This document shows positions 1-64,000 of a stretch of DNA of 64,000 bases, piece by piece (the stretch's first letter is position 1; every line of letters starts with the position of its first letter). Made by a program: the position numbers and the translations under genes. The DNA is from Felis catus (lineage: Eukaryota). The notes beneath the pieces were generated by a model. It did not search any database, had not been told where the DNA came from, and was given only the letters and a program-made list of their open reading frames with translations. Location: the NCBI RefSeq assembly GCF_018350175.1, contig NC_058383.1, positions 18,352,001 through 18,416,000 of the forward strand, in the 5' to 3' direction.

Positions 1-464
1 GGGGCCTTCTAATGCAGAACTGACCAATTAGAACTGGTCATGGCTCAGTGGACAGCTACATTTCCCCAGAGCTAAAAGAGGAGTAAGGAAACGGGAGGGA
101 GAAGATAACACCCTAAGTAGTCGTGGCTTTAAAAGGCAGTACAGTATAGGATAAGAGTTAAGATGGCAATTTCTAGGCTGGGACCATCTGGGCTTCACAT
201 TCAGGCTCCGTGTATAATAAAAGAAACATACTGTATGAATCCACTTGGATGAAATTCAAAACAGGCAGAATATCTTCAGTGAAAAATCAGAACAGCACTT
301 AACTTGGTGGGAGGTATTGATGAGAGGGGACCCCAGCGAGCCTTCTGAGAGATTAGGAATACCCTTATGTTGATCACGAGTGTATACATGGATAAACATG
401 TCCAAGGCATACCCTTAAAATGGTGTGCGCTTTATTTAAATTAAGCTGGAATTTTATTTTATTT

Positions 465-688
465 TATTTTATTTTTTTATTTTGAGAGAGTGTGTGCAAG
501 CACATGTGAGAGGGAGAGGAGTAGAGGGAGAGAGAGAGAGAGAGAGGGAGAAAGAGAGCGAGAATCCCAAGCAGTCTCCCCAAGCAGTCTCCCTGACTCG
601 GGGCTTGATCCCATGCCCCTGGGATTATGACCTGAGCCAAAATCAAGAGTTCCACGCTTAACTGACCAAGCCACCCAGTCGTCCCTGG
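465..688 (-). mobile_element. CAN-SINE (tRNA-derived carnivore SINE)
   Basis: Poly-T, (GA)n tract, gagaatcccaagcag..., ...cttaactgaccaagccaccc. Confidence 0.9.
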
Positions 689-1147
689 AATTTTAAAAAT
701 GCTAAACAAATTTAGGCTCTCCCATTCCCTGAATGATTGTGGGTCAATTTCTGTGGGTCAATTCTTCATTTGTGGGATAATAATAATTCCAGTTTGTTAA
801 ATGCTATTATATGGCGTTTACTATGGGCCAGACACTGATCTGGGCGCTTAAAAATATCAACTCATTTCCTCATTAACAAAGGAACAGCTTTATGAGTTGT
901 TTTCTATTGTGTCTACTTTACAGAGGCACAGACAGGTTTGGTACCTTGTCCAAAGTTACACAGGACGTGAACAAAGTAGGATTTTTAAAATCTTATTTTC
1001 TGAATGCATTGGTCTCTATAATGTTAAGCAGATATAGAAAACCCATAAACTCATTTTCCTGAAGGAACTGCAAGATTAAAAAAAATAACTTCAACACGCC
1101 AGTCACAGTTTCAGAACTTATCTCTGTTAATGGTTCTTGCTTCCTTA

Positions 1148-1255
1148 GCTACTCTGTCGGTGGAGTGTACAACTCCTGATCTGGGGGTTGTAAATTCGAG
1201 CCCCACGGTGGGTGTAGAGATTACTTAAAAATAAAACCCTTAAAAAAAAAAAAGA
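1148..1255 (+). mobile_element. Short CAN-SINE, 5'-decayed
   Basis: tRNA-like head ..ttcgagccccacg..gtgtagagattacttaaaaataaaa plus A-tail. Confidence 0.75.
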
Positions 1256-1639
1256 GTTAAGAATTTTTTTTTTTTCCCCTCAAGAACCTATTGCTGTCCC
1301 CTTGGGGGCGATATTACCCCTGTTGAAATGCATTAGGGCCATCACACCAACTCGTGTTCTGAGCCACCTTTACACACACCATCTCAACATCAGTGAAATA
1401 GTATTAGTCTCATTGCACACCTGAATACTGCGAGAAGCTATATTAATTATCGAAGTTTGAAATGGCTGGTAAGTGGATGGGGAATCCAGAGACCTGCGGA
1501 GATCCTAGCTTAGCCACTTAATTATCTTCTCCAAAACTTTGCTTCCTCATATGGAAAATGGTGGGGTCGGTGCAAAGAAACTTTGTCTAAACCTCGGGGT
1601 TTTGTGGTTTGTCTGTTTGTTTTTGCCCTATTTAACTTA

Positions 1640-1880
1640 ACAGCAAACATTTACACAGCCTACATATCAGGCACCCATCGGTGCCCTTTTCACACACTAA
1701 TATAATCCTTACAATAACATAAGGAGGAGATGCCATTATCACTTCCCTTTACAGAGGAGGGAGTTGAGTGAGGCACAGAGAGGTTGCAAGACTTGCTCAA
1801 GGTCACATCGGCAGTTAAGTGGCATAGCTGGGATTTGAACCTAGTTAGTCTAATTTCCAGAGTACCTGCTTTTAACCATG
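1640..1880 (-). mobile_element. MIR remnant (other MIR-like pieces at about 3350-3530, 21930-22170, 35700-35860, 41100-41200)
   Basis: tttacagaggag..gaggcacagagaggtt..gacttgctcaaggtcaca..ctgggatttgaacc MIR core. Confidence 0.7.
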
Positions 1881-3139
1881 TACTTTAAAGGGAAACGTCT
1901 TCTCACTTGTAAATAGAAGGTAACAAAAAATAAATGAAATGAAAAACAAACAAACAAACAAACAAACAAACTCGTTCTAACCTTCTAGCTCGATGTTTTC
2001 ATCTGCTCGGAATTCTGAGCCGGAGGCCTACCCTCTCTCTCTGTTGAAGACAAGACATGGCAAGATAAGCACGGAGAGAGAGGTGTTAAAGGGCTTCTGG
2101 CAGCAAAATGAGACTTGCTCCTGGAATGATCAGAAGCGTTGAAAAGGAGTTGGAAAGAGAAGAGCTCGCGCGCTCGCTCTCTTGCCGAGGGGTGCAGCGT
2201 GGGAAATAAACCCGAGATGGGACGCATTCCACACACCGCGGTCCTTCGCCTGGGCCTTCTAGGAGCGCCTGAACTTCCCGGAGGAGGACAGCGCCGGCCA
2301 GTTCCGCGCAGGGGTGCGGCCCCGGCCCACGCGCCTCGGACAGGACAGCGCCTGCCGAGAGGGCCGGCGTGGGTGGCGCTCCCCGGGTGCCAGGCTCGCG
2401 GGACCCGCTCTCCCGGCCCAGCGTGCTTCCTCAGGTGAGTCTCTCGCCCCCGCGGGGTCCTCACACACCTGTCACACAATTCACCCGGGGCCTGGAGTTT
2501 ACCGTTTCCTGCTACTTCAGGCTCCCGCGACGGCCCTGGGAGGTGTGCAGGTGTGATATCGTCGAAGGCTGTGAATAAGTAAACAATAAGCAGCCAGAAG
2601 TGGCCTGTTTCCCACATGATACCCAGGGAAGGGTCCAATTCCCCCTACCCGTGCTCTGGAAAGAGTCCCGCCCAGCGGGCCAGAACATTTATTATTTAGT
2701 GCTTTTATTGTGCCTGTCCCAGGCTAGGTACTGCTCTGAGCAAGTCCAGTCCCCCCCTTTATCTGTGCGATAGAAAACGCTGAGGGGCACAACAGGGACA
2801 TTGGGAGTGAGAAAACCAAGAGTCTAGCCAGGCTTTTTTTTTTTTTTTTTTTTTTTTTTCTCCCATAGATGGGCTGTGTGACCTTGGTCAAGTGTCAGAA
2901 CCTCTCTGAGCCTCAGTCGTACGCACACAAAGTCCCATTGCCCGGGCTCAAATCCTAGTTCTGTCACTCAGTAGCCAGGAGAAGTTGTGCAAGCGACTCA
3001 TCTCCTCTTAGGATGAGGACAGGGCCAGGAGCAGGGCTGCTAGGATTAGGGCATGAGAAGGGTCTAAAGCACAGTTCCTATGTGGTGCCTTGTAAGTACT
3101 GTGATATTCATTCCTAGTTGTTCCGGTTATATATTTTTA

Positions 3140-3338
3140 AATTCTTTTTTTAATGTTTAATTTTGAGAGACGGGGGGAGGGGAGGGGCAGAGAGAGAGGG
3201 AGACAGAGAATCCCGAGCAGGCTCTGTGCTGTCGGCACAGAACCGGATGCGGGGCTTGAACTCACGAACTGTGAGATCATGACCTGAGCCAGAATCAGGG
3301 TTCGGAGGCCTAACTGACTGAGCCACTCAGGCACCCCT
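3140..3338 (-). mobile_element. CAN-SINE
   Basis: gagaatcccgagcaggctc..gagatcatgacctgagcc..gagccactcaggcacccc. Confidence 0.9.
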
Positions 3339-5539
3339 CATGAGCCCTTATTCTATGCCAGGTAGTCTACATACCTTTCCTTCAACCATCACAAACCCTC
3401 TGAGGCTGTTAGGTGATCCCCGCTTTCCAGATGAGGAAGACTGAGGCACAATGAGGTCGACTGACTTGCCCAGGGTCACTGAGACACACGGTGGCAGACC
3501 TAGAATTCAAACCTAGATCTTGCCTGGCCTAAAATTCTTTTCCAACCAGGTCAGGATTCTTTTCTGTCTCTACCATGGAAATAATGATTGCTGCCACTCA
3601 GGTCTGCTGTTAGGATTCAGGAAGATAAAGTCTGGGAAGAGGCCTTGACTAATGTTTGCTCTTGCTCTGGTTACCTCAACTTCTTATTCCCCCAGGGTAA
3701 CTACTTGAGCAAAGGCCTTCAATTTTCCTGAGAAGGAGGCTGAGGACCTCCTCTTAGTCTCTGCGAGGCAATATTGTCTGATGTCCATAGGAGGGGCTGA
3801 AAGTCCAAGATCAAAATCAGAGCTGCCAGATTCCGTTCCCACGCCTGAGCCCAGGCCCTCCCAGGTTTCCTTCATCTCCTGGGTGTTCAGTGGGTCTCAG
3901 GTCTCCCGGCCAGCCCATGACGACTGAGAGTACATCGTCTTTTTGTCTCCTTCCCAGGGGCAGAGCAAAACTCCATGCGATCATATCTGACACCCCCAGC
4001 TTTGAACTTCAAGGAGAAGGAGACCTTATGACTATTTGACTATTCTGAAGTCATTTTCTCCCTGCCTCCAATAGGGAGGGCAGAGGTGGCCTTGGCAGAG
4101 TGGGGTGCCTACATCACCCATCTTATTGGTTGGTCTTACGGCGAGCAGGCCCGGTGCACTGTCCACCATCCTGCATAATGTATGAGCCCCCGGTAGGAAC
4201 AGAATACCATCAGCAGTGAGTCTGACCACTGCAGGCCACGGACGTGTCCAGAGGCCTTGCCAAGGCTGACGTCTCTCTTGGCAGGAAATGAACAGAGGGC
4301 GGGAGTGGGTGTCACCTGAGACCTTTCCTGGGGCTGGGGTGGGGACTGGCCTCATCTTGGGCCTTGGGGTTTTGCAAAGAAGATGGGGCAGACAAGGAGA
4401 CAGTCCCAAGAAGGCAATCTGCCCCTGACTTAGAATCAGCAATGTGACATTGGGGACAGTTAGCCCCCTGTCTTCTGGGCTTGAAGCTCCCACTGAGAGG
4501 GCTGGGGAGGGCGGGGGGGGGAGGGCGGTGCTGGGCGGGACTCTGTCAGTGTGGTTGAAGGTGAGAAGGGAGATTTGGGAACCAGGGACACAGACCCTGG
4601 TGATTTCTGTGGCTGCCTTGTGGTGCAGGAGATCCCCAGGGGCAGCAGTGTGGCAAGGTACTTCGGGGTGGACAACGTGGACAAAAGTCGGTACATGGTG
4701 GCACTGCTTTCAGGGGAACATGCCCAGATACAGTAATCATGGAGGAAGTCTGTGGCCTCCATGGGGGAGGCGTGCTTCCGTGAGTGTGCACGAGCGCAAG
4801 CATTGTTTGCGTAGAACCAGAAAGGTCAGGAATGAAAAGTGGGAGAGCCAAAGGAGGTAGGGCATCTGGATAACAACACTTCATTGGTGGATGGCATTGG
4901 ATTTGATTCATTCACAGAATCAGTGAGTACTCACTCGAGGCCCCTAAGACTGCAGGAACTGCCAGGGCTTGGGATATGGGGATGAATCAGACCCAGGCAC
5001 TCGCCGTCTAACCCGGGAGCAAAGTGGAGAATTCAAATAGCTTGTCATCAGTGCTGGGACAGCGGTGCATATATGGTGCTATAAGCAGCCACCTCCCCGT
5101 GAGGTTGGCAGGAAGACCTCCCTGAGGCAGAGGCTGGAAGGATGAGGGAACTCTTCAGAGGGAAACAGGGGAAGGGTGTTCTAGGCAGAGGGAACAGCAT
5201 CTGCAAATGTGTGGATCTGTGAGACCCTCTGCACTGGTTCAGGAAACTTGAACAGGTCCTACGGTAGAAATTTGGAAGAATGATTACATATTGTTATTTA
5301 GTTATGGTTTTACAGATTATCTGATTCCCCTCCCCTAGTAGAATGTAAGCACCATGAGGGCAGGGAATTTGTCAGCTTTATTCTCTGCTAGAGTCCCAGA
5401 GCGTAGATATGCTGTGAATGAACAAACGGAAGACAAAAGGGGCCCAGAGTGGATGATGTTGTCAGCTAAGCACTTGGGCTTTATCCTGGAGTCGGCTGGG
5501 GAGCCTCCGGAGGTTTAAAATAGAAAAGGGACATGGTCT

Positions 5540-5786
5540 GGGGTGCCTGGGTGTTTCAGTCAGTTCAGCGTCCAGCTCTTGATATCCCTTCAGGTCAAGA
5601 TCTCACCGCTCATGAGTTCGAGCCACGCATCAGGCTCTCTGTTGTTAGCACAGAGCCCGGCTGGGATCCTGTCCCCTCTCTCTTTGTCCTTCCTCCACTC
5701 ATTCTCTCTCTCCCTCTTTCTCAGAATAAATAAACTTTTAAAAAGAGACAAAAGACCTTTTTTTATTTTTTAATGTTTATTTTTAT

Positions 5787-5830
<44 letters not shown>

Positions 5831-5992
5831 ACAGGCAGGGGAGGGGCAGAAAGAGAAAGAGACCCTGAGACAGAACCCAAAGCAGGCTCCAAGCTGTCAG
5901 GAGAGAGCCCGACTGGAGGCTCGAACCCAGAGCCATGAGATCATGACCTGGGCCGAAGCCTGACGCTTAACCAACTGAGCCCCCCAGCCCCC
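5540..5992. mobile_element. Two CAN-SINEs in inverted tail-to-tail orientation (about 5540-5745 +, 5760-5992 -)
   Basis: ggggtgcctgggtg.. head with CT tract and AATAAA tail, followed by a reverse copy with a (GA)n tract. Confidence 0.9.
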
Positions 5993-6249
5993 CCGGAAAA
6001 GGGACAAGATCTGATGTGGGTGGGAGGAAATCACTCTGACAATTATGTGAAGGTTAAAGAGACCCGCTGAAGTCTTAAATTAGGACACTGTCAATAGAAA
6101 TGGGTGCGGCCAAGTTGGGGGAAAAAAAAAAAAGAATAGCGGTATACAGTTAACAAGTAGCTTTGATTTTTACAACATCCCCGTAAGGCAGGCGTTTCCC
6201 GGTTTTACAGACTCAGCGAGGCTCAGTGACTTGGCCGAAGTCACACAGC

Positions 6250-6800
6250 ACGCTGCTGGCGTAGCCCCGGGTGTCAGTCTTTTCTTTGCAGCGCCGCCGG
6301 ACGCCGCACAAGATGGGGGTCCGACTGCGGCAGGTGGCAGCGGGAAATCGCCACTTCCGTTCAGTAACGGCGGGAAAACCTGGTCGACCACGGCTACGAG
6401 GAGCTGGTGACCGCAGAGGATCTGGCCGGGGAAGAACGGCTGGGAGAAGGAATTTGGGTCTCGGCGGCCGCCGTAGGAGCGGCGCTCGGATCCCCATGGC
6501 AACGGCAAGAAGCAGCGGGAGCTTCTGGGCGGTGCTGCCGCCGCGGCGGATTGGATGAGCGCGGCGCGGAATCCGTGAACTGCCCGCGGCCCCGCGGGTG
6601 CAGGTGCTGGGGACCAGCGGACGGAGGGGGCCGGGGTGTGGGGACAGTCAAGGGTGTGGCCAGGGCCAGGCTGGGGCCTGCGAGGGGGCGCCGCCCCGAA
6701 TCCCCCGGACCCCCGACCCCACTGTCCCGACCAGTAGCCATCGTTCGGCCTCAGTTTCTCCAAACTGGGCGGGGGGTATCGGGCACCCCAGTCCAATGGC
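6250..6800. promoter_or_regulatory. CpG-island promoter of the upstream ORF / long ALDOA transcript; probably bidirectional (TLCD3B/FAM57B lies on this side in human)
   Basis: High CpG density, ETS-like ccacttccg at 6351, RFX X-box-like ccatggcaac 6494-6503, acceptor tctcctctgcag at 6842 opening the ATG exon. Bidirectionality is inferred from synteny. Confidence 0.7.
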
Positions 6801-6872
6801 CCCTCTCAGCCTCTGAGACCCAGGACTTTCTCTCCTCTGCAGCTCCTGGACTAACCGGCGCTGTCCTGCCCC

Positions 6873-9800
6873 ATGGACGTGAGTCCTAGGCCCCTTACCC
6901 TTTCCCGGAGGGACCCCGTAAGTGCCTTAAACTCGCCCTGACTTTGCCTGCCTTCGAGCCCGGACTGGACAGGGGGCTCTGTACCCAACGTAGACCCTTC
7001 GAGCTCCGGAGGAGAGCTGTGAGACAGTGCCGGGAATAGACTTCCCACGGAGCGCACATTCCCGCGCTTCTTGGCAAGATGAGATGCTTGCCAAGTAATC
7101 AAGGAGAAGAGGCATCCCAGGCTGGGGGAGCAGCTCGGGCAGAGCCTCGGGGTGGGAGAGAGGGTAGGCGTTTGGGGAGCTGCTGGGACTTCAGTATGGC
7201 TGGAGTGGAGAGGAGGAGGGAGGCTGAGGTGGGCAGGGCTAGCCTCGGGGCTTTGTCACCGAGATAAGAAGTTTGGACTGAGTCACTGGGAGCCATTGAA
7301 GGACTGGAAGGAAAGGACAGATACACAACACAGCTGGGATGGGAAGGGGCAGAATGGCGGGTTGGAAGACAGTCAGCGGCCAGTAATGTGGCCTAAGGGA
7401 CAGTAAAGTAGTACAGAGGAATCAGAGACAATAGATATGTTATGGAGAGGCATTCTGAGAGGAAGAGCAACACATCTTGGAACATTCTAGAATGATCAAC
7501 AGGTACCGATGGTGCTGAAACGGGGGCGACAGAGGAAGGTCACATTTGGGGAACAGGATAGTGTAGTCCCAATGACTCTCTCCCCAGCATCTGATGGCTG
7601 TTCCTCCCCTCTTCCCAGCCACCTCCGGTGTCCCTCCTGGTATTTTTGCCTTCCTGCAGCCCCTCCCACCTCCTTGTCACCCCTTCCTCCTGTGCTTGTC
7701 CAGGCCTCCTCTAGCCCGTGGAACCCAACCCCGGCTCCCGTCAGCAGTCCCTCCCTGCTGCTCCCCATCCCCGCCATCGTCTTCATCGCTGTGGGCATCT
7801 ATTTGTTGCTGCTCGGTGTAGTGCTGCTGACGAGACACTGCCTGCTGGTGAGGGGCCTGGTGGAGGCTGAAGGGTGGGCTCTGGGGAAGTGGAGGCCGTC
7901 AGTCGGTGCCCTCATCTGCAGGCCCTTACTCTGAGGCTCCTTTGCCATTTAGTCCCCGCATCTGTACCTATCACGGTCCCTCCTTTCCTGTCCCCCCCGC
8001 ATGCCACCTGGCCCGGATCCTGAGCCCTTTCCATCTCCTAGGCCCAGGGCTGCTGCACGGACTGCAGCTCCCCCTGCAGGAAGCAAGGCGCTTCCCGGCC
8101 CCAGGACTGTTGCTGGACCTGTGCGGAAGCCTGCGACTTCCCTCTGCCCAGCCCCGCCCGCTGCCTGGATGCCTGCTGCCCCCAGCCCACCGAAGCTGTG
8201 AGTTCTTGTCCTGTCCCCGGCTCCCCGAGCCCCGACCTGGGCGCGCTCTGTGCGTTTTTGTGTTGTTGTTGTTCAACAACGTTGATTGCTGAGCACCTGC
8301 TTTAGGCCAGGCCCCGTTCGGGATCCTGGCTCAGCAGACACCATATACAGCACATCACGTACTTTTCTGGTGCTGAAAACTACTTTGAGAGAAGAAAACA
8401 GGGTGGCAGCCGGAGAAAGGTGAGTACCATGTAGGGCACCCAATGGCTTCCGAAAACGGAAATATAAACGACCCCTCTCACCGCTCCTTCTGTTCACTGA
8501 GTGAGCACTACATTCCAGACAGTGTGCCACTTTTACTGGCATTATTATTTTCTCAGCAACCCTGAGAGCTGGGTATTTTTTAAACATTTATTTATTTTTG
8601 AGAGAGAGAGAGAGAGAACGAGTAGGGGAGGGGCAGAAAGAGCCGGAGACACAGAGTCCGAAGCAGGCTCCAGGATCCGAGCTGTCAGCACAGAGCCCGA
8701 CATGGGGCTCGAACTCACGGACTGCAAGATCATGACCTGAGCCGAAGTGAGACGCTCAACTGAGCCACCCAGGCGCCCCTGGGTATTATTTTTAATGTTT
8801 ATTTATTTTGAGAGAGAGAGAGAGGGAGAGAGAGAGAGAGAGAGAGAATCCCAAGCAGGCTCTGCATTGTCAGCACAGACCCTGACATGGGGCTCGATCT
8901 CATGAATCATGAAATCATGACTTAGCTGAAATCAAGAGTCAGACGCTTAAATGACTAAGCCACCCAGGCGCCCCAAGAGCGCTGGGTATTTTTAAAAAGC
9001 TATATAGTACTGATTATGAAAAGCATTGATTACAGTGTGCGTGTCGAAAAACATAGAAAGTACAAGTCACTTTATAAACCAGCTCCATAACCAAGGTTGC
9101 TACATTTTGTGTAAATCCCTCATATACTAATATGCAGTACTATTCCTGCTATCTTATGCCATTATTTGGTAAAGATGGGGTCATACCACACATATTGTTT
9201 CATCACAACTGCTACTTGCCCTTTTTACCTGGACATCACACCTTGACCCCCTAGCTCTGCCTGTGTGTGTATATAGTTAAGTATTTTTATCCTGTTTTTG
9301 CAGGGGGACAAGTTGCCTCCCGGAGGGAGGTTCGGTCAGAGTCTTGCAGAGCAAATCGCTCCATTGTGTGTTGAAACAGAATCCTCAGGGAGGAGCCTTG
9401 CTCCCAGAGGCCAGGCCATTTTTGCCTTTGTGGGTTTTACGATGTTAAATGTAACTGACCACCTTCCTATTTGGGGCTCAGATTTAAACTGCAAAGCTCT
9501 TGCCTTGGAAGTGGTGACCTTCCCCAGGAGGAAAGAGGGAGGATAAAAGACCCAGCAAATTCCCAACTTGTGCGGACCTTAGTTGGTTAAATTCCTGGGA
9601 GAAGTTGTGAGTTTTGAAATAAATTATGAGGCAAGGGGCTCTCCTTCAAATAATCTGCTTTTGGTTTCTGAGGGGTAGCCGGGAGAGGAGCCCAGGACTG
9701 GGGGTAAGAGGGCAAAGGGGAAAACGAAGACCCAGGGTCCTAAAAACTCCTATTTTATAGGAAATGAATTACAAAGTGATTTCTGGCCCCCTCTCCTGGC

Positions 9801-12800
9801 CGGGGGGGGGGGGGGGGTGGGGTGGGGGGGAGGGAGGTTGCCCTTTGCCCCTTCTGTCAGTCTGGGCCTTTCCTCCCTGGTCAGACCCGTGAGGATGGAG
9901 TGAGGAATTCTGGACCTGGAGACCTCAGGGCCTGATCTATCCGGCTTCAGCCAGAGCCAGGAAGGAAGGATTCTAGAATGGCACAGAGCAGGGCGGGATC
10001 ATTCTGTCATTCTGTCCTTGAGCCGTCTCTGTACAAAGTATAGTAAAGTGTCTGTTCTTCAGTTTCCTTATAGTAACAAGGACCACAAATATTACAAAGC
10101 TCTTGCCTATTTTATAGCTGTCCGAAACTGAGGCTTACAGAGGCTTGAGTGAGTCACCTGAGGCCTAGGCCAAGACACCAACCCAGGTGTCTTTTCCTTT
10201 CTGGGACAAACCTGCCTGCTCTGCTTCTTTCTCAAGCATGTGGCAAGGATCTCATTCATTCACTCATTCATTTATTCATTCACTTATGTATTCACCTACC
10301 AAAGATTTATGGGGTCACTGTCAAAGCCCTGTGCCAGGCCCTAGGGGCTCAGCAAAACAAGCTGGACACGGTCCCGGCCGCACAGGGCTTCTATTCGAAT
10401 GAAGGGCAGAGAAGAAAAAGTAGGCAGTTATGCTAGACCATGAGAAAGGAAGTCATACAGCGCAGTGGTTGGTTCTCAGTCCTGTGTGTGATCAGAGGCA
10501 CATGTGAGACATAGAAAACCACGCATCCAGGCCCCATACTCAGTAGGTCTGGGATGGGATTGGAGTTTGTGAATTAAGAAAAATTTTTTTAAATGTTTAT
10601 TTATTTTGGAGAGAGAGAGACAGAATGCGAGTGGGGGAGGGCCAGAGATAGAGGGAGACACAGAAGCCGAAGCAGGCTCCGGGCTCCGAGCTGTAGGCAC
10701 AGAGCCCAACACCGGACTCGAACTCTCAGACCGCGAGATCACGACCTGGGGTAAAGTCGGCGCTTAACTACCTGAGCCACCCAGGCACCCTCGGCTCAGT
10801 TCTTGATTCAAGGCATGCCCCCCCCCCCCGCCCCCGGTTTGCCTCCATGCTGGGCACGGAGCCTATTTAAAAACCTGGGGGAGAGAACGGGGACAAGAAT
10901 ATCTGCCTGCCATTGAGTGTTCACTGTGTACCAGGCATTGTCCTTGCCGCCATGAGCCTATGAAGGAGGCACATTTGGATGAGAAAACTGAGGCTTGAAA
11001 AATGAATTAGCCAAACCTGGGCCTGAATTCGATTCACATCCGGGCCTGAGCTCTAACCACTAAAGATGGCTGGCCTTCCCAAAATCAAAGTGAGAGAAAT
11101 CGAAGCAGAAAGAGCCTAACACACAAGGGTTAACAGTCTTGGGGCATTCTTGCTTAATGTACTGAAGTAGCAGATTCCTTCGAGAAGCCACATGGCTGCT
11201 TGTGAGAGTCGAGAAATCCATTAGACAGTTATAAATGACTAGCTGTAAACCCTTCCAGTGGACAGAGCCCAGAAATACTTTTCATACCCTCTCCTCTGAG
11301 CTGATGGCAACGGAGCGTCTCTCAGCCACTGTCCTGTGTAGGGAGTGACGGTGTGGTCCTCCAAAAACCCACAGAGTCCGCTTCATGCCCAGACTGGGAC
11401 TCCCCAGGGAGGCCCCAAACCACCCCAGCATCAAACACAAGGGAACCACTTCAATCTCCCTTCCACCATGACACCTCTAGCCTCCTTCTTGAGAGACAAT
11501 TCTGCTGGCACTACACCAGCCCAGTTCAGACCCCTGTCCTTGCAGCGGGCAGATCCCCTCCCCGCACCGCAGCCCCTACTGATATCTGATCTCACCAGTC
11601 ATCTGACACCGCACCCCCAAACCTCAGCTGTTTGAAAGGTCATTCCCCTATTCCTGGCTTGGCCTGGTGTCTGATTGAGCTGTGCAACTGTGACTGTCAC
11701 TAGCTCTGCCTCAGGCCTCCAGGAGCCAATCTCCTGTCACATCCTGGGTGTGTCCCACCCCAGCCACTTGGCCTGACTCCAGTCCATGCGTGAAGCAGTC
11801 ACAGATCACCCTTGTCACAGGGCAGGAAGGGAGACATAGGACAGTTCTCCGTTCTTGTCACTAAGGACATGCTGTTCCTAGTTCCCAAGAGACAGACCCT
11901 TCTGATTTCCTTGAAGCCCTCTTCTTTCTTCTTTGCCCAAAGAGGGGGAAATGATTTGATTTATCCACTCATTCAACATTCATTTGTTTCTCACATACCT
12001 ACTGAGCACGAGTACCCGTGCTAGGCCAGTGGTGACATGAGAGAAACTGTCCCTGTCCCCGCAGACCCAGAAGGAAGCTGGTACTCCTGGCATTGGTGTT
12101 GAGGGGTATCCCCCTCTCTAAGCCTCCATTGCCTCTTCTGTAAAGAGGCCCCCTGTGCAAGGTTCTGATACATAAAAGAGAGGTGACTCTGTGTGAAACA
12201 CTACAAAATTTTCTTAGATCTGTACATTACCATTCTCAAAGACAATTGAGATTTTTTAAAAGTCATTCATGAATACAGTCTGTGCCTTGCATGGAGTAGG
12301 CGCTCAGAAATGATGAACGAGATCCTGCAATCTGGTCTCATGCCAAGGAAGAAATTCACAAAACCAAGTCATTTTCATCATGGACAGAAAATGTGTGCTT
12401 TCCCCGGTCTCCTGGCTTGGAATTGAATGAGGCCACAAGGATATAGTAGAATCATCTTGGAGCTGAACATTGGGACTTAGTCAAACAGGACTATTTGGTC
12501 CTCGGTCTCCTTGTCTATTAAATAGGAAGAAGGGAAGAACCGCCTGAACTCAGTTGTTTGGAACACTGCCTCCTTGCTGATTTAATAGCACAGGGAATTG
12601 ATTTGTTCCCAAGAATGGTAGACGGTACCCTCTGTTCCACTGGGCAAATGGGACTCTCCAGGCCTCTCTGTTCCCTTCTCCCCTGAGAGGGAAACAGCGT
12701 AGGGCACTGGTCACCCTTCCTCCTGCCCACCGCCCTCACCCCTTTCTCCTCTCCCTCAGGGTTGGGCCTCTCGCTGCCCTCGCTGCTGCCCACTCTGCGA

Positions 12801-12873
12801 CTGTGCCTGTGCATGCCAACTTCCTGACTGCCAGAGCCTCAACTGTCTCTGCTTTGAGATCAAGCTCCGATGA
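6873..12873 (+). CDS. Uncharacterised 139-aa single-pass membrane protein with Cys-rich tail, encoded in exons upstream of ALDOA (probable orthologue of human LOC112694756); coding exons 6873-6878, 7704-7847, 8042-8197, 12760-12873
   Basis: ATGGAC|gtgagt at 6873; ccag|GCC..CTG|gtgagg (144 nt); ctag|GCC..GCT|gtgagt (156 nt); ctcag|GGT..TGA (114 nt). All introns are phase 0 with canonical GT-AG. Spliced protein: MDASSSPWNPTPAPVSSPSLLLPIPAIVFIAVGIYLLLLGVVLLTRHCLLAQGCCTDCSSPCRKQGASRPQDCCWTCAEACDFPLPSPARCLDACCPQPTEAGWASRCPRCCPLCDCACACQLPDCQSLNCLCFEIKLR. Orthology is from memory. Confidence 0.85.
8575..8974 (-). mobile_element. Two tandem CAN-SINEs (about 8575-8779 and 8785-8974)
   Basis: Both end in gagccacccaggcgcccc; flanked by repeated ctgggtatt target sequence. 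Confidence 0.9.
10583..10790 (-). mobile_element. CAN-SINE (feliform type)
   Basis: gagggagacacagaagccgaagcaggctccgggctccgagctgt.. diagnostic segment. Confidence 0.9.
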
Positions 12874-13198
12874 GGACCCGGAGTCCCTGCCCTTTGGGGA
12901 GCGGCCAACCTCCTGGGCCCACATGTCCCTTTCCCTGAGGGGCGACTGGACACCTTTCTCTAGGCCACTGGAACCACAAATGGCCTGCCCAGCTCATCAG
13001 CCCGGGAACCAGCTGTGGAGAGCCTGGCTTCCTGCAGAGCAGGACTCAGAGAGCCCTTGGCCCGCTGGACTGCAACCCCTTTGGGGGGCCAGGAGGGAGA
13101 GGGGCTAGTGCTCTGGCAGGTGCCCCTCCCCGCCTCTCCTCCTCCCCACATAAACTGTTAAAATTGAAGGTGAGGGTGGGAGACGCTGCTCACCACAG

Positions 13199-13526
13199 AC
13201 CACATTATGGGACAAACTTGAGCCTTGAGCGTCAGGATATAGGGGTACCACAACCACACCTTGTCCGCGGACTCTTGGTTATTTTGAGGTGAGTGTAGTG
13301 CCTGCAGCTGCTCTCCCGCCAAAAGCTTGGTCTCCTGAGAATCACAACAGCCATCATCAGGGCCCAGAGGGGAGGGGGTTGAGAAGGAGGCAGAGAGGGC
13401 CACAGATCTGAGTCCCCTTTCCTCTCCTTCCCTCCCCACAGATCCCTGGCAAAGATTGATTTCTCTTGACAACCTTTGAGGGCCTCAGGCTGGATTTCCA
13501 AGGAAGAAATTTCCTCAGATGGACGG
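13199..13526 (+). other. ALDOA: ALDOA non-coding leader exons N1 (about 13199-13288) and N2 (13442-13526)
   Basis: Donors ttttgag|gtgagt (13288) and ggacgg|gtgagt (13526); acceptor ctccccacag| (13441). Sequence resembles the recalled human ALDOA 5'UTR (..caaagatt.atttctcttgacaacc..ggatttccaaggaagaa..). Confidence 0.7.
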
Positions 13527-13631
13527 GTGAGTGGGCAGGGGCCCTCCCCCTGCCCCCCAACTAGGGCAGGCCCAGAGCTTCCTCCCCCTTCTCTCAGTTT
13601 AGGCCCCACGCTGGCCTGAATGTCAGGGGCT

Positions 13632-13815
13632 TCAGGTTTCCCTAAATATAGGACCCTGCCAGGGGATCCGTGGCAAGGAAAGGGCAGGGGTCACCGGAGA
13701 AGGTTGGGGACATTGGCTGGGGGGAGGGCAGGAGCTGCCTTATAACCCAGCCCAGGAGCGGCCTGGCTCACTCGCTGCTGACCAGGCTCTGCCCGCTCCT
13801 TCAGCCTCCTCGCAG
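13632..13815 (+). promoter_or_regulatory. ALDOA: ALDOA muscle promoter pM and exon M
   Basis: MEF3 motif TCAGGTTTC 13632-13640 next to MEF2 site CTAAATATAG 13642-13651; TATA box at 13741; donor cgcag|gtgggc at 13815. Matches the known pM architecture. Confidence 0.8.
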
Positions 13816-13979
13816 GTGGGCGCCAGCAGGACGCCGCAGGGTTGGGGTTGGGCCTAAGGGGTCCAGATTAGGAGGGGAGGCTTGGCCGGTAGGATGAGGG
13901 ACTCGGAATGTATCTGGGGGCTGACCGGCTAGGGACAGGTTTGAGTCTGGAGGGGGAAGTCAGGTCCCAGGGAGACGTT

Positions 13980-15100
13980 TGCGCAGGGACTCTGGCGCTG
14001 CATCTCCAGACTCGCTGGGGCGAGCGGCGGCCGGCCGGTTCCGCCGCAGTCTGGCTGTGGATGGCGGCGGGGGCCGCAGGCGGGTCCGCGCCGGCCCGGG
14101 CGGAGAGGGCGTGCGCACGCACGGCGAGGCCGGTCCCCCGCGGCCGCGAGCCCGACCCGGGCAGCTGGGGCGCCTACACCGGCGCGGGCGGGCCACCCGG
14201 AACGGCTGCCGCCCGGCCTCCGCCCCCTCCCCCCGCCGCTCTTCCGCCTGGGCTGGTGACCCAGGGAGGGGCGGCCCCGCGCGCCAGAGCCCGCAAGTCG
14301 AGCCTGCAGGCGAGGCCGGCAGACGCCCAACCTCCGGGTTCTGTCACAGTGTGACACACGCTGCATCAGCGCAGGCCGGAAGCTGGGGCTGCCCCGCGGC
14401 CGCGCGGCTGGGCCTAGACCGGGAGGCTGAGCCTCCGTCCTTTCAGGCTCTTGCACCCACTTGCCCCCACCTCCCTTCCCATCTCCTCCGGGGCCCCTAA
14501 TCGGCTGAGTCACGGCTCCCCAGAACGCGCCAACTGGGGGGAGAAGGGAGACGGCGGGTGGGGGGTGGAGAGCCCAGGCGACCCGAAGGATGTGGCCCGA
14601 GTCACGTCCTAGGGGGCCGGGGGGGTGAGCGGGGGGGGGGCAGGGATCGTGTTCTCGTAGCGCTGGCCCCGCCCAAGCGCCGCCTCCGGGCTTCGCCTTT
14701 CGGGGGCGGCCTCTCCACCGTTCCTCTCCTGCAATTGGACGCCAGCGCTCTCCCGGCCCCCTTCAAGGGAAAAAACCCGGCGGAGGCTGGCGCGGTGCCT
14801 TTATAAGCCCGGCGCCACCTCCTGCTTCCCGCCCCCTGCGCCGCCCCCTCCGGAGCTGAGTAGGCTGCGTTCCGCTTGGAACGCGCCGCAGAACCAGGGT
14901 GCTGGTGACGACTGCCGCGTTCGCTCCCTCAGTCCGCTCGCCGGCCCGTCGCCCTCCACCGCCGCACCCCGCAAACCCGCCCCCTCCCGGGCCAGGTGAG
15001 CTCCCCTCGCCGTGTGCGAAGGTCAGGGACCCTGGAGAAGGATCCTGGGGGCAGTGGCCGGTCGGGTCGGAGCCCACCCCCATTCCCCCGTCCCAGCATC
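13980..15100 (+). promoter_or_regulatory. ALDOA: ALDOA housekeeping promoter pH (CpG island) and exon H
   Basis: CpG island; AP-1 TGAGTCA 14506-14512; HIF-type HRE gtcacgtc (GACGTGAC on the minus strand) 14601-14608; TTATAA at about 14801; donor gccag|gtgagc at 14995. Confidence 0.8.
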
Positions 15101-15976
15101 TCCCCCCGCCCCACTACCTCCCACATACATGCTCCCAGCCCGGACTCCTCAACCCTCTTCAGCTTGAGTTTCCTTGGTTTGCTGCGCAATGCAGCGACTA
15201 CGCGCGCTGAGTCATGGCGGAGGAGGAAGCAGGACGAGATGAAGGGCCATTCCTTTTCTCCTTTCCTTGCTGGGATCCCAGGTGCAAAGGATTACGGCCC
15301 CTTTGCCTCTGCGGTGATCCTAAGAGGCAGCGAGGGGGTGGGGGCCAGCCCGTATACTCTCAGGGTTTCCGAAAGCGTGGTTGGTCCCTGCCCTGGGAGG
15401 TGGGACCCCCCTGGCGAGGAGGGGAAACCCCTTGGAAGCGCGTGCTGCTCAGTTAACACTTTCCGTGCCTTTACTTATCTGGTGACCTTGATTGTGAGCC
15501 TGGAACAGCTGCAGCTGTGCGGGCAGACAGGAGCATTTTCAGGGGAAGGGGTGGGGCCGCTCGCCTCTCTACAATTCTCTTACCCTGTATGAGCAATGAG
15601 ATCGGTAAACCTTACCCCGTTCCTCCCCCTTGGGCTGGGCTTCCTCTGCTGCCCTTTCCTGGGCTTCCCGTTACCCTCCTGCCCTTTTTTCTAACACCCT
15701 TTTCCTAAGGCCCTCCCCCAACCCTGGGAGGAGAAGCTTGACCTTGGGATGTCCTTGAGGCTTTGGAGCCTGGGCCGGCCCTGGAATCTTGGGTGGATCC
15801 CGTACAGCAGTCAGAAGATCTGGGTTCTAGTCTCAGCTCTGGCCCTTGGTTTCTGTGGGACTTGAAGCCCAGAGCTTTCCCTTCTCTGGGTCCTTCTGTT
15901 GGGCCCTCTGCCTGATGTGCGACCTCTGAATTCTAAAATACTCCGGTTCGGTTCTGCTTCTAGGCAAGGTGACCCC

Positions 15977-16117
15977 ATGGCAGAGCGCAAGCCAGAAGGG
16001 TCCAGCTTCTACATGACCTGTCTTTCCATGTCTCTGGCCTATTGCTTTACCACAGATGCCAGTACGCAACCCCACCCTAAGGTGGGAAACACCCAGCAAC
16101 AAACAAAGTTAGGGAAG
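15977..16117 (+). CDS. ALDOA: Alternative ALDOA coding exon giving an N-terminally extended (testis/sperm-type) isoform
   Basis: [47 protein letters not shown]|gtacag splices in frame to 16316 ([10 protein letters not shown]..). Similar to human isoform 2 N-terminus [11 protein letters not shown].. Confidence 0.85.
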
Positions 16118-16330
16118 GTACAGGAGGCAGGCCTAGTACAGGGAAGTTGGGTGTAAGGGAGGCTTGGGCACAGGAAGTGCCCCAAGACCTGTCCAGTGTG
16201 GACTAGGGGAGGTAGGGAACCTTTGTCCTGACCTCCAGGCAAGGGGCCCTGCTTGTGGGGAGACCATGGGAAGACCCAGCTAACCATTCCTCCCCTGTCT
16301 GCCTCCTTTGGCCAGGAACTGACCGGCACC

Positions 16331-18951
<2,621 letters not shown>

Positions 18952-20849
18952 GCGGAGGTGTCCTAAGGCTGCCCCCTCGACACTCCAGGCCCCGTCCCCT
19001 CCCACACTCACTCTGGAGGAGGGGACTTCACCCAGGGCTCCAGGCTGCTCTTTCCCATCACTTTTGCCTCCCATGTGACATTGGTGTGTGGTGTTGTCTG
19101 TATATGCTAACTCCACTGCTCTTTCCAGCCCACTGCCAATAAACATCTATTTAAGGGGGAGTGTGCCGTCCGTGTCTGGTGTTCAGGACCGGGGAGGGCC
19201 AGGGGAGGTGGCAGAGCCTAGAAGAAAGATCCCTTGTTTCCTATTCTTCCTTCCTGGGCAGGAGAAAAGTGAATGGGTTGGGAGAGGACCTTCCTGCTTT
19301 GTTTTATGCTTGCCCAGGGCTTCAAGAAGAGAGCTCGTGACATTTTCTCCCTACCATCAAGCTCCCCATCCGCTTTTACCAGCAGCACCTGATAAGGCTC
19401 ACAGTTGGGGGGGGGGGGGGGAGTATGTGTTAGGCTCAGTCTCACTTTTAGACCCAGAACTCCCAGGTGCACAAGGCCCCTGTGACAAAAACAGCCACTA
19501 ACCTAAGCCAACATTTCCTGAGTGGTATGAGCCAGGTGACAACGACACGACACCACGCAAGTGATCTGTATGAGTGGGTGTTGTTATTCCCATCTCCCGC
19601 TTAAGTCCGTGCTGCCTGAGGTTGCACTTTCTTGATGAAGACAAGATTATTAATGCCTACGTCCTTAATCTGTACTGTTGAGCTTGTCTGTTTTCCCATC
19701 TCAACAGGAGATGGGATTAGAACTGGTTTCTTAATTAATCTTCCTTGGACCATGGAACCGCCTGAAGAACCTGGAATTTATTCCAATAACCCCCTCAACA
19801 ACACAGATTGTTCAGCCCCCTCAACAACACAGGGCGCAGGTTCCAGGTTAAGAACTGGGCCAGAGTAGCTGCTGCGTTCCGTGAAGCCAGAATGAAGGCC
19901 CCGTACTTAACGCCTCTGCCACACCTTGAACCCTTTCCCAGTCACCCAGGTTGGGTGGGCTGTAGCAGTAACTGCATCAGGTCTCTTGAGCTGTTAAAGG
20001 CCCTAGTTCTAACCAGGGATCTTAGTGAGTCCTGCCACTTCCTGAATTTCCCTCTGGGCCCTTTACTGTCTGAGCTCCCTTCTGGAGGGAAAAAAATAAC
20101 CTTGACTTTTGTGATCTCTCTGGACCTACTGAATTCCTGTAGTGATGTGCATAGAACTGACTTAACCTAGGACTTTTTAGGAGTTTAAGAACTTGGGTCA
20201 TTTCCTTCAGTGCACATCTGCATCTATTACCTACATACAAAACCAACCCCACTCCCAGTGCCTCTCTAAACTTTGGCCTCGCTTCTGTGCCTAGCCTCAC
20301 TCAATTCTCTGAAACAAAGTCTTCAGGAAAGCAAATAAAAATTGAAGGTCAACAGAAGATAGCAAAAAGGAGTTTTCAAAAGGGAGCAGCATGTGCAAAG
20401 TCTCAGACACCAAGTATGCTCACAGACCAGTCACTTCCCCAAATACCAGTGGCGGGGGTGGGCTTTTTATACTAAGGGTGAATTCCAGAACGTGTGATAG
20501 GTGGAGATACTAGAACTGATTCCTTAAAAAATAAATAAATAAATAAAACTTGCAGGCAACAGGAAGCAACTGAGGGGTGTCGGGGGGTCATTTTGACTGA
20601 GGCCCAGACGGTGTGGGCAAGGTGGACTCTTTTCTGCCTCTAACTTGGAGGTCCTCTACGGCAGAGATTTCTCTGGGGCCACGGAAAGAGATTTGGACAG
20701 GATCCTTCCAGCCACTGAACAAATGTTTAGGTATGCCTACTGTGCCAGGCCTGTTCTAAGCACCAGGGCTGCAAGGGTGACCCTCAGGGATGGGTAGGCC
20801 GACTCAAACAGGTAAATAAAAGCGTGTCACAAAATTACACGGCGGCCCC

Positions 20850-21500
20850 GCGGCTCAGCTTGCTTCCCTAACGGAGATGGGAGTGGGGCGGACTGAGGCG
20901 TCCATCAGCTCGCAAGAGGCGGGTCCACCGGGCCCCCGGTGACCTCCGCCCGCACGCTGCCCACATCCGCTTCCTTCGGCTCATCCCCACTCCTCTGCTC
21001 CGGGAGGTGGGGGTAAGGGCGCGGCGCGCGAGGGGGAAGGTGTGTGTGACGCCACATCCGGCGCGCGGCGGAACTGATCTCCCTTTGCTTCCGCGGCGGG
21101 GCCGGAAGTAGAAGCGGCGGTGGCGGCGGCCCAAAGCGGAGGGAAGGAGGAAGGCAGGCAGGGAGTCCGGGAGCCGGAGCCGGAGTCGCGGCGGCGGTAA
21201 TAGGCTGAGGCCCCTCTAGGCCACCGTCCCGAGCGCGGGATCGCGGGGTTCGGCGGGAGTTAGCGGGGAGCGGCCAGGGCCGTGGGACGCTGGGGGTCCC
21301 GGGGCCGATGTGAGGGGAGGCGGGGGTGGGGGTGGGGGGGGCCGGGCCGGCTCCAGAATTTAGTTGCCTCCCCACCCCCACCCCCCCGCTCCCCCTACGG
21401 ACGCTCTGATCCACGGACTCGTCTTCTCGTTCCTCAGGAGACCCCTGTGCGGTGCGGAGGGGGCGGCGGCCCCGGCTCTGACCCGCGCCGGGGGCGGGTG
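20850..21500 (+). promoter_or_regulatory. PPP4C: PPP4C CpG-island promoter and non-coding exon 1
   Basis: CpG-rich, ETS/GABP ccggaagt at about 21102, donor gcggcg|gtaata at about 21196, acceptor at 21437. Confidence 0.75.
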
Positions 21501-21507
21501 GTGGGCC

Positions 21508-24500
21508 ATGGCGGAGATCAGCGACCTGGACCGGCAGATCGAGCAACTGCGGCGCTGCGAGCTCATCAAAGAGAGCGAAGTCAAGGCCCTGTGCGCTAAG
21601 GCCAGGTGAGCCTGGTGGCCCCGCTGCCCAAGGGGGTTCCGGTCTGGGGCAAAGCCAGTGAGAACTTGGGGCCTGGATCATCCTGGCATCTTTCCCAGAG
21701 AGGAGCAGAATAGGGCCACTTCCCTCGAGCAACCAGCCTGTTGGGAGAAGACAGACCTGGATAAAGACACCGAAAGTATGAAGTGACGCGTTTTCAGTGG
21801 CGTTAGAGAGTCCTAAGATACTTAGGAAGCTCACGGAAACAACTTTACCTGCCGGAGGAACAGAGGTTTCTTGGAGGAACTGAACTTTGGGGATAAGCCC
21901 AACCCTTGAGTTCTGTGGGAAGTAAGATGATGTAGTGGTTAGGAGCTCAGGCTTTGGAATGTGATGGTTCTAGGTTGGGAGGTGAGCTCTGCCACTTACT
22001 GGCTGTGTTGGTGATCTTGAGGTCCCTGACAGTTTCTTCATTTGTAGACTGGGGATAATAGTACTTACTAAGATGGCTGTGACGAGTCAGTAAGTTGGTG
22101 CGTGGGGTGGGCTTAGCATAGTTCCTTGGTACAACGTAAGTGCTCACTAATCCTTAGGTGTTACTGTTGTTACCGTGTAGGAAGAGGGCATTGCTGATAT
22201 GGACTGAAGTCATCAGGGAAGGCTTCTAAGAGAAGGTGGCCTGGAAGGATGAAAATCATTTGGCTGGCTGATGGGAGCAGGGCCAGGGAGGAAGGACATT
22301 CGTAGTAGGATGAGGGCAGGAGTGGAGGCCCCGAGATGTGTGGGCACCAGCAAGGAGACCACTGAAACCTGCCTCCCCTAAGGTACTGTTTGCAGCTTGC
22401 ACCGTGCCGGAGAATTGTAGGGAAAGAGCCAGGAGAACCACCGTACGTTTGTTGAACAGCAGGCCCACGGTTCCACAACAGGCCTTGTACTGGCAAGGAA
22501 CTTCCGTCTCCCTCACAGCAGTTTTGTGAGGTCAGGACTATTTGCTCCATTTAACGTGACTCCTGGAGGCCTGATGACTTGACTGAGGTCACCCAGAGAG
22601 AACGTGGCGGAGCTAGGTTCTGAACTTGTGGCTCTCAGACTCTTGCTTGGTTTTACTTCACACAGACAGACTCATAGCAGTGAGACGAGGCCTGTTTGGT
22701 GAACAGGCAAGGCCCTTTTTTGTCTGTGACTGTGTTTTGCCGTTTGAAGAAAATTTCCCTGGCTGGAAGAGCCCCAAGATGTTTTTAGTCATCCCTGTTC
22801 TCTCTGTCTTGAGTGGCATTTTTAGGAACTTAAACCAACTGTTGCCTGGCACTGTTCTTTTTCCTGTTAGACTCATCTTGCCCAGAGGGCCTGAATTGAT
22901 TCGGTGGTGAGGATAGCTAATGCTCGAATAGCACGGTGGAGTTTTCAGAATAACAGAGAGGTGATTTATTCCGTCTCCATTGCTCTTGGCAGCAGCCCTG
23001 TGGCTTCGTCAGGTCAAGCGTGCGTGTTTCACAGAAGAGGAAACTGAGTCTCTGAAAAGATAATGTCTTGCCTGCAGTTTCACAGCTCGTTGGAGGGGAG
23101 GTTCATTTTGGATCCAGATCTTTCACTGTACTCCATGCTCATTGACAGCCAAGCAGAGACACTTAAACTGTGTACAAAGCACTGGGGAGCTATAGAGGAC
23201 TGAGGAGTGGGAGAGTCCCATCCAGCCGAAACTGAGAAGGGCCTGGGAGGTCCTGGGCTGAGGCCCAAGTTGGCCAGTATTATCTTGGGCCCATTCTGAA
23301 GGGGGAACAACTCTTGCACCTGGCCATGGCCTCCTGGAGACCCACCAGGGGCCCAGCCAAGGCTGAAAGTGTCAGGAACCTCCCTTTGCTCACAGGGTAC
23401 ATAGTCTCAAACCCTTGGAACTAGAGAGGCCTGAAGTGTGTGGACTGAACTCAGTCCTACTAAAAATACCAGTACAGGAAAAGAGCAGAGGGTTTGAATC
23501 CGGTGGTTTTCAATATGAGTCCCAGCTTCGTCACCTATAAACAATGTAATCCTGGTCAAGTCTCTCCATCTCTCCAAGTCTTTGAAGTCCTTACGGAGCT
23601 CAGGTGAGACTCTGCATCTGTAGGGACAGGGGCTGGCACTTTGGCAGGCATTTTCTAAAGGTAGCATTCGTTGTGGAAGTAAAGGTGGGCGGGTGTGACC
23701 CCTGAGAGGGCGGATGATGTGCTGTGAGTGACAGAGCTGGGCTTGGAGGCTGGGCCCGGAATCTGTGGATGAGGCCGGCACAGATTCATAGGAGATTGGG
23801 CTCCTGAGTTCAGTTCATTCACTCTCCAGCTTCGTGACCGTGATCCTGCCCCCTTTTTTCTCTAAGCCTTGGTTTTTCTGTCGAGGAGGAAAAGAACCTC
23901 CCCGAGTCCATTGGGGAGGTCATCATAAGCAGTTGATGTGGAACAGTGTTTCACGCCAGATGCGTCCCTAGCGGGAGGGCCTGGTTGTTGGATGGCCGCT
24001 CAATCACTGCCAGTGCCTTCCCCCGAACGTCCCCCCATTCCCAGAAAGCCAAGCAAACGCACTTCCCTCAAGCCACCTTTTTCATAGAGAGCATCTTCAG
24101 GGCCATAGGGGAAAGCATCCGTTCTCGGAGCTCAGGGAGCTGCTTGTCTCCTAGGAGGAGGCTGGCAGAAAAAGGCCAGTGCCTGGGCGCCCCCCACACC
24201 AGAGTAGCTAGGTGGCAGCGCCAGGCTGCCTGAATTAAATCCCACCTGTATGACCGTGGCCAGTTTATTCCCCTGAGCAGTGGGTGTCACCACAGTGCCC
24301 GCCTTGGGGGGTGGCCGTTGGGTTTGTGTCATCGACACCAAGCTCTTACTACGGTCCTGGGGTGTGGCGTGAACTGGAGTGGTCACTGCTGCCATCATCA
24401 CCAAGGGTGAAATCTGGAAACGTGGCACCGCTTACTTCGCTGTGTGTGTGTAGCCGACAGAGTGGTTTCACGTCACGCGCTCTCGAGTGGTAGTAGACTC

Positions 24501-27500
24501 CACTGCAGGGAGGAACGAAAGAACAAAGTTGTCACTCCCTCTAAATAAGGCAAAAGCGCATCGCTTTGATGGTGTGTTTGATCACTGGGTGCCTTTGGAC
24601 AGTCTGGGGAAAGCCTCCGTGACGGGCGGAGAGGAGGCTCAGCCAGGGGCACGGTCTCGGAGCGCTCCAGGCCAAGGGAGCAGCATGAGCAGAGAGCTCT
24701 GCGTGGAGAGCGGGTCTGTTCTCTGGAACGAGCACTGGATGTGGGAAAGAGGGCAACAGGGAGGGTCAGGGCTTGAAAGGCCACTGTCTCCTTGGAAAGG
24801 CTTTGAATGCCGCAGCAAGAGTTTGGGCTCTGGCCTCTTGGCCTTGGGGAGGCCTGCGGTCAGCCCATCCTGGGGATATTATTGCACACCTCACTCCTGC
24901 CCCCTAGAGGTTCAAGGCCCACCTCAGATCCTCCCTTCNNNNNNNNNNNNNNNNNNNNNNNNNNNNNNNNNNNNNNNNNNNNNNNNNNNNNNNNNNNNNN
25001 NNNNNNNNNNNNNNNNNNNNNNNNNNNNNNNNNNNNNNNNNNNNNNNNNNNNNNNNNNNNNNNNNNNNNNNNNNNNNNNNNCTTCCAGAGCCTAGGCACA
25101 TGGCCGTTCCCCTTAATCTTGTGGGCTACAGAGGTCTGCCCCTCATCCCTGAGAGCCCGGAAAGTCCCGTGTATCCCTCTCCCATCTTCAAGGGAGCCTT
25201 GCTGTACGAAATGGATGTTACGGGAAGGGTCTTTTGAGCTGATGGGGGGATACTCTTGGTCAGGGCAGAAGGACTCTGAATCTGGTGAGTGATTCTACCC
25301 CACACATTTCTGTGTATTCTGTGTCATTAGTAGCTTTATTCCGGGTTCCTTGAGGGAAACACGGAGAGGAAGGGGCCGGGTCCTCCAGAAGCTACAGGCC
25401 TAGCTCGAGAGACCTAGTTTTAGCTCTTGCCCACAGAACAGCTGGCACCCAGTGCGGGATGGGGGGTGATTCCAGAGCAGACGAAGTCCGGGTAGGAGAG
25501 TAGATTGGTGGCCCTGAGAAGTGGAGGTTTCGCTGGGAGCGATAAGGAGCTACTAAAGCGGCGGGTGTTCTGAAGGCCAGCCCCTGGAGGCGGAGGCTCT
25601 CCGGCTGTGCGAGTTCCGACCCAGCTCTCCTCACTTCCTAGGTATGCGGCGACATCCACGGGCAATTCTATGACCTCAAGGAGCTGTTCAGAGTGAGTGT
25701 GGGGAGACTCTGGGACAGGTGACCTGGGGGGTGACTGGAAGACCCCTTTAATTGAGAGTGGAAGCTTTGACTTGGGTGAGTGAGAGGCCTCCTGTTTGGT
25801 GGGCCCTCTGTGAAAGAAGGGCCTCAACTTGACCGGCACATGGGCTGCCACGGCGGGGGACAGGTGAGGATCGAGCAAACCCTTCTCCCCCCGCTCCTCC
25901 CTCCCCAGGTGGGTGGCGACGTCCCTGAGACCAACTACCTCTTCATGGGGGACTTTGTGGATCGTGGTTTCTACAGCGTCGAAACGTTCCTCCTGCTGCT
26001 GGCACTTAAGGTGGGAACCTGGGCTTCCGGTGCCCACACCCGGGCCGCCTCCGGCCTGACCTGTGTCCTTCCTGCCCTCGTCTCCTTCTCCATCCACCCC
26101 CAGCTCTGAGCCGTCCTGCTGGTGTTCAGCTTGCCCGGGGATGGGCAGAGCAGCTTTCCTTGGCTCGGGGGCATCTGATGGGGTTCCTGGAGGAGAAGGC
26201 GGAGCTGTGGCATTGGAGGGGAGGGAATAGAGGCTCCCCGTGCTCGGAAAGTGGCAGGGTGTTGAGTTCACCTGGGTGCGGTATCCGTTGGTAGGCCAGA
26301 TGACAGAGCACCTGAGGGTCTCGGTAAGGACTTAGTGGTGAAAGGGGAACCGATAGGTTGTAGTTGATGGGGAGGGGTCAGCCTCAAATCCCCTAGAGGA
26401 GGGACCGGGGCCTGTGAGGTTGGCCAGAGATGGCATGACTCTGGGCTGGGGTAGTGGTGAGGTGACAGGGCGGGCAGGTATGAGGAGATCTGGGAAGGGC
26501 CGGTGGGGCTGTGAGGGAGGGACAGAGCCCAGCCCCCAGCCCTGGATCGGTGGCCCCCCTCCAGGTTCGCTATCCTGACCGAATCACCCTGATCCGGGGC
26601 AACCACGAAAGCCGCCAGATCACCCAGGTCTACGGCTTCTACGACGAGTGTCTGCGCAAATATGGCTCGGTGACCGTGTGGCGTTACTGCACTGAGATCT
26701 TTGACTACCTCAGCCTGTCGGCCATCATCGATGGCAAGGTGGGCCGGCTACCGGGTCCCGTGGGGATCGGACTCGCGGGGGAAGAGGCGCTGGGCTCAGC
26801 CGGCCTTCACTCCTTTCTTGTCCCCCTGTAGATCTTCTGCGTGCATGGGGGCCTCTCCCCCTCTATCCAGACCCTGGACCAGATCCGGACGATTGACCGA
26901 AAGCAAGAAGTGCCCCATGACGGGCCCATGTGTGACCTGCTCTGGTCTGACCCTGAAGGTGAGGGCAGGCAGGCAGGGCAGGGTGGCTCTACCCTTAGTG
27001 TGGCAGGAGACTGAGGGGGTCTTGTAGCTAAAGCAAGCGCCTTGAAGAGACAGGCCAGGCGGGCTTAGGGAAGAGCAGAGTGGAGCTGGTCTTCACTGGT
27101 GTCTGCACTTGGCCGGCTTGCCCCCTGGCACCCTCAGAGAGGAGGAGGAGTGTGGGCAGCTGGTGCTCGTGAGCTCGGAGAGGGGATGGGTGTGTATTTC
27201 ATCGCTCAGAGGCTTGTTTGGGACGAAATCATTGGCCCCCTGAACCTGAAGGGGCTTCTGCTGAGTTCACACTCCGAGAACGACGGCCCCACGAACGTCC
27301 CTCATTTTGTGGGGTTCCCCAGCTGGTACGGAGCAGAGCCAAGACTGAACGCCGAGTCTCCCAAGTACCAGTCCAGAGCTCCTGCTGTAACACGCACAGC
27401 CTCCGCCCCCTCACTGCCGTGCCCACCTGCCTGGCCACTGCTCCCAGGGCGGCCAGGAGAGCCCTTGTTGTCACCTGCTGGACCAATGTGGTCATTATAA

Positions 27501-28181
27501 GTGTCTTCTCTCGCTTTTGTGTGCACCTGTTTGGCCTGTAAGTCACATGGTCACTCTGGTTATGGGGTAGCTCCAACCGTCAGAAAATTCTTTCTCCTTT
27601 GGAGCTGTTTTTCTCCAGCATTTGCTGTCCTGTCTCCAGGATCCCCCAGAACACAGGCCGTGTGCTCTGGCCCCGTGGGGCTTGATTGAGAGAGGGGGAC
27701 AGGATGGTCTCTTTCGAAGGGCGGTGGGCACCCTCGAGGACACCCTCTCCCCCCATCCCTACCTTCCTTTGCCTCAGACACAACAGGCTGGGGCGTGAGC
27801 CCCCGTGGGGCTGGCTACCTGTTTGGCAGTGACGTGGTGGCCCAGTTTAATGCAGCCAACGACATTGACATGATCTGTCGCGCCCACCAACTGGTGATGG
27901 AAGGTTATAAGTGGCACTTCAATGAGACTGTGCTCACTGTGTGGTCGGCTCCCAACTACTGCTACCGGTGAGCTGCCTGGGCCAGGAGGAAGGGGTGGGG
28001 TGGGGGCCCGGGCTGACCCACTCCTCTCACACCACTGCCCTCCGCTTCTAGCTGTGGGAATGTGGCAGCCATCTTGGAGCTAGATGAGCATCTCCAGAAA
28101 GATTTCATCATCTTCGAGGCTGCGCCCCAAGAGACCCGGGGCATCCCCTCCAAGAAACCCGTGGCCGATTACTTCCTGTGA
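21508..28181 (+). CDS. PPP4C: Protein phosphatase 4 catalytic subunit; exons 21508-21605, one exon in gap 24939-25081, 25642-25692, 25909-26010, 26565-26738, 26832-26958, 27778-27967, 28052-28181
   Basis: [33 protein letters not shown]; PPP motifs GDIHG, GDFVDRG, RGNHE, SAPNY; C-terminal DYFL*. AATAAA at 28459. Confidence 0.98.
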
Positions 28182-29279
28182 TCCCTCCAGCCCCTCTGGC
28201 CCTCGGACCACTGTGACTCTGCCCTCTTCTCCAGACGGAGGCCGGGCGTTAGGGGGTTGTCTCGGCTCTGCTCTCCCCCCAGAGAGGGCACTTCGAGGGT
28301 GAGGACTTTCTCTGGAGACGCTTGGAGCTTCCGCTCCATGCTCCTCTCCTTTCTCCCCACTTGAACCATGATGTTTCCAATAATTTTTTGTTTTTCTTTT
28401 TTCCTTTTTTTTTTTGTTTGTTTTTAGATAAAAAAATTTTGAGAGAAAGAAAAATTCTAATAAAAGGAGAAAAATGGCCTTTGGGTTTGTGTCAGACTCG
28501 ATTGGTATTGAGCAGCGATGCCGGCCTTGGGGCCTGGGGTAGACCTGAGGACCTTGACTGCCCCAGAGCCTCCCGGTCTGCATCCAGTGACAGTGACTTC
28601 CGGGAAGGCTTCTGCCGTGCCAGGCAGAGGGCTGGGTTCTCAGAAGCAGCCTTCTTTAATTCTCAAAACAGTGAGGGTCAGGACATTCACCTTTCCCCAC
28701 TTCCCTGAAGAGGAAACAGCACCAAAGCCGGTTGATTTACATGCACGAGGTCAAGCAGCTGGAAACTGGCAAGTGTAAATTGGGGCTCGGGTCTCCCCAC
28801 AAAACCTTTGCTCACCCAGCCCTGCCCAGGGCTAAACACCATTAGCCAATGTTTCCAGAGCACTGAGGTCTTTTGAGTTTTATTAACAAAAATACTCTGG
28901 TCCTGAGAACAAACTGGTGTGGGTTGTCCTGGGGCGAGGGGGTAGAACTTGCAGGGCCCAAGGCTGAGGCCCAGGAGGAGGGGGTGCTGGGCAGTGGCCC
29001 CATTTGGCCAGGCAGAGCCTCCCTCCATTCACACCGAGGTGAGAGCCTGGAAGGGGAAGCTGGCCCCAGCTGGACTCCCAGCAGCTTAGCCAGAGCTTTG
29101 AAGCCAGGGTGGGTGGGAGTGAAATCAAAGTGTGAAGTGGGGTGGGGGAGGCCCCCCCGGGCCGCCATTTGGTGTGGGGGATGGGGCCAGTGGAAGTGAT
29201 GGGGCTGCAGGCCTGGGGGAAGGGCGGCGGAGGTCTAGGACCGAGGACAGGGAGGGAGGCAGAGGGGCCCAGCAAGAGC

Positions 29280-33040
<3,761 letters not shown>

Positions 33041-33099
33041 GGAGTAGTCCTGTCTGGCCTCAGGTCACGCTGCCTAGAGTCCCCGGGTGCTGAGAGATG

Positions 33100-34000
33100 C
33101 CCCCTTTATAGCTCACAGCTCAGCCCCTTCCAGACCCAGGATCACAGCCCCTCCCCTATTTGGGGCCCTGGAGTTGGGCTGGGTGGAGACCCCTGGGGCC
33201 TGGAAGGGGTCCAAGAGGGGGCCGGATACCTGGGTACCCTCCCCTTCTCTGCCCCCACCCCAGGCTTCATTAGCCCCGACCCCCTGCCCCCTCATTACAT
33301 AATTAACTCCTCGGCCTGATTGATCCCCGGGGCTCGACAGGGACGCAGTTTGGCGCTTCCGGCCAGCTGGTCCCCGTTCCCACGGGGGGAGCCCCGGCTA
33401 GGGATAAGCTACTGAGGGGCGGGGCCTGGACCCTGGGATGGAGTCCATAGAGTCCCGGGGCAGACCTTGGCGCCCCACACTTTTCTAGCAGGTGACCCCC
33501 CCCCCCCCGCCCCATCCCCCTTCACTTGGAGGCCAGAGCTTGGAGGGGATGAAGCATGACCTGAGGGAAACAGCAGGGCTGGAGGGACGCGGCCTGAGCT
33601 TATTGTCACGCGGGGCACTGGGGACCTCGAGGACTCCGCAGCCGAGGCCTGAACCCTGTAGTCCTTCCTGCTTCCCATTCTGAAAAACCTCCACCCTCCG
33701 CCGAGTCTCCGAGGTGCCGAAGCACCCACCGCTCGACAGCCTCTGACGGCTGGCGCCTGGGTTTCCCAGAAGGTCCCGCGCTGGGGAACCCTCGGAACTA
33801 CGCTTCCCAGCAGGCGCAGCGCCGAGACTCGGTGCGGAGGAGACGGACGGACGCGGCTGGGGCCGCTGGAAGTTGTAGTGGCGGCGAGAGGGGCGGTGAA
33901 GCCGGCTGCGCGGTTGCCTCCCAGGAGAGCTCGCCCCTAGGCGGCGGCAAAACGCTAAAGCTGAGAAGGCGCAGATCAGCCGGGGTCAAGGCCTAGGGAG
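33100..34000 (-). promoter_or_regulatory. TBX6: TBX6 promoter / proximal enhancer
   Basis: TATAAA (minus) 33105-33110; homeodomain TAATTA at about 33300; PBX-type TGATTGAT 33317-33324; perfect RBPJ site CGTGGGAA (minus) 33377-33384; CpG-rich 33700-34000. Confidence 0.65.
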
Positions 34001-34540
34001 CCAGAGTGGGCTCGGGAATCTGCACGGACAGTGAGATCGGTCCCGGGTCTCAGATGGCTGAGTCTCCGGAGGGCAGACTCCCAGCTTTGACCGCAGTGCC
34101 TACTCCATGCCTTGTGGGGGCCCAGAAAAGAACAGGTCGACGGAGGAAGGAATCTGCATTTGAGTCCCCCTTTCCCGGATTCCACGTGAGCATGGGGCTG
34201 TCTCCACTCCATTGTTTTATTATGTACAAACGCTACAGAACAAGGGGAGCAGACACGCGTGGGGTAAAAGGGGCCCGGTGGGAGAAGTTCACAGGGCAGA
34301 CGGTGCACTGGGGCCAGGAGAGCAGCACACAGGCCATATCTATAGGGCAGGCGGGGCAGGAAGGGGTTAAAAACGAGATCCAAGCCAGCCAGATCGCAGG
34401 GAAGTGCGGGGGTGTCGTCCTCCTTCTGAGCTCCCCCCAAGGTCACAGTGCATGCAATAAAATATATGTACAGGAGCTGGATCCGTCCTCTGCAGGAGCC
34501 CTGAGGGTCCAGAGCTCCCTTCTGGTGGAGGGAAGCCAGT

Positions 34541-34555
34541 GGCGCCCCCTGGCGG
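34541..34555 (-). promoter_or_regulatory. CTCF motif in the YPEL3 3'UTR
   Basis: Minus strand CCGCCAGGGGGCGC matches the CTCF core; a weaker CCACCAGAAGGGAGC lies at 34514-34528. Confidence 0.6.
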
Positions 34556-34593
34556 TCAGGCCGGGCTCGAGCCACATGCGGCAGGAGCAGGGG

Positions 34594-36680
34594 TCAGTCC
34601 CAGCCGTTGTCTTTGATCATGTGGTTGAGTTCAATGATGTACTTCCCCTCTTTGTACTTCTGGCTGCTCTCGAAGGCCTGTTCCTGAAAAGAGGGGGAGA
34701 GGACGGCATCTCTGGAGCAAGGGCTTTACCAAAAGGGATCGGGTTGGGGAATAGATACGACTGGCCCCATTTTACATATAAGGAAACTGTCATGCAGAGA
34801 AGCCAAACCACCTGCCCACAAGACACACAGCTGGTAAATGACAGAGCCAGGTTTCTCACTAATGGGACAGACAGAGCTCTCTGAATCACCGGTACTTTTT
34901 AAGTACTAATGTTGGCTCCAACAGAGAGGATATGGAAGTTTCTAAAAGATCCGGGGATTACAAACTGGTAGCCTGAAGGGCAATTTTGGCCTACGCAGGT
35001 GTTTTATTTGGCCATCAGAGAGTTTAGTAAAAATAACTTAAAAATACTAGGATATAGGCAGGCCATGCTTACTCCAGTTTGCTACAGACCCTCCTCCCCC
35101 CCTACCCCAGATCTATGGTGCCTCTTTTGCAGACCCACAGTATGCGCTTGGCCCTTCAAACCCTTGAGTTTTTGACATCTGGATTAGGCCATCTCTTTAT
35201 TTTACAGAGGTCCAGAGAGGCCGAGCCACCTGTCCGGGGACACAAAGCACAAATCTGTGGCAAGGCCAGGCGTGAACTCACATGAGGGCGGGATGCCTGC
35301 CTCTGCTGGGGGCATCCACCTCTCAGAGGCACCAAAACTCCAAGTGAAGCCTGAGGAACCAACCATGTCCCCTACAGTTTCCCAAGAGCATCTTTTTTTG
35401 CTGCATCTAATCTGATCCCCATGACAATTTTGGGTGCCAGGTGGTGGCTTCATCCTCCACAGCCAGATAAGGAAATGAGACTCAGGTAGTGAAATCAGAC
35501 CCCGGATAGCAGCTGTGGCCATGAGGACAGTGAAAAGGAAGCTCATGGACCCAAGTTCCATGTCACTGTGGGGTCTGGGGCAACTTCTCTGAACCTCTGA
35601 ATGACAATGGAAGCCAGTGGCCGAGGATCTGGAGTTAAAAACAGACAGACAACAAAACACGCAACCAGGATTCTGGTACCTGTTCTGTTCCTTACCCGTG
35701 GTGTGACCTTGGGAAAGTTACCTACCATCTCTGGGCCTTCCTTTCTTCTGTAAAGTGGAGATAATTACAGACTCTACCCACAGGATTGTTGTAACAATGA
35801 AATGAGATAACATATGCCAAGCACATAACAGTGCGTGGCACGTAAGCATTCAATAAATGGTCATTCTGCCGATCGCCTCATCTCTAAAATGGGACGCATG
35901 TGCACGTGAGGGATGGGTGGAGAGAAAAATTCTAAAAGCCCTTGCAAGATGTGACAGAAGAGGGCATGGTCAGGGGATGAAAAGACAGTCTGACTTGAGT
36001 GAGCTGGGCCTGTACACTCTGGAAGGTTACCAGATGACTGCTTGTGAGGAGGAGGTGAAGTGAGGTTGGGTCAAAGGCTTGCCTGGGGTCAGGGGTCACG
36101 GACTCACATATTTCCAGCCCAAAGTCGTCTTGCAGTTCTCGCAGTGGATGTCAGCCACAGCATGGAGGCCTGTCAGCAGTACCCGTTCCTCGGCTGGCCC
36201 GCAGCCCACGTTCACCCTGCAGGGACATGGGGGCAGTCCCAGGGAGGGTCCCGCCATCACAAAGCCCCCCGCTAGCTTGTATCCAACTGTGTCTGTTCTT
36301 AGCATCCAAGAGAAGGGCGATCACATCAGCTTCCAACCTGAATCAGGGGACTCTGGGAGTCTCAGCACGATGCCAGGGGCCACAGGTCACAACAGAGGTC
36401 AGGGAAAGAAAGAAGGGGGACCAAATACTCACACAGAGTTGAAGAGGTAGGCACGCCCCTGACTGCCCTGGAAGGACTAAAGGGTGGAGGGAGAAAGGAA
36501 GGGAGTCAGGGCCATTGGTGGGAGAGCTGCCAGGTAGCCCCTCTCGCCTNNNNNNNNNNNNNNNNNNNNNNNNNNNNNNNNNNNNNNNNNNNNNNNNNNN
36601 NNNNNNNNNNNNNNNNNNNNNNNNNNNNNNNNNNNNNNNNNNNNNNNNNNNNNNNNNNNNNNNNNNNNNNNNNNNNNNNN
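34594..36680 (-). CDS. YPEL3: Yippee-like 3; visible exons 36476-36433, 36216-36108, 34683-34594; first coding exon in N-gap 36550-36777 (start approximate)
   Basis: [15 protein letters not shown] / [36 protein letters not shown] / [35 protein letters not shown] on the minus strand at 34216-34221. Confidence 0.95.
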
Positions 36681-37249
36681 NNNNNNNNNNNNNNNNNNNN
36701 NNNNNNNNNNNNNNNNNNNNNNNNNNNNNNNNNNNNNNNNNNNNNNNNNNNNNNNNNNNNNNNNNNNNNNNNNNNNNGACCAGGGCCACACATACGCGGG
36801 CACACCCAGGGCCATGGGGACTCTCTCCGTCACACTTGGCTGCTGTCTCCTCTCCCCAGAGGCAGCAGCTTCTCCAGGGGCCGGAACCGGCTCAGTTTTG
36901 ACTCACTGAGGAGGCCTCAAGTTGCATCACGGGGAAACTGAGGCTTGGAGAAGCCTGAGGTGAGTCACGCATCTAATTCCGGCCTCACCCCTGCGGACCT
37001 GGCAGTTGAAGCTGGAGGAAGGGGCTCTGGCGTGGATGAGCTGTCAGTTCTCATTTAGGGGGAGTATGGAGGGGTTAGGAGCTGGAGGGTCCTGAACTGC
37101 CAAGGGCGGGGCGGGGCGGGGTGGGGGGTTAGCAGCTCCACTTGAAGTACAAGGGAGTTCACCTGGGGAGAGGGTCCCTCACCTGGAAGAGGCAGAGGCC
37201 CTCACTGAAGGTGGACGGTCACCTAGGAGGGGAGGGGCTCTTACCTGGG

Positions 37250-37870
37250 GCGGGGGGGCGGGGGGCGCAGAGGCCCTGTCTATGCCGAGGGGCTCTTACC
37301 TGCATCGCGGAGCCTTACCTGAGACCCCGGGGCTCACCTGGGGCGCGGGGGTGGGGGGCGGACGCCGGGGGAAGGGGGCAGTCCTCGCTGGCGGGGCGGG
37401 GGCTCGGGGCGACGCGCAGCCCTGACGATGCGGGCCTCACCTCGCCTGGGCGCGCGGGGGCCCGGTCCGCCGAGGTGGCCTGGCCTGGGAGTGGGGGGCG
37501 CTCCTGGTGGGCGCCGTCCCCCCCGGCCCGGGTTCGCAGCCGCCGCGACTTGTTTACACCGAGACCAGCTGCTGCCGCCGCTGCGGCGGGAGGGGGAGGG
37601 GGCCGGCCTCTGGTCCCGGCGGCCGCCGTGGCCAATCGGCGCGCCGCATGCAAATGAGGGGGCGCGTCACACCGCGGCCAGCGCAGGCCTCGGCTGCCCT
37701 TCCCCCTGCTCCGGGCTCCGGCCGGCCCGGAAATGCGGCTGCGGCCCGCAAGCCAGCCAGACAGCCCCGCGGCCCGGGTCTCGTCGCCCTTCTGGCCTCC
37801 CGCGGTCCTTGAAGGGGCGAGGATCTGCGGTGCCAGACCTGGCTCGGGGTTAGGTGTCTGGACGCACGTC
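37250..37870 (-). promoter_or_regulatory. YPEL3: YPEL3 CpG-island promoter / first exon
   Basis: CpG island with forkhead/FOXO TTGTTTAC 37550-37557, CCAAT at about 37632 and octamer ATGCAAAT 37648-37655. Confidence 0.75.
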
Positions 37871-38905
37871 CCCGGGGAGATAATAGCCATAATTATCTGC
37901 ATTTAACCACCCGGTGCCCCACTCTCTTAATCCCCGCAGCAATCCTATGAGGCAGCTTTTGTTCCCCATTTTACGGGGAACAGAGGTCAAAGAGGTCTAG
38001 CCACGCTCCTGAGGTTATCCAGCCGGGAAGAGGCAACGTTGGAATTCTCACTTTGGTCCGATTCCACCGTCTTTGCCATAGCACCCGGGACAGGCTCTTG
38101 GAACGGAAGAGCTAACGGTGCCCGTCCGTCTGTGTTAGATCTCTGGGAGCCGGAGCCTGGGAACAAGTTCCCAGTTCCTACTGCTGAGCATCACCTCTTC
38201 CAGGCAGCCTCCTCTGATGCCCCTGCCTCTGCAGGCTGAGTTCGGTGTCTGCTGTGGGCTTCTCACGTGACTCTGAACAGGAAAATGTGTGCGTCTGCCC
38301 TAGGAGACTTGTCTTGTTCCCTGCAGTGGCCCCAGTACGTAGCCTGGCCTAGAGTAGTCAACAAAGGTTTGTGAAACATGTGATTCGTTCAATGCATAAG
38401 GTTCTAGGGTTGGAGAGGGTTGAGGAGTTTGGGGAACTTCTGGAATAGATCTGGAAGTGAAGGTTGGAAAGGCTGAAGCAGCAGATGAGCAAACTCTAAA
38501 CTCAGCCTCTGAGGCCATGTCCACCATCTGCGGCGCCATGAGCGGATGAAGTCCCTTGTCCTGTGCCTGTGTCTTAAGGCTCTTCATAGCCTCAAGAGAA
38601 TGGAACCTGTGGCCCTGAAGGGGCAGGAGCCTTGCTCCTTCCTGCAAGGGACATTCCTGAGGAGAGTGGAGGCCAGGCTGGCACAGGGTGTGGCATTACT
38701 CGGCCTGGAATGTGGTGGAACCAGTGGGTCAAGGTGGTTAGGGCCCCAGACTCTGGCCCTAGGCTGGCCTCTTCTGCCCTAAGTTGCCCTCTGCAGTCTG
38801 CTAGGACCTCCTCCCACCCATGCCCCCCAAACACCACCACATGACTGAAAAGAAAATATTTATTGAAGAAGAGAAATAGAGGAGAGGGTGAGGGCCTCCG
38901 GGCTG

Positions 38906-41900
38906 TTAGGAGGCCTGGGCAGCTCCTCCATGGTTGTCCAGGTAGCGCCTCAGGGCTGTGGGGTAATCTGTCATGACGCCACTGGCCCCCAGGCCATAGG
39001 CCACTTCAAAATCCGACTCTTCATTAAGGCACCAAAAGACCACCTGCGTGGGGAGGGAGGGGCTCATAGTTTCAAACAACTTTACCTGGAGTTTCCCCTT
39101 GAATCCAGATGGGGGGAGCTCTCCTCCTCTGCAGAGACCTCCCAGCAGTGGGATGCTGGAGTGGATTGTTAGTCCAGATTTTTTTGCAAACTGGTTATTA
39201 AACACAGCCATTATTAAATATTAAATTATATAAACGTGTAATTCAATAAATTACTTTAAAAACGAAGGTAATAAATACTCAAAACTCATCACTTCCTAAT
39301 GATTTTACTACATTTTACTGTTACCTAGGCTCTGGCGGTTGTTTGCATCTGCTGAATGTGTAAGGTGGAAATACTACCCAACTCTGTGCTCAGTGACTTC
39401 ATGTTGGTGGCCTGCAATCGGACAAGGTGAGAGGATGCACACCCAGGGAAATAAATCGCCTATTGCTCACATCAGAGCATTTTGTTCCCCCTCCCCTGGA
39501 AAGCCGGCTGTGAGGTCTCCAGGCCTGCCCGAATCCGCTGCTGCTGTGTGTCTGTCCTGACGCCTGAATCCTCTCCCGTGGGCATGGTGGTAGGTAGAGA
39601 TGGTGTCTGTACCCTGGGCAAGTCACTGGACCTTTCGGTTTCTTAACGTGACAAATGGGAACGATGGGCCAACCTCCAGAGTTGTGGTGAAGGCCCACGG
39701 AGTGGAGGCGCTGTGGAGGTGCTAATCTGAAAGAGGCACGTCCTCCCCATGCCTCACTCACCCCCACCTCCGGGCTGTGGAGTGCTGCTGGCCCGTCAGC
39801 CAGCTGGTCCACCCATCCCACTGCTGACGCCTCAGCCCAGGACCAGTCAGCGACGGCATCTGCCTCCTGAGATTCTCTGCTCCTACCCTGGCGCCCATGA
39901 TCGCTTCTCCACGTCGGTGGCCCTTCCTTAATCCCAGACTCTACTGGATCAGGTCTCTGCCCTGCTTCAGGCCCTCCAAAGCTTCCCGTCCTCCAGGCTG
40001 AAGTCCAGGTTCCTTCCTGAGGTTCACAGGCCGCCTGCCTCAGCCTCGGCCGCCTCCTCCGGCTCCCCTCGCCCCACGCCGCGGCCTGGTGGAACCTCTC
40101 TCAGCTCCTCCTCCTCCTGCCGTGGCCTCTTGCTCCCCGCAGCTTTCCCACAGGCTGAGCCTGCCTGAGAGGCTCTCCTTTCCCCCTCCGCGCGAGCCAG
40201 CTCCTCACTTCTTCCAGAGGGCCTCCTGTGACCCCACAGACCACAGGGCTGTTTCCTTTCTGTCCACTTGGTGCCTGTGAGTGCCCGTTTCCTTCCTCTG
40301 CCCCTGATTTGACTCCCTGCTCCACCCCTGGTACCACAGTGCCTGGAATGTAGTCCGTTCTCAACAAAGGTTTGCTAGTTAAATGATCAAAGTGGATGCT
40401 CAGGGGAGGGGCCGGGCCGGTTTTTTTCCCCAGCCCCACTCACCCCCTCCTCAGGAATCAGGACAGTAGGTTCAATGCAGCATCATGGCGATAATGGCTA
40501 CACTTGTCAAGCCATTACTAAGTACCGGTTAAATGCACCATCACCCCCATTTCACAAATCAAGAGACTGAGACTCCGAAGGTGACCTGCCCAGGGGACCC
40601 AGTTAGTCGGTAGCAGAGCTGTTCACTGGAACGCTGTGCTAGGCCCACACTGTGAATCACCCACTTGCTGAGGGCGTGGAGGTCAAGCCTCACCTGCACT
40701 CCTCGCTGCTCCAGGTGGTGGATCAGACTTTTCCTCATGATTAACCTAGTGGGGAGAGGGTGGCAAAGGCCACGATGAGAGGGGACTAAGAAGGGCAGCG
40801 GCAGGTCTCCACGGGGACACGCCATCCAGCATCCTCACCCCCTCACCATTTGGAAATCACAGCTGCCAGCTGGTTCAGCCCAGAGCAGGAAAATGGGAAG
40901 TAGGTCCTGCAGAGAGGTGGAATCATGATCAGCCCCCTGCGTCTCAGTCTGTCACAGGAGTGGGGTGGTAGTGACCCCTGACCGGTGTTACCCTGGCGCC
41001 TCTAGAAGCCCATATGAAAAAGTCACCTGTTGTTTAGTGAGATTCTTCTATGTGCACATCTGTGCCTCTATACTTTGAGAGTGTGCCCTCCCTCGCTGTT
41101 GTACAGAGGAGGAAACTCAGTTTTGGAGAGCTAAGGTGACTTGCCCAAGGTGTCGCAGCAAATCTGTGGTGGGGTCAGGGCCAAGACCAGAACCCAGCTT
41201 GATTCTCAAGCTAGATGCACAATCTAAAGGTCCCCTGGTTGGGCCCGACCAGCTTCTTGTGACCAGACAACACTCCAGTGAGTCGGCTACTTGCCCATGA
41301 TTGGCCCGCTTCAGGGATGACTTTAGAGGCCCTTTACAATGTCCCAGCACAGGTTTTGGGGTCAGACCCAGACAAACCCAGGCCCTGCGCTTCTAGCTGT
41401 GTGGCCTTGAGCAAATTACAGAACCTCTCTGAGCCTCAGATTCTCCATGGGTACTGAGGGGGCGGTGTCATGATTCTAGTACCTTCTGGGTTGCCATAGA
41501 TAAAGCTCTAACCAACCAAAGGATGTGAAAACACTTTGCAAACACTGTATGAGAAGGTCTGTACACAAAGTTCGGTAGTCTAATGATGTCTTTGTAGCAA
41601 GAGATTGTGGGGGCTGGCTGAGAGCTTCCCTCAGGATAACACAGGGGAGAAGGAAGCCTAGGAGCTGCCACAGTTCTCAGAAAGGGAAGGGAGGGGCCAG
41701 GCTTCAGAGCTGGTGAAGTATCCAAATTTCTGATACTTTACCCAGCTGTTACTTTGTTAATCCCACTCTCCCAGCAGGAAAAAACTTGCTTTTCCTTTTG
41801 AGAATCAGAGAATACTATAATTGATTGATATCTGTCTCCCAGCCAGACTATAAGCTCACCGAGGGCCTTACTCCACTCACACTGGGTTTACTAGTGTCAC

Positions 41901-44062
41901 TGTGCCCAGAACAGAGGAGACATTCAATAAATATTTGTTGGATGAAATGGATGAATACATGAATACTCTGTCCTCAAACCCATCCACATCAACACACATT
42001 TGCATAGAATTTCAAAGGGTTCCAGGAGGAAGCCTCCTGGCTCCTCAGTATTCATGAATGCTCCTGAAAATCCTTCTCTTCAGGGGACCCTGGGGGGATC
42101 CTTGAGGGTGGCCAGGGAGCTGGGACCCCAGGTAGTGGGGCTTGAAGTGGGGGGAGTTTGAGGACAAAAGCATCTGGGGGCCTGGGGGAGGATGTAGAAG
42201 GCAAGCAGGGACCTTGCAGGTACCTATTGATGATGGTGGGCAGGAAGCAGAAGAAAAACCTCTCCGGGATGGATGCAAAGGGCAGCAACCCCAGGTAATA
42301 GAGCAGTAACAACCAGATAGCTCGGCCGATGGTGAAGGAGAACGGCATCTCGGGGTTCTGGGAGGCAAGGGGAAGGGAGAAGAGGGTCAGTCTGCTCCCA
42401 GGAAAGCAGAAAGGGGACTTAGGCTGCAGGGGAAACAGCGCTGGACATTCAGGAAGGTCCACCACCTGCGGGATCGGAGCTGTATGTCGGCCCAGCGTTC
42501 AGGCCTGACCGCACCCTCTGGGTCTCCAGCAGCAATGCCTGTGCTCCCCCTGTCCCCACCCCTCTCCTCTCGGCATCCCACCCTTTGAGACTCTGCTCAG
42601 GGCTGGTTCCTCCACAACACCCCACACCTGTCCAGCCTAGGCCCCTGGAGCCTCCAGCGCCTGGGAGAAGGGGCCGCTGGAGCAGGGAGGGAGCAGGGAC
42701 TCACAGCAGCCCTGCACTTCTTCATGACCGAGCTCTTCTCCGTGGCCCAGACGGTGATTTCATTTCGGTCAAAGTGCCTCACCAGGCCTGCTATCTGGGA
42801 GGAGGAGAAGGAAGAGGTGAAGGGGAGTCAGGCCTCTCTCCAGCCCCAGGTCCCTTCCCACCCCAGCCCCGCAGCAGCACCACCTTGTTAATGAGCTCTT
42901 CGTTTTCCTCTTTGATCTCCACGCTCATGGGCATCCGAGGGAACCTCTGGAACACGTCCTCCAGACTCACCATGTGCCGGTCCGACCCGTGTGCAAAGCG
43001 ACCTGGGTGGGTTGTGGCAAGAGGGATCAGAGGGGGATGGGCGGGGTGGGAGCCCAGGGGGAGGGGGACGAGTCCCAGAGGAGAAGGGAGGGCAGGAAGG
43101 TTGAGGCCAGGACCCCACTCGTGAGGTCACACTCTCACCTGGTGAGAAGTAGACCTCCAGCTCCTCCTTGTAGAGGGGCAGCTCCTGGGGAGAAGAGGGA
43201 GCACGTCACCAGGGGGCACGCGTGGAGGCACCGTGGCTCTCTGGGTAGAGTGGGGGGGGGGGGGGGGCTGGGGCAAGGCCCACCTCAAAGTCCAGGCTGC
43301 TCACGTCCCTATTCACGCCTGACTGGCGGGACAGGTTCTTGTCGTGAGATACCACCACCACGCCATCTCGTGTCAACTGGCAGTCAAGCTCCAGGAAGTC
43401 TGATCGCTGGGCCAGGGAGCTGTGGGAGTGAAGGTCAGTGCGGAGAGGCCCGGGGGAAGGAACAGGACAAACCACAGGACAGCGGGGAGGTTTAGGGGAG
43501 CGTGGGCCAGAGTTCACGGCAGGATGGGCAGGCTGTGCACTGCACACCTCCAGAGGGCCCCGGTCACTCAGACTAGGAAGTGAGTGGCGCCTCCTGGTGT
43601 CTCGCAGCTCACAGCTGGCAGGTGCACTCACTTCTCCATGGCCTCCATGGTGTTCTCCAGTAGTTCTCCAGATCCTGTGTGGGGCAGCTGGGTGGGTCCC
43701 AGGAGCCTGGCCTCCCTCCTCTCCCCTCACCCCTGCCTCTTCTTCCCCCTTCCACATCCTTCCCTGCCGTCCTGCTCTCCTACCTCAGGCTCTGCCCTCT
43801 TCCTGACAGCCCGCTGCTTGGACCTCCCCCACTGCCGTCCACCCTTGCTGGCCCCTTGCTGTCCTTACTCCACCCTCAGCAGTCACCATCACCATCCTCC
43901 CGCCCAACCGCCGCCCAGCGTACCTGCTCGGTGGGCCCCCAGGCGTGGCAGGAAGACTGGAGCCCAGGGTGTGTGCAGCAGGCGAGGCCGGCGCAGGAAG
44001 AAGATGGACAGCATGGCATAGCTGCCCAGGGCGGGCAGGGCGTAGGAGAGCAGAGAGCTCAT
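38906..44062 (-). CDS. GDPD3: Lysophospholipase D GDPD3/GDE7 (318 aa); exons 44062-43924, 43674-43632, 43419-43284, 43184-43139, 43002-42884, 42794-42705, 42357-42224, 40906-40847, 40745-40694, 39043-38906
   Basis: N-terminal TM MSSLLSYALPALGSYAMLSIFFLRRP; GDPD motifs AHR.GSGELLENT, ELDCQLTRDGVVVVSHD, VEIK, GVMTDYP. Exons sum to 957 nt. AATAAA on the minus strand at 38859-38864. Confidence 0.96.
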
Positions 44063-44739
44063 GGTCACGCTGCCTCTCTGGGCTCCCGCTGCCACACACT
44101 CGGCTGCTCCTGATGGACTGTGCTGCCTCTGCTGATTGCCTGGCCAGCGTAGGCTGGCTCCACCGCTGGTAGCCACCACACCCCTGGGACCTGCTGAGCC
44201 GGCTCTTGGCCTGGGGCCAGGCTGCAGGGTTCAGCCGGGGAGGGGGTACAGGCAGGAGAGGTGCCCGGCAGCTCTGGCTCTCACGCCTCTAGATCCTCCA
44301 CGGACCCCAGCACCCCTCTCTCCTCGGCCATGCTGGGGAAACAACCCCCACCCCCACCCCAAGCGCTGGGTCTGCTACAACCTTCCCCCCTCCCATGGGT
44401 GCTGGTGGCCGGGGTATACAGCACACCACCCCTTGCCATTTCCAGAGAATCCAGGGGTGTGTAGGATGTCCCTGAGTCACCCCCGAATCACCCCAGCCAG
44501 CGAGATGGGAAGCCATTTGGGAGGGGAGAGGACAGTGACTAAGGGGAAAGTTGACCCCACTCTGTCCAGGAGTCTGGCGCTCCTTACACTCCCATCTTCA
44601 ACCCTGGCCACCCGGGGAGCCAAGGAGCACCAGGACTGGGGAAAGCCACCCCGCTGGGAAGGGGCTGGGCAGGCGAGTCAGTCCTCGAAGTAATGGTTAG
44701 GGTAGGGCATCGGCGGATACAGACAGAGCCAGGGCCATC

Positions 44740-45339
44740 ATATACACGTTTCTATCTTTATATATTAGATACAGGCACAGGGGTGGGCAGGGGCACCAGG
44801 CTCTCCTCGTGCCCCCAGCCCCACTTCTGTTCGCCCACACACACAGGCAGCAGGGGGTGTTAGATGTGGCAGCTTTGGGGGAGGGGTTTCGGCCTGGGCC
44901 CTGCTCCTCAGGGATACTAGCCCTTGAGCCTCAGGAATATTCCTTCGGGGAAAATGGGGCGGGGTTTTAGTGGGTCAGGGCTTGCCCTGAGTCCCTTACT
45001 CAGCGTCCCCCATCCCCTCACTGCCCTTCAGGAGGTCCTGGGACAGCCAGAGCCCTTCCATTCCAGAACTACCAGAGACTGGGATAGCCGGGGTAGACAA
45101 AGGCAAGCTGCAGAGGGTAGTTTGCGTGGGGGGCCACCTAAGCCCCTCAGGTCCTGGGAGGGACAGGGGGGTGGGGCGGAGGGAACCTTGGCCTGCCTGA
45201 AGCAGGAGGCCAGAGCAAAATCAGGGAAGGTGGCCAGGCCCGCCCTCCGCCCTGACCCGGTCTGCCGGGGGGGTCTGGGCGGGGCACAGTGTCCATTTTC
45301 TAACAGTCCAGCAGGGGAGGGGCAGGCAGGAGGCAGGGC
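44740..45339 (-). other. MAPK3: MAPK3 non-coding last exon (3'UTR)
   Basis: Donor at about 46160 after the stop; acceptor tttctgtttag at about 45340; variant poly(A) signal TATAAA (minus) near 44757-44762. Confidence 0.7.
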
Positions 45340-46191
45340 CTAAACAGAAAGGCAGGCAGGAAAGGAGCCATTAGCACCCACCAGATGACCTGCCAGAGCC
45401 CTGACCTCAAGTCCCCTCATTTGTTCCTCACGGCTGACTGGGATGTGTCTTGTTTTCCTTGACTGCGAATGAGGATAACATCGGTGCCTATCTCAAGGGA
45501 CAGCCGGAGGGCTGAATGCGTTAATACACATAAGCCTCTCGGACCAATGATTAGTGCCCTATGTTTGCTCTCGTCATCAGGGCTCTCCCCAGGAAACTGA
45601 GGCACCGACAAGTGAGGTATCTTGCACAACATCACACAGCTCTTACTAAGGGGCAGGGCTGGAATTTGAGCCCAGGTGTGCGTGCCTTCCTTCCATCAAG
45701 CTGTGGCTGGCGGGAAAGGTGGAAAGGAGACTCGAGGAAGGAGCCCTGCGTGGGTGGGTGTGCAAACCGCTGACCCGGGCACCAGGTGTGAGGAAGCCTG
45801 GCATCTGGGTCAGGCCGGGTGCTGGCTCCTCCCAAAGCAATTACTGCCCCACCTGCCTCTCTGCCCATACCGGGAGAGCCGAACTCTGGCTGTCCCTCAG
45901 ATGGGAGAGAGGGGCCTGAGGTCCCTGAGGGGGCTGGAGGGTGCAGGGTGTTGCCCGGGGGGAGACTTTGGGACTAGGGGAAAGGAAGATGGATGTAAAG
46001 AACCTGTGGCCCCCAGGTCTGTGGCCCGGGCAGGCTCTAGCCTTTCTGTGGCCACCATGCACACGCCTCATTGGCGTGAACAGGCTTGTGACTATATGGA
46101 GGCGTGCCGGGAGCACTGGCGTAGGCTGAATCTGTGCGTGGGCTGTGGGGAGCACTCACCAGGCCTCAAACTGCAGAAGTGTCTGTCCAGT

Positions 46192-50959
<4,768 letters not shown>

Positions 50960-53224
50960 CTCCACTCCTCCCCTCCCGCCGGCCCGCCCGCCTCCCCCCG
51001 GCGGCCCCGCCCGAGGCCCCGCCCCTTCCCGCCCGCCCTGCCACCCGCGGAGCCGCGCGCACCAGGCCCCGCCCCCGCGCGCCCCCGCGCCCGCCACGTG
51101 ACCTGCGCCCGAGCGCGCCCGGCTCACCCCCTGCTCCGCGTTGGTCCAGCGACCCCCGCCGCTCCGGCTGCTCCAGGCAGTCTAGGGGCTCCCGGGGGCC
51201 GTCTGGACACGGTCCGAGGCCTCCCGTCGAACGCGGAGCAGCCGGCAGGTCCGCCCGGTGACCTTCCCCGGAGCCACCCTGCGAGTGTACGCGGGCCCGG
51301 GGACCGGGACAGAGTCGCCTGGCCCTGCCCGCTCTGCTGCAGCCTGGGGCTCGAGATAGAACCTTAAGGGAACCCTCCCCAGAGCTCTAGAGGGTGGCCT
51401 CCCCGAGCCAGGCTTCTTCACGGATGTGGCCTGCCTTTCACAGACGAGGTCACTGAATGACGCCTGAGCCGGGTCTGGTCACTGGGAGTCCGTCAGACGA
51501 CTGACCGCTGGAGAACCCAGGGGCCCAGGCTCCCAGCCTGACGGCGTACTGACCGAGGCCTGCGGGAGTGGGCTGGGAACTTGGCCTCTCCCAGCAACCG
51601 GCCAGTGCCGGAAGTGAGGACAGATAACCTCAGCCCACCTTTACGTGGAACTGCCGCAGAAAGTCGCAAAAGCTGCGTGCGGTGTTGATTAGGTTTGGTT
51701 AAAACACACTATCAGGCTTTCCCCCCAAACAGCAAAAGAGATAAGCTTTGTTGTCGTTGGACTTGACAAAACCGGGATCCTGTCAAGATCATCAGCTTTT
51801 GATTTGGTACCAGACTTTGTAGTTTACACCATACTTAGACCACTTGAGTTTCTTCCACAGGACAACCCCACACTATAGGTGTCCACCGAGTTTCTTAGCA
51901 GGATGAGCAGGGACCACTTCTGCCTTGCTCTTTACTGTACTGCCCCTCCCTTGCGGGGCACTCAGATATTCAAAGCTTTTTGACCGGATGAATCAAATTT
52001 TACAGATGGGGAATCTGAGTTGGGGAGTTGAGACTCAAAATGGTATCTTCTGACGCAGAAGCAGAGGCTCTTTTTTATTCCTTCCTATCTCCCAGAATCA
52101 TAGACTTAAAACCAAAGAAAGGACCACCATGTCCACCCCCCTCACTTCACAGAAAAGATGTGAGCTGAAACTTCACAAAACACATCTCTCAGGCCTCAGA
52201 AAGTAATCACATTGGGTTTGTTTTTTTTTTAATCCCTTAGAAGCTGGGAGTAGATCCTTATACGCATTACAGATCAAGAGACCAAATGGAACAGTAATTA
52301 TGCTTCTGAAATGGCTCATAATTAGATCTACAGCCAGGCACTGTAGTGCAGATTAATGAGACTCAGTTGCTGCTTCCCAATAGCCCAGGAGTCGGTGAAG
52401 GTTTAAGAGATGCTAATTAGATCAATGTTTGGGGGAGGTTTTTGTTTTTTGTTTTTTAGTTATACATTTGATAAGCTATTGCATAGCACTGTGTGCAAAG
52501 CTCTGAGCTAGGCACTGTGGTTGATGAAAGGTTACTATATAGCTGTGAATTTGTGGTTAAGAGCAAGAGCTCTCTGGATTTCCTGGGTTAGAATCCCGTC
52601 TTTACTCGCTGTGTGATCCTGGGCAGATTACTCCCTGGCTTCTCTACCCAAAGAGTTCCTAATCTATTGAAGAGAAAAGATGCACATACATAAATCAGCG
52701 AAATCCAAGATAGATGGATATAATATATGGTGTGGGAGCTCAACGGTGGGAGAGATCACTCTTTTCTAGAGAAGGGAGTTAAGGGGGAGGTACATTTACA
52801 TTCCTGAAAAAGAAGTACGGTTTCAGAAGGTCAGGATAGAGGGAAGGCGTCAAGAAGGAGCTGCATGTGCCCCGACATATAGGCAGGAGCTGATTTGTCC
52901 AGTGTGGCCGCAGCATAAAGGACTGAAGGGAGTTCAGGCTGGAGAGGTAGGTTGGGGCCAGACTGAGGAAGGCTTTGGATTCAGGCAGGGAGTTTGGATG
53001 TTACTCAGTAAGCAGTAAAAGCCTTTGAGGGACTTTTGCCAGATCATTTTGCAACTGTGGGAGAATATAATGACTCAGAGAAAACACCATGGAGTTCAGC
53101 GTGGAGCCAGGTTTCCTGAGTGGGACTGGCTTTCCCGGCAGAGGAAAGGCTGGTGCATCGGGAGGGGGTGTCTGCCCCATCAAGCGGTATGGGAGAGTGT
53201 CTTTTAAAGGAGGGTGACTGAAAT

Positions 53225-53240
53225 CCCCCTCTAGTGGCCG
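53225..53240 (-). promoter_or_regulatory. CTCF-like motif upstream of MAPK3
   Basis: Minus strand GGCCACTAGAGGGGG. Confidence 0.45.
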
Positions 53241-53507
53241 AGGTTGGTACTTCCTTGGGATTTCTTGGTCTATTTCATAGATTGGTATCTGACTAATAAA
53301 GACTGAACAGCTATTCTGCTCCAGGCACTTTAATGTACTTTATCTTCTGTCCTCCTCACAGAAGCCGTATGAAGCAGATACTCTGAACATTTAACAGGAA
53401 CACAAACCCAGAAGCTTACTGAACTACTGATCTGGAAGGAGCTTTAGGAATAATTTTCTCCATCAGACAGTTCATTACCTCACAGCTCACTGCACTGTTA
53501 GAGGTTT

Positions 53508-54028
53508 TCTTTTTTTTTTTTTTTTTTAATTTTTTTTAACGTTTATTTATTTTTGAGACAGAGAGAGACAGAGCATGAACGGGGGAGGGTCTGAGAGAGA
53601 GGGAGACACAGAATCGGAAACAGGCTCCAGGCTCTGAGCTGTCAGCAGAGAGCCCGACGCGGGGCTCGAACTCACGGACCGTGAGATCATGCCCTGAGCT
53701 GAAGTCGGAGGCTTAACCGACTGAGCCACCCAGGTGCCCCTGTTAGAGGTTTTCTAACGACTGCCGCATATATGGCTTAGTTCTAGCCTCTGAATCTACC
53801 CAGACCAGGTCTTTTTTTTTTTTAAGTTTATTTATTTATTTTGAGAGAGTGAGAGAGTGCAAGCTGGGGAGAGGGACAGAGAGAGAGAGGGAGACTGAGG
53901 ATCCGAAGAGGACTCTGCATTGACAGCAGAGAGCCCGATGTGGGGCTCAGACTCATGAACCATAAGATCATGACCTGAGCTAAAACCGAGAGTGAGAAAC
54001 TTAACCGAATGAGCCACCCGGTGCCCCT
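53508..54028 (-). mobile_element. Two CAN-SINEs (about 53508-53740 and 53812-54028)
   Basis: Full-length feliform SINE bodies; the first has target duplication tgttagaggttttct. Confidence 0.9.
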
Positions 54029-55184
54029 ACCCAGATTAAATGTTAAACCAGTCCTTATTTGTGTTGTTAAGGTCCCAAGAGAGGCCAGTGGGTAATTTGC
54101 GAGGGAGTAACATTTGAAGAGTGTTATTGAACATTAATTAACGAGGGAGTAACATCTGAAGAGCACCAGTGAATGTTCCCATTTCTACCAACTCAACCAG
54201 TCAGCACAATCCAAGAAGGCAGCCAGTGTTCAGGAATAGGAGTCAAAACACATTTAATAACTTATGAAGATTTAAGAACTAGGGTTTTTTTTAACCCCCA
54301 AAACCTCTGATAGAGTTTTCTTGTTTGTTTCGACACTTCTTCATATCTCCGAGATGAACTGTACTCAAACATCCCTCCTCTGGCATAAGCATTCTGCAGA
54401 TGATTATCCCTTCTCTGAAATCTCTGTGGTCAGCACTGCCTGCCCCACTGGGCTCCTTCCTCGACAGTGTCACCCTTGGTCACATCATACTCCTGTGCTG
54501 TCAACTTTCTCCTTTATGGAAACGTCTGTCCTTAGCATCGTCTTTGCCCTTAATCCCAGTTGCAAAGTTTCAGCGTTTGCTGGGCAGCTTCACCTGGAGG
54601 CTTGCTAGTACTTAAAATTCAGCACATCCTGTGAAATGTGCCCTTTCTACTTCACACCTGCTTGCCTTCCAGATTGTGCTTGTGGCGGTGAGTAGGGCCA
54701 CAATGCTCTCAGCGTTGAACCCAGATATTGTCTCCTTTTTCCACTCCTCTCCGTATCCAGCCAAGTCCTTGCCAATTTATTACCATCGGCGTTCCCAAGG
54801 CCATCGCCTCTACTGTTGATCAAACCCAAATTTCATGTTAATTTTTTTACTTTTTAACTTTTTAGATGTTTTCAGAACTTACCAAAAAGCTGCAAAAATA
54901 GTTCGAAGAATTTCCGCATACCCTTCATCAACGCTCTGCAAATGTTAAGAGTGTCAATAAACACAATACGATTATTTTTTAACACAATCCAATTATTAAA
55001 ATCAAGATATTGACATCAGTAGAGTTAACCTATAGATTTATTTTATTTTTTTTCAGATTTTGCCAATTGTCCCACTAACCTCCGTTTTCTGGTTCAGGAT
55101 CCAATTTAGGATCACATGTTGCATTTAGGTGTTATGACTCCTTCATTTCCTTTAATCTAACAGTTCCTTAGCCTTTTGTTTTGT

Positions 55185-57561
55185 TTTACGTTTATCTATT
55201 TATTGTGGGGGAGAGAAAGTGTGAGCGGAGGAGGAGCAGAGAGAGAGAGAATCCTAAGCAGGTTCCAAACTGTCAGTACAGAGCCTGACGCAGGGCTTGA
55301 ACTCACGAACCTCGAAATCATGACCTGAGCTGAAATCAAGAGTGGGAAGCTTAACTGACTGAGCCACCCAGGCGCTCCCAGTTCCTTAGTCTTTACTATT
55401 GTATTGTCCTATTACTATTGTATTGACTTAGTCTCCTTTCTTCAGCCCTTATAAGGTTTGTATCAAGCAGGAATCATCCATGCTTTTTTTTTTTTTAAGT
55501 TTACTTATTTATTTTTGAAAGAGTGAGGGGCGCCTGGGTGGCTCAGTCGGTTAAGCGTCCGACTTCGGCTCAGGTCATGATCTCACGGTTGGTGGGTTCG
55601 AGCCCCGCGTTGGGCTCTGGACTGACAGCTCAGAGCCCGGAGCCGGCTTCGGATTCTGTGTCTGCCCCTCCCCCACTCTCACTTTGTCTCACTCTGTCTC
55701 TCAAAAATAAATAAATGTAATAAAAAATAAACAAATGTATTAAAAAAATTGAAAAGAAAAGAAAGAGTGGGCATGGTGGGGGAGAGGAAGAGAGAATCCC
55801 AAGCAGACTCTGCACTGTCAGCACAGAACCCAACTCGGAGCTCGAACCCATGAACCATAAGATCATGACCTGAGCCAAAGTCAAGACTTAGAGGCTTAAC
55901 CGACTGAGCCACCCAGGCACCCCATGCAGGAATCTTTCAGTAACAAGAGGTCAAAGACCCAGCTCAAACCAACTTAAACAAGAGAGGGAATTTATTAGCT
56001 TACTGAAAAGTTTAAAGGTAGATATTAAGGTGCATTTGGCTCAGGGACTCAATATCATTCAGATTTGGGTCCCAGCCCTAAGCTCTGCTTTCTTCTGAAT
56101 TGACTCCTGTCTCAGGTGGTTCCTCTCATGGCATCAAGAATGCCAGCAGTTCTAGATTTATGTCTGATTTTTCCCCCCAGTAACTCCAGCAGAGGGAAAA
56201 GGTGACCTCTCTCTGTCTCCTTGTACCAAAAACTTCAGATTTGACTCCCATTGGTTATTGGTTCTGCTTGGAGCCTGTACACATCCCTGAACCAAGGGGC
56301 GCCTGGGTGGCTCAGTCAGTTAAGCCTCCGACTTCAGCTCAGGTCATGATCTTATGGTTTGTGGGTTTGAGCCCCATGTCGGGCTCTGTGCTGACAACTT
56401 GGAGCCTGGAGCCTGCTTCTGATTCTGTGTCTCCCTCTCTCTGCCCCTCCCCTGCTCATGCTCTGTCTCTCAAAAATAAATAAATGTTAAAAAAAAAAAT
56501 CCCTGAACCAATCAATGTGGAACTGAGGGTTTAGCTATCTCTACTTGTGTCACCTGAACTAGGCTGGGGAAGGGATGGGTTTCCCACAGCAAACTGGGGT
56601 CCTAGGGGTGCCTGGGTGGCTCAGTCGGTTAAGCGTCCAACTGTGGCTCAGGTCATGATCTCGCGGTCCGTGGGTTTGAGCCCCGTGTCGGGCTCTGTGC
56701 TGACAGCTCAGCGCCTGGAGCCTGCTTCGGATTCTGTGTCTCCTTCTCTCTCTGCCCCTCTCCTGCTCATGCTCTCTCTCTCTCCCCCTCAATAATAAAT
56801 GTTTAAGAACATTTAATAAAAAAGAAAATTGGGGCCCTAGCCCCAGAAAGTGCTGACCAGGCAGAACAGCAGTGTTCATTACAATGTTCCTCATTAGAAA
56901 TTCTTAATTCCTCCCATTAACTACCAAATAACGCCCAAATTCCTTTACCAACATCCAAGGCCCTACTTACTTTGATCCAAATCTATTTTTCCGGGCTCAC
57001 TTCCTAGATGAACCTTTTGCTCTGGCCAAACTGGACTTCTCACTGGCATACATCCCTGCTTCTGTACCTCCGCTCATGCTGCTATTTTGGATTCTCCTTA
57101 GGTGGCATGGGTTTTTCAGTAAAAGGAATCCTTTCCAGTTCCAGAATTAGCTCAAATACCACCCTCTTATGAGATGCTGCACCTGCCACACCTGTACGTG
57201 CTGTATCTATACTTCTTATGTCTTGGGGCGAACGTCAACTTTGCATTCTATTTCCTTATGTACTCACCCTGCCCTCCCTACTAAGTTGTAAAATTTCCAG
57301 AAGGCCACAATGCTAGTGTCCCTATTTTTATTTTAAATGTTTACATTAAACAAATGTTGTTTAATGTTTATTTATTTTTGAGAGAGAGAGATGGTGGTGG
57401 TGGAGGAGGGACAGAGAGAGAGGGAGACAAAGAATCCAAAGCAGGCTCCGGGCTCTGAGCTGTCAGCACAGAGCCCCACGCAGGGCTCGAACCCACCAGC
57501 CATGAGACCATGACCCGAGCCCAAGTCTGACACCTAACCGACTGAGCCACCCAGGCCCCCC
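55185..57561. mobile_element. Cluster of CAN-SINEs (about 55185-55378 -, 55485-55922 - with nested 55527-55760 +, 56296-56498 +, 56605-56825 +, 57360-57561 -)
   Basis: ggggcgcctgggtggctcagtcggttaagcg heads; TSDs gaaagagtg (55517/55761) and atccctgaaccaa (56283/56499). Confidence 0.9.
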
Positions 57562-58869
57562 TGGTGACTTTATTTTTAAACTCTCTCTAGTATCAAGTAG
57601 TGTTTTGTACTCAATAGATATTTGTTGGATGAGGGACCTGAATATTTATGGTGCATATTAAACCTTTCATCAGCTGGGATAGCGCTTTTCTGGATGAGTG
57701 CAGGGTTGACTCTGTTCCTGTTAAAATGCAGCATCCAAAATAGAATACCATTTTCTATATGTAGCCTGACCAGTGGGAGTGCGGTAGGAGTATTGCTTCC
57801 CTTGCATTGGACCAATATTTTATCTACCTCCACACAGTGACTCTCCCTGAACCCCCAGTCTGAAATATATGCTGTTTATAAGCCTCCCTCACGGTGCTCT
57901 TCTCTTGCGTGGAACTTACCACAATTTGTTCTTGCCGATCCCTTTGCGAGGTGACGGAGGGCAATGATTGTAAGTGTGGCGGCTGCAAGGTTCCTTTTCT
58001 TCCTGCTTCTGCGAATTTCCTTCCCAGAACTGTGGAGAAATGAGGTTAGCTCCAGAAGCTTGAATTCTATTATTTCAACACACTTTTATTGAGTTCCTTT
58101 GTGCCAGGGGGCAATGGCTACATTGGAGGGGGAACCTGCGTGCCTCCCGAGGGGCTCGCACGAACCTCGTGAGGTAGATGTCGACCTTTTGCTCAAGACC
58201 ACACATGTGATAAGTGTCAGGCCTGGGACTCAAACCCGTGTCCCTCTGACTCCAGGATGGAGGCTTCAAATGGTGGCCCAAGGCCATATTCAGCTCGCAA
58301 ATGCATATTGCGTGGCCCATGTCATTTTGCTTTCCTTTAATCTGAACCAAAGCAAGGAGCGCCTGGGTAGCTCAGTCAGTTAGGCATCCGACTCTTGGTT
58401 TCAGCTCAGGCCGTGATCTTACGGTTCGTGAGTTCGAGCCCGACGGTGGGCCTTCTGCCTCTCCTCAACTCATGCTGTCTCTGTCTCTCTTGAATAAATG
58501 AGACAAAACAAACCCAAAAAGTCCTGAAAAGCAAAACAAAAATACACATTCTGGAATCAGACTGCCTGAGTTTGAACCCGCTCACCACGTAGTGGTTTAA
58601 CTTCTTCCTCAGTTTGGTCACCTGGAAAAGAAGATACAGTACTTACTTCATAGGGATGCTGAGACTGAAACACTTTTACGTATGAACTTTTTGAAACTTT
58701 AGTTTTATCAAATGCAAATTTGGGATGATAAAATTGATGCTGTCTACTTCACAAAGTTGGGAGGTACAGTAATAATATTTTGGACATATTTGAATATGCA
58801 GGTCTCCAAATCGCAAAGGATATACCCATGTTACACGTCTCTGTGCCCCCTCATGGGATTCTCTCTCTC

Positions 58870-59037
58870 CATCTCTCTTAGGATTGCTTTTTGCATGATC
58901 TTTTTCCATTCAGTTACTTTCAACTTATTTGTATCTTTCTTTTTTATTTGTTTTTTGTTTGTTTGTTTTAGAGAGAGAGAGAGGGCACAAGTTAGTGAGG
59001 GACAGAGAGAGGGAGAGAGAGAGAGAATCCCACGAGG

Positions 59038-59073
<36 letters not shown>

Positions 59074-62000
59074 CAGGGCTCACCTGAAACGGGGCTTGAG
59101 CTCACCCAATGTGGGACTGGAACTCCCGAGAGATCACGACCTGAGTCAGAGCCCCCCAGGTGCCCTCAGCCTATTTGTATCTTTCAATCTAAATTTCCCT
59201 TATTGTTTTATTTTGCATTGAGTACATATTGTCATATATCATTTTTTTTCTATAATTTTTTTTACTGATTTTTCATTTATTTTCCTAATGGTTGCTTTAG
59301 GGCTTACCATATGCATATTAACTAATCAGAATCTACTTTGAATTTATGCCAACTTAATTCCATGGGGATATAGAATGTTACTCCTATGTCACTCTATTCC
59401 CCCTTCCCATTTTTATGCTGTTAGTGTTAACACATATCACTACATGTTTCAAACCTGACAATACATTGTTATACATTTTTATAATTTTATGTCATTTAAA
59501 AAGCTGAGAAAAGAAAGAACAAGTATATATGTAGCATTTCCTTTTGTTTTGTTTTGTTTTTTTTTCTTTTAAGTAGGCTCCAACACCCAGCAGGAAGCTC
59601 AATACAGGGCTTGAACTCACGACCCTGAGATCAAGACCTGAGCTGTGGTCAAAAGAAAGGTGCTTAACCAACTGAGCCACCCAGGCACCATTTTATTTAG
59701 AATTCCTTATATTTATTCCACCATTTCTGGTTCTCTTAGTTTGTTTCTGTGGGTTCGTGTTACCATCTGGCATAATTTACTTACACCGATACAACTTTCA
59801 TCCCACCCACCTTCTTTGAGATGTTGTTGTCAAATATATTTTTACATGTTTTTATATATACATTTGTATATGTTATAGACCCAACAACACAATTATACGC
59901 ATATTGTTTTATACTATTGCTTTTAAAATCATTTAAGAGAAGAAAACAAAAATATGCATTCGTACTGACATAATGACATAATCACCTTAATTGGTACTTT
60001 TGTTTTTTGTGTGTGTGGATTTGAATTTCTGTCTGGGTTTACTTGCATTCGGCCTGATACATTTCTTAGTATTTCTTGTAAGGCAGGTCTGCTAACAAAT
60101 TTTCTCAGTTTTGTTTATCTGATAATATCTTAATTTTTATAAACGTTTTAAAAGTTTTTTATTTATTTTGAGAGACAGAGAGAGAGAGAGCAAGTAGGGG
60201 AGAGGCAAAGAGATAGAATCCAGGGCAGGCTCCACACTGTCAGTGCAGAGCCAAATGCAGGGCTTGAACTCATGAGCCATGAGACCATGACCTGAGCCAA
60301 AGTCAGATGCTTAACGTATCGAGCCACCCATTTTACCTTCATTTGTGAAAGATAGTTTTGCTGGATATAAGATTTATTGGTTGATTCTTTTTCTTTCAGT
60401 ACAGTTGATCCTTATTATTCACAGATTCTCTATTTGCGAATTGCTTACTTACTACATTTTATTGAGTGTGCTCCCAGCTGAGGTTGAACAGAGTGATGCT
60501 CTGCCCTCTTATTTCAGCTCTTGTAATAAACAAGTGTCCTTGTCGTGGTCTAGTTAGTGCCATGATTTTGAATTTTTGTGCATTTTATTGGTGTATTCAC
60601 TGTTTAAATAGTTCCCAAAAATAGTGTTGAAGTGCTGTCCAATGTTCCTACGTGCAAGAAGGCCATAATGTGCCTTAGGAGAAAAATACATGTGCTAGAG
60701 AAGGTTCATTCAGGCATGAATTATAGTGCGGTTGGCCATGAGTTTAACGTTAGTGAATCAATAATATATATTAAATAAGGTGTCTTTAAGCAGAAACACA
60801 CATAAAACAAGGTTATACAAACTTTGAAAAACATGAGTTTGAACTACACAAGTCCATTTGCACATGGAATGTTTTTTCAATAAATAGATTGGAAAATTTT
60901 TTGAAGATTGAAATTTACAATTTAAGAAAACTCGTAGATGTCCAGCTTTAGCTGAGGTCACGATCTTGCATTCATGGGTTTGAGCCCCGTGTTGGGCTCT
61001 GTGCTGACAGCTCAGAGCCTGGATCCTGCTTCAGATTCTGTGTTTCCTTCTGTATCTTCAGATTCTGTGTCTCTGCCCCATCCCTGCGAGTGCTCTGTCT
61101 CTCTTGGTCTCTCAAAAAAATAAAATAAATGTTAAAAAAATTAAAAAATAAAAACACATAGATACACCATGTAGCCTAGAAATGCCAAAAAATTAAGAAA
61201 AAGTTAGGTGTTGNNNNNNNNNNNNNNNNNNNNNNNNNNNNNNNNNNNNNNNNNNNNNNNNNNNNNNNNNNNNNNNNNNNNNNNNNNNNNNNNNNNNNNN
61301 NNNNNNNNNNNNNNNNNNNNNNNNNNNNNNNNNNNNNNNNNNNNNNNNNNNNNNNNTTGGCATCCCAACATCTGTGCTGTTCAAGGGTCAACCTTATATT
61401 GATCAGTTGACAAAAATATTGTGACCAGAGTCTGGCATGAACTTAACCTTGTATTTCCTCCTAAGAACAGCGATTTAGTATTTGCTAACTCAGTGTTTGC
61501 AGTGACTTTATAGAATATAACTACCATGAACAATGGGACTCAACTGTACTTTGAATATGTCATCCTACTGCCTCTGGCCTCCATCATTTTGGATAAGAAG
61601 TCAGTTGTTAATCTTATTGTAGATCCTTTGCATGTGATGCTTTTTTTTTTTTCTCTTAATGTTTCCAAGACTTTCTCTTTGTCTTTCAGTACTCTTACTG
61701 TTATGTTTCTGGGTGTGGATCTCTTTGTACTTATCGGTACATACATCGGAGTTCATTGAGCTTCATATTTTAGCAAATTTGGAAAGCGTTTAACCAAGTT
61801 TTCTTCAACTTTTTTTCTATTCTTTTCTCCTGTCCTCTGGTACTCTTATTACATCTATGCTGGTATTCTTTTTTCTTTCTGATGTTTATTTATGTATCTT
61901 GAGACAGAGAGAGAGAGAGAGAGAGAGCGCACATGCAGGGGAGGGGCTGAGAGAGAGAGGGGGAGAGAGAGAATCCCAAGCAGGCTCTGAACTGCCAGCA

Positions 62001-62700
62001 TGGAGCCCAACACAGGGCTCAATCTCACAAACTGGAGATCACTACTTGAGCCGAAATCAAGAGTTGGATGCTCAACCAACTGAGCCACCCAGGCACCCCT
62101 ATATTGGTATTCTTGAAGATGTCTCACTTTTCTCTGAGACTCCGTTCATGTTTCTTCATTTCATTTTCTCTCTGTTCTCTGGATTCCATAATCTCTATCT
62201 ATTTGTCTTCAAGTCTTCTGAGTCTTCTGCCGGTCCAGACCTACTGTTGAGTAATGAATTTTCCCTTTTGATTAGTGTACTTTTCAACTCCAGAATTTTT
62301 ATTGTTAAAAAATAATACTTTCTACCTCTTTATTGATATTCTCTATTTGATGAGACATTGTCGCCATGCCTTCCTTTGTTTCTTTAAGCATGGCTTTCTT
62401 TCGTTCTTTGAACATTTTTAGAAGGGCTACACTGAAGTCTGTTAAATCTGACATTTGGTTCCTCTCTCAGTCAGTGTCTGTAACCTGATCTTTTGCTTGT
62501 GTATGGGTCACACTTTTCTCTTTCTTTGTATGTCTCATAATTTTTGTTGAAAACTGGACATTTTAGGTAGTACATCGTAGCAACTCTGGATACCGATTCC
62601 CTTCTCCCTGCCTGGGTATTGTTTTTGTTGTTGTTTGCTTGTTTGTTTGTTCTCTGACTTGACTCTACTATTTTGGTTAGGCGTATTCCCACCCCCCACC
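58870..62700 (-). mobile_element. Old fragmented LINE-1 (5'/ORF1 region) interrupted by SINEs and Tigger-type DNA transposons
   Basis: ORF 61540-61746 PRNITVRVLKDKEKVLETLREKKKSITCKGSTIRLTTDF resembles L1 ORF1p; T-rich L1-like plus strand; SINEs at about 58940, 59545, 60155, 60945, 61870. Confidence 0.8.
60401..61546. mobile_element. TcMar-Tigger family DNA transposon remnant with a nested Tigger2-like piece and SINE
   Basis: Ends ta|cagttgatcc..att and ..ggactcaactg|ta (inverted ends, TA target). Inner gtttgaactacacaagtcca.. and ..tgttcaagggtcaac resemble Tigger2 ends. Confidence 0.6.
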
Positions 62701-63552
62701 CCCACCCCCCCAGTGGGAAACATTTGGTTTTGCTTCTCAGAGGGCATAGCCTTGGGCAAGTGCGCAGTCACTTTGGGATGATAGTAATTGTAGCAGGCTC
62801 TCTTTGATGGTGTCTTTCCCTGACTTCTCTGTTAAGCTGTCCTCTTCATGTGGTATCACACACTAACAGTTAGGCTCCACTAATTACTGACTGATGGCTC
62901 TATTGTTTGTGACAGTGCCCTGGGGCATATATTACATAGCATTCTGACCCAATTAAATTGGGGAGGGGTAAATTTGAGGCTGGTTTTTGAAGTTTGTCTT
63001 GACCTCAGGAGGGCTTTCCTTAGCAGTCTCTTTCCCAGGTTCTCTCTGGAGGATTAAATAGCCTATGGTTTAGCCTAGTGGGGAGCTATTGGCTTGGTTT
63101 TGTTTTTGAGAGTGCCCTTAGGCTTGAACTTTCACATACCTTGTCTCAAATAAAGTCAGTTCCTTTGTAGAAAGTCTCAGGTGTCTTTTCTTATGGACTG
63201 CCTGTCCCCTGGACAACTTCTCTGAGGTACTACTCTGGGCATCTGGTAGAGCCATAGCCTCTGGTCCTCTTGGACCAGAGATCCCTCAGGGACCACAGAT
63301 CCCTGCTCTGCGAGAAAGCAGGCATGAGGGCAGTCAGAACCTGATATTTTTTAGACTGTCACACCTGGGACAGAACCTCCATCCTATGAATAGAGGCTGG
63401 ATAAAGGAAGGAAGCCCCTTACCTCTCTGCCACACTCACTGGAAGTTGAACTTAGTTAGCTTGGAGTAGGAGGGGATGAGAAATGCTGAAAGCTTTCTCC
63501 TCCTTGTGAGATATAAGACTTGATTGGGAGCTTACGGGAGAGGGAACTGTAT

Positions 63553-63885
63553 CTTTTTTTTTTTTTAAGATTTATTTTTTTTTAATGTTTGTTTATTTTT
63601 GACAGAGAGAGAGAGAGACAGAGCATGAGCGGGGGAGGGGCAGAAAGAAAGGGAGACACAGAATCCGAAGCAGGCTCCAGGCTCTGCACTGTCAGCACAG
63701 AGCCCGACGCGGGGCTAGAACTCACAGACCGCAAGATCATGACCCGAGCCGAAGTCGGAAGCTCAACCGACTGAGCCACCCAGGCGCCTCTTTTTGAAGA
63801 TTTTAAAGTAATCTCTACACCCAGTGTGTACGACCCTGAGATCAAGAGTCACATACCCCACTAACTGAAACTGCCAGGCACTCTG
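63553..63885 (-). mobile_element. CAN-SINE inserted in the tail of a short SINE
   Basis: Full feliform SINE 63575-63790 followed by aagtaatctctacaccc..gagatcaagagtc. Confidence 0.8.
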
Positions 63886-64000
63886 GGAATCTCTTTTTGA
63901 CTACACGGACTCAAAATGGAGTTTCCCTCCAGCTGAGCTGGGGAGAGAGAGGGTGAGAAGCAGGGAGGGAATTGGTTGTGGCTCCTATGCCGCAGACTCT

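What the first reader, a model, noticed from the sequence alone, without database searches (positions are those of the whole stretch)
6873..12873. Hidden spliced gene in the ALDOA 5' region: 139-aa membrane protein with a 22-cysteine tail
Seen in sequence: four coding exons with canonical splice sites, all phase 0, join into a stop-free 139-aa ORF that the six-frame track fragments or misses. The protein has a short Ser/Pro/Thr N-terminus with no signal peptide, one hydrophobic helix (residues 24-44), then RH and a tail holding all 22 Cys (CC, CxxC and CxCxCxC motifs) ending CFEIKLR. Inference: a type III membrane protein whose cytosolic tail is multiply palmitoylated or binds Zn/Cu in a metallothionein-like way. 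I recall a near-identical uncharacterised human protein (LOC112694756), so it is likely conserved and annotated but has no described function that I know of.
Basis: partly seen in the sequence, partly recalled or inferred. Interest (0 to 1): 0.9.

Follow-up and report, generated by a model that had tools for sequence, protein, structure and literature searches.

The report
Annotated ancient cysteine-rich membrane protein gene
The four-exon, 139-residue gene upstream of ALDOA is real, but it is already annotated in cats and is the orthologue of the uncharacterised human gene LOC112694756; it belongs to a very old animal family of small membrane proteins whose function nobody has described.

Summary
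Exons 6873-6878, 7704-7847, 8042-8197 and 12760-12873 have GT/AG borders, are all phase 0, and give 2+48+52+37 = 139 residues with 22 Cys, all after one hydrophobic helix.

The gene is not hidden. The exon translations equal, residue for residue, a RefSeq model of Felinae (P0181, 139 aa). That model shares a 90% cluster with human NP_001352233.1 (LOC112694756 isoform 1). Mouse has a RefSeq NP_ record (Gm57854).

Profile searches find the same architecture in marsupials, monotremes, reptiles, amphibians, bony and cartilaginous fishes, hemichordates, echinoderms, a tunicate, nemerteans, cephalopods and octocorals. No member has a Pfam, NCBIfam or PDB match, and I found no paper on function. Database names such as keratin-associated protein 10-x and 4Fe-4S ferredoxin-type fail their own tests.

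My reading is a type III (N-out, C-in) membrane protein with a cytosolic metal-thiolate tail. Heavy S-acylation is the main rival. Both are inferred, not shown.

Not done:
- The exons were never joined.

The parts
6200..6700 (.). CpG-rich, promoter-like stretch upstream of exon 1
   Evidence: GC 0.62-0.72 throughout; CpG observed/expected about 1.1 at 6200-6599 and 0.55 at 6600-6799. A promoter role is inferred, not shown.
6873..6878 (+). Coding part of exon 1 (Met-Asp), donor GTGAGT at 6879
   Evidence: An MD start is shared by the 139-aa models of many mammals, by the mouse RefSeq NP_ record P0127 and by the transcript-derived ORFs P0084/P0085.
7509..7703 (+). End of intron 1 that is read as a 63-residue N-terminal extension in the 202-aa felid RefSeq isoform X1
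   Evidence: The window ORF 7509..7934 equals the N-terminus of P0111. The extension is not conserved between orders.
7704..7847 (+). Exon 2: Ser/Pro/Thr-rich N-terminus, transmembrane helix, then R-H-C
   Evidence: The exon part is 82% identical on average among 22 genomic read-through ORFs, against 29% and 44% in the flanking translated introns. After, only 7740-7847 was used.
8042..8197 (+). Exon 3: first half of the Cys-rich tail (11 Cys), with conserved CxxC ... CxxC
   Evidence: A phmmer search of 1.84 billion representatives found 7 clusters at E 1e-20 to 1e-25, all orthologues. Mean pairwise identity is 90% in the exon and 19% after it.
12760..12873 (+). Exon 4, coding part: 10 Cys and the family's signature C-terminal motif, then stop TGA at 12871-12873
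   Evidence: The last 27 residues are invariant across placentals. The core motif is kept down to octocorals.
12874..13169 (+). Probable non-coding remainder of exon 4, ending at a strong donor AAG|GTGAGG (13169/13170)
   Evidence: There is no plus-strand AATAAA or ATTAAA between the stop and the ALDOA start at 16332. That transcripts continue into ALDOA is inferred.

Best explanation
This is the felid orthologue of the annotated but uncharacterised gene known as LOC112694756 (human), Gm57854 (mouse) and si:ch211-198p11.6 (the fish name). It is a genuine protein-coding gene of four phase-0 coding exons.

Its 139-residue product is a single-pass membrane protein. It most likely inserts N-terminus out and C-terminus in (type III), so the roughly 90-residue tail with 20-odd cysteines lies in the reducing cytosol.

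I think the tail most likely folds around metal ions (zinc-type Cys4 sites or a small metal-thiolate cluster; copper or iron-sulfur are not excluded). The candidate ligands are the conserved knuckles C55xxC58 ... C74xxC77, C112-P-L-C115, C117xC119, C126 and C131xC133. The juxtamembrane Cys48 is probably S-acylated.

The C-terminal exon carries the invariant core of the family and is kept in all annotated exon-skipped isoforms.

My own odds:
- Real, selected coding gene: about 0.97.
- N-out/C-in topology: about 0.7.
- Metal binding as the tail's main chemistry: about 0.45.
For: Gene and splicing:
- The exon translations are identical to the RefSeq 139-aa felid model P0181.
- Exons 2-4 are contiguous in P0041/P0111.
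- Un-spliceable ORF calls on RNA-type Logan contigs hold the full spliced ORF in other mammals: P0025 on 2.66 kb, P0178 on 1.5 kb, P0056 on 1.26 kb. P0084/P0085 hold MD joined to exon 2.

Selection:
- Placental orthologues have 93% mean column identity with no indels.
- Conservation collapses at the exon borders.
- Homologues with the same architecture occur from mammals to octocorals, at E 1e-15 to 1e-80 (alignments).

Topology:
- The N-terminal flank lacks Lys/Arg in 32 of 43 homologues, while the 15 residues after the helix hold 1-3.
- There is no N-glycosylation sequon.
- The annotated 91-aa isoform without the transmembrane exon has no signal peptide.

Metal:
- 14 Cys are conserved at 88% or more, and C119, C126, C131 and C133 are invariant.
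- They are arranged as paired CxxC and CPxC knuckles.
- Non-Cys residues of the C-terminal motif (D116, Q122, P124, N130, F134, E135) are also near-invariant, which suggests a defined fold rather than a lipidated string.
- Tail Cys counts switch between odd and even (18-27), which speaks against a fixed disulfide set.
Against: - No experiment or paper bears on function.
- There is no sequence match to any metal-binding family.
- AlphaFold2 gives the tail pLDDT of about 40 with both alignments.
- No RNA reads of this species could be laid.
- No codon-level test could be run.
- The positive-inside signal rests on only one to three charges.
- Aromatic residues in the tail are atypical for metallothioneins.
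Confidence: 0.45

Rival explanations
1. Same gene and same topology, but the tail's cysteines are mainly S-acylated (palmitoylated). The tail would then lie flat on the cytosolic face of the membrane, as in cysteine-string protein or the juxtamembrane Cys clusters of synaptotagmin, with no bound metal.
For: There are 21 Cys in an 89-residue tail that starts at the membrane. CC pairs sit close to the helix at C54/C55. Several Cys positions come and go between lineages (54, 91, 108, 121), as is tolerated in acylated strings. The low AlphaFold2 confidence is compatible with a non-globular tail.
Against: The spacing of the non-Cys residues in the C-terminal motif is invariant from octocorals to mammals, which is not what a pure lipid-anchor string would need. 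The 91-aa isoform lacks the membrane anchor. The motif lies 60-90 residues from the helix.
Confidence: 0.25
2. Opposite topology: the hydrophobic segment acts as a type II signal anchor, and the Cys-rich part is luminal or extracellular and disulfide-bonded.
For: Cys-rich domains of small membrane proteins are often extracellular. AlphaFold2 hints at a hairpin at 115-120/130-135, although at pLDDT of about 40.
Against: The N-terminal flank lacks positive charges and the C-terminal flank has them, in nearly all of 43 homologues. Tail Cys numbers are often odd and vary between 18 and 27. The annotated isoform without the transmembrane exon has no signal peptide, so it would be cytosolic.
Confidence: 0.12
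3. The ORF matters mainly as a regulatory upstream ORF in long ALDOA transcripts (translation or NMD control), and the peptide itself is dispensable.
For: There is no AATAAA or ATTAAA between the stop and the ALDOA start, and a strong donor lies 296 nt after the stop. Some annotations file the product under ALDOA: 'ALDOA isoform 8' in chimpanzee and 'Aldolase, fructose-bisphosphate A' in Prolemur.
Against: Amino-acid sequence, Cys pattern and architecture are conserved from cnidarians to mammals. Regulatory uORFs do not keep their sequence like that. Linkage to ALDOA outside mammals was not tested.
Confidence: 0.03
4. It is a keratin-associated protein (KAP10/KAP5 type), or another hair or sperm high-sulfur structural protein, as NCBI's automatic names say.
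For: Only the names and the Cys/Pro-rich composition.
Against: No Pfam keratin-associated family matches even at E up to 10. The protein has a transmembrane helix and the gene has four coding exons next to ALDOA. Homologues exist in animals without hair, down to octocorals.
Confidence: 0.01

Closest known systems
LOC112694756 (human, NP_001352233.1) / Gm57854 (mouse, NP_001405981.1) / si:ch211-198p11.6-named fish genes: an uncharacterised orthologue group
   Same: Same length class (138-139 aa), same four-part layout and same C-terminal motif. The felid model that equals the window's exons shares a 90% cluster with the human protein.
   Different: Nothing of substance; this is a member.
Metallothioneins (Pfam PF00131)
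   Same: About 24% Cys in the tail, arranged as CC, CxC and CxxC. A cytosolic, reducing location is inferred.
   Different: No sequence match. The protein here is membrane-anchored, has aromatic residues (W, F), and has an invariant non-Cys scaffold in the C-terminal motif. Metal binding was not tested.
Cysteine-string protein (DNAJC5) and the palmitoylated juxtamembrane Cys clusters of synaptotagmin-1 (from general knowledge)
   Same: A run of cytosolic cysteines next to a membrane. Synaptotagmin-1 is also a type III protein without a signal peptide.
   Different: No J domain or C2 domains. The Cys are spread over 90 residues with conserved spacing. Acylation was not tested.
Keratin-associated proteins KAP10/KAP5, SMCP, Mst84Db and LCE-like proteins (names given automatically by NCBI)
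   Same: Cys/Pro-rich composition only.
   Different: Here there is a transmembrane helix, a multi-exon gene, no Pfam match, and homologues in invertebrates.
4Fe-4S ferredoxin-type domain (UniProt's automatic name for the Felinae entry); mitoNEET/CISD1 as a membrane-anchored Fe-S protein (general knowledge)
   Same: A Cys-rich cytosolic part on a membrane anchor, so an Fe-S cluster is chemically possible.
   Different: The PS00198 pattern C-x2-C-x2-C-x3-C-[PEG] is absent. There is no Fer4 or CDGSH Pfam match.
Influenza B NB glycoprotein (Pfam PF04159)
   Same: A small type III membrane protein. It was the only named neighbour in the ESM Atlas feature search, at score 0.76.
   Different: A score of 0.76 is below the tool's own level of trust. 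There is no sequence similarity, and NB has no Cys-rich tail.

Membership tests
LOC112694756 orthologue group | Near-identity to annotated members over the full length | tested here: met
   Exon translations equal P0181. P0181 shares a 90% cluster with human NP_001352233.1. Exon 3 alone hits only orthologues, at E 1e-20 to 1e-25.
LOC112694756 orthologue group | Position immediately upstream of ALDOA on the same strand | tested here: met
   The ALDOA start codon is at 16332 and ALDOA coding exons lie at about 17.9-19 kb on the + strand. Published human gene order lists TLCD3B, LOC112694756, ALDOA (PMC11354020).
LOC112694756 orthologue group | Spliced mRNA with these junctions in this species | not testable with these tools
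Spliced ORFs on Logan contigs exist for other mammals.
Keratin-associated proteins (KAP10/KAP5) | Match to the Pfam keratin high-sulfur families | tested here: not met
   No family at E up to 10 for the exon pieces. Only a sub-threshold CD20 hit for full-length members.
Metallothionein | Match to PF00131 or a related family; no aromatic residues | tested here: not met
   No Pfam match. The tail holds 2 Trp and 2 Phe.
Metallothionein | Binds several Zn/Cd/Cu ions through thiolate clusters | not testable with these tools
   Needs ICP-MS or native MS on the protein.
4Fe-4S ferredoxin-type domain | Pattern C-x2-C-x2-C-x3-C-[PEG] or a Pfam Fer4 match | tested here: not met
   A regular-expression scan of P0181 finds none. 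No Pfam match.
Type III (N-out, C-in) single-pass membrane proteins (a topology class, not a homology family) | One hydrophobic helix, no cleavable signal peptide, a short N-terminal flank poor in positive charge, and positive charge after the helix | tested here: met
   KD19 maximum is 3.02 at residues 26-44. AlphaFold2 gives a helix at 24-51 with pLDDT 82-95. The N-flank has no K/R in 32 of 43 homologues and the C-flank has 1-3. The actual orientation has not been shown by experiment.
S-acylated cysteine-string proteins | Thioester-linked fatty acids on the Cys cluster | not testable with these tools
   Needs acyl-biotin or acyl-PEG exchange.

The most novel reading that the evidence does not exclude
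The protein is the felid member of an undescribed, eumetazoan-wide family of membrane-anchored metal-thiolate (or redox/metal-sensing) proteins. The family is defined by a C-terminal motif of the form C-x-C-A-C-x-C-Q-x-P-[DE]-C-x-x-x-N-C-x-C-F-E. In mammals it would be translated from the first cistron of long, distal-promoter ALDOA transcripts, making that a conserved natural bicistronic mRNA inside the region that is the 16p11.2 copy-number interval in humans.
Probability: 0.3. Interest if true: 0.75.

Novelty: already known. Interest (0 to 1): 0.45.

Why it matters
The gene model itself adds nothing new, because RefSeq already holds exactly this protein for Felinae.

What is worth keeping is the picture around it. 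This is a 139-residue membrane protein whose last 27 residues are invariant across placental mammals. Its architecture is recognisable in octocorals. It has no Pfam family, no solved structure, no confident predicted fold and no paper on its function. In databases it is mostly mislabelled as a keratin-associated protein.

In humans the orthologue lies inside the recurrent 16p11.2 deletion/duplication interval (PMC11354020), and it seems to be entangled with ALDOA transcripts. A protein this old and this constrained should have a definite biochemical job, and simple assays (metal content, acylation, topology, knock-out) could find it.

Tried and rejected
Exon 2 was used only from 7740.
- Joined model: the exons were never joined. 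Searches were done exon by exon by reference, and the comparison with P0181 was made piece by piece.
The metagenome scan with the placental profile found no relative; one of its two patterns spanned an exon junction. Exon 4 alone was too short a query. No codon-level test was therefore possible.
- Family searches: Pfam on exon pieces and on 13 full-length members, NCBIfam, and a PDB profile search all found nothing meaningful.
- ESM Atlas: only the protein's own clusters and a 0.76 hit to influenza B NB. The tail alone against named clusters gave nothing.
- AlphaFold2: two runs, with 22 and 43 sequences. Only the helix is confident and the tail is at pLDDT of about 40. I did not run fold search, because matches to such a model would be meaningless.
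- Within-felid contrast of the 65-residue isoform-X1 extension against the 137-residue core: 5 against 3 variable sites, Fisher p = 0.11, so underpowered.
- Literature: the gene symbols and accessions turn up only in 16p11.2 gene lists and expression tables. There were no hits for the mouse, human-protein, octopus or fish identifiers, and nothing relevant for ALDOA + bicistronic + cysteine-rich.
- Human proteins P0179/P0180 appeared in a cluster list. I did not fetch, align or search them.
Full report
**What is in the sequence**

- Exon 1: ATG GAC at 6873-6878, followed by GTGAGT.
- Exon 2: an AG acceptor at 7702-7703, then 48 codons (7704-7847) ending before GTGAGG.
- Exon 3: an AG at 8040-8041, then 52 codons (8042-8197) ending before GTGAGT.
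- Exon 4: an AG at 12758-12759, then 37 codons and TGA (12760-12873).

Every junction falls between codons. The pieces add up to 139 residues with 22 cysteines (1, 11 and 10 in exons 2, 3 and 4). All of them lie after a hydrophobic stretch, and the protein ends CFEIKLR.

**It is an annotated gene, not a hidden one**

A phmmer search with exon 3 against 1.84 billion representatives returned only seven clusters, at E 1e-20 to 1e-25 and 87-96% identity. All are mammalian models of the same gene.

Their cluster members carry the name 'LOC112694756 homolog' or an automatic name such as 'keratin-associated protein 10-x'.

A local comparison showed that exons 2 (from 7740), 3 and 4 lie contiguous and 100% identical in the 202-aa felid model P0041. 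The N-terminal extension of its sibling P0111 equals the window's genomic ORF that starts at 7509. The window therefore comes from a cat-family genome.

The 139-aa RefSeq model P0181 (four XP accessions from Felinae) equals MD plus the three exon translations, residue for residue. The same 90% cluster holds human NP_001352233.1, 'uncharacterized protein LOC112694756 isoform 1', and a 91-aa isoform 2. I did not fetch or compare the human sequences. Mouse has a RefSeq NP_ record, NP_001405981.1 (Gm57854, 138 aa).

Published lists of human 16p11.2 genes give the order TLCD3B, LOC112694756, ALDOA (PMC11354020). This matches the window, where ALDOA starts at 16332 on the same strand.

**Evidence that it is transcribed, spliced and selected**

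Indirect RNA evidence comes from other mammals. ORFs called without splicing on Logan contigs contain the whole spliced coding sequence: P0025 on a 2.66-kb contig, P0178 on 1.5 kb and P0056 on 1.26 kb. P0084 and P0085 have MD joined to exon 2 followed by retained intron 2.

As a proxy I used ORFs that read through exon borders in genomic contigs of about twenty mammals.
- Exon 2: mean pairwise identity is 82% inside the exon, against 29% and 44% in the translated introns on either side.
- Exon 3: 90% inside the exon, against 19% after it.

Nine placental 139-aa orthologues from Afrotheria, Xenarthra and Laurasiatheria align without a single indel at 93% mean column identity. Their last 27 residues are invariant.

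**The family is far older than mammals**

Three profile searches widened the family step by step. All hits have the same order of parts: a short N-terminus, a helix, R-Q/H-C-L-L, a Cys-rich middle with C-L-D-x-C-C-P, and the C-terminal motif.
- First search: marsupials, echidna, turtles, alligator and coelacanth.
- Second search: squamates, salamander, caecilian, frogs, lungfish, sturgeon, bowfin, teleosts, a ray, a chimaera, a hemichordate and octopus.
- Third search: two more hemichordates, starfish, crinoids, a brittle star, a tunicate, nemerteans, an argonaut, two octocorals (E 1e-17 and 3.5e-16) and, weakly, a shrimp.

Alignments confirm the shared architecture. In the octocorals the motif is followed by an extra Gln/Gly/Tyr-rich end. 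No bird turned up in any search.

None of the hits has a precomputed Pfam domain. Pfam, NCBIfam and a PDB profile search gave nothing. Literature searches on the gene symbols and accessions found only gene lists and expression tables.

**How it probably works**

What is shown is one strong hydrophobic helix: a KD19 maximum of 3.02 at residues 26-44 and an AlphaFold2 helix at 24-51 with pLDDT 82-95.

Topology is inferred. In 32 of 43 homologues the N-terminal flank has no Lys or Arg and often carries acidic residues. The 15 residues after the helix carry one to three positive charges, including a near-invariant Arg. By the positive-inside rule this puts the N-terminus outside and the tail in the cytosol, which is a type III protein. 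Two further points fit this. The annotated 91-aa isoform that skips the helix exon has no signal peptide. There is also no usable N-glycosylation sequon.

A cytosolic tail with 18-27 cysteines, whose number flips between odd and even among species, is unlikely to be a fixed disulfide framework.

Fourteen Cys are conserved at 88% or more, and four are invariant (C119, C126, C131, C133). They are arranged as C55xxC58 ... C74xxC77, C112-P-L-C115, C117xC119 and C131xC133. Non-Cys residues between them (D116, Q122, P124, N130, F134, E135) are nearly as constant. Paired CxxC/CPxC knuckles with a fixed scaffold are what metal sites look like, so I rank metal binding first (about 0.45).

Heavy S-acylation comes second (about 0.25). 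A luminal disulfide domain comes third (about 0.12).

AlphaFold2 leaves the tail at pLDDT of about 40. That fits a fold which needs a cofactor, but it proves nothing. I did not search folds with that model.

**The names in the databases**

'Keratin-associated protein', 'sperm mitochondrial-associated cysteine-rich protein', 'Mst84Db' and 'late cornified envelope-like' are composition artefacts. There is no Pfam match, the protein has a transmembrane helix, the gene has several exons, and there are homologues in invertebrates.

UniProt's '4Fe-4S ferredoxin-type domain' label fails the PS00198 pattern and has no Pfam support.

**Relation to ALDOA**

The other note on this window (s1-807925) proposes a transcript shared with ALDOA. 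I checked parts of this.
- There is no plus-strand AATAAA or ATTAAA between the stop at 12873 and the ALDOA start at 16332. Only a weak CATAAA lies at 13149.
- A strong donor, AAG|GTGAGG, lies at 13169/13170.
- Some annotations file the 139-, 91- and 87-aa products under ALDOA.

This fits the ORF being the first cistron of long ALDOA transcripts, but no read or cDNA was examined here.

**Verdict**

The gene is already known as an annotation, so novelty is low.

Its interest lies in being a deeply conserved, unnamed and uncharacterised family, placed inside the counterpart of a clinically important human interval.

Noticed in passing
window 12874-16331: After the stop codon there is no plus-strand AATAAA or ATTAAA before the ALDOA start codon at 16332. 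A strong splice donor (AAG|GTGAGG) sits at 13169/13170, and a TATA-like TTATAA lies near 13740 ahead of a short exon-like stretch. Some databases name the small products 'ALDOA isoform 8' or 'Aldolase, fructose-bisphosphate A'. The ORF probably rides on long ALDOA transcripts.
   Followed up: partly
window 7509-7703: The 202-aa felid RefSeq 'isoform X1' starts at an ATG inside intron 1 and reads into exon 2. This 63-residue extension differs completely between cats, dogs, elephants, cattle and mice, so it looks like a retained-intron or alternative-start artefact rather than conserved protein.
   Followed up: partly
exons 7704-7847 and 8042-8197 (phase-0 cassette exons): In-frame exon-skipped isoforms are annotated in many mammals: 91 aa without the transmembrane exon, and 87 aa without exon 3. 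A cod model (P0171) and an alligator model (P0108) likewise join the helix directly to the C-terminal motif. Whether these isoforms are made is unknown.
   Followed up: partly
related proteins: No bird homologue appeared in any of the three profile searches, although turtles, an alligator and squamates did. This could be real loss or missing GC-rich sequence in bird assemblies.
   Followed up: no
window 16959-17031 (-): The only Rfam hit in the first 24 kb is a tRNA-like match (34 bits) inside an ALDOA intron. It is most likely a tRNA-derived SINE.
   Followed up: no
window 5791-5829 and 8810-8847: Two (GA)n microsatellites of about 19 copies, next to SINE-like sequence. One is upstream of the gene and one is in intron 3.
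   Followed up: no
window 17500-17672, 24939-25081, 36550-36777, 47166-47305, 61214-61356: Runs of N (masked or gaps). The first lies inside ALDOA.
   Followed up: no

What the first reader, a model, noticed from the sequence alone, without database searches (positions are those of the whole stretch)
12760..16331. The Cys-rich ORF appears to share a transcript with ALDOA (bicistronic / giant uORF / NMD coupling)
I see no canonical AATAAA between the stop at 12873 and the ALDOA leaders, only CATAAA at about 13149. Instead there are donors at 13169, 13288 and 13526 that lead through N1/N2 into ALDOA at 16316. An mRNA from the 6.3-kb promoter would carry the 139-aa ORF followed by the whole ALDOA CDS, with many exon junctions after the first stop, the classic NMD trigger. 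Either the ORF escapes NMD, uses the weak poly(A) site, or couples its expression to a glycolytic enzyme.
Basis: partly seen in the sequence, partly recalled or inferred. Interest (0 to 1): 0.7.

Follow-up and report, generated by a model that had tools for sequence, protein, structure and literature searches.

The report
Known gene sharing aldolase A's transcript
A small, ancient membrane-protein gene sits just upstream of the aldolase A gene, has no standard signal to end its own message, and likely borrows aldolase A's exons as its tail; this arrangement was already published for human in 2019, and whether one message makes both proteins is untested.

Summary
The 139-aa ORF (coding exons 6873-6878, 7704-7847, 8042-8197, 12760-12873) is the cat-family orthologue of human ENSG00000285043/LOC112694756. 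Mudge et al. 2019 (PMC6886504) described it as a CDS in the ALDOA 5' UTR, co-transcribed with ALDOA, with no poly(A) evidence before the ALDOA start, and with ALDOA also made from its own downstream promoters. In the window no AATAAA/ATTAAA lies between the stop and ALDOA, though that alone is expected by chance. Four carnivore RefSeq models, one from a felid, join ORF exon 3 to the ALDOA leader exon 13442-13526. No reads from this species were laid, so its own junctions are unverified. Best reading: the ORF's low-level mRNA likely uses ALDOA's exons and poly(A) site as a 1.6-1.8 kb 3' tail with nine downstream junctions (a predicted NMD substrate), while ALDOA protein comes from downstream promoters. 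True two-protein output and use of CATAAA are less likely. Added here: the protein family, with no Pfam match, reaches far beyond vertebrates (hemichordate, priapulid, chelicerates, annelid, molluscs, orthonectid).

The parts
6200..6800 (+). CpG island, likely promoter of the ORF (P1 of Mudge et al.)
   Evidence: CpG obs/exp 0.88, GC 0.68; P1 described for human/mouse; start site not mapped here
6843..6878 (+). ORF coding exon 1 (ATG 6873, context CCC-ATG-G, weak at -3)
   Evidence: MD start shared by mammalian orthologues
7704..7847 (+). ORF coding exon 2, transmembrane helix
   Evidence: 144 nt as in the human PhyloCSF region; helix 24-51 is the only confident part of the model of the bat orthologue
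8042..8197 (+). ORF coding exon 3, Cys-rich
   Evidence: 41 of 43 candidates match, 100% to a leopard model
12760..12873 (+). ORF coding exon 4 with stop; conserved C-terminal Cys motif
   Evidence: 114 nt as in human; motif conserved to invertebrates
12874..13288 (+). Untranslated tail of exon 4; candidate donors 13119, 13169, 13288; CATAAA 13149; ATGs 12923 and 12980 (61- and 42-codon frame)
   Evidence: donor near 13119 inferred from primate and deer models
13442..13526 (+).
   Evidence: C-termini of clouded leopard (IPGKD), dog, raccoon dog and grey seal models match this exon
13632..13815 (+). Likely ALDOA muscle-type promoter (TCAGGTTT 13632, CTAAATATAG 13642, TATAA 13741) and leader exon ending 13815
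   Evidence: the names MEF3/MEF2 and pM are recalled
14000..14995 (+). ALDOA CpG-island promoter (TATAA 14802) and leader exon ending 14995
   Evidence: CpG obs/exp 0.82, GC 0.75 for 14000-15100; P2/P3 described
15964..16117 (+). Optional ALDOA exon with in-frame ATG 15977 (52-aa N-terminal extension)
   Evidence: human 418-aa isoform 2 (P0176)
16316..19143 (+). ALDOA coding exons (ATG 16331, stop ends 18951) and AATAAA 19138, the likely 3' end of the shared mRNA

Best explanation
The 139-aa ORF is a conserved protein-coding gene with no AATAAA/ATTAAA of its own, and its mRNA likely runs on through ALDOA's leader and coding exons to ALDOA's poly(A) site, so that ALDOA sequence would serve mainly as its 3' tail while ALDOA enzyme is likely made from ALDOA's own downstream promoters. 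Shown here: the ORF, its conservation, the splice signals, the missing hexamer, the downstream promoter features. Published for human: the joined transcript and absence of poly(A) evidence. Inferred: the same joined mRNA in this species; poor translation of ALDOA from it (139-codon first ORF, three or more further ATGs); NMD keeping it scarce (nine junctions and 1.6-1.8 kb behind the stop), with relief where junction-dependent NMD is lax, such as male germ cells. The protein is predicted to be a single-pass, N-out membrane protein with a cytosolic Cys-rich tail (lipidation or metal binding; untested).
For: Human: cDNA BC004333, no transcript of the CDS without ALDOA exons, no poly(A) evidence, ALDOA ubiquitous from P2/P3, P1 weak and testis/brain-biased, zebrafish orthologue separate with its own poly(A). 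Window. Carnivore models join 8197 to 13442 (P0201, P0189, P0001, P0011). Gelada model runs exon 4 > 13442 exon > 15964 exon > 16316. In mouse hippocampus the ORF's gene id is in a lower-medium expression class, Aldoa among the top. Germ cells are reported to read the downstream-junction signal poorly.
Against: No reads of this species were examined. RefSeq models are automatic and some are clearly artefacts (in-frame fusions P0024, P0033, P0039). For mouse the paper had no cDNA or long read joining the two genes, only short-read coverage. No NMD data for this transcript were found. In round spermatids long 3' UTRs do trigger NMD, which cuts against germ-cell escape for a 1.6-1.8 kb tail. No peptide evidence is listed for the protein.
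Confidence: 0.65

Rival explanations
1. Truly bicistronic mRNA: ribosomes that leak past the weak ORF start, or reinitiate, make ALDOA (perhaps the N-extended sperm-type form through the 15964 exon) from the P1 mRNA, which couples the two proteins and strips junction complexes so that NMD is avoided.
For: ORF ATG has C at -3. GENCODE marks the locus 'cotranscribed with ALDOA'. P1 is testis-biased and an N-extended ALDOA_V2 is a spermatogenic isozyme. A gelada model includes the 15964 exon in a P1-type transcript.
Against: ATGs at 12923, 12980 and 13519 lie between the stop and 16331; reinitiation after long ORFs is poor (recalled). ALDOA has stronger promoters of its own. The 2026 survey of human bicistronic mRNAs does not mention ALDOA in its main text, and its 11 supplementary files show it only in expression and IP-MS tables (one file cut, transcript ids not searched).
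Confidence: 0.15
2. The ORF has its own short mRNA that ends at a non-canonical site (CATAAA 13149, or another site in the retained tail), and the joined forms are minor read-through that is degraded.
For: CATAAA at 13149 is present. Zebrafish keeps its own poly(A) site. A stable short mRNA would explain strong protein conservation most simply. U/GU content behind 13149 is no lower than behind the real ALDOA site.
Against: No poly(A) evidence in human; mouse coverage runs on into Aldoa; the hexamer is probably not kept in a mustelid; no TGTA upstream, unlike the ALDOA site; a strong donor lies 15 nt behind it, where U1 binding tends to suppress cleavage (recalled).
Confidence: 0.15
3. The ORF acts only as a giant regulatory uORF that dampens ALDOA from the distal promoter; the peptide is incidental.
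For: It lies in annotated ALDOA 5' UTR exons; no peptide support is listed.
Against: PhyloCSF rank 226; amino-acid motifs conserved from mammals to chelicerates, annelids and molluscs; separate gene in zebrafish.
Confidence: 0.05

Closest known systems
Human ENSG00000285043 / LOC112694756 (ENST00000338110), mouse ENSMUSG00000114515, zebrafish ENSDARG00000097765 (Mudge et al. 2019, PMC6886504)
   Same: 139 aa, four coding exons, 144-nt and 114-nt exons, position in front of ALDOA, 124 of 139 residues identical (counted by eye), no poly(A) signal before ALDOA.
   Different: Nothing of substance; donor choice behind the stop may differ by lineage, and a 37-codon cassette exon seen in primate models has no match in this intron.
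Mammalian bicistronic mRNAs: MIURF-MIEF1, PYURF-PIGY, ASDURF-ASNSD1, STREMI-SLC35A4 (PMC13303939)
   Same: A conserved protein-coding ORF lies in the 5' region of another gene's mRNA.
   Different: There the two-ORF mRNA is the predominant form and both ORFs are translated; here ALDOA is mostly made from its own promoters, the first ORF is multi-exon and 139 aa, and nine junctions follow its stop.
Junction-dependent NMD substrates and read-through transcripts
   Same: Stop codon far more than 50 nt upstream of many exon junctions; upstream gene spliced into the next gene.
   Different: The read-through form appears to be the only mRNA of the upstream gene in human, and its stop is the normal one.
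Keratin-associated proteins (automatic RefSeq name of many orthologues)
   Same: High Cys and Pro content.
   Different: Transmembrane helix, several coding exons, no Pfam match to any keratin family; the name is a composition artefact.

Membership tests
ENSG00000285043/LOC112694756 orthologues | 139-aa CDS in four coding exons | tested here: met
ENSG00000285043/LOC112694756 orthologues | High sequence identity and single copy | tested here: met
   89% to human; own genome gives the three window exons and one weak hit with stops, E 0.017
ENSG00000285043/LOC112694756 orthologues | Directly upstream of ALDOA, same strand | tested here: met
Functional bicistronic mRNA (MIURF-MIEF1 type) | Both ORFs under protein-level selection | tested here: met
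   PhyloCSF
Functional bicistronic mRNA (MIURF-MIEF1 type) | Both ORFs on one spliced mRNA | tested here: inconclusive
   Published for human; carnivore models join the exons; no reads of this species examined
Functional bicistronic mRNA (MIURF-MIEF1 type) | Two-ORF mRNA is the predominant source of the downstream protein | tested here: not met
   Own downstream promoter features in the window; ALDOA ubiquitous from P2/P3 in human and mouse
Functional bicistronic mRNA (MIURF-MIEF1 type) | Both proteins translated from the same molecule | not testable with these tools
   needs reporters or isoform-resolved ribosome data
Junction-dependent NMD substrate | Stop more than 50 nt upstream of an exon junction | tested here: met
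   first junction 246-415 nt behind the stop in the modelled mRNAs
Junction-dependent NMD substrate | Stabilised by loss of UPF1/SMG6 | not testable with these tools
   supplement of PMC9723633 could not be read
Regulatory uORF | Short, no protein-level conservation | tested here: not met
   139 aa; motifs kept across bilaterians
Keratin-associated proteins | Pfam keratin/KRTAP match, no membrane helix | tested here: not met
   0 of 4 pieces and 1 of 12 proteins with any Pfam hit, a sub-threshold DUF7248; helix in all 17 proteins scanned

The most novel reading that the evidence does not exclude
A bilaterian-wide, unnamed Cys-rich membrane protein lost its own 3' end in mammals and is now expressed only through an NMD-sensitive read-through into ALDOA, so NMD strength sets where it is made (germ cells, neurons), and in testis the same mRNA also supplies the N-extended sperm aldolase through the 15964 exon.
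Probability: 0.12. Interest if true: 0.6.

Novelty: already known. Interest (0 to 1): 0.25.

Why it matters
The architecture is in print, so the finding itself adds an orthologue. What stays open is worth a modest effort: how a conserved protein is made from an mRNA with nine junctions behind its stop, and what the protein does. The human gene lies in the 16p11.2 copy-number region (paper titles), and reads of this transcript are easily counted as ALDOA. The family's reach into invertebrates, beyond the 'vertebrates' of the 2019 table, offers more systems in which to test function.

Tried and rejected
Sequencing runs: no RNA holder listed for 12700-13600; no read depth, junction or 3'-end data were obtained, so nothing rests on reads. 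Retrocopies as fossils of the joined mRNA: searches of the own genome with the ALDOA last exon, 12874-13530 and an ALDOA exon as protein found only the locus itself and two paralogues at 91% and 81% (likely ALDOC and ALDOB, not checked). Paralogue of the ORF: one weak hit with three stops, whose locus matches the region only through repeats. Pfam: nothing above threshold. ESM Atlas: only unnamed or automatically named clusters of the same family; a 0.76 hit to glycoprotein NB is below the lead level. Structure: mean pLDDT 55.8, pTM 0.29, so no fold search was run. In-frame ORF-ALDOA fusion proteins (P0024, P0033, P0039): rejected as annotation artefacts, since each uses a different path and drops the conserved C-terminus. 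Absence of AATAAA as statistical evidence: rejected. AATATA 13645 as a poly(A) signal: it sits inside a promoter-type motif. NMD data: supplement unreadable. Classical ALDOA promoter papers were not found, so N1/N2, pM, pH labels are recalled. No paper on the protein's function surfaced (open-access library only).
Full report
Where we are. The window is from a cat-family genome: ORF exon 3 is 100% identical to a leopard model. The region holds a Cys-rich ORF, then ALDOA (ATG 16331, stop ending 18951, AATAAA 19138), all on +. One ALDOA coding exon lies under N in this copy; its length was taken from the 364-aa enzyme.

Observation. Exons 6873-6878, 7704-7847, 8042-8197 and 12760-12873 have AG/GT ends and give 139 aa with 22 Cys. 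Between the stop and 16331 there is no AATAAA or ATTAAA; CATAAA (13149), AAGAAA (13504) and AATATA (13645) are present. The missing hexamer is not surprising statistically: 94.5% of 2000 composition-matched simulated sequences lack AATAAA and 88% lack both main hexamers, though only 89 of 606 equally long window stretches lack both. It matters only because a real gene needs a 3' end.

The ORF is a real gene. Exon 3 found 41 relatives among 43 candidates, in placentals and marsupials, many named 'LOC112694756 homolog'. A profile of 8 mammalian proteins found 62 representatives at E up to 0.001. I looked up 20 of the 62: 5 are named vertebrates (turtles, geckos, smelt, a frog, lamprey), 8 named invertebrates (Ptychodera, Priapulus, Limulus, spiders, Capitella, Argonauta, Pinctada, Intoshia), 7 unnamed. 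A wider profile added octopus, nemerteans and a crab (it contained invertebrate rows, so part of that is by construction). Cys-rich proteins can match by composition, but the motifs align in order, with 7 invariant columns in 21 rows. All 17 proteins scanned have one hydrophobic helix near the N-terminus; 16 have no Cys before it and 15 have more K/R after it than before, which suggests an N-out protein with a cytosolic Cys-rich tail (inference). Pfam gave nothing above threshold. The fold model is poor apart from helix 24-51. The gene is single-copy in this genome as far as the search sees.

It is in print. Mudge et al. 2019 (PMC6886504; I read section 7, part 7 of supplementary file 9 and rows of files 3 and 4; file 1 could not be searched) use this locus as their example of a new CDS that shares an RNA with a known gene. 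Their table lists ENSG00000285043, 139 aa, four coding exons, conservation 'vertebrates', 'cotranscribed with ALDOA', weak expression led by brain and testis, no peptide support. The figure legend says no human transcript of the CDS lacks ALDOA exons (cDNA BC004333), there is no poly(A) evidence before the ALDOA start, mouse has short-read coverage but no cDNA or long read joining the genes, ALDOA is ubiquitous from two downstream promoters, and the zebrafish gene is separate with its own poly(A) site. The window protein differs from the human one at 15 of 139 positions (by eye).

Joining in carnivores and other mammals. No reads of this species were examined, so I used gene models as indirect evidence. 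A clouded leopard model ends PTEA-IPGKD, exactly the first codons of the window exon at 13442; dog, raccoon dog and grey seal models end in the same exon. These four skip exon 4, so they show ORF exons reaching the ALDOA leader exon, not the full-ORF path. The full path is seen in a gelada model (exon 4, 13442 exon, 15964 exon, 16316). Gelada and muntjac models fit a donor near 13119 better than 13169 or 13288 (scores 113 against 85, 74 against 53), and a human model reads the same way by eye. In the window 13119 is a weak donor and a mustelid model reads through it, so the donor may differ by lineage. Most of the other models examined end in the normal C-terminus or in retained intron and say nothing on joining. 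These are automatic models; three in-frame ORF-ALDOA fusions are likely artefacts.

How it most likely works. A CpG-island promoter at 6200-6800 makes a scarce mRNA whose first long ORF is the 139-aa protein. Lacking a strong poly(A) site, it would splice into the 13442 exon and ALDOA and end at 19138, leaving 1628-1797 nt and nine junctions behind the stop. ALDOA's start lies 346-515 nt downstream, behind ATGs at 12923, 12980 and 13519, so ALDOA output from this mRNA is likely small; TATAA boxes at 13741 and 14802 and a second CpG island mark ALDOA's own promoters. By the usual rule the mRNA is an NMD substrate; that is untested. Low levels fit (PMC12112531, one passage seen). PMC9723633 (passages seen, supplement unreadable) reports that germ cells read the junction signal poorly but do degrade long 3' UTRs, which cuts both ways. 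CATAAA is a poor candidate: human data are negative, there is no upstream TGTA, and a mustelid model implies the hexamer is changed; against that, the U/GU content behind it is no worse than behind ALDOA's real site.

Comparison. It resembles the bicistronic mRNAs listed in PMC13303939 (passages and a supplement search seen) in layout, but fails the test that the two-ORF mRNA is the main source of the downstream protein; translation of both from one molecule could not be tested. An N-extended spermatogenic ALDOA_V2 is known (PMC2881024, passages), and the matching exon is intact here (15964-16117), which keeps open the idea that the testis-biased P1 mRNA supplies it.

Verdict. Real, and already known. 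No functional paper surfaced in my searches (listings only). New here, and modest: the bilaterian range of the family, carnivore model evidence for the join, and the variable donor. Interest 0.25.

Noticed in passing
window 8197 to 13442: Exon-4 skipping, annotated in four carnivores, would give a 107-aa form without the conserved C-terminal motif; several other mammalian entries are 87-aa forms that skip exon 3.
   Followed up: partly
window 8198-12700: Human and gelada models carry a 37-codon cassette exon between exons 3 and 4 that shifts the frame; no match in this intron, so possibly a primate poison exon.
   Followed up: partly
window 6313-6333 and 6843-6872: If 6333 is used as a donor (weak score), ATG 6313 in strong context opens a 10-codon uORF that stops just before the ORF start.
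   Followed up: no
window 13519: This ATG gives a 4-codon uORF when spliced to 16316 but is in frame with the long ALDOA form (7 more residues) when spliced to 15964.
   Followed up: no
window about 7510-7703: Felid RefSeq models start the protein at an upstream ATG in an extended exon 2 (202 aa, named keratin-associated protein 10-2); likely an annotation choice rather than the conserved start.
   Followed up: no
P0082: The family is kept in the highly reduced orthonectid Intoshia linei; no insect or nematode name appeared among the hits that carry names.
   Followed up: no
G000: No ALDOA retrocopy was found in this genome, whereas PMC2881024 lists 2 in human and 18 in mouse; the search gives lower bounds.
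   Followed up: partly
window about 21000-21606: GC-rich promoter and first coding exon (ATG near 21509) of the next gene, which reads like PPP4C (name recalled).
   Followed up: no
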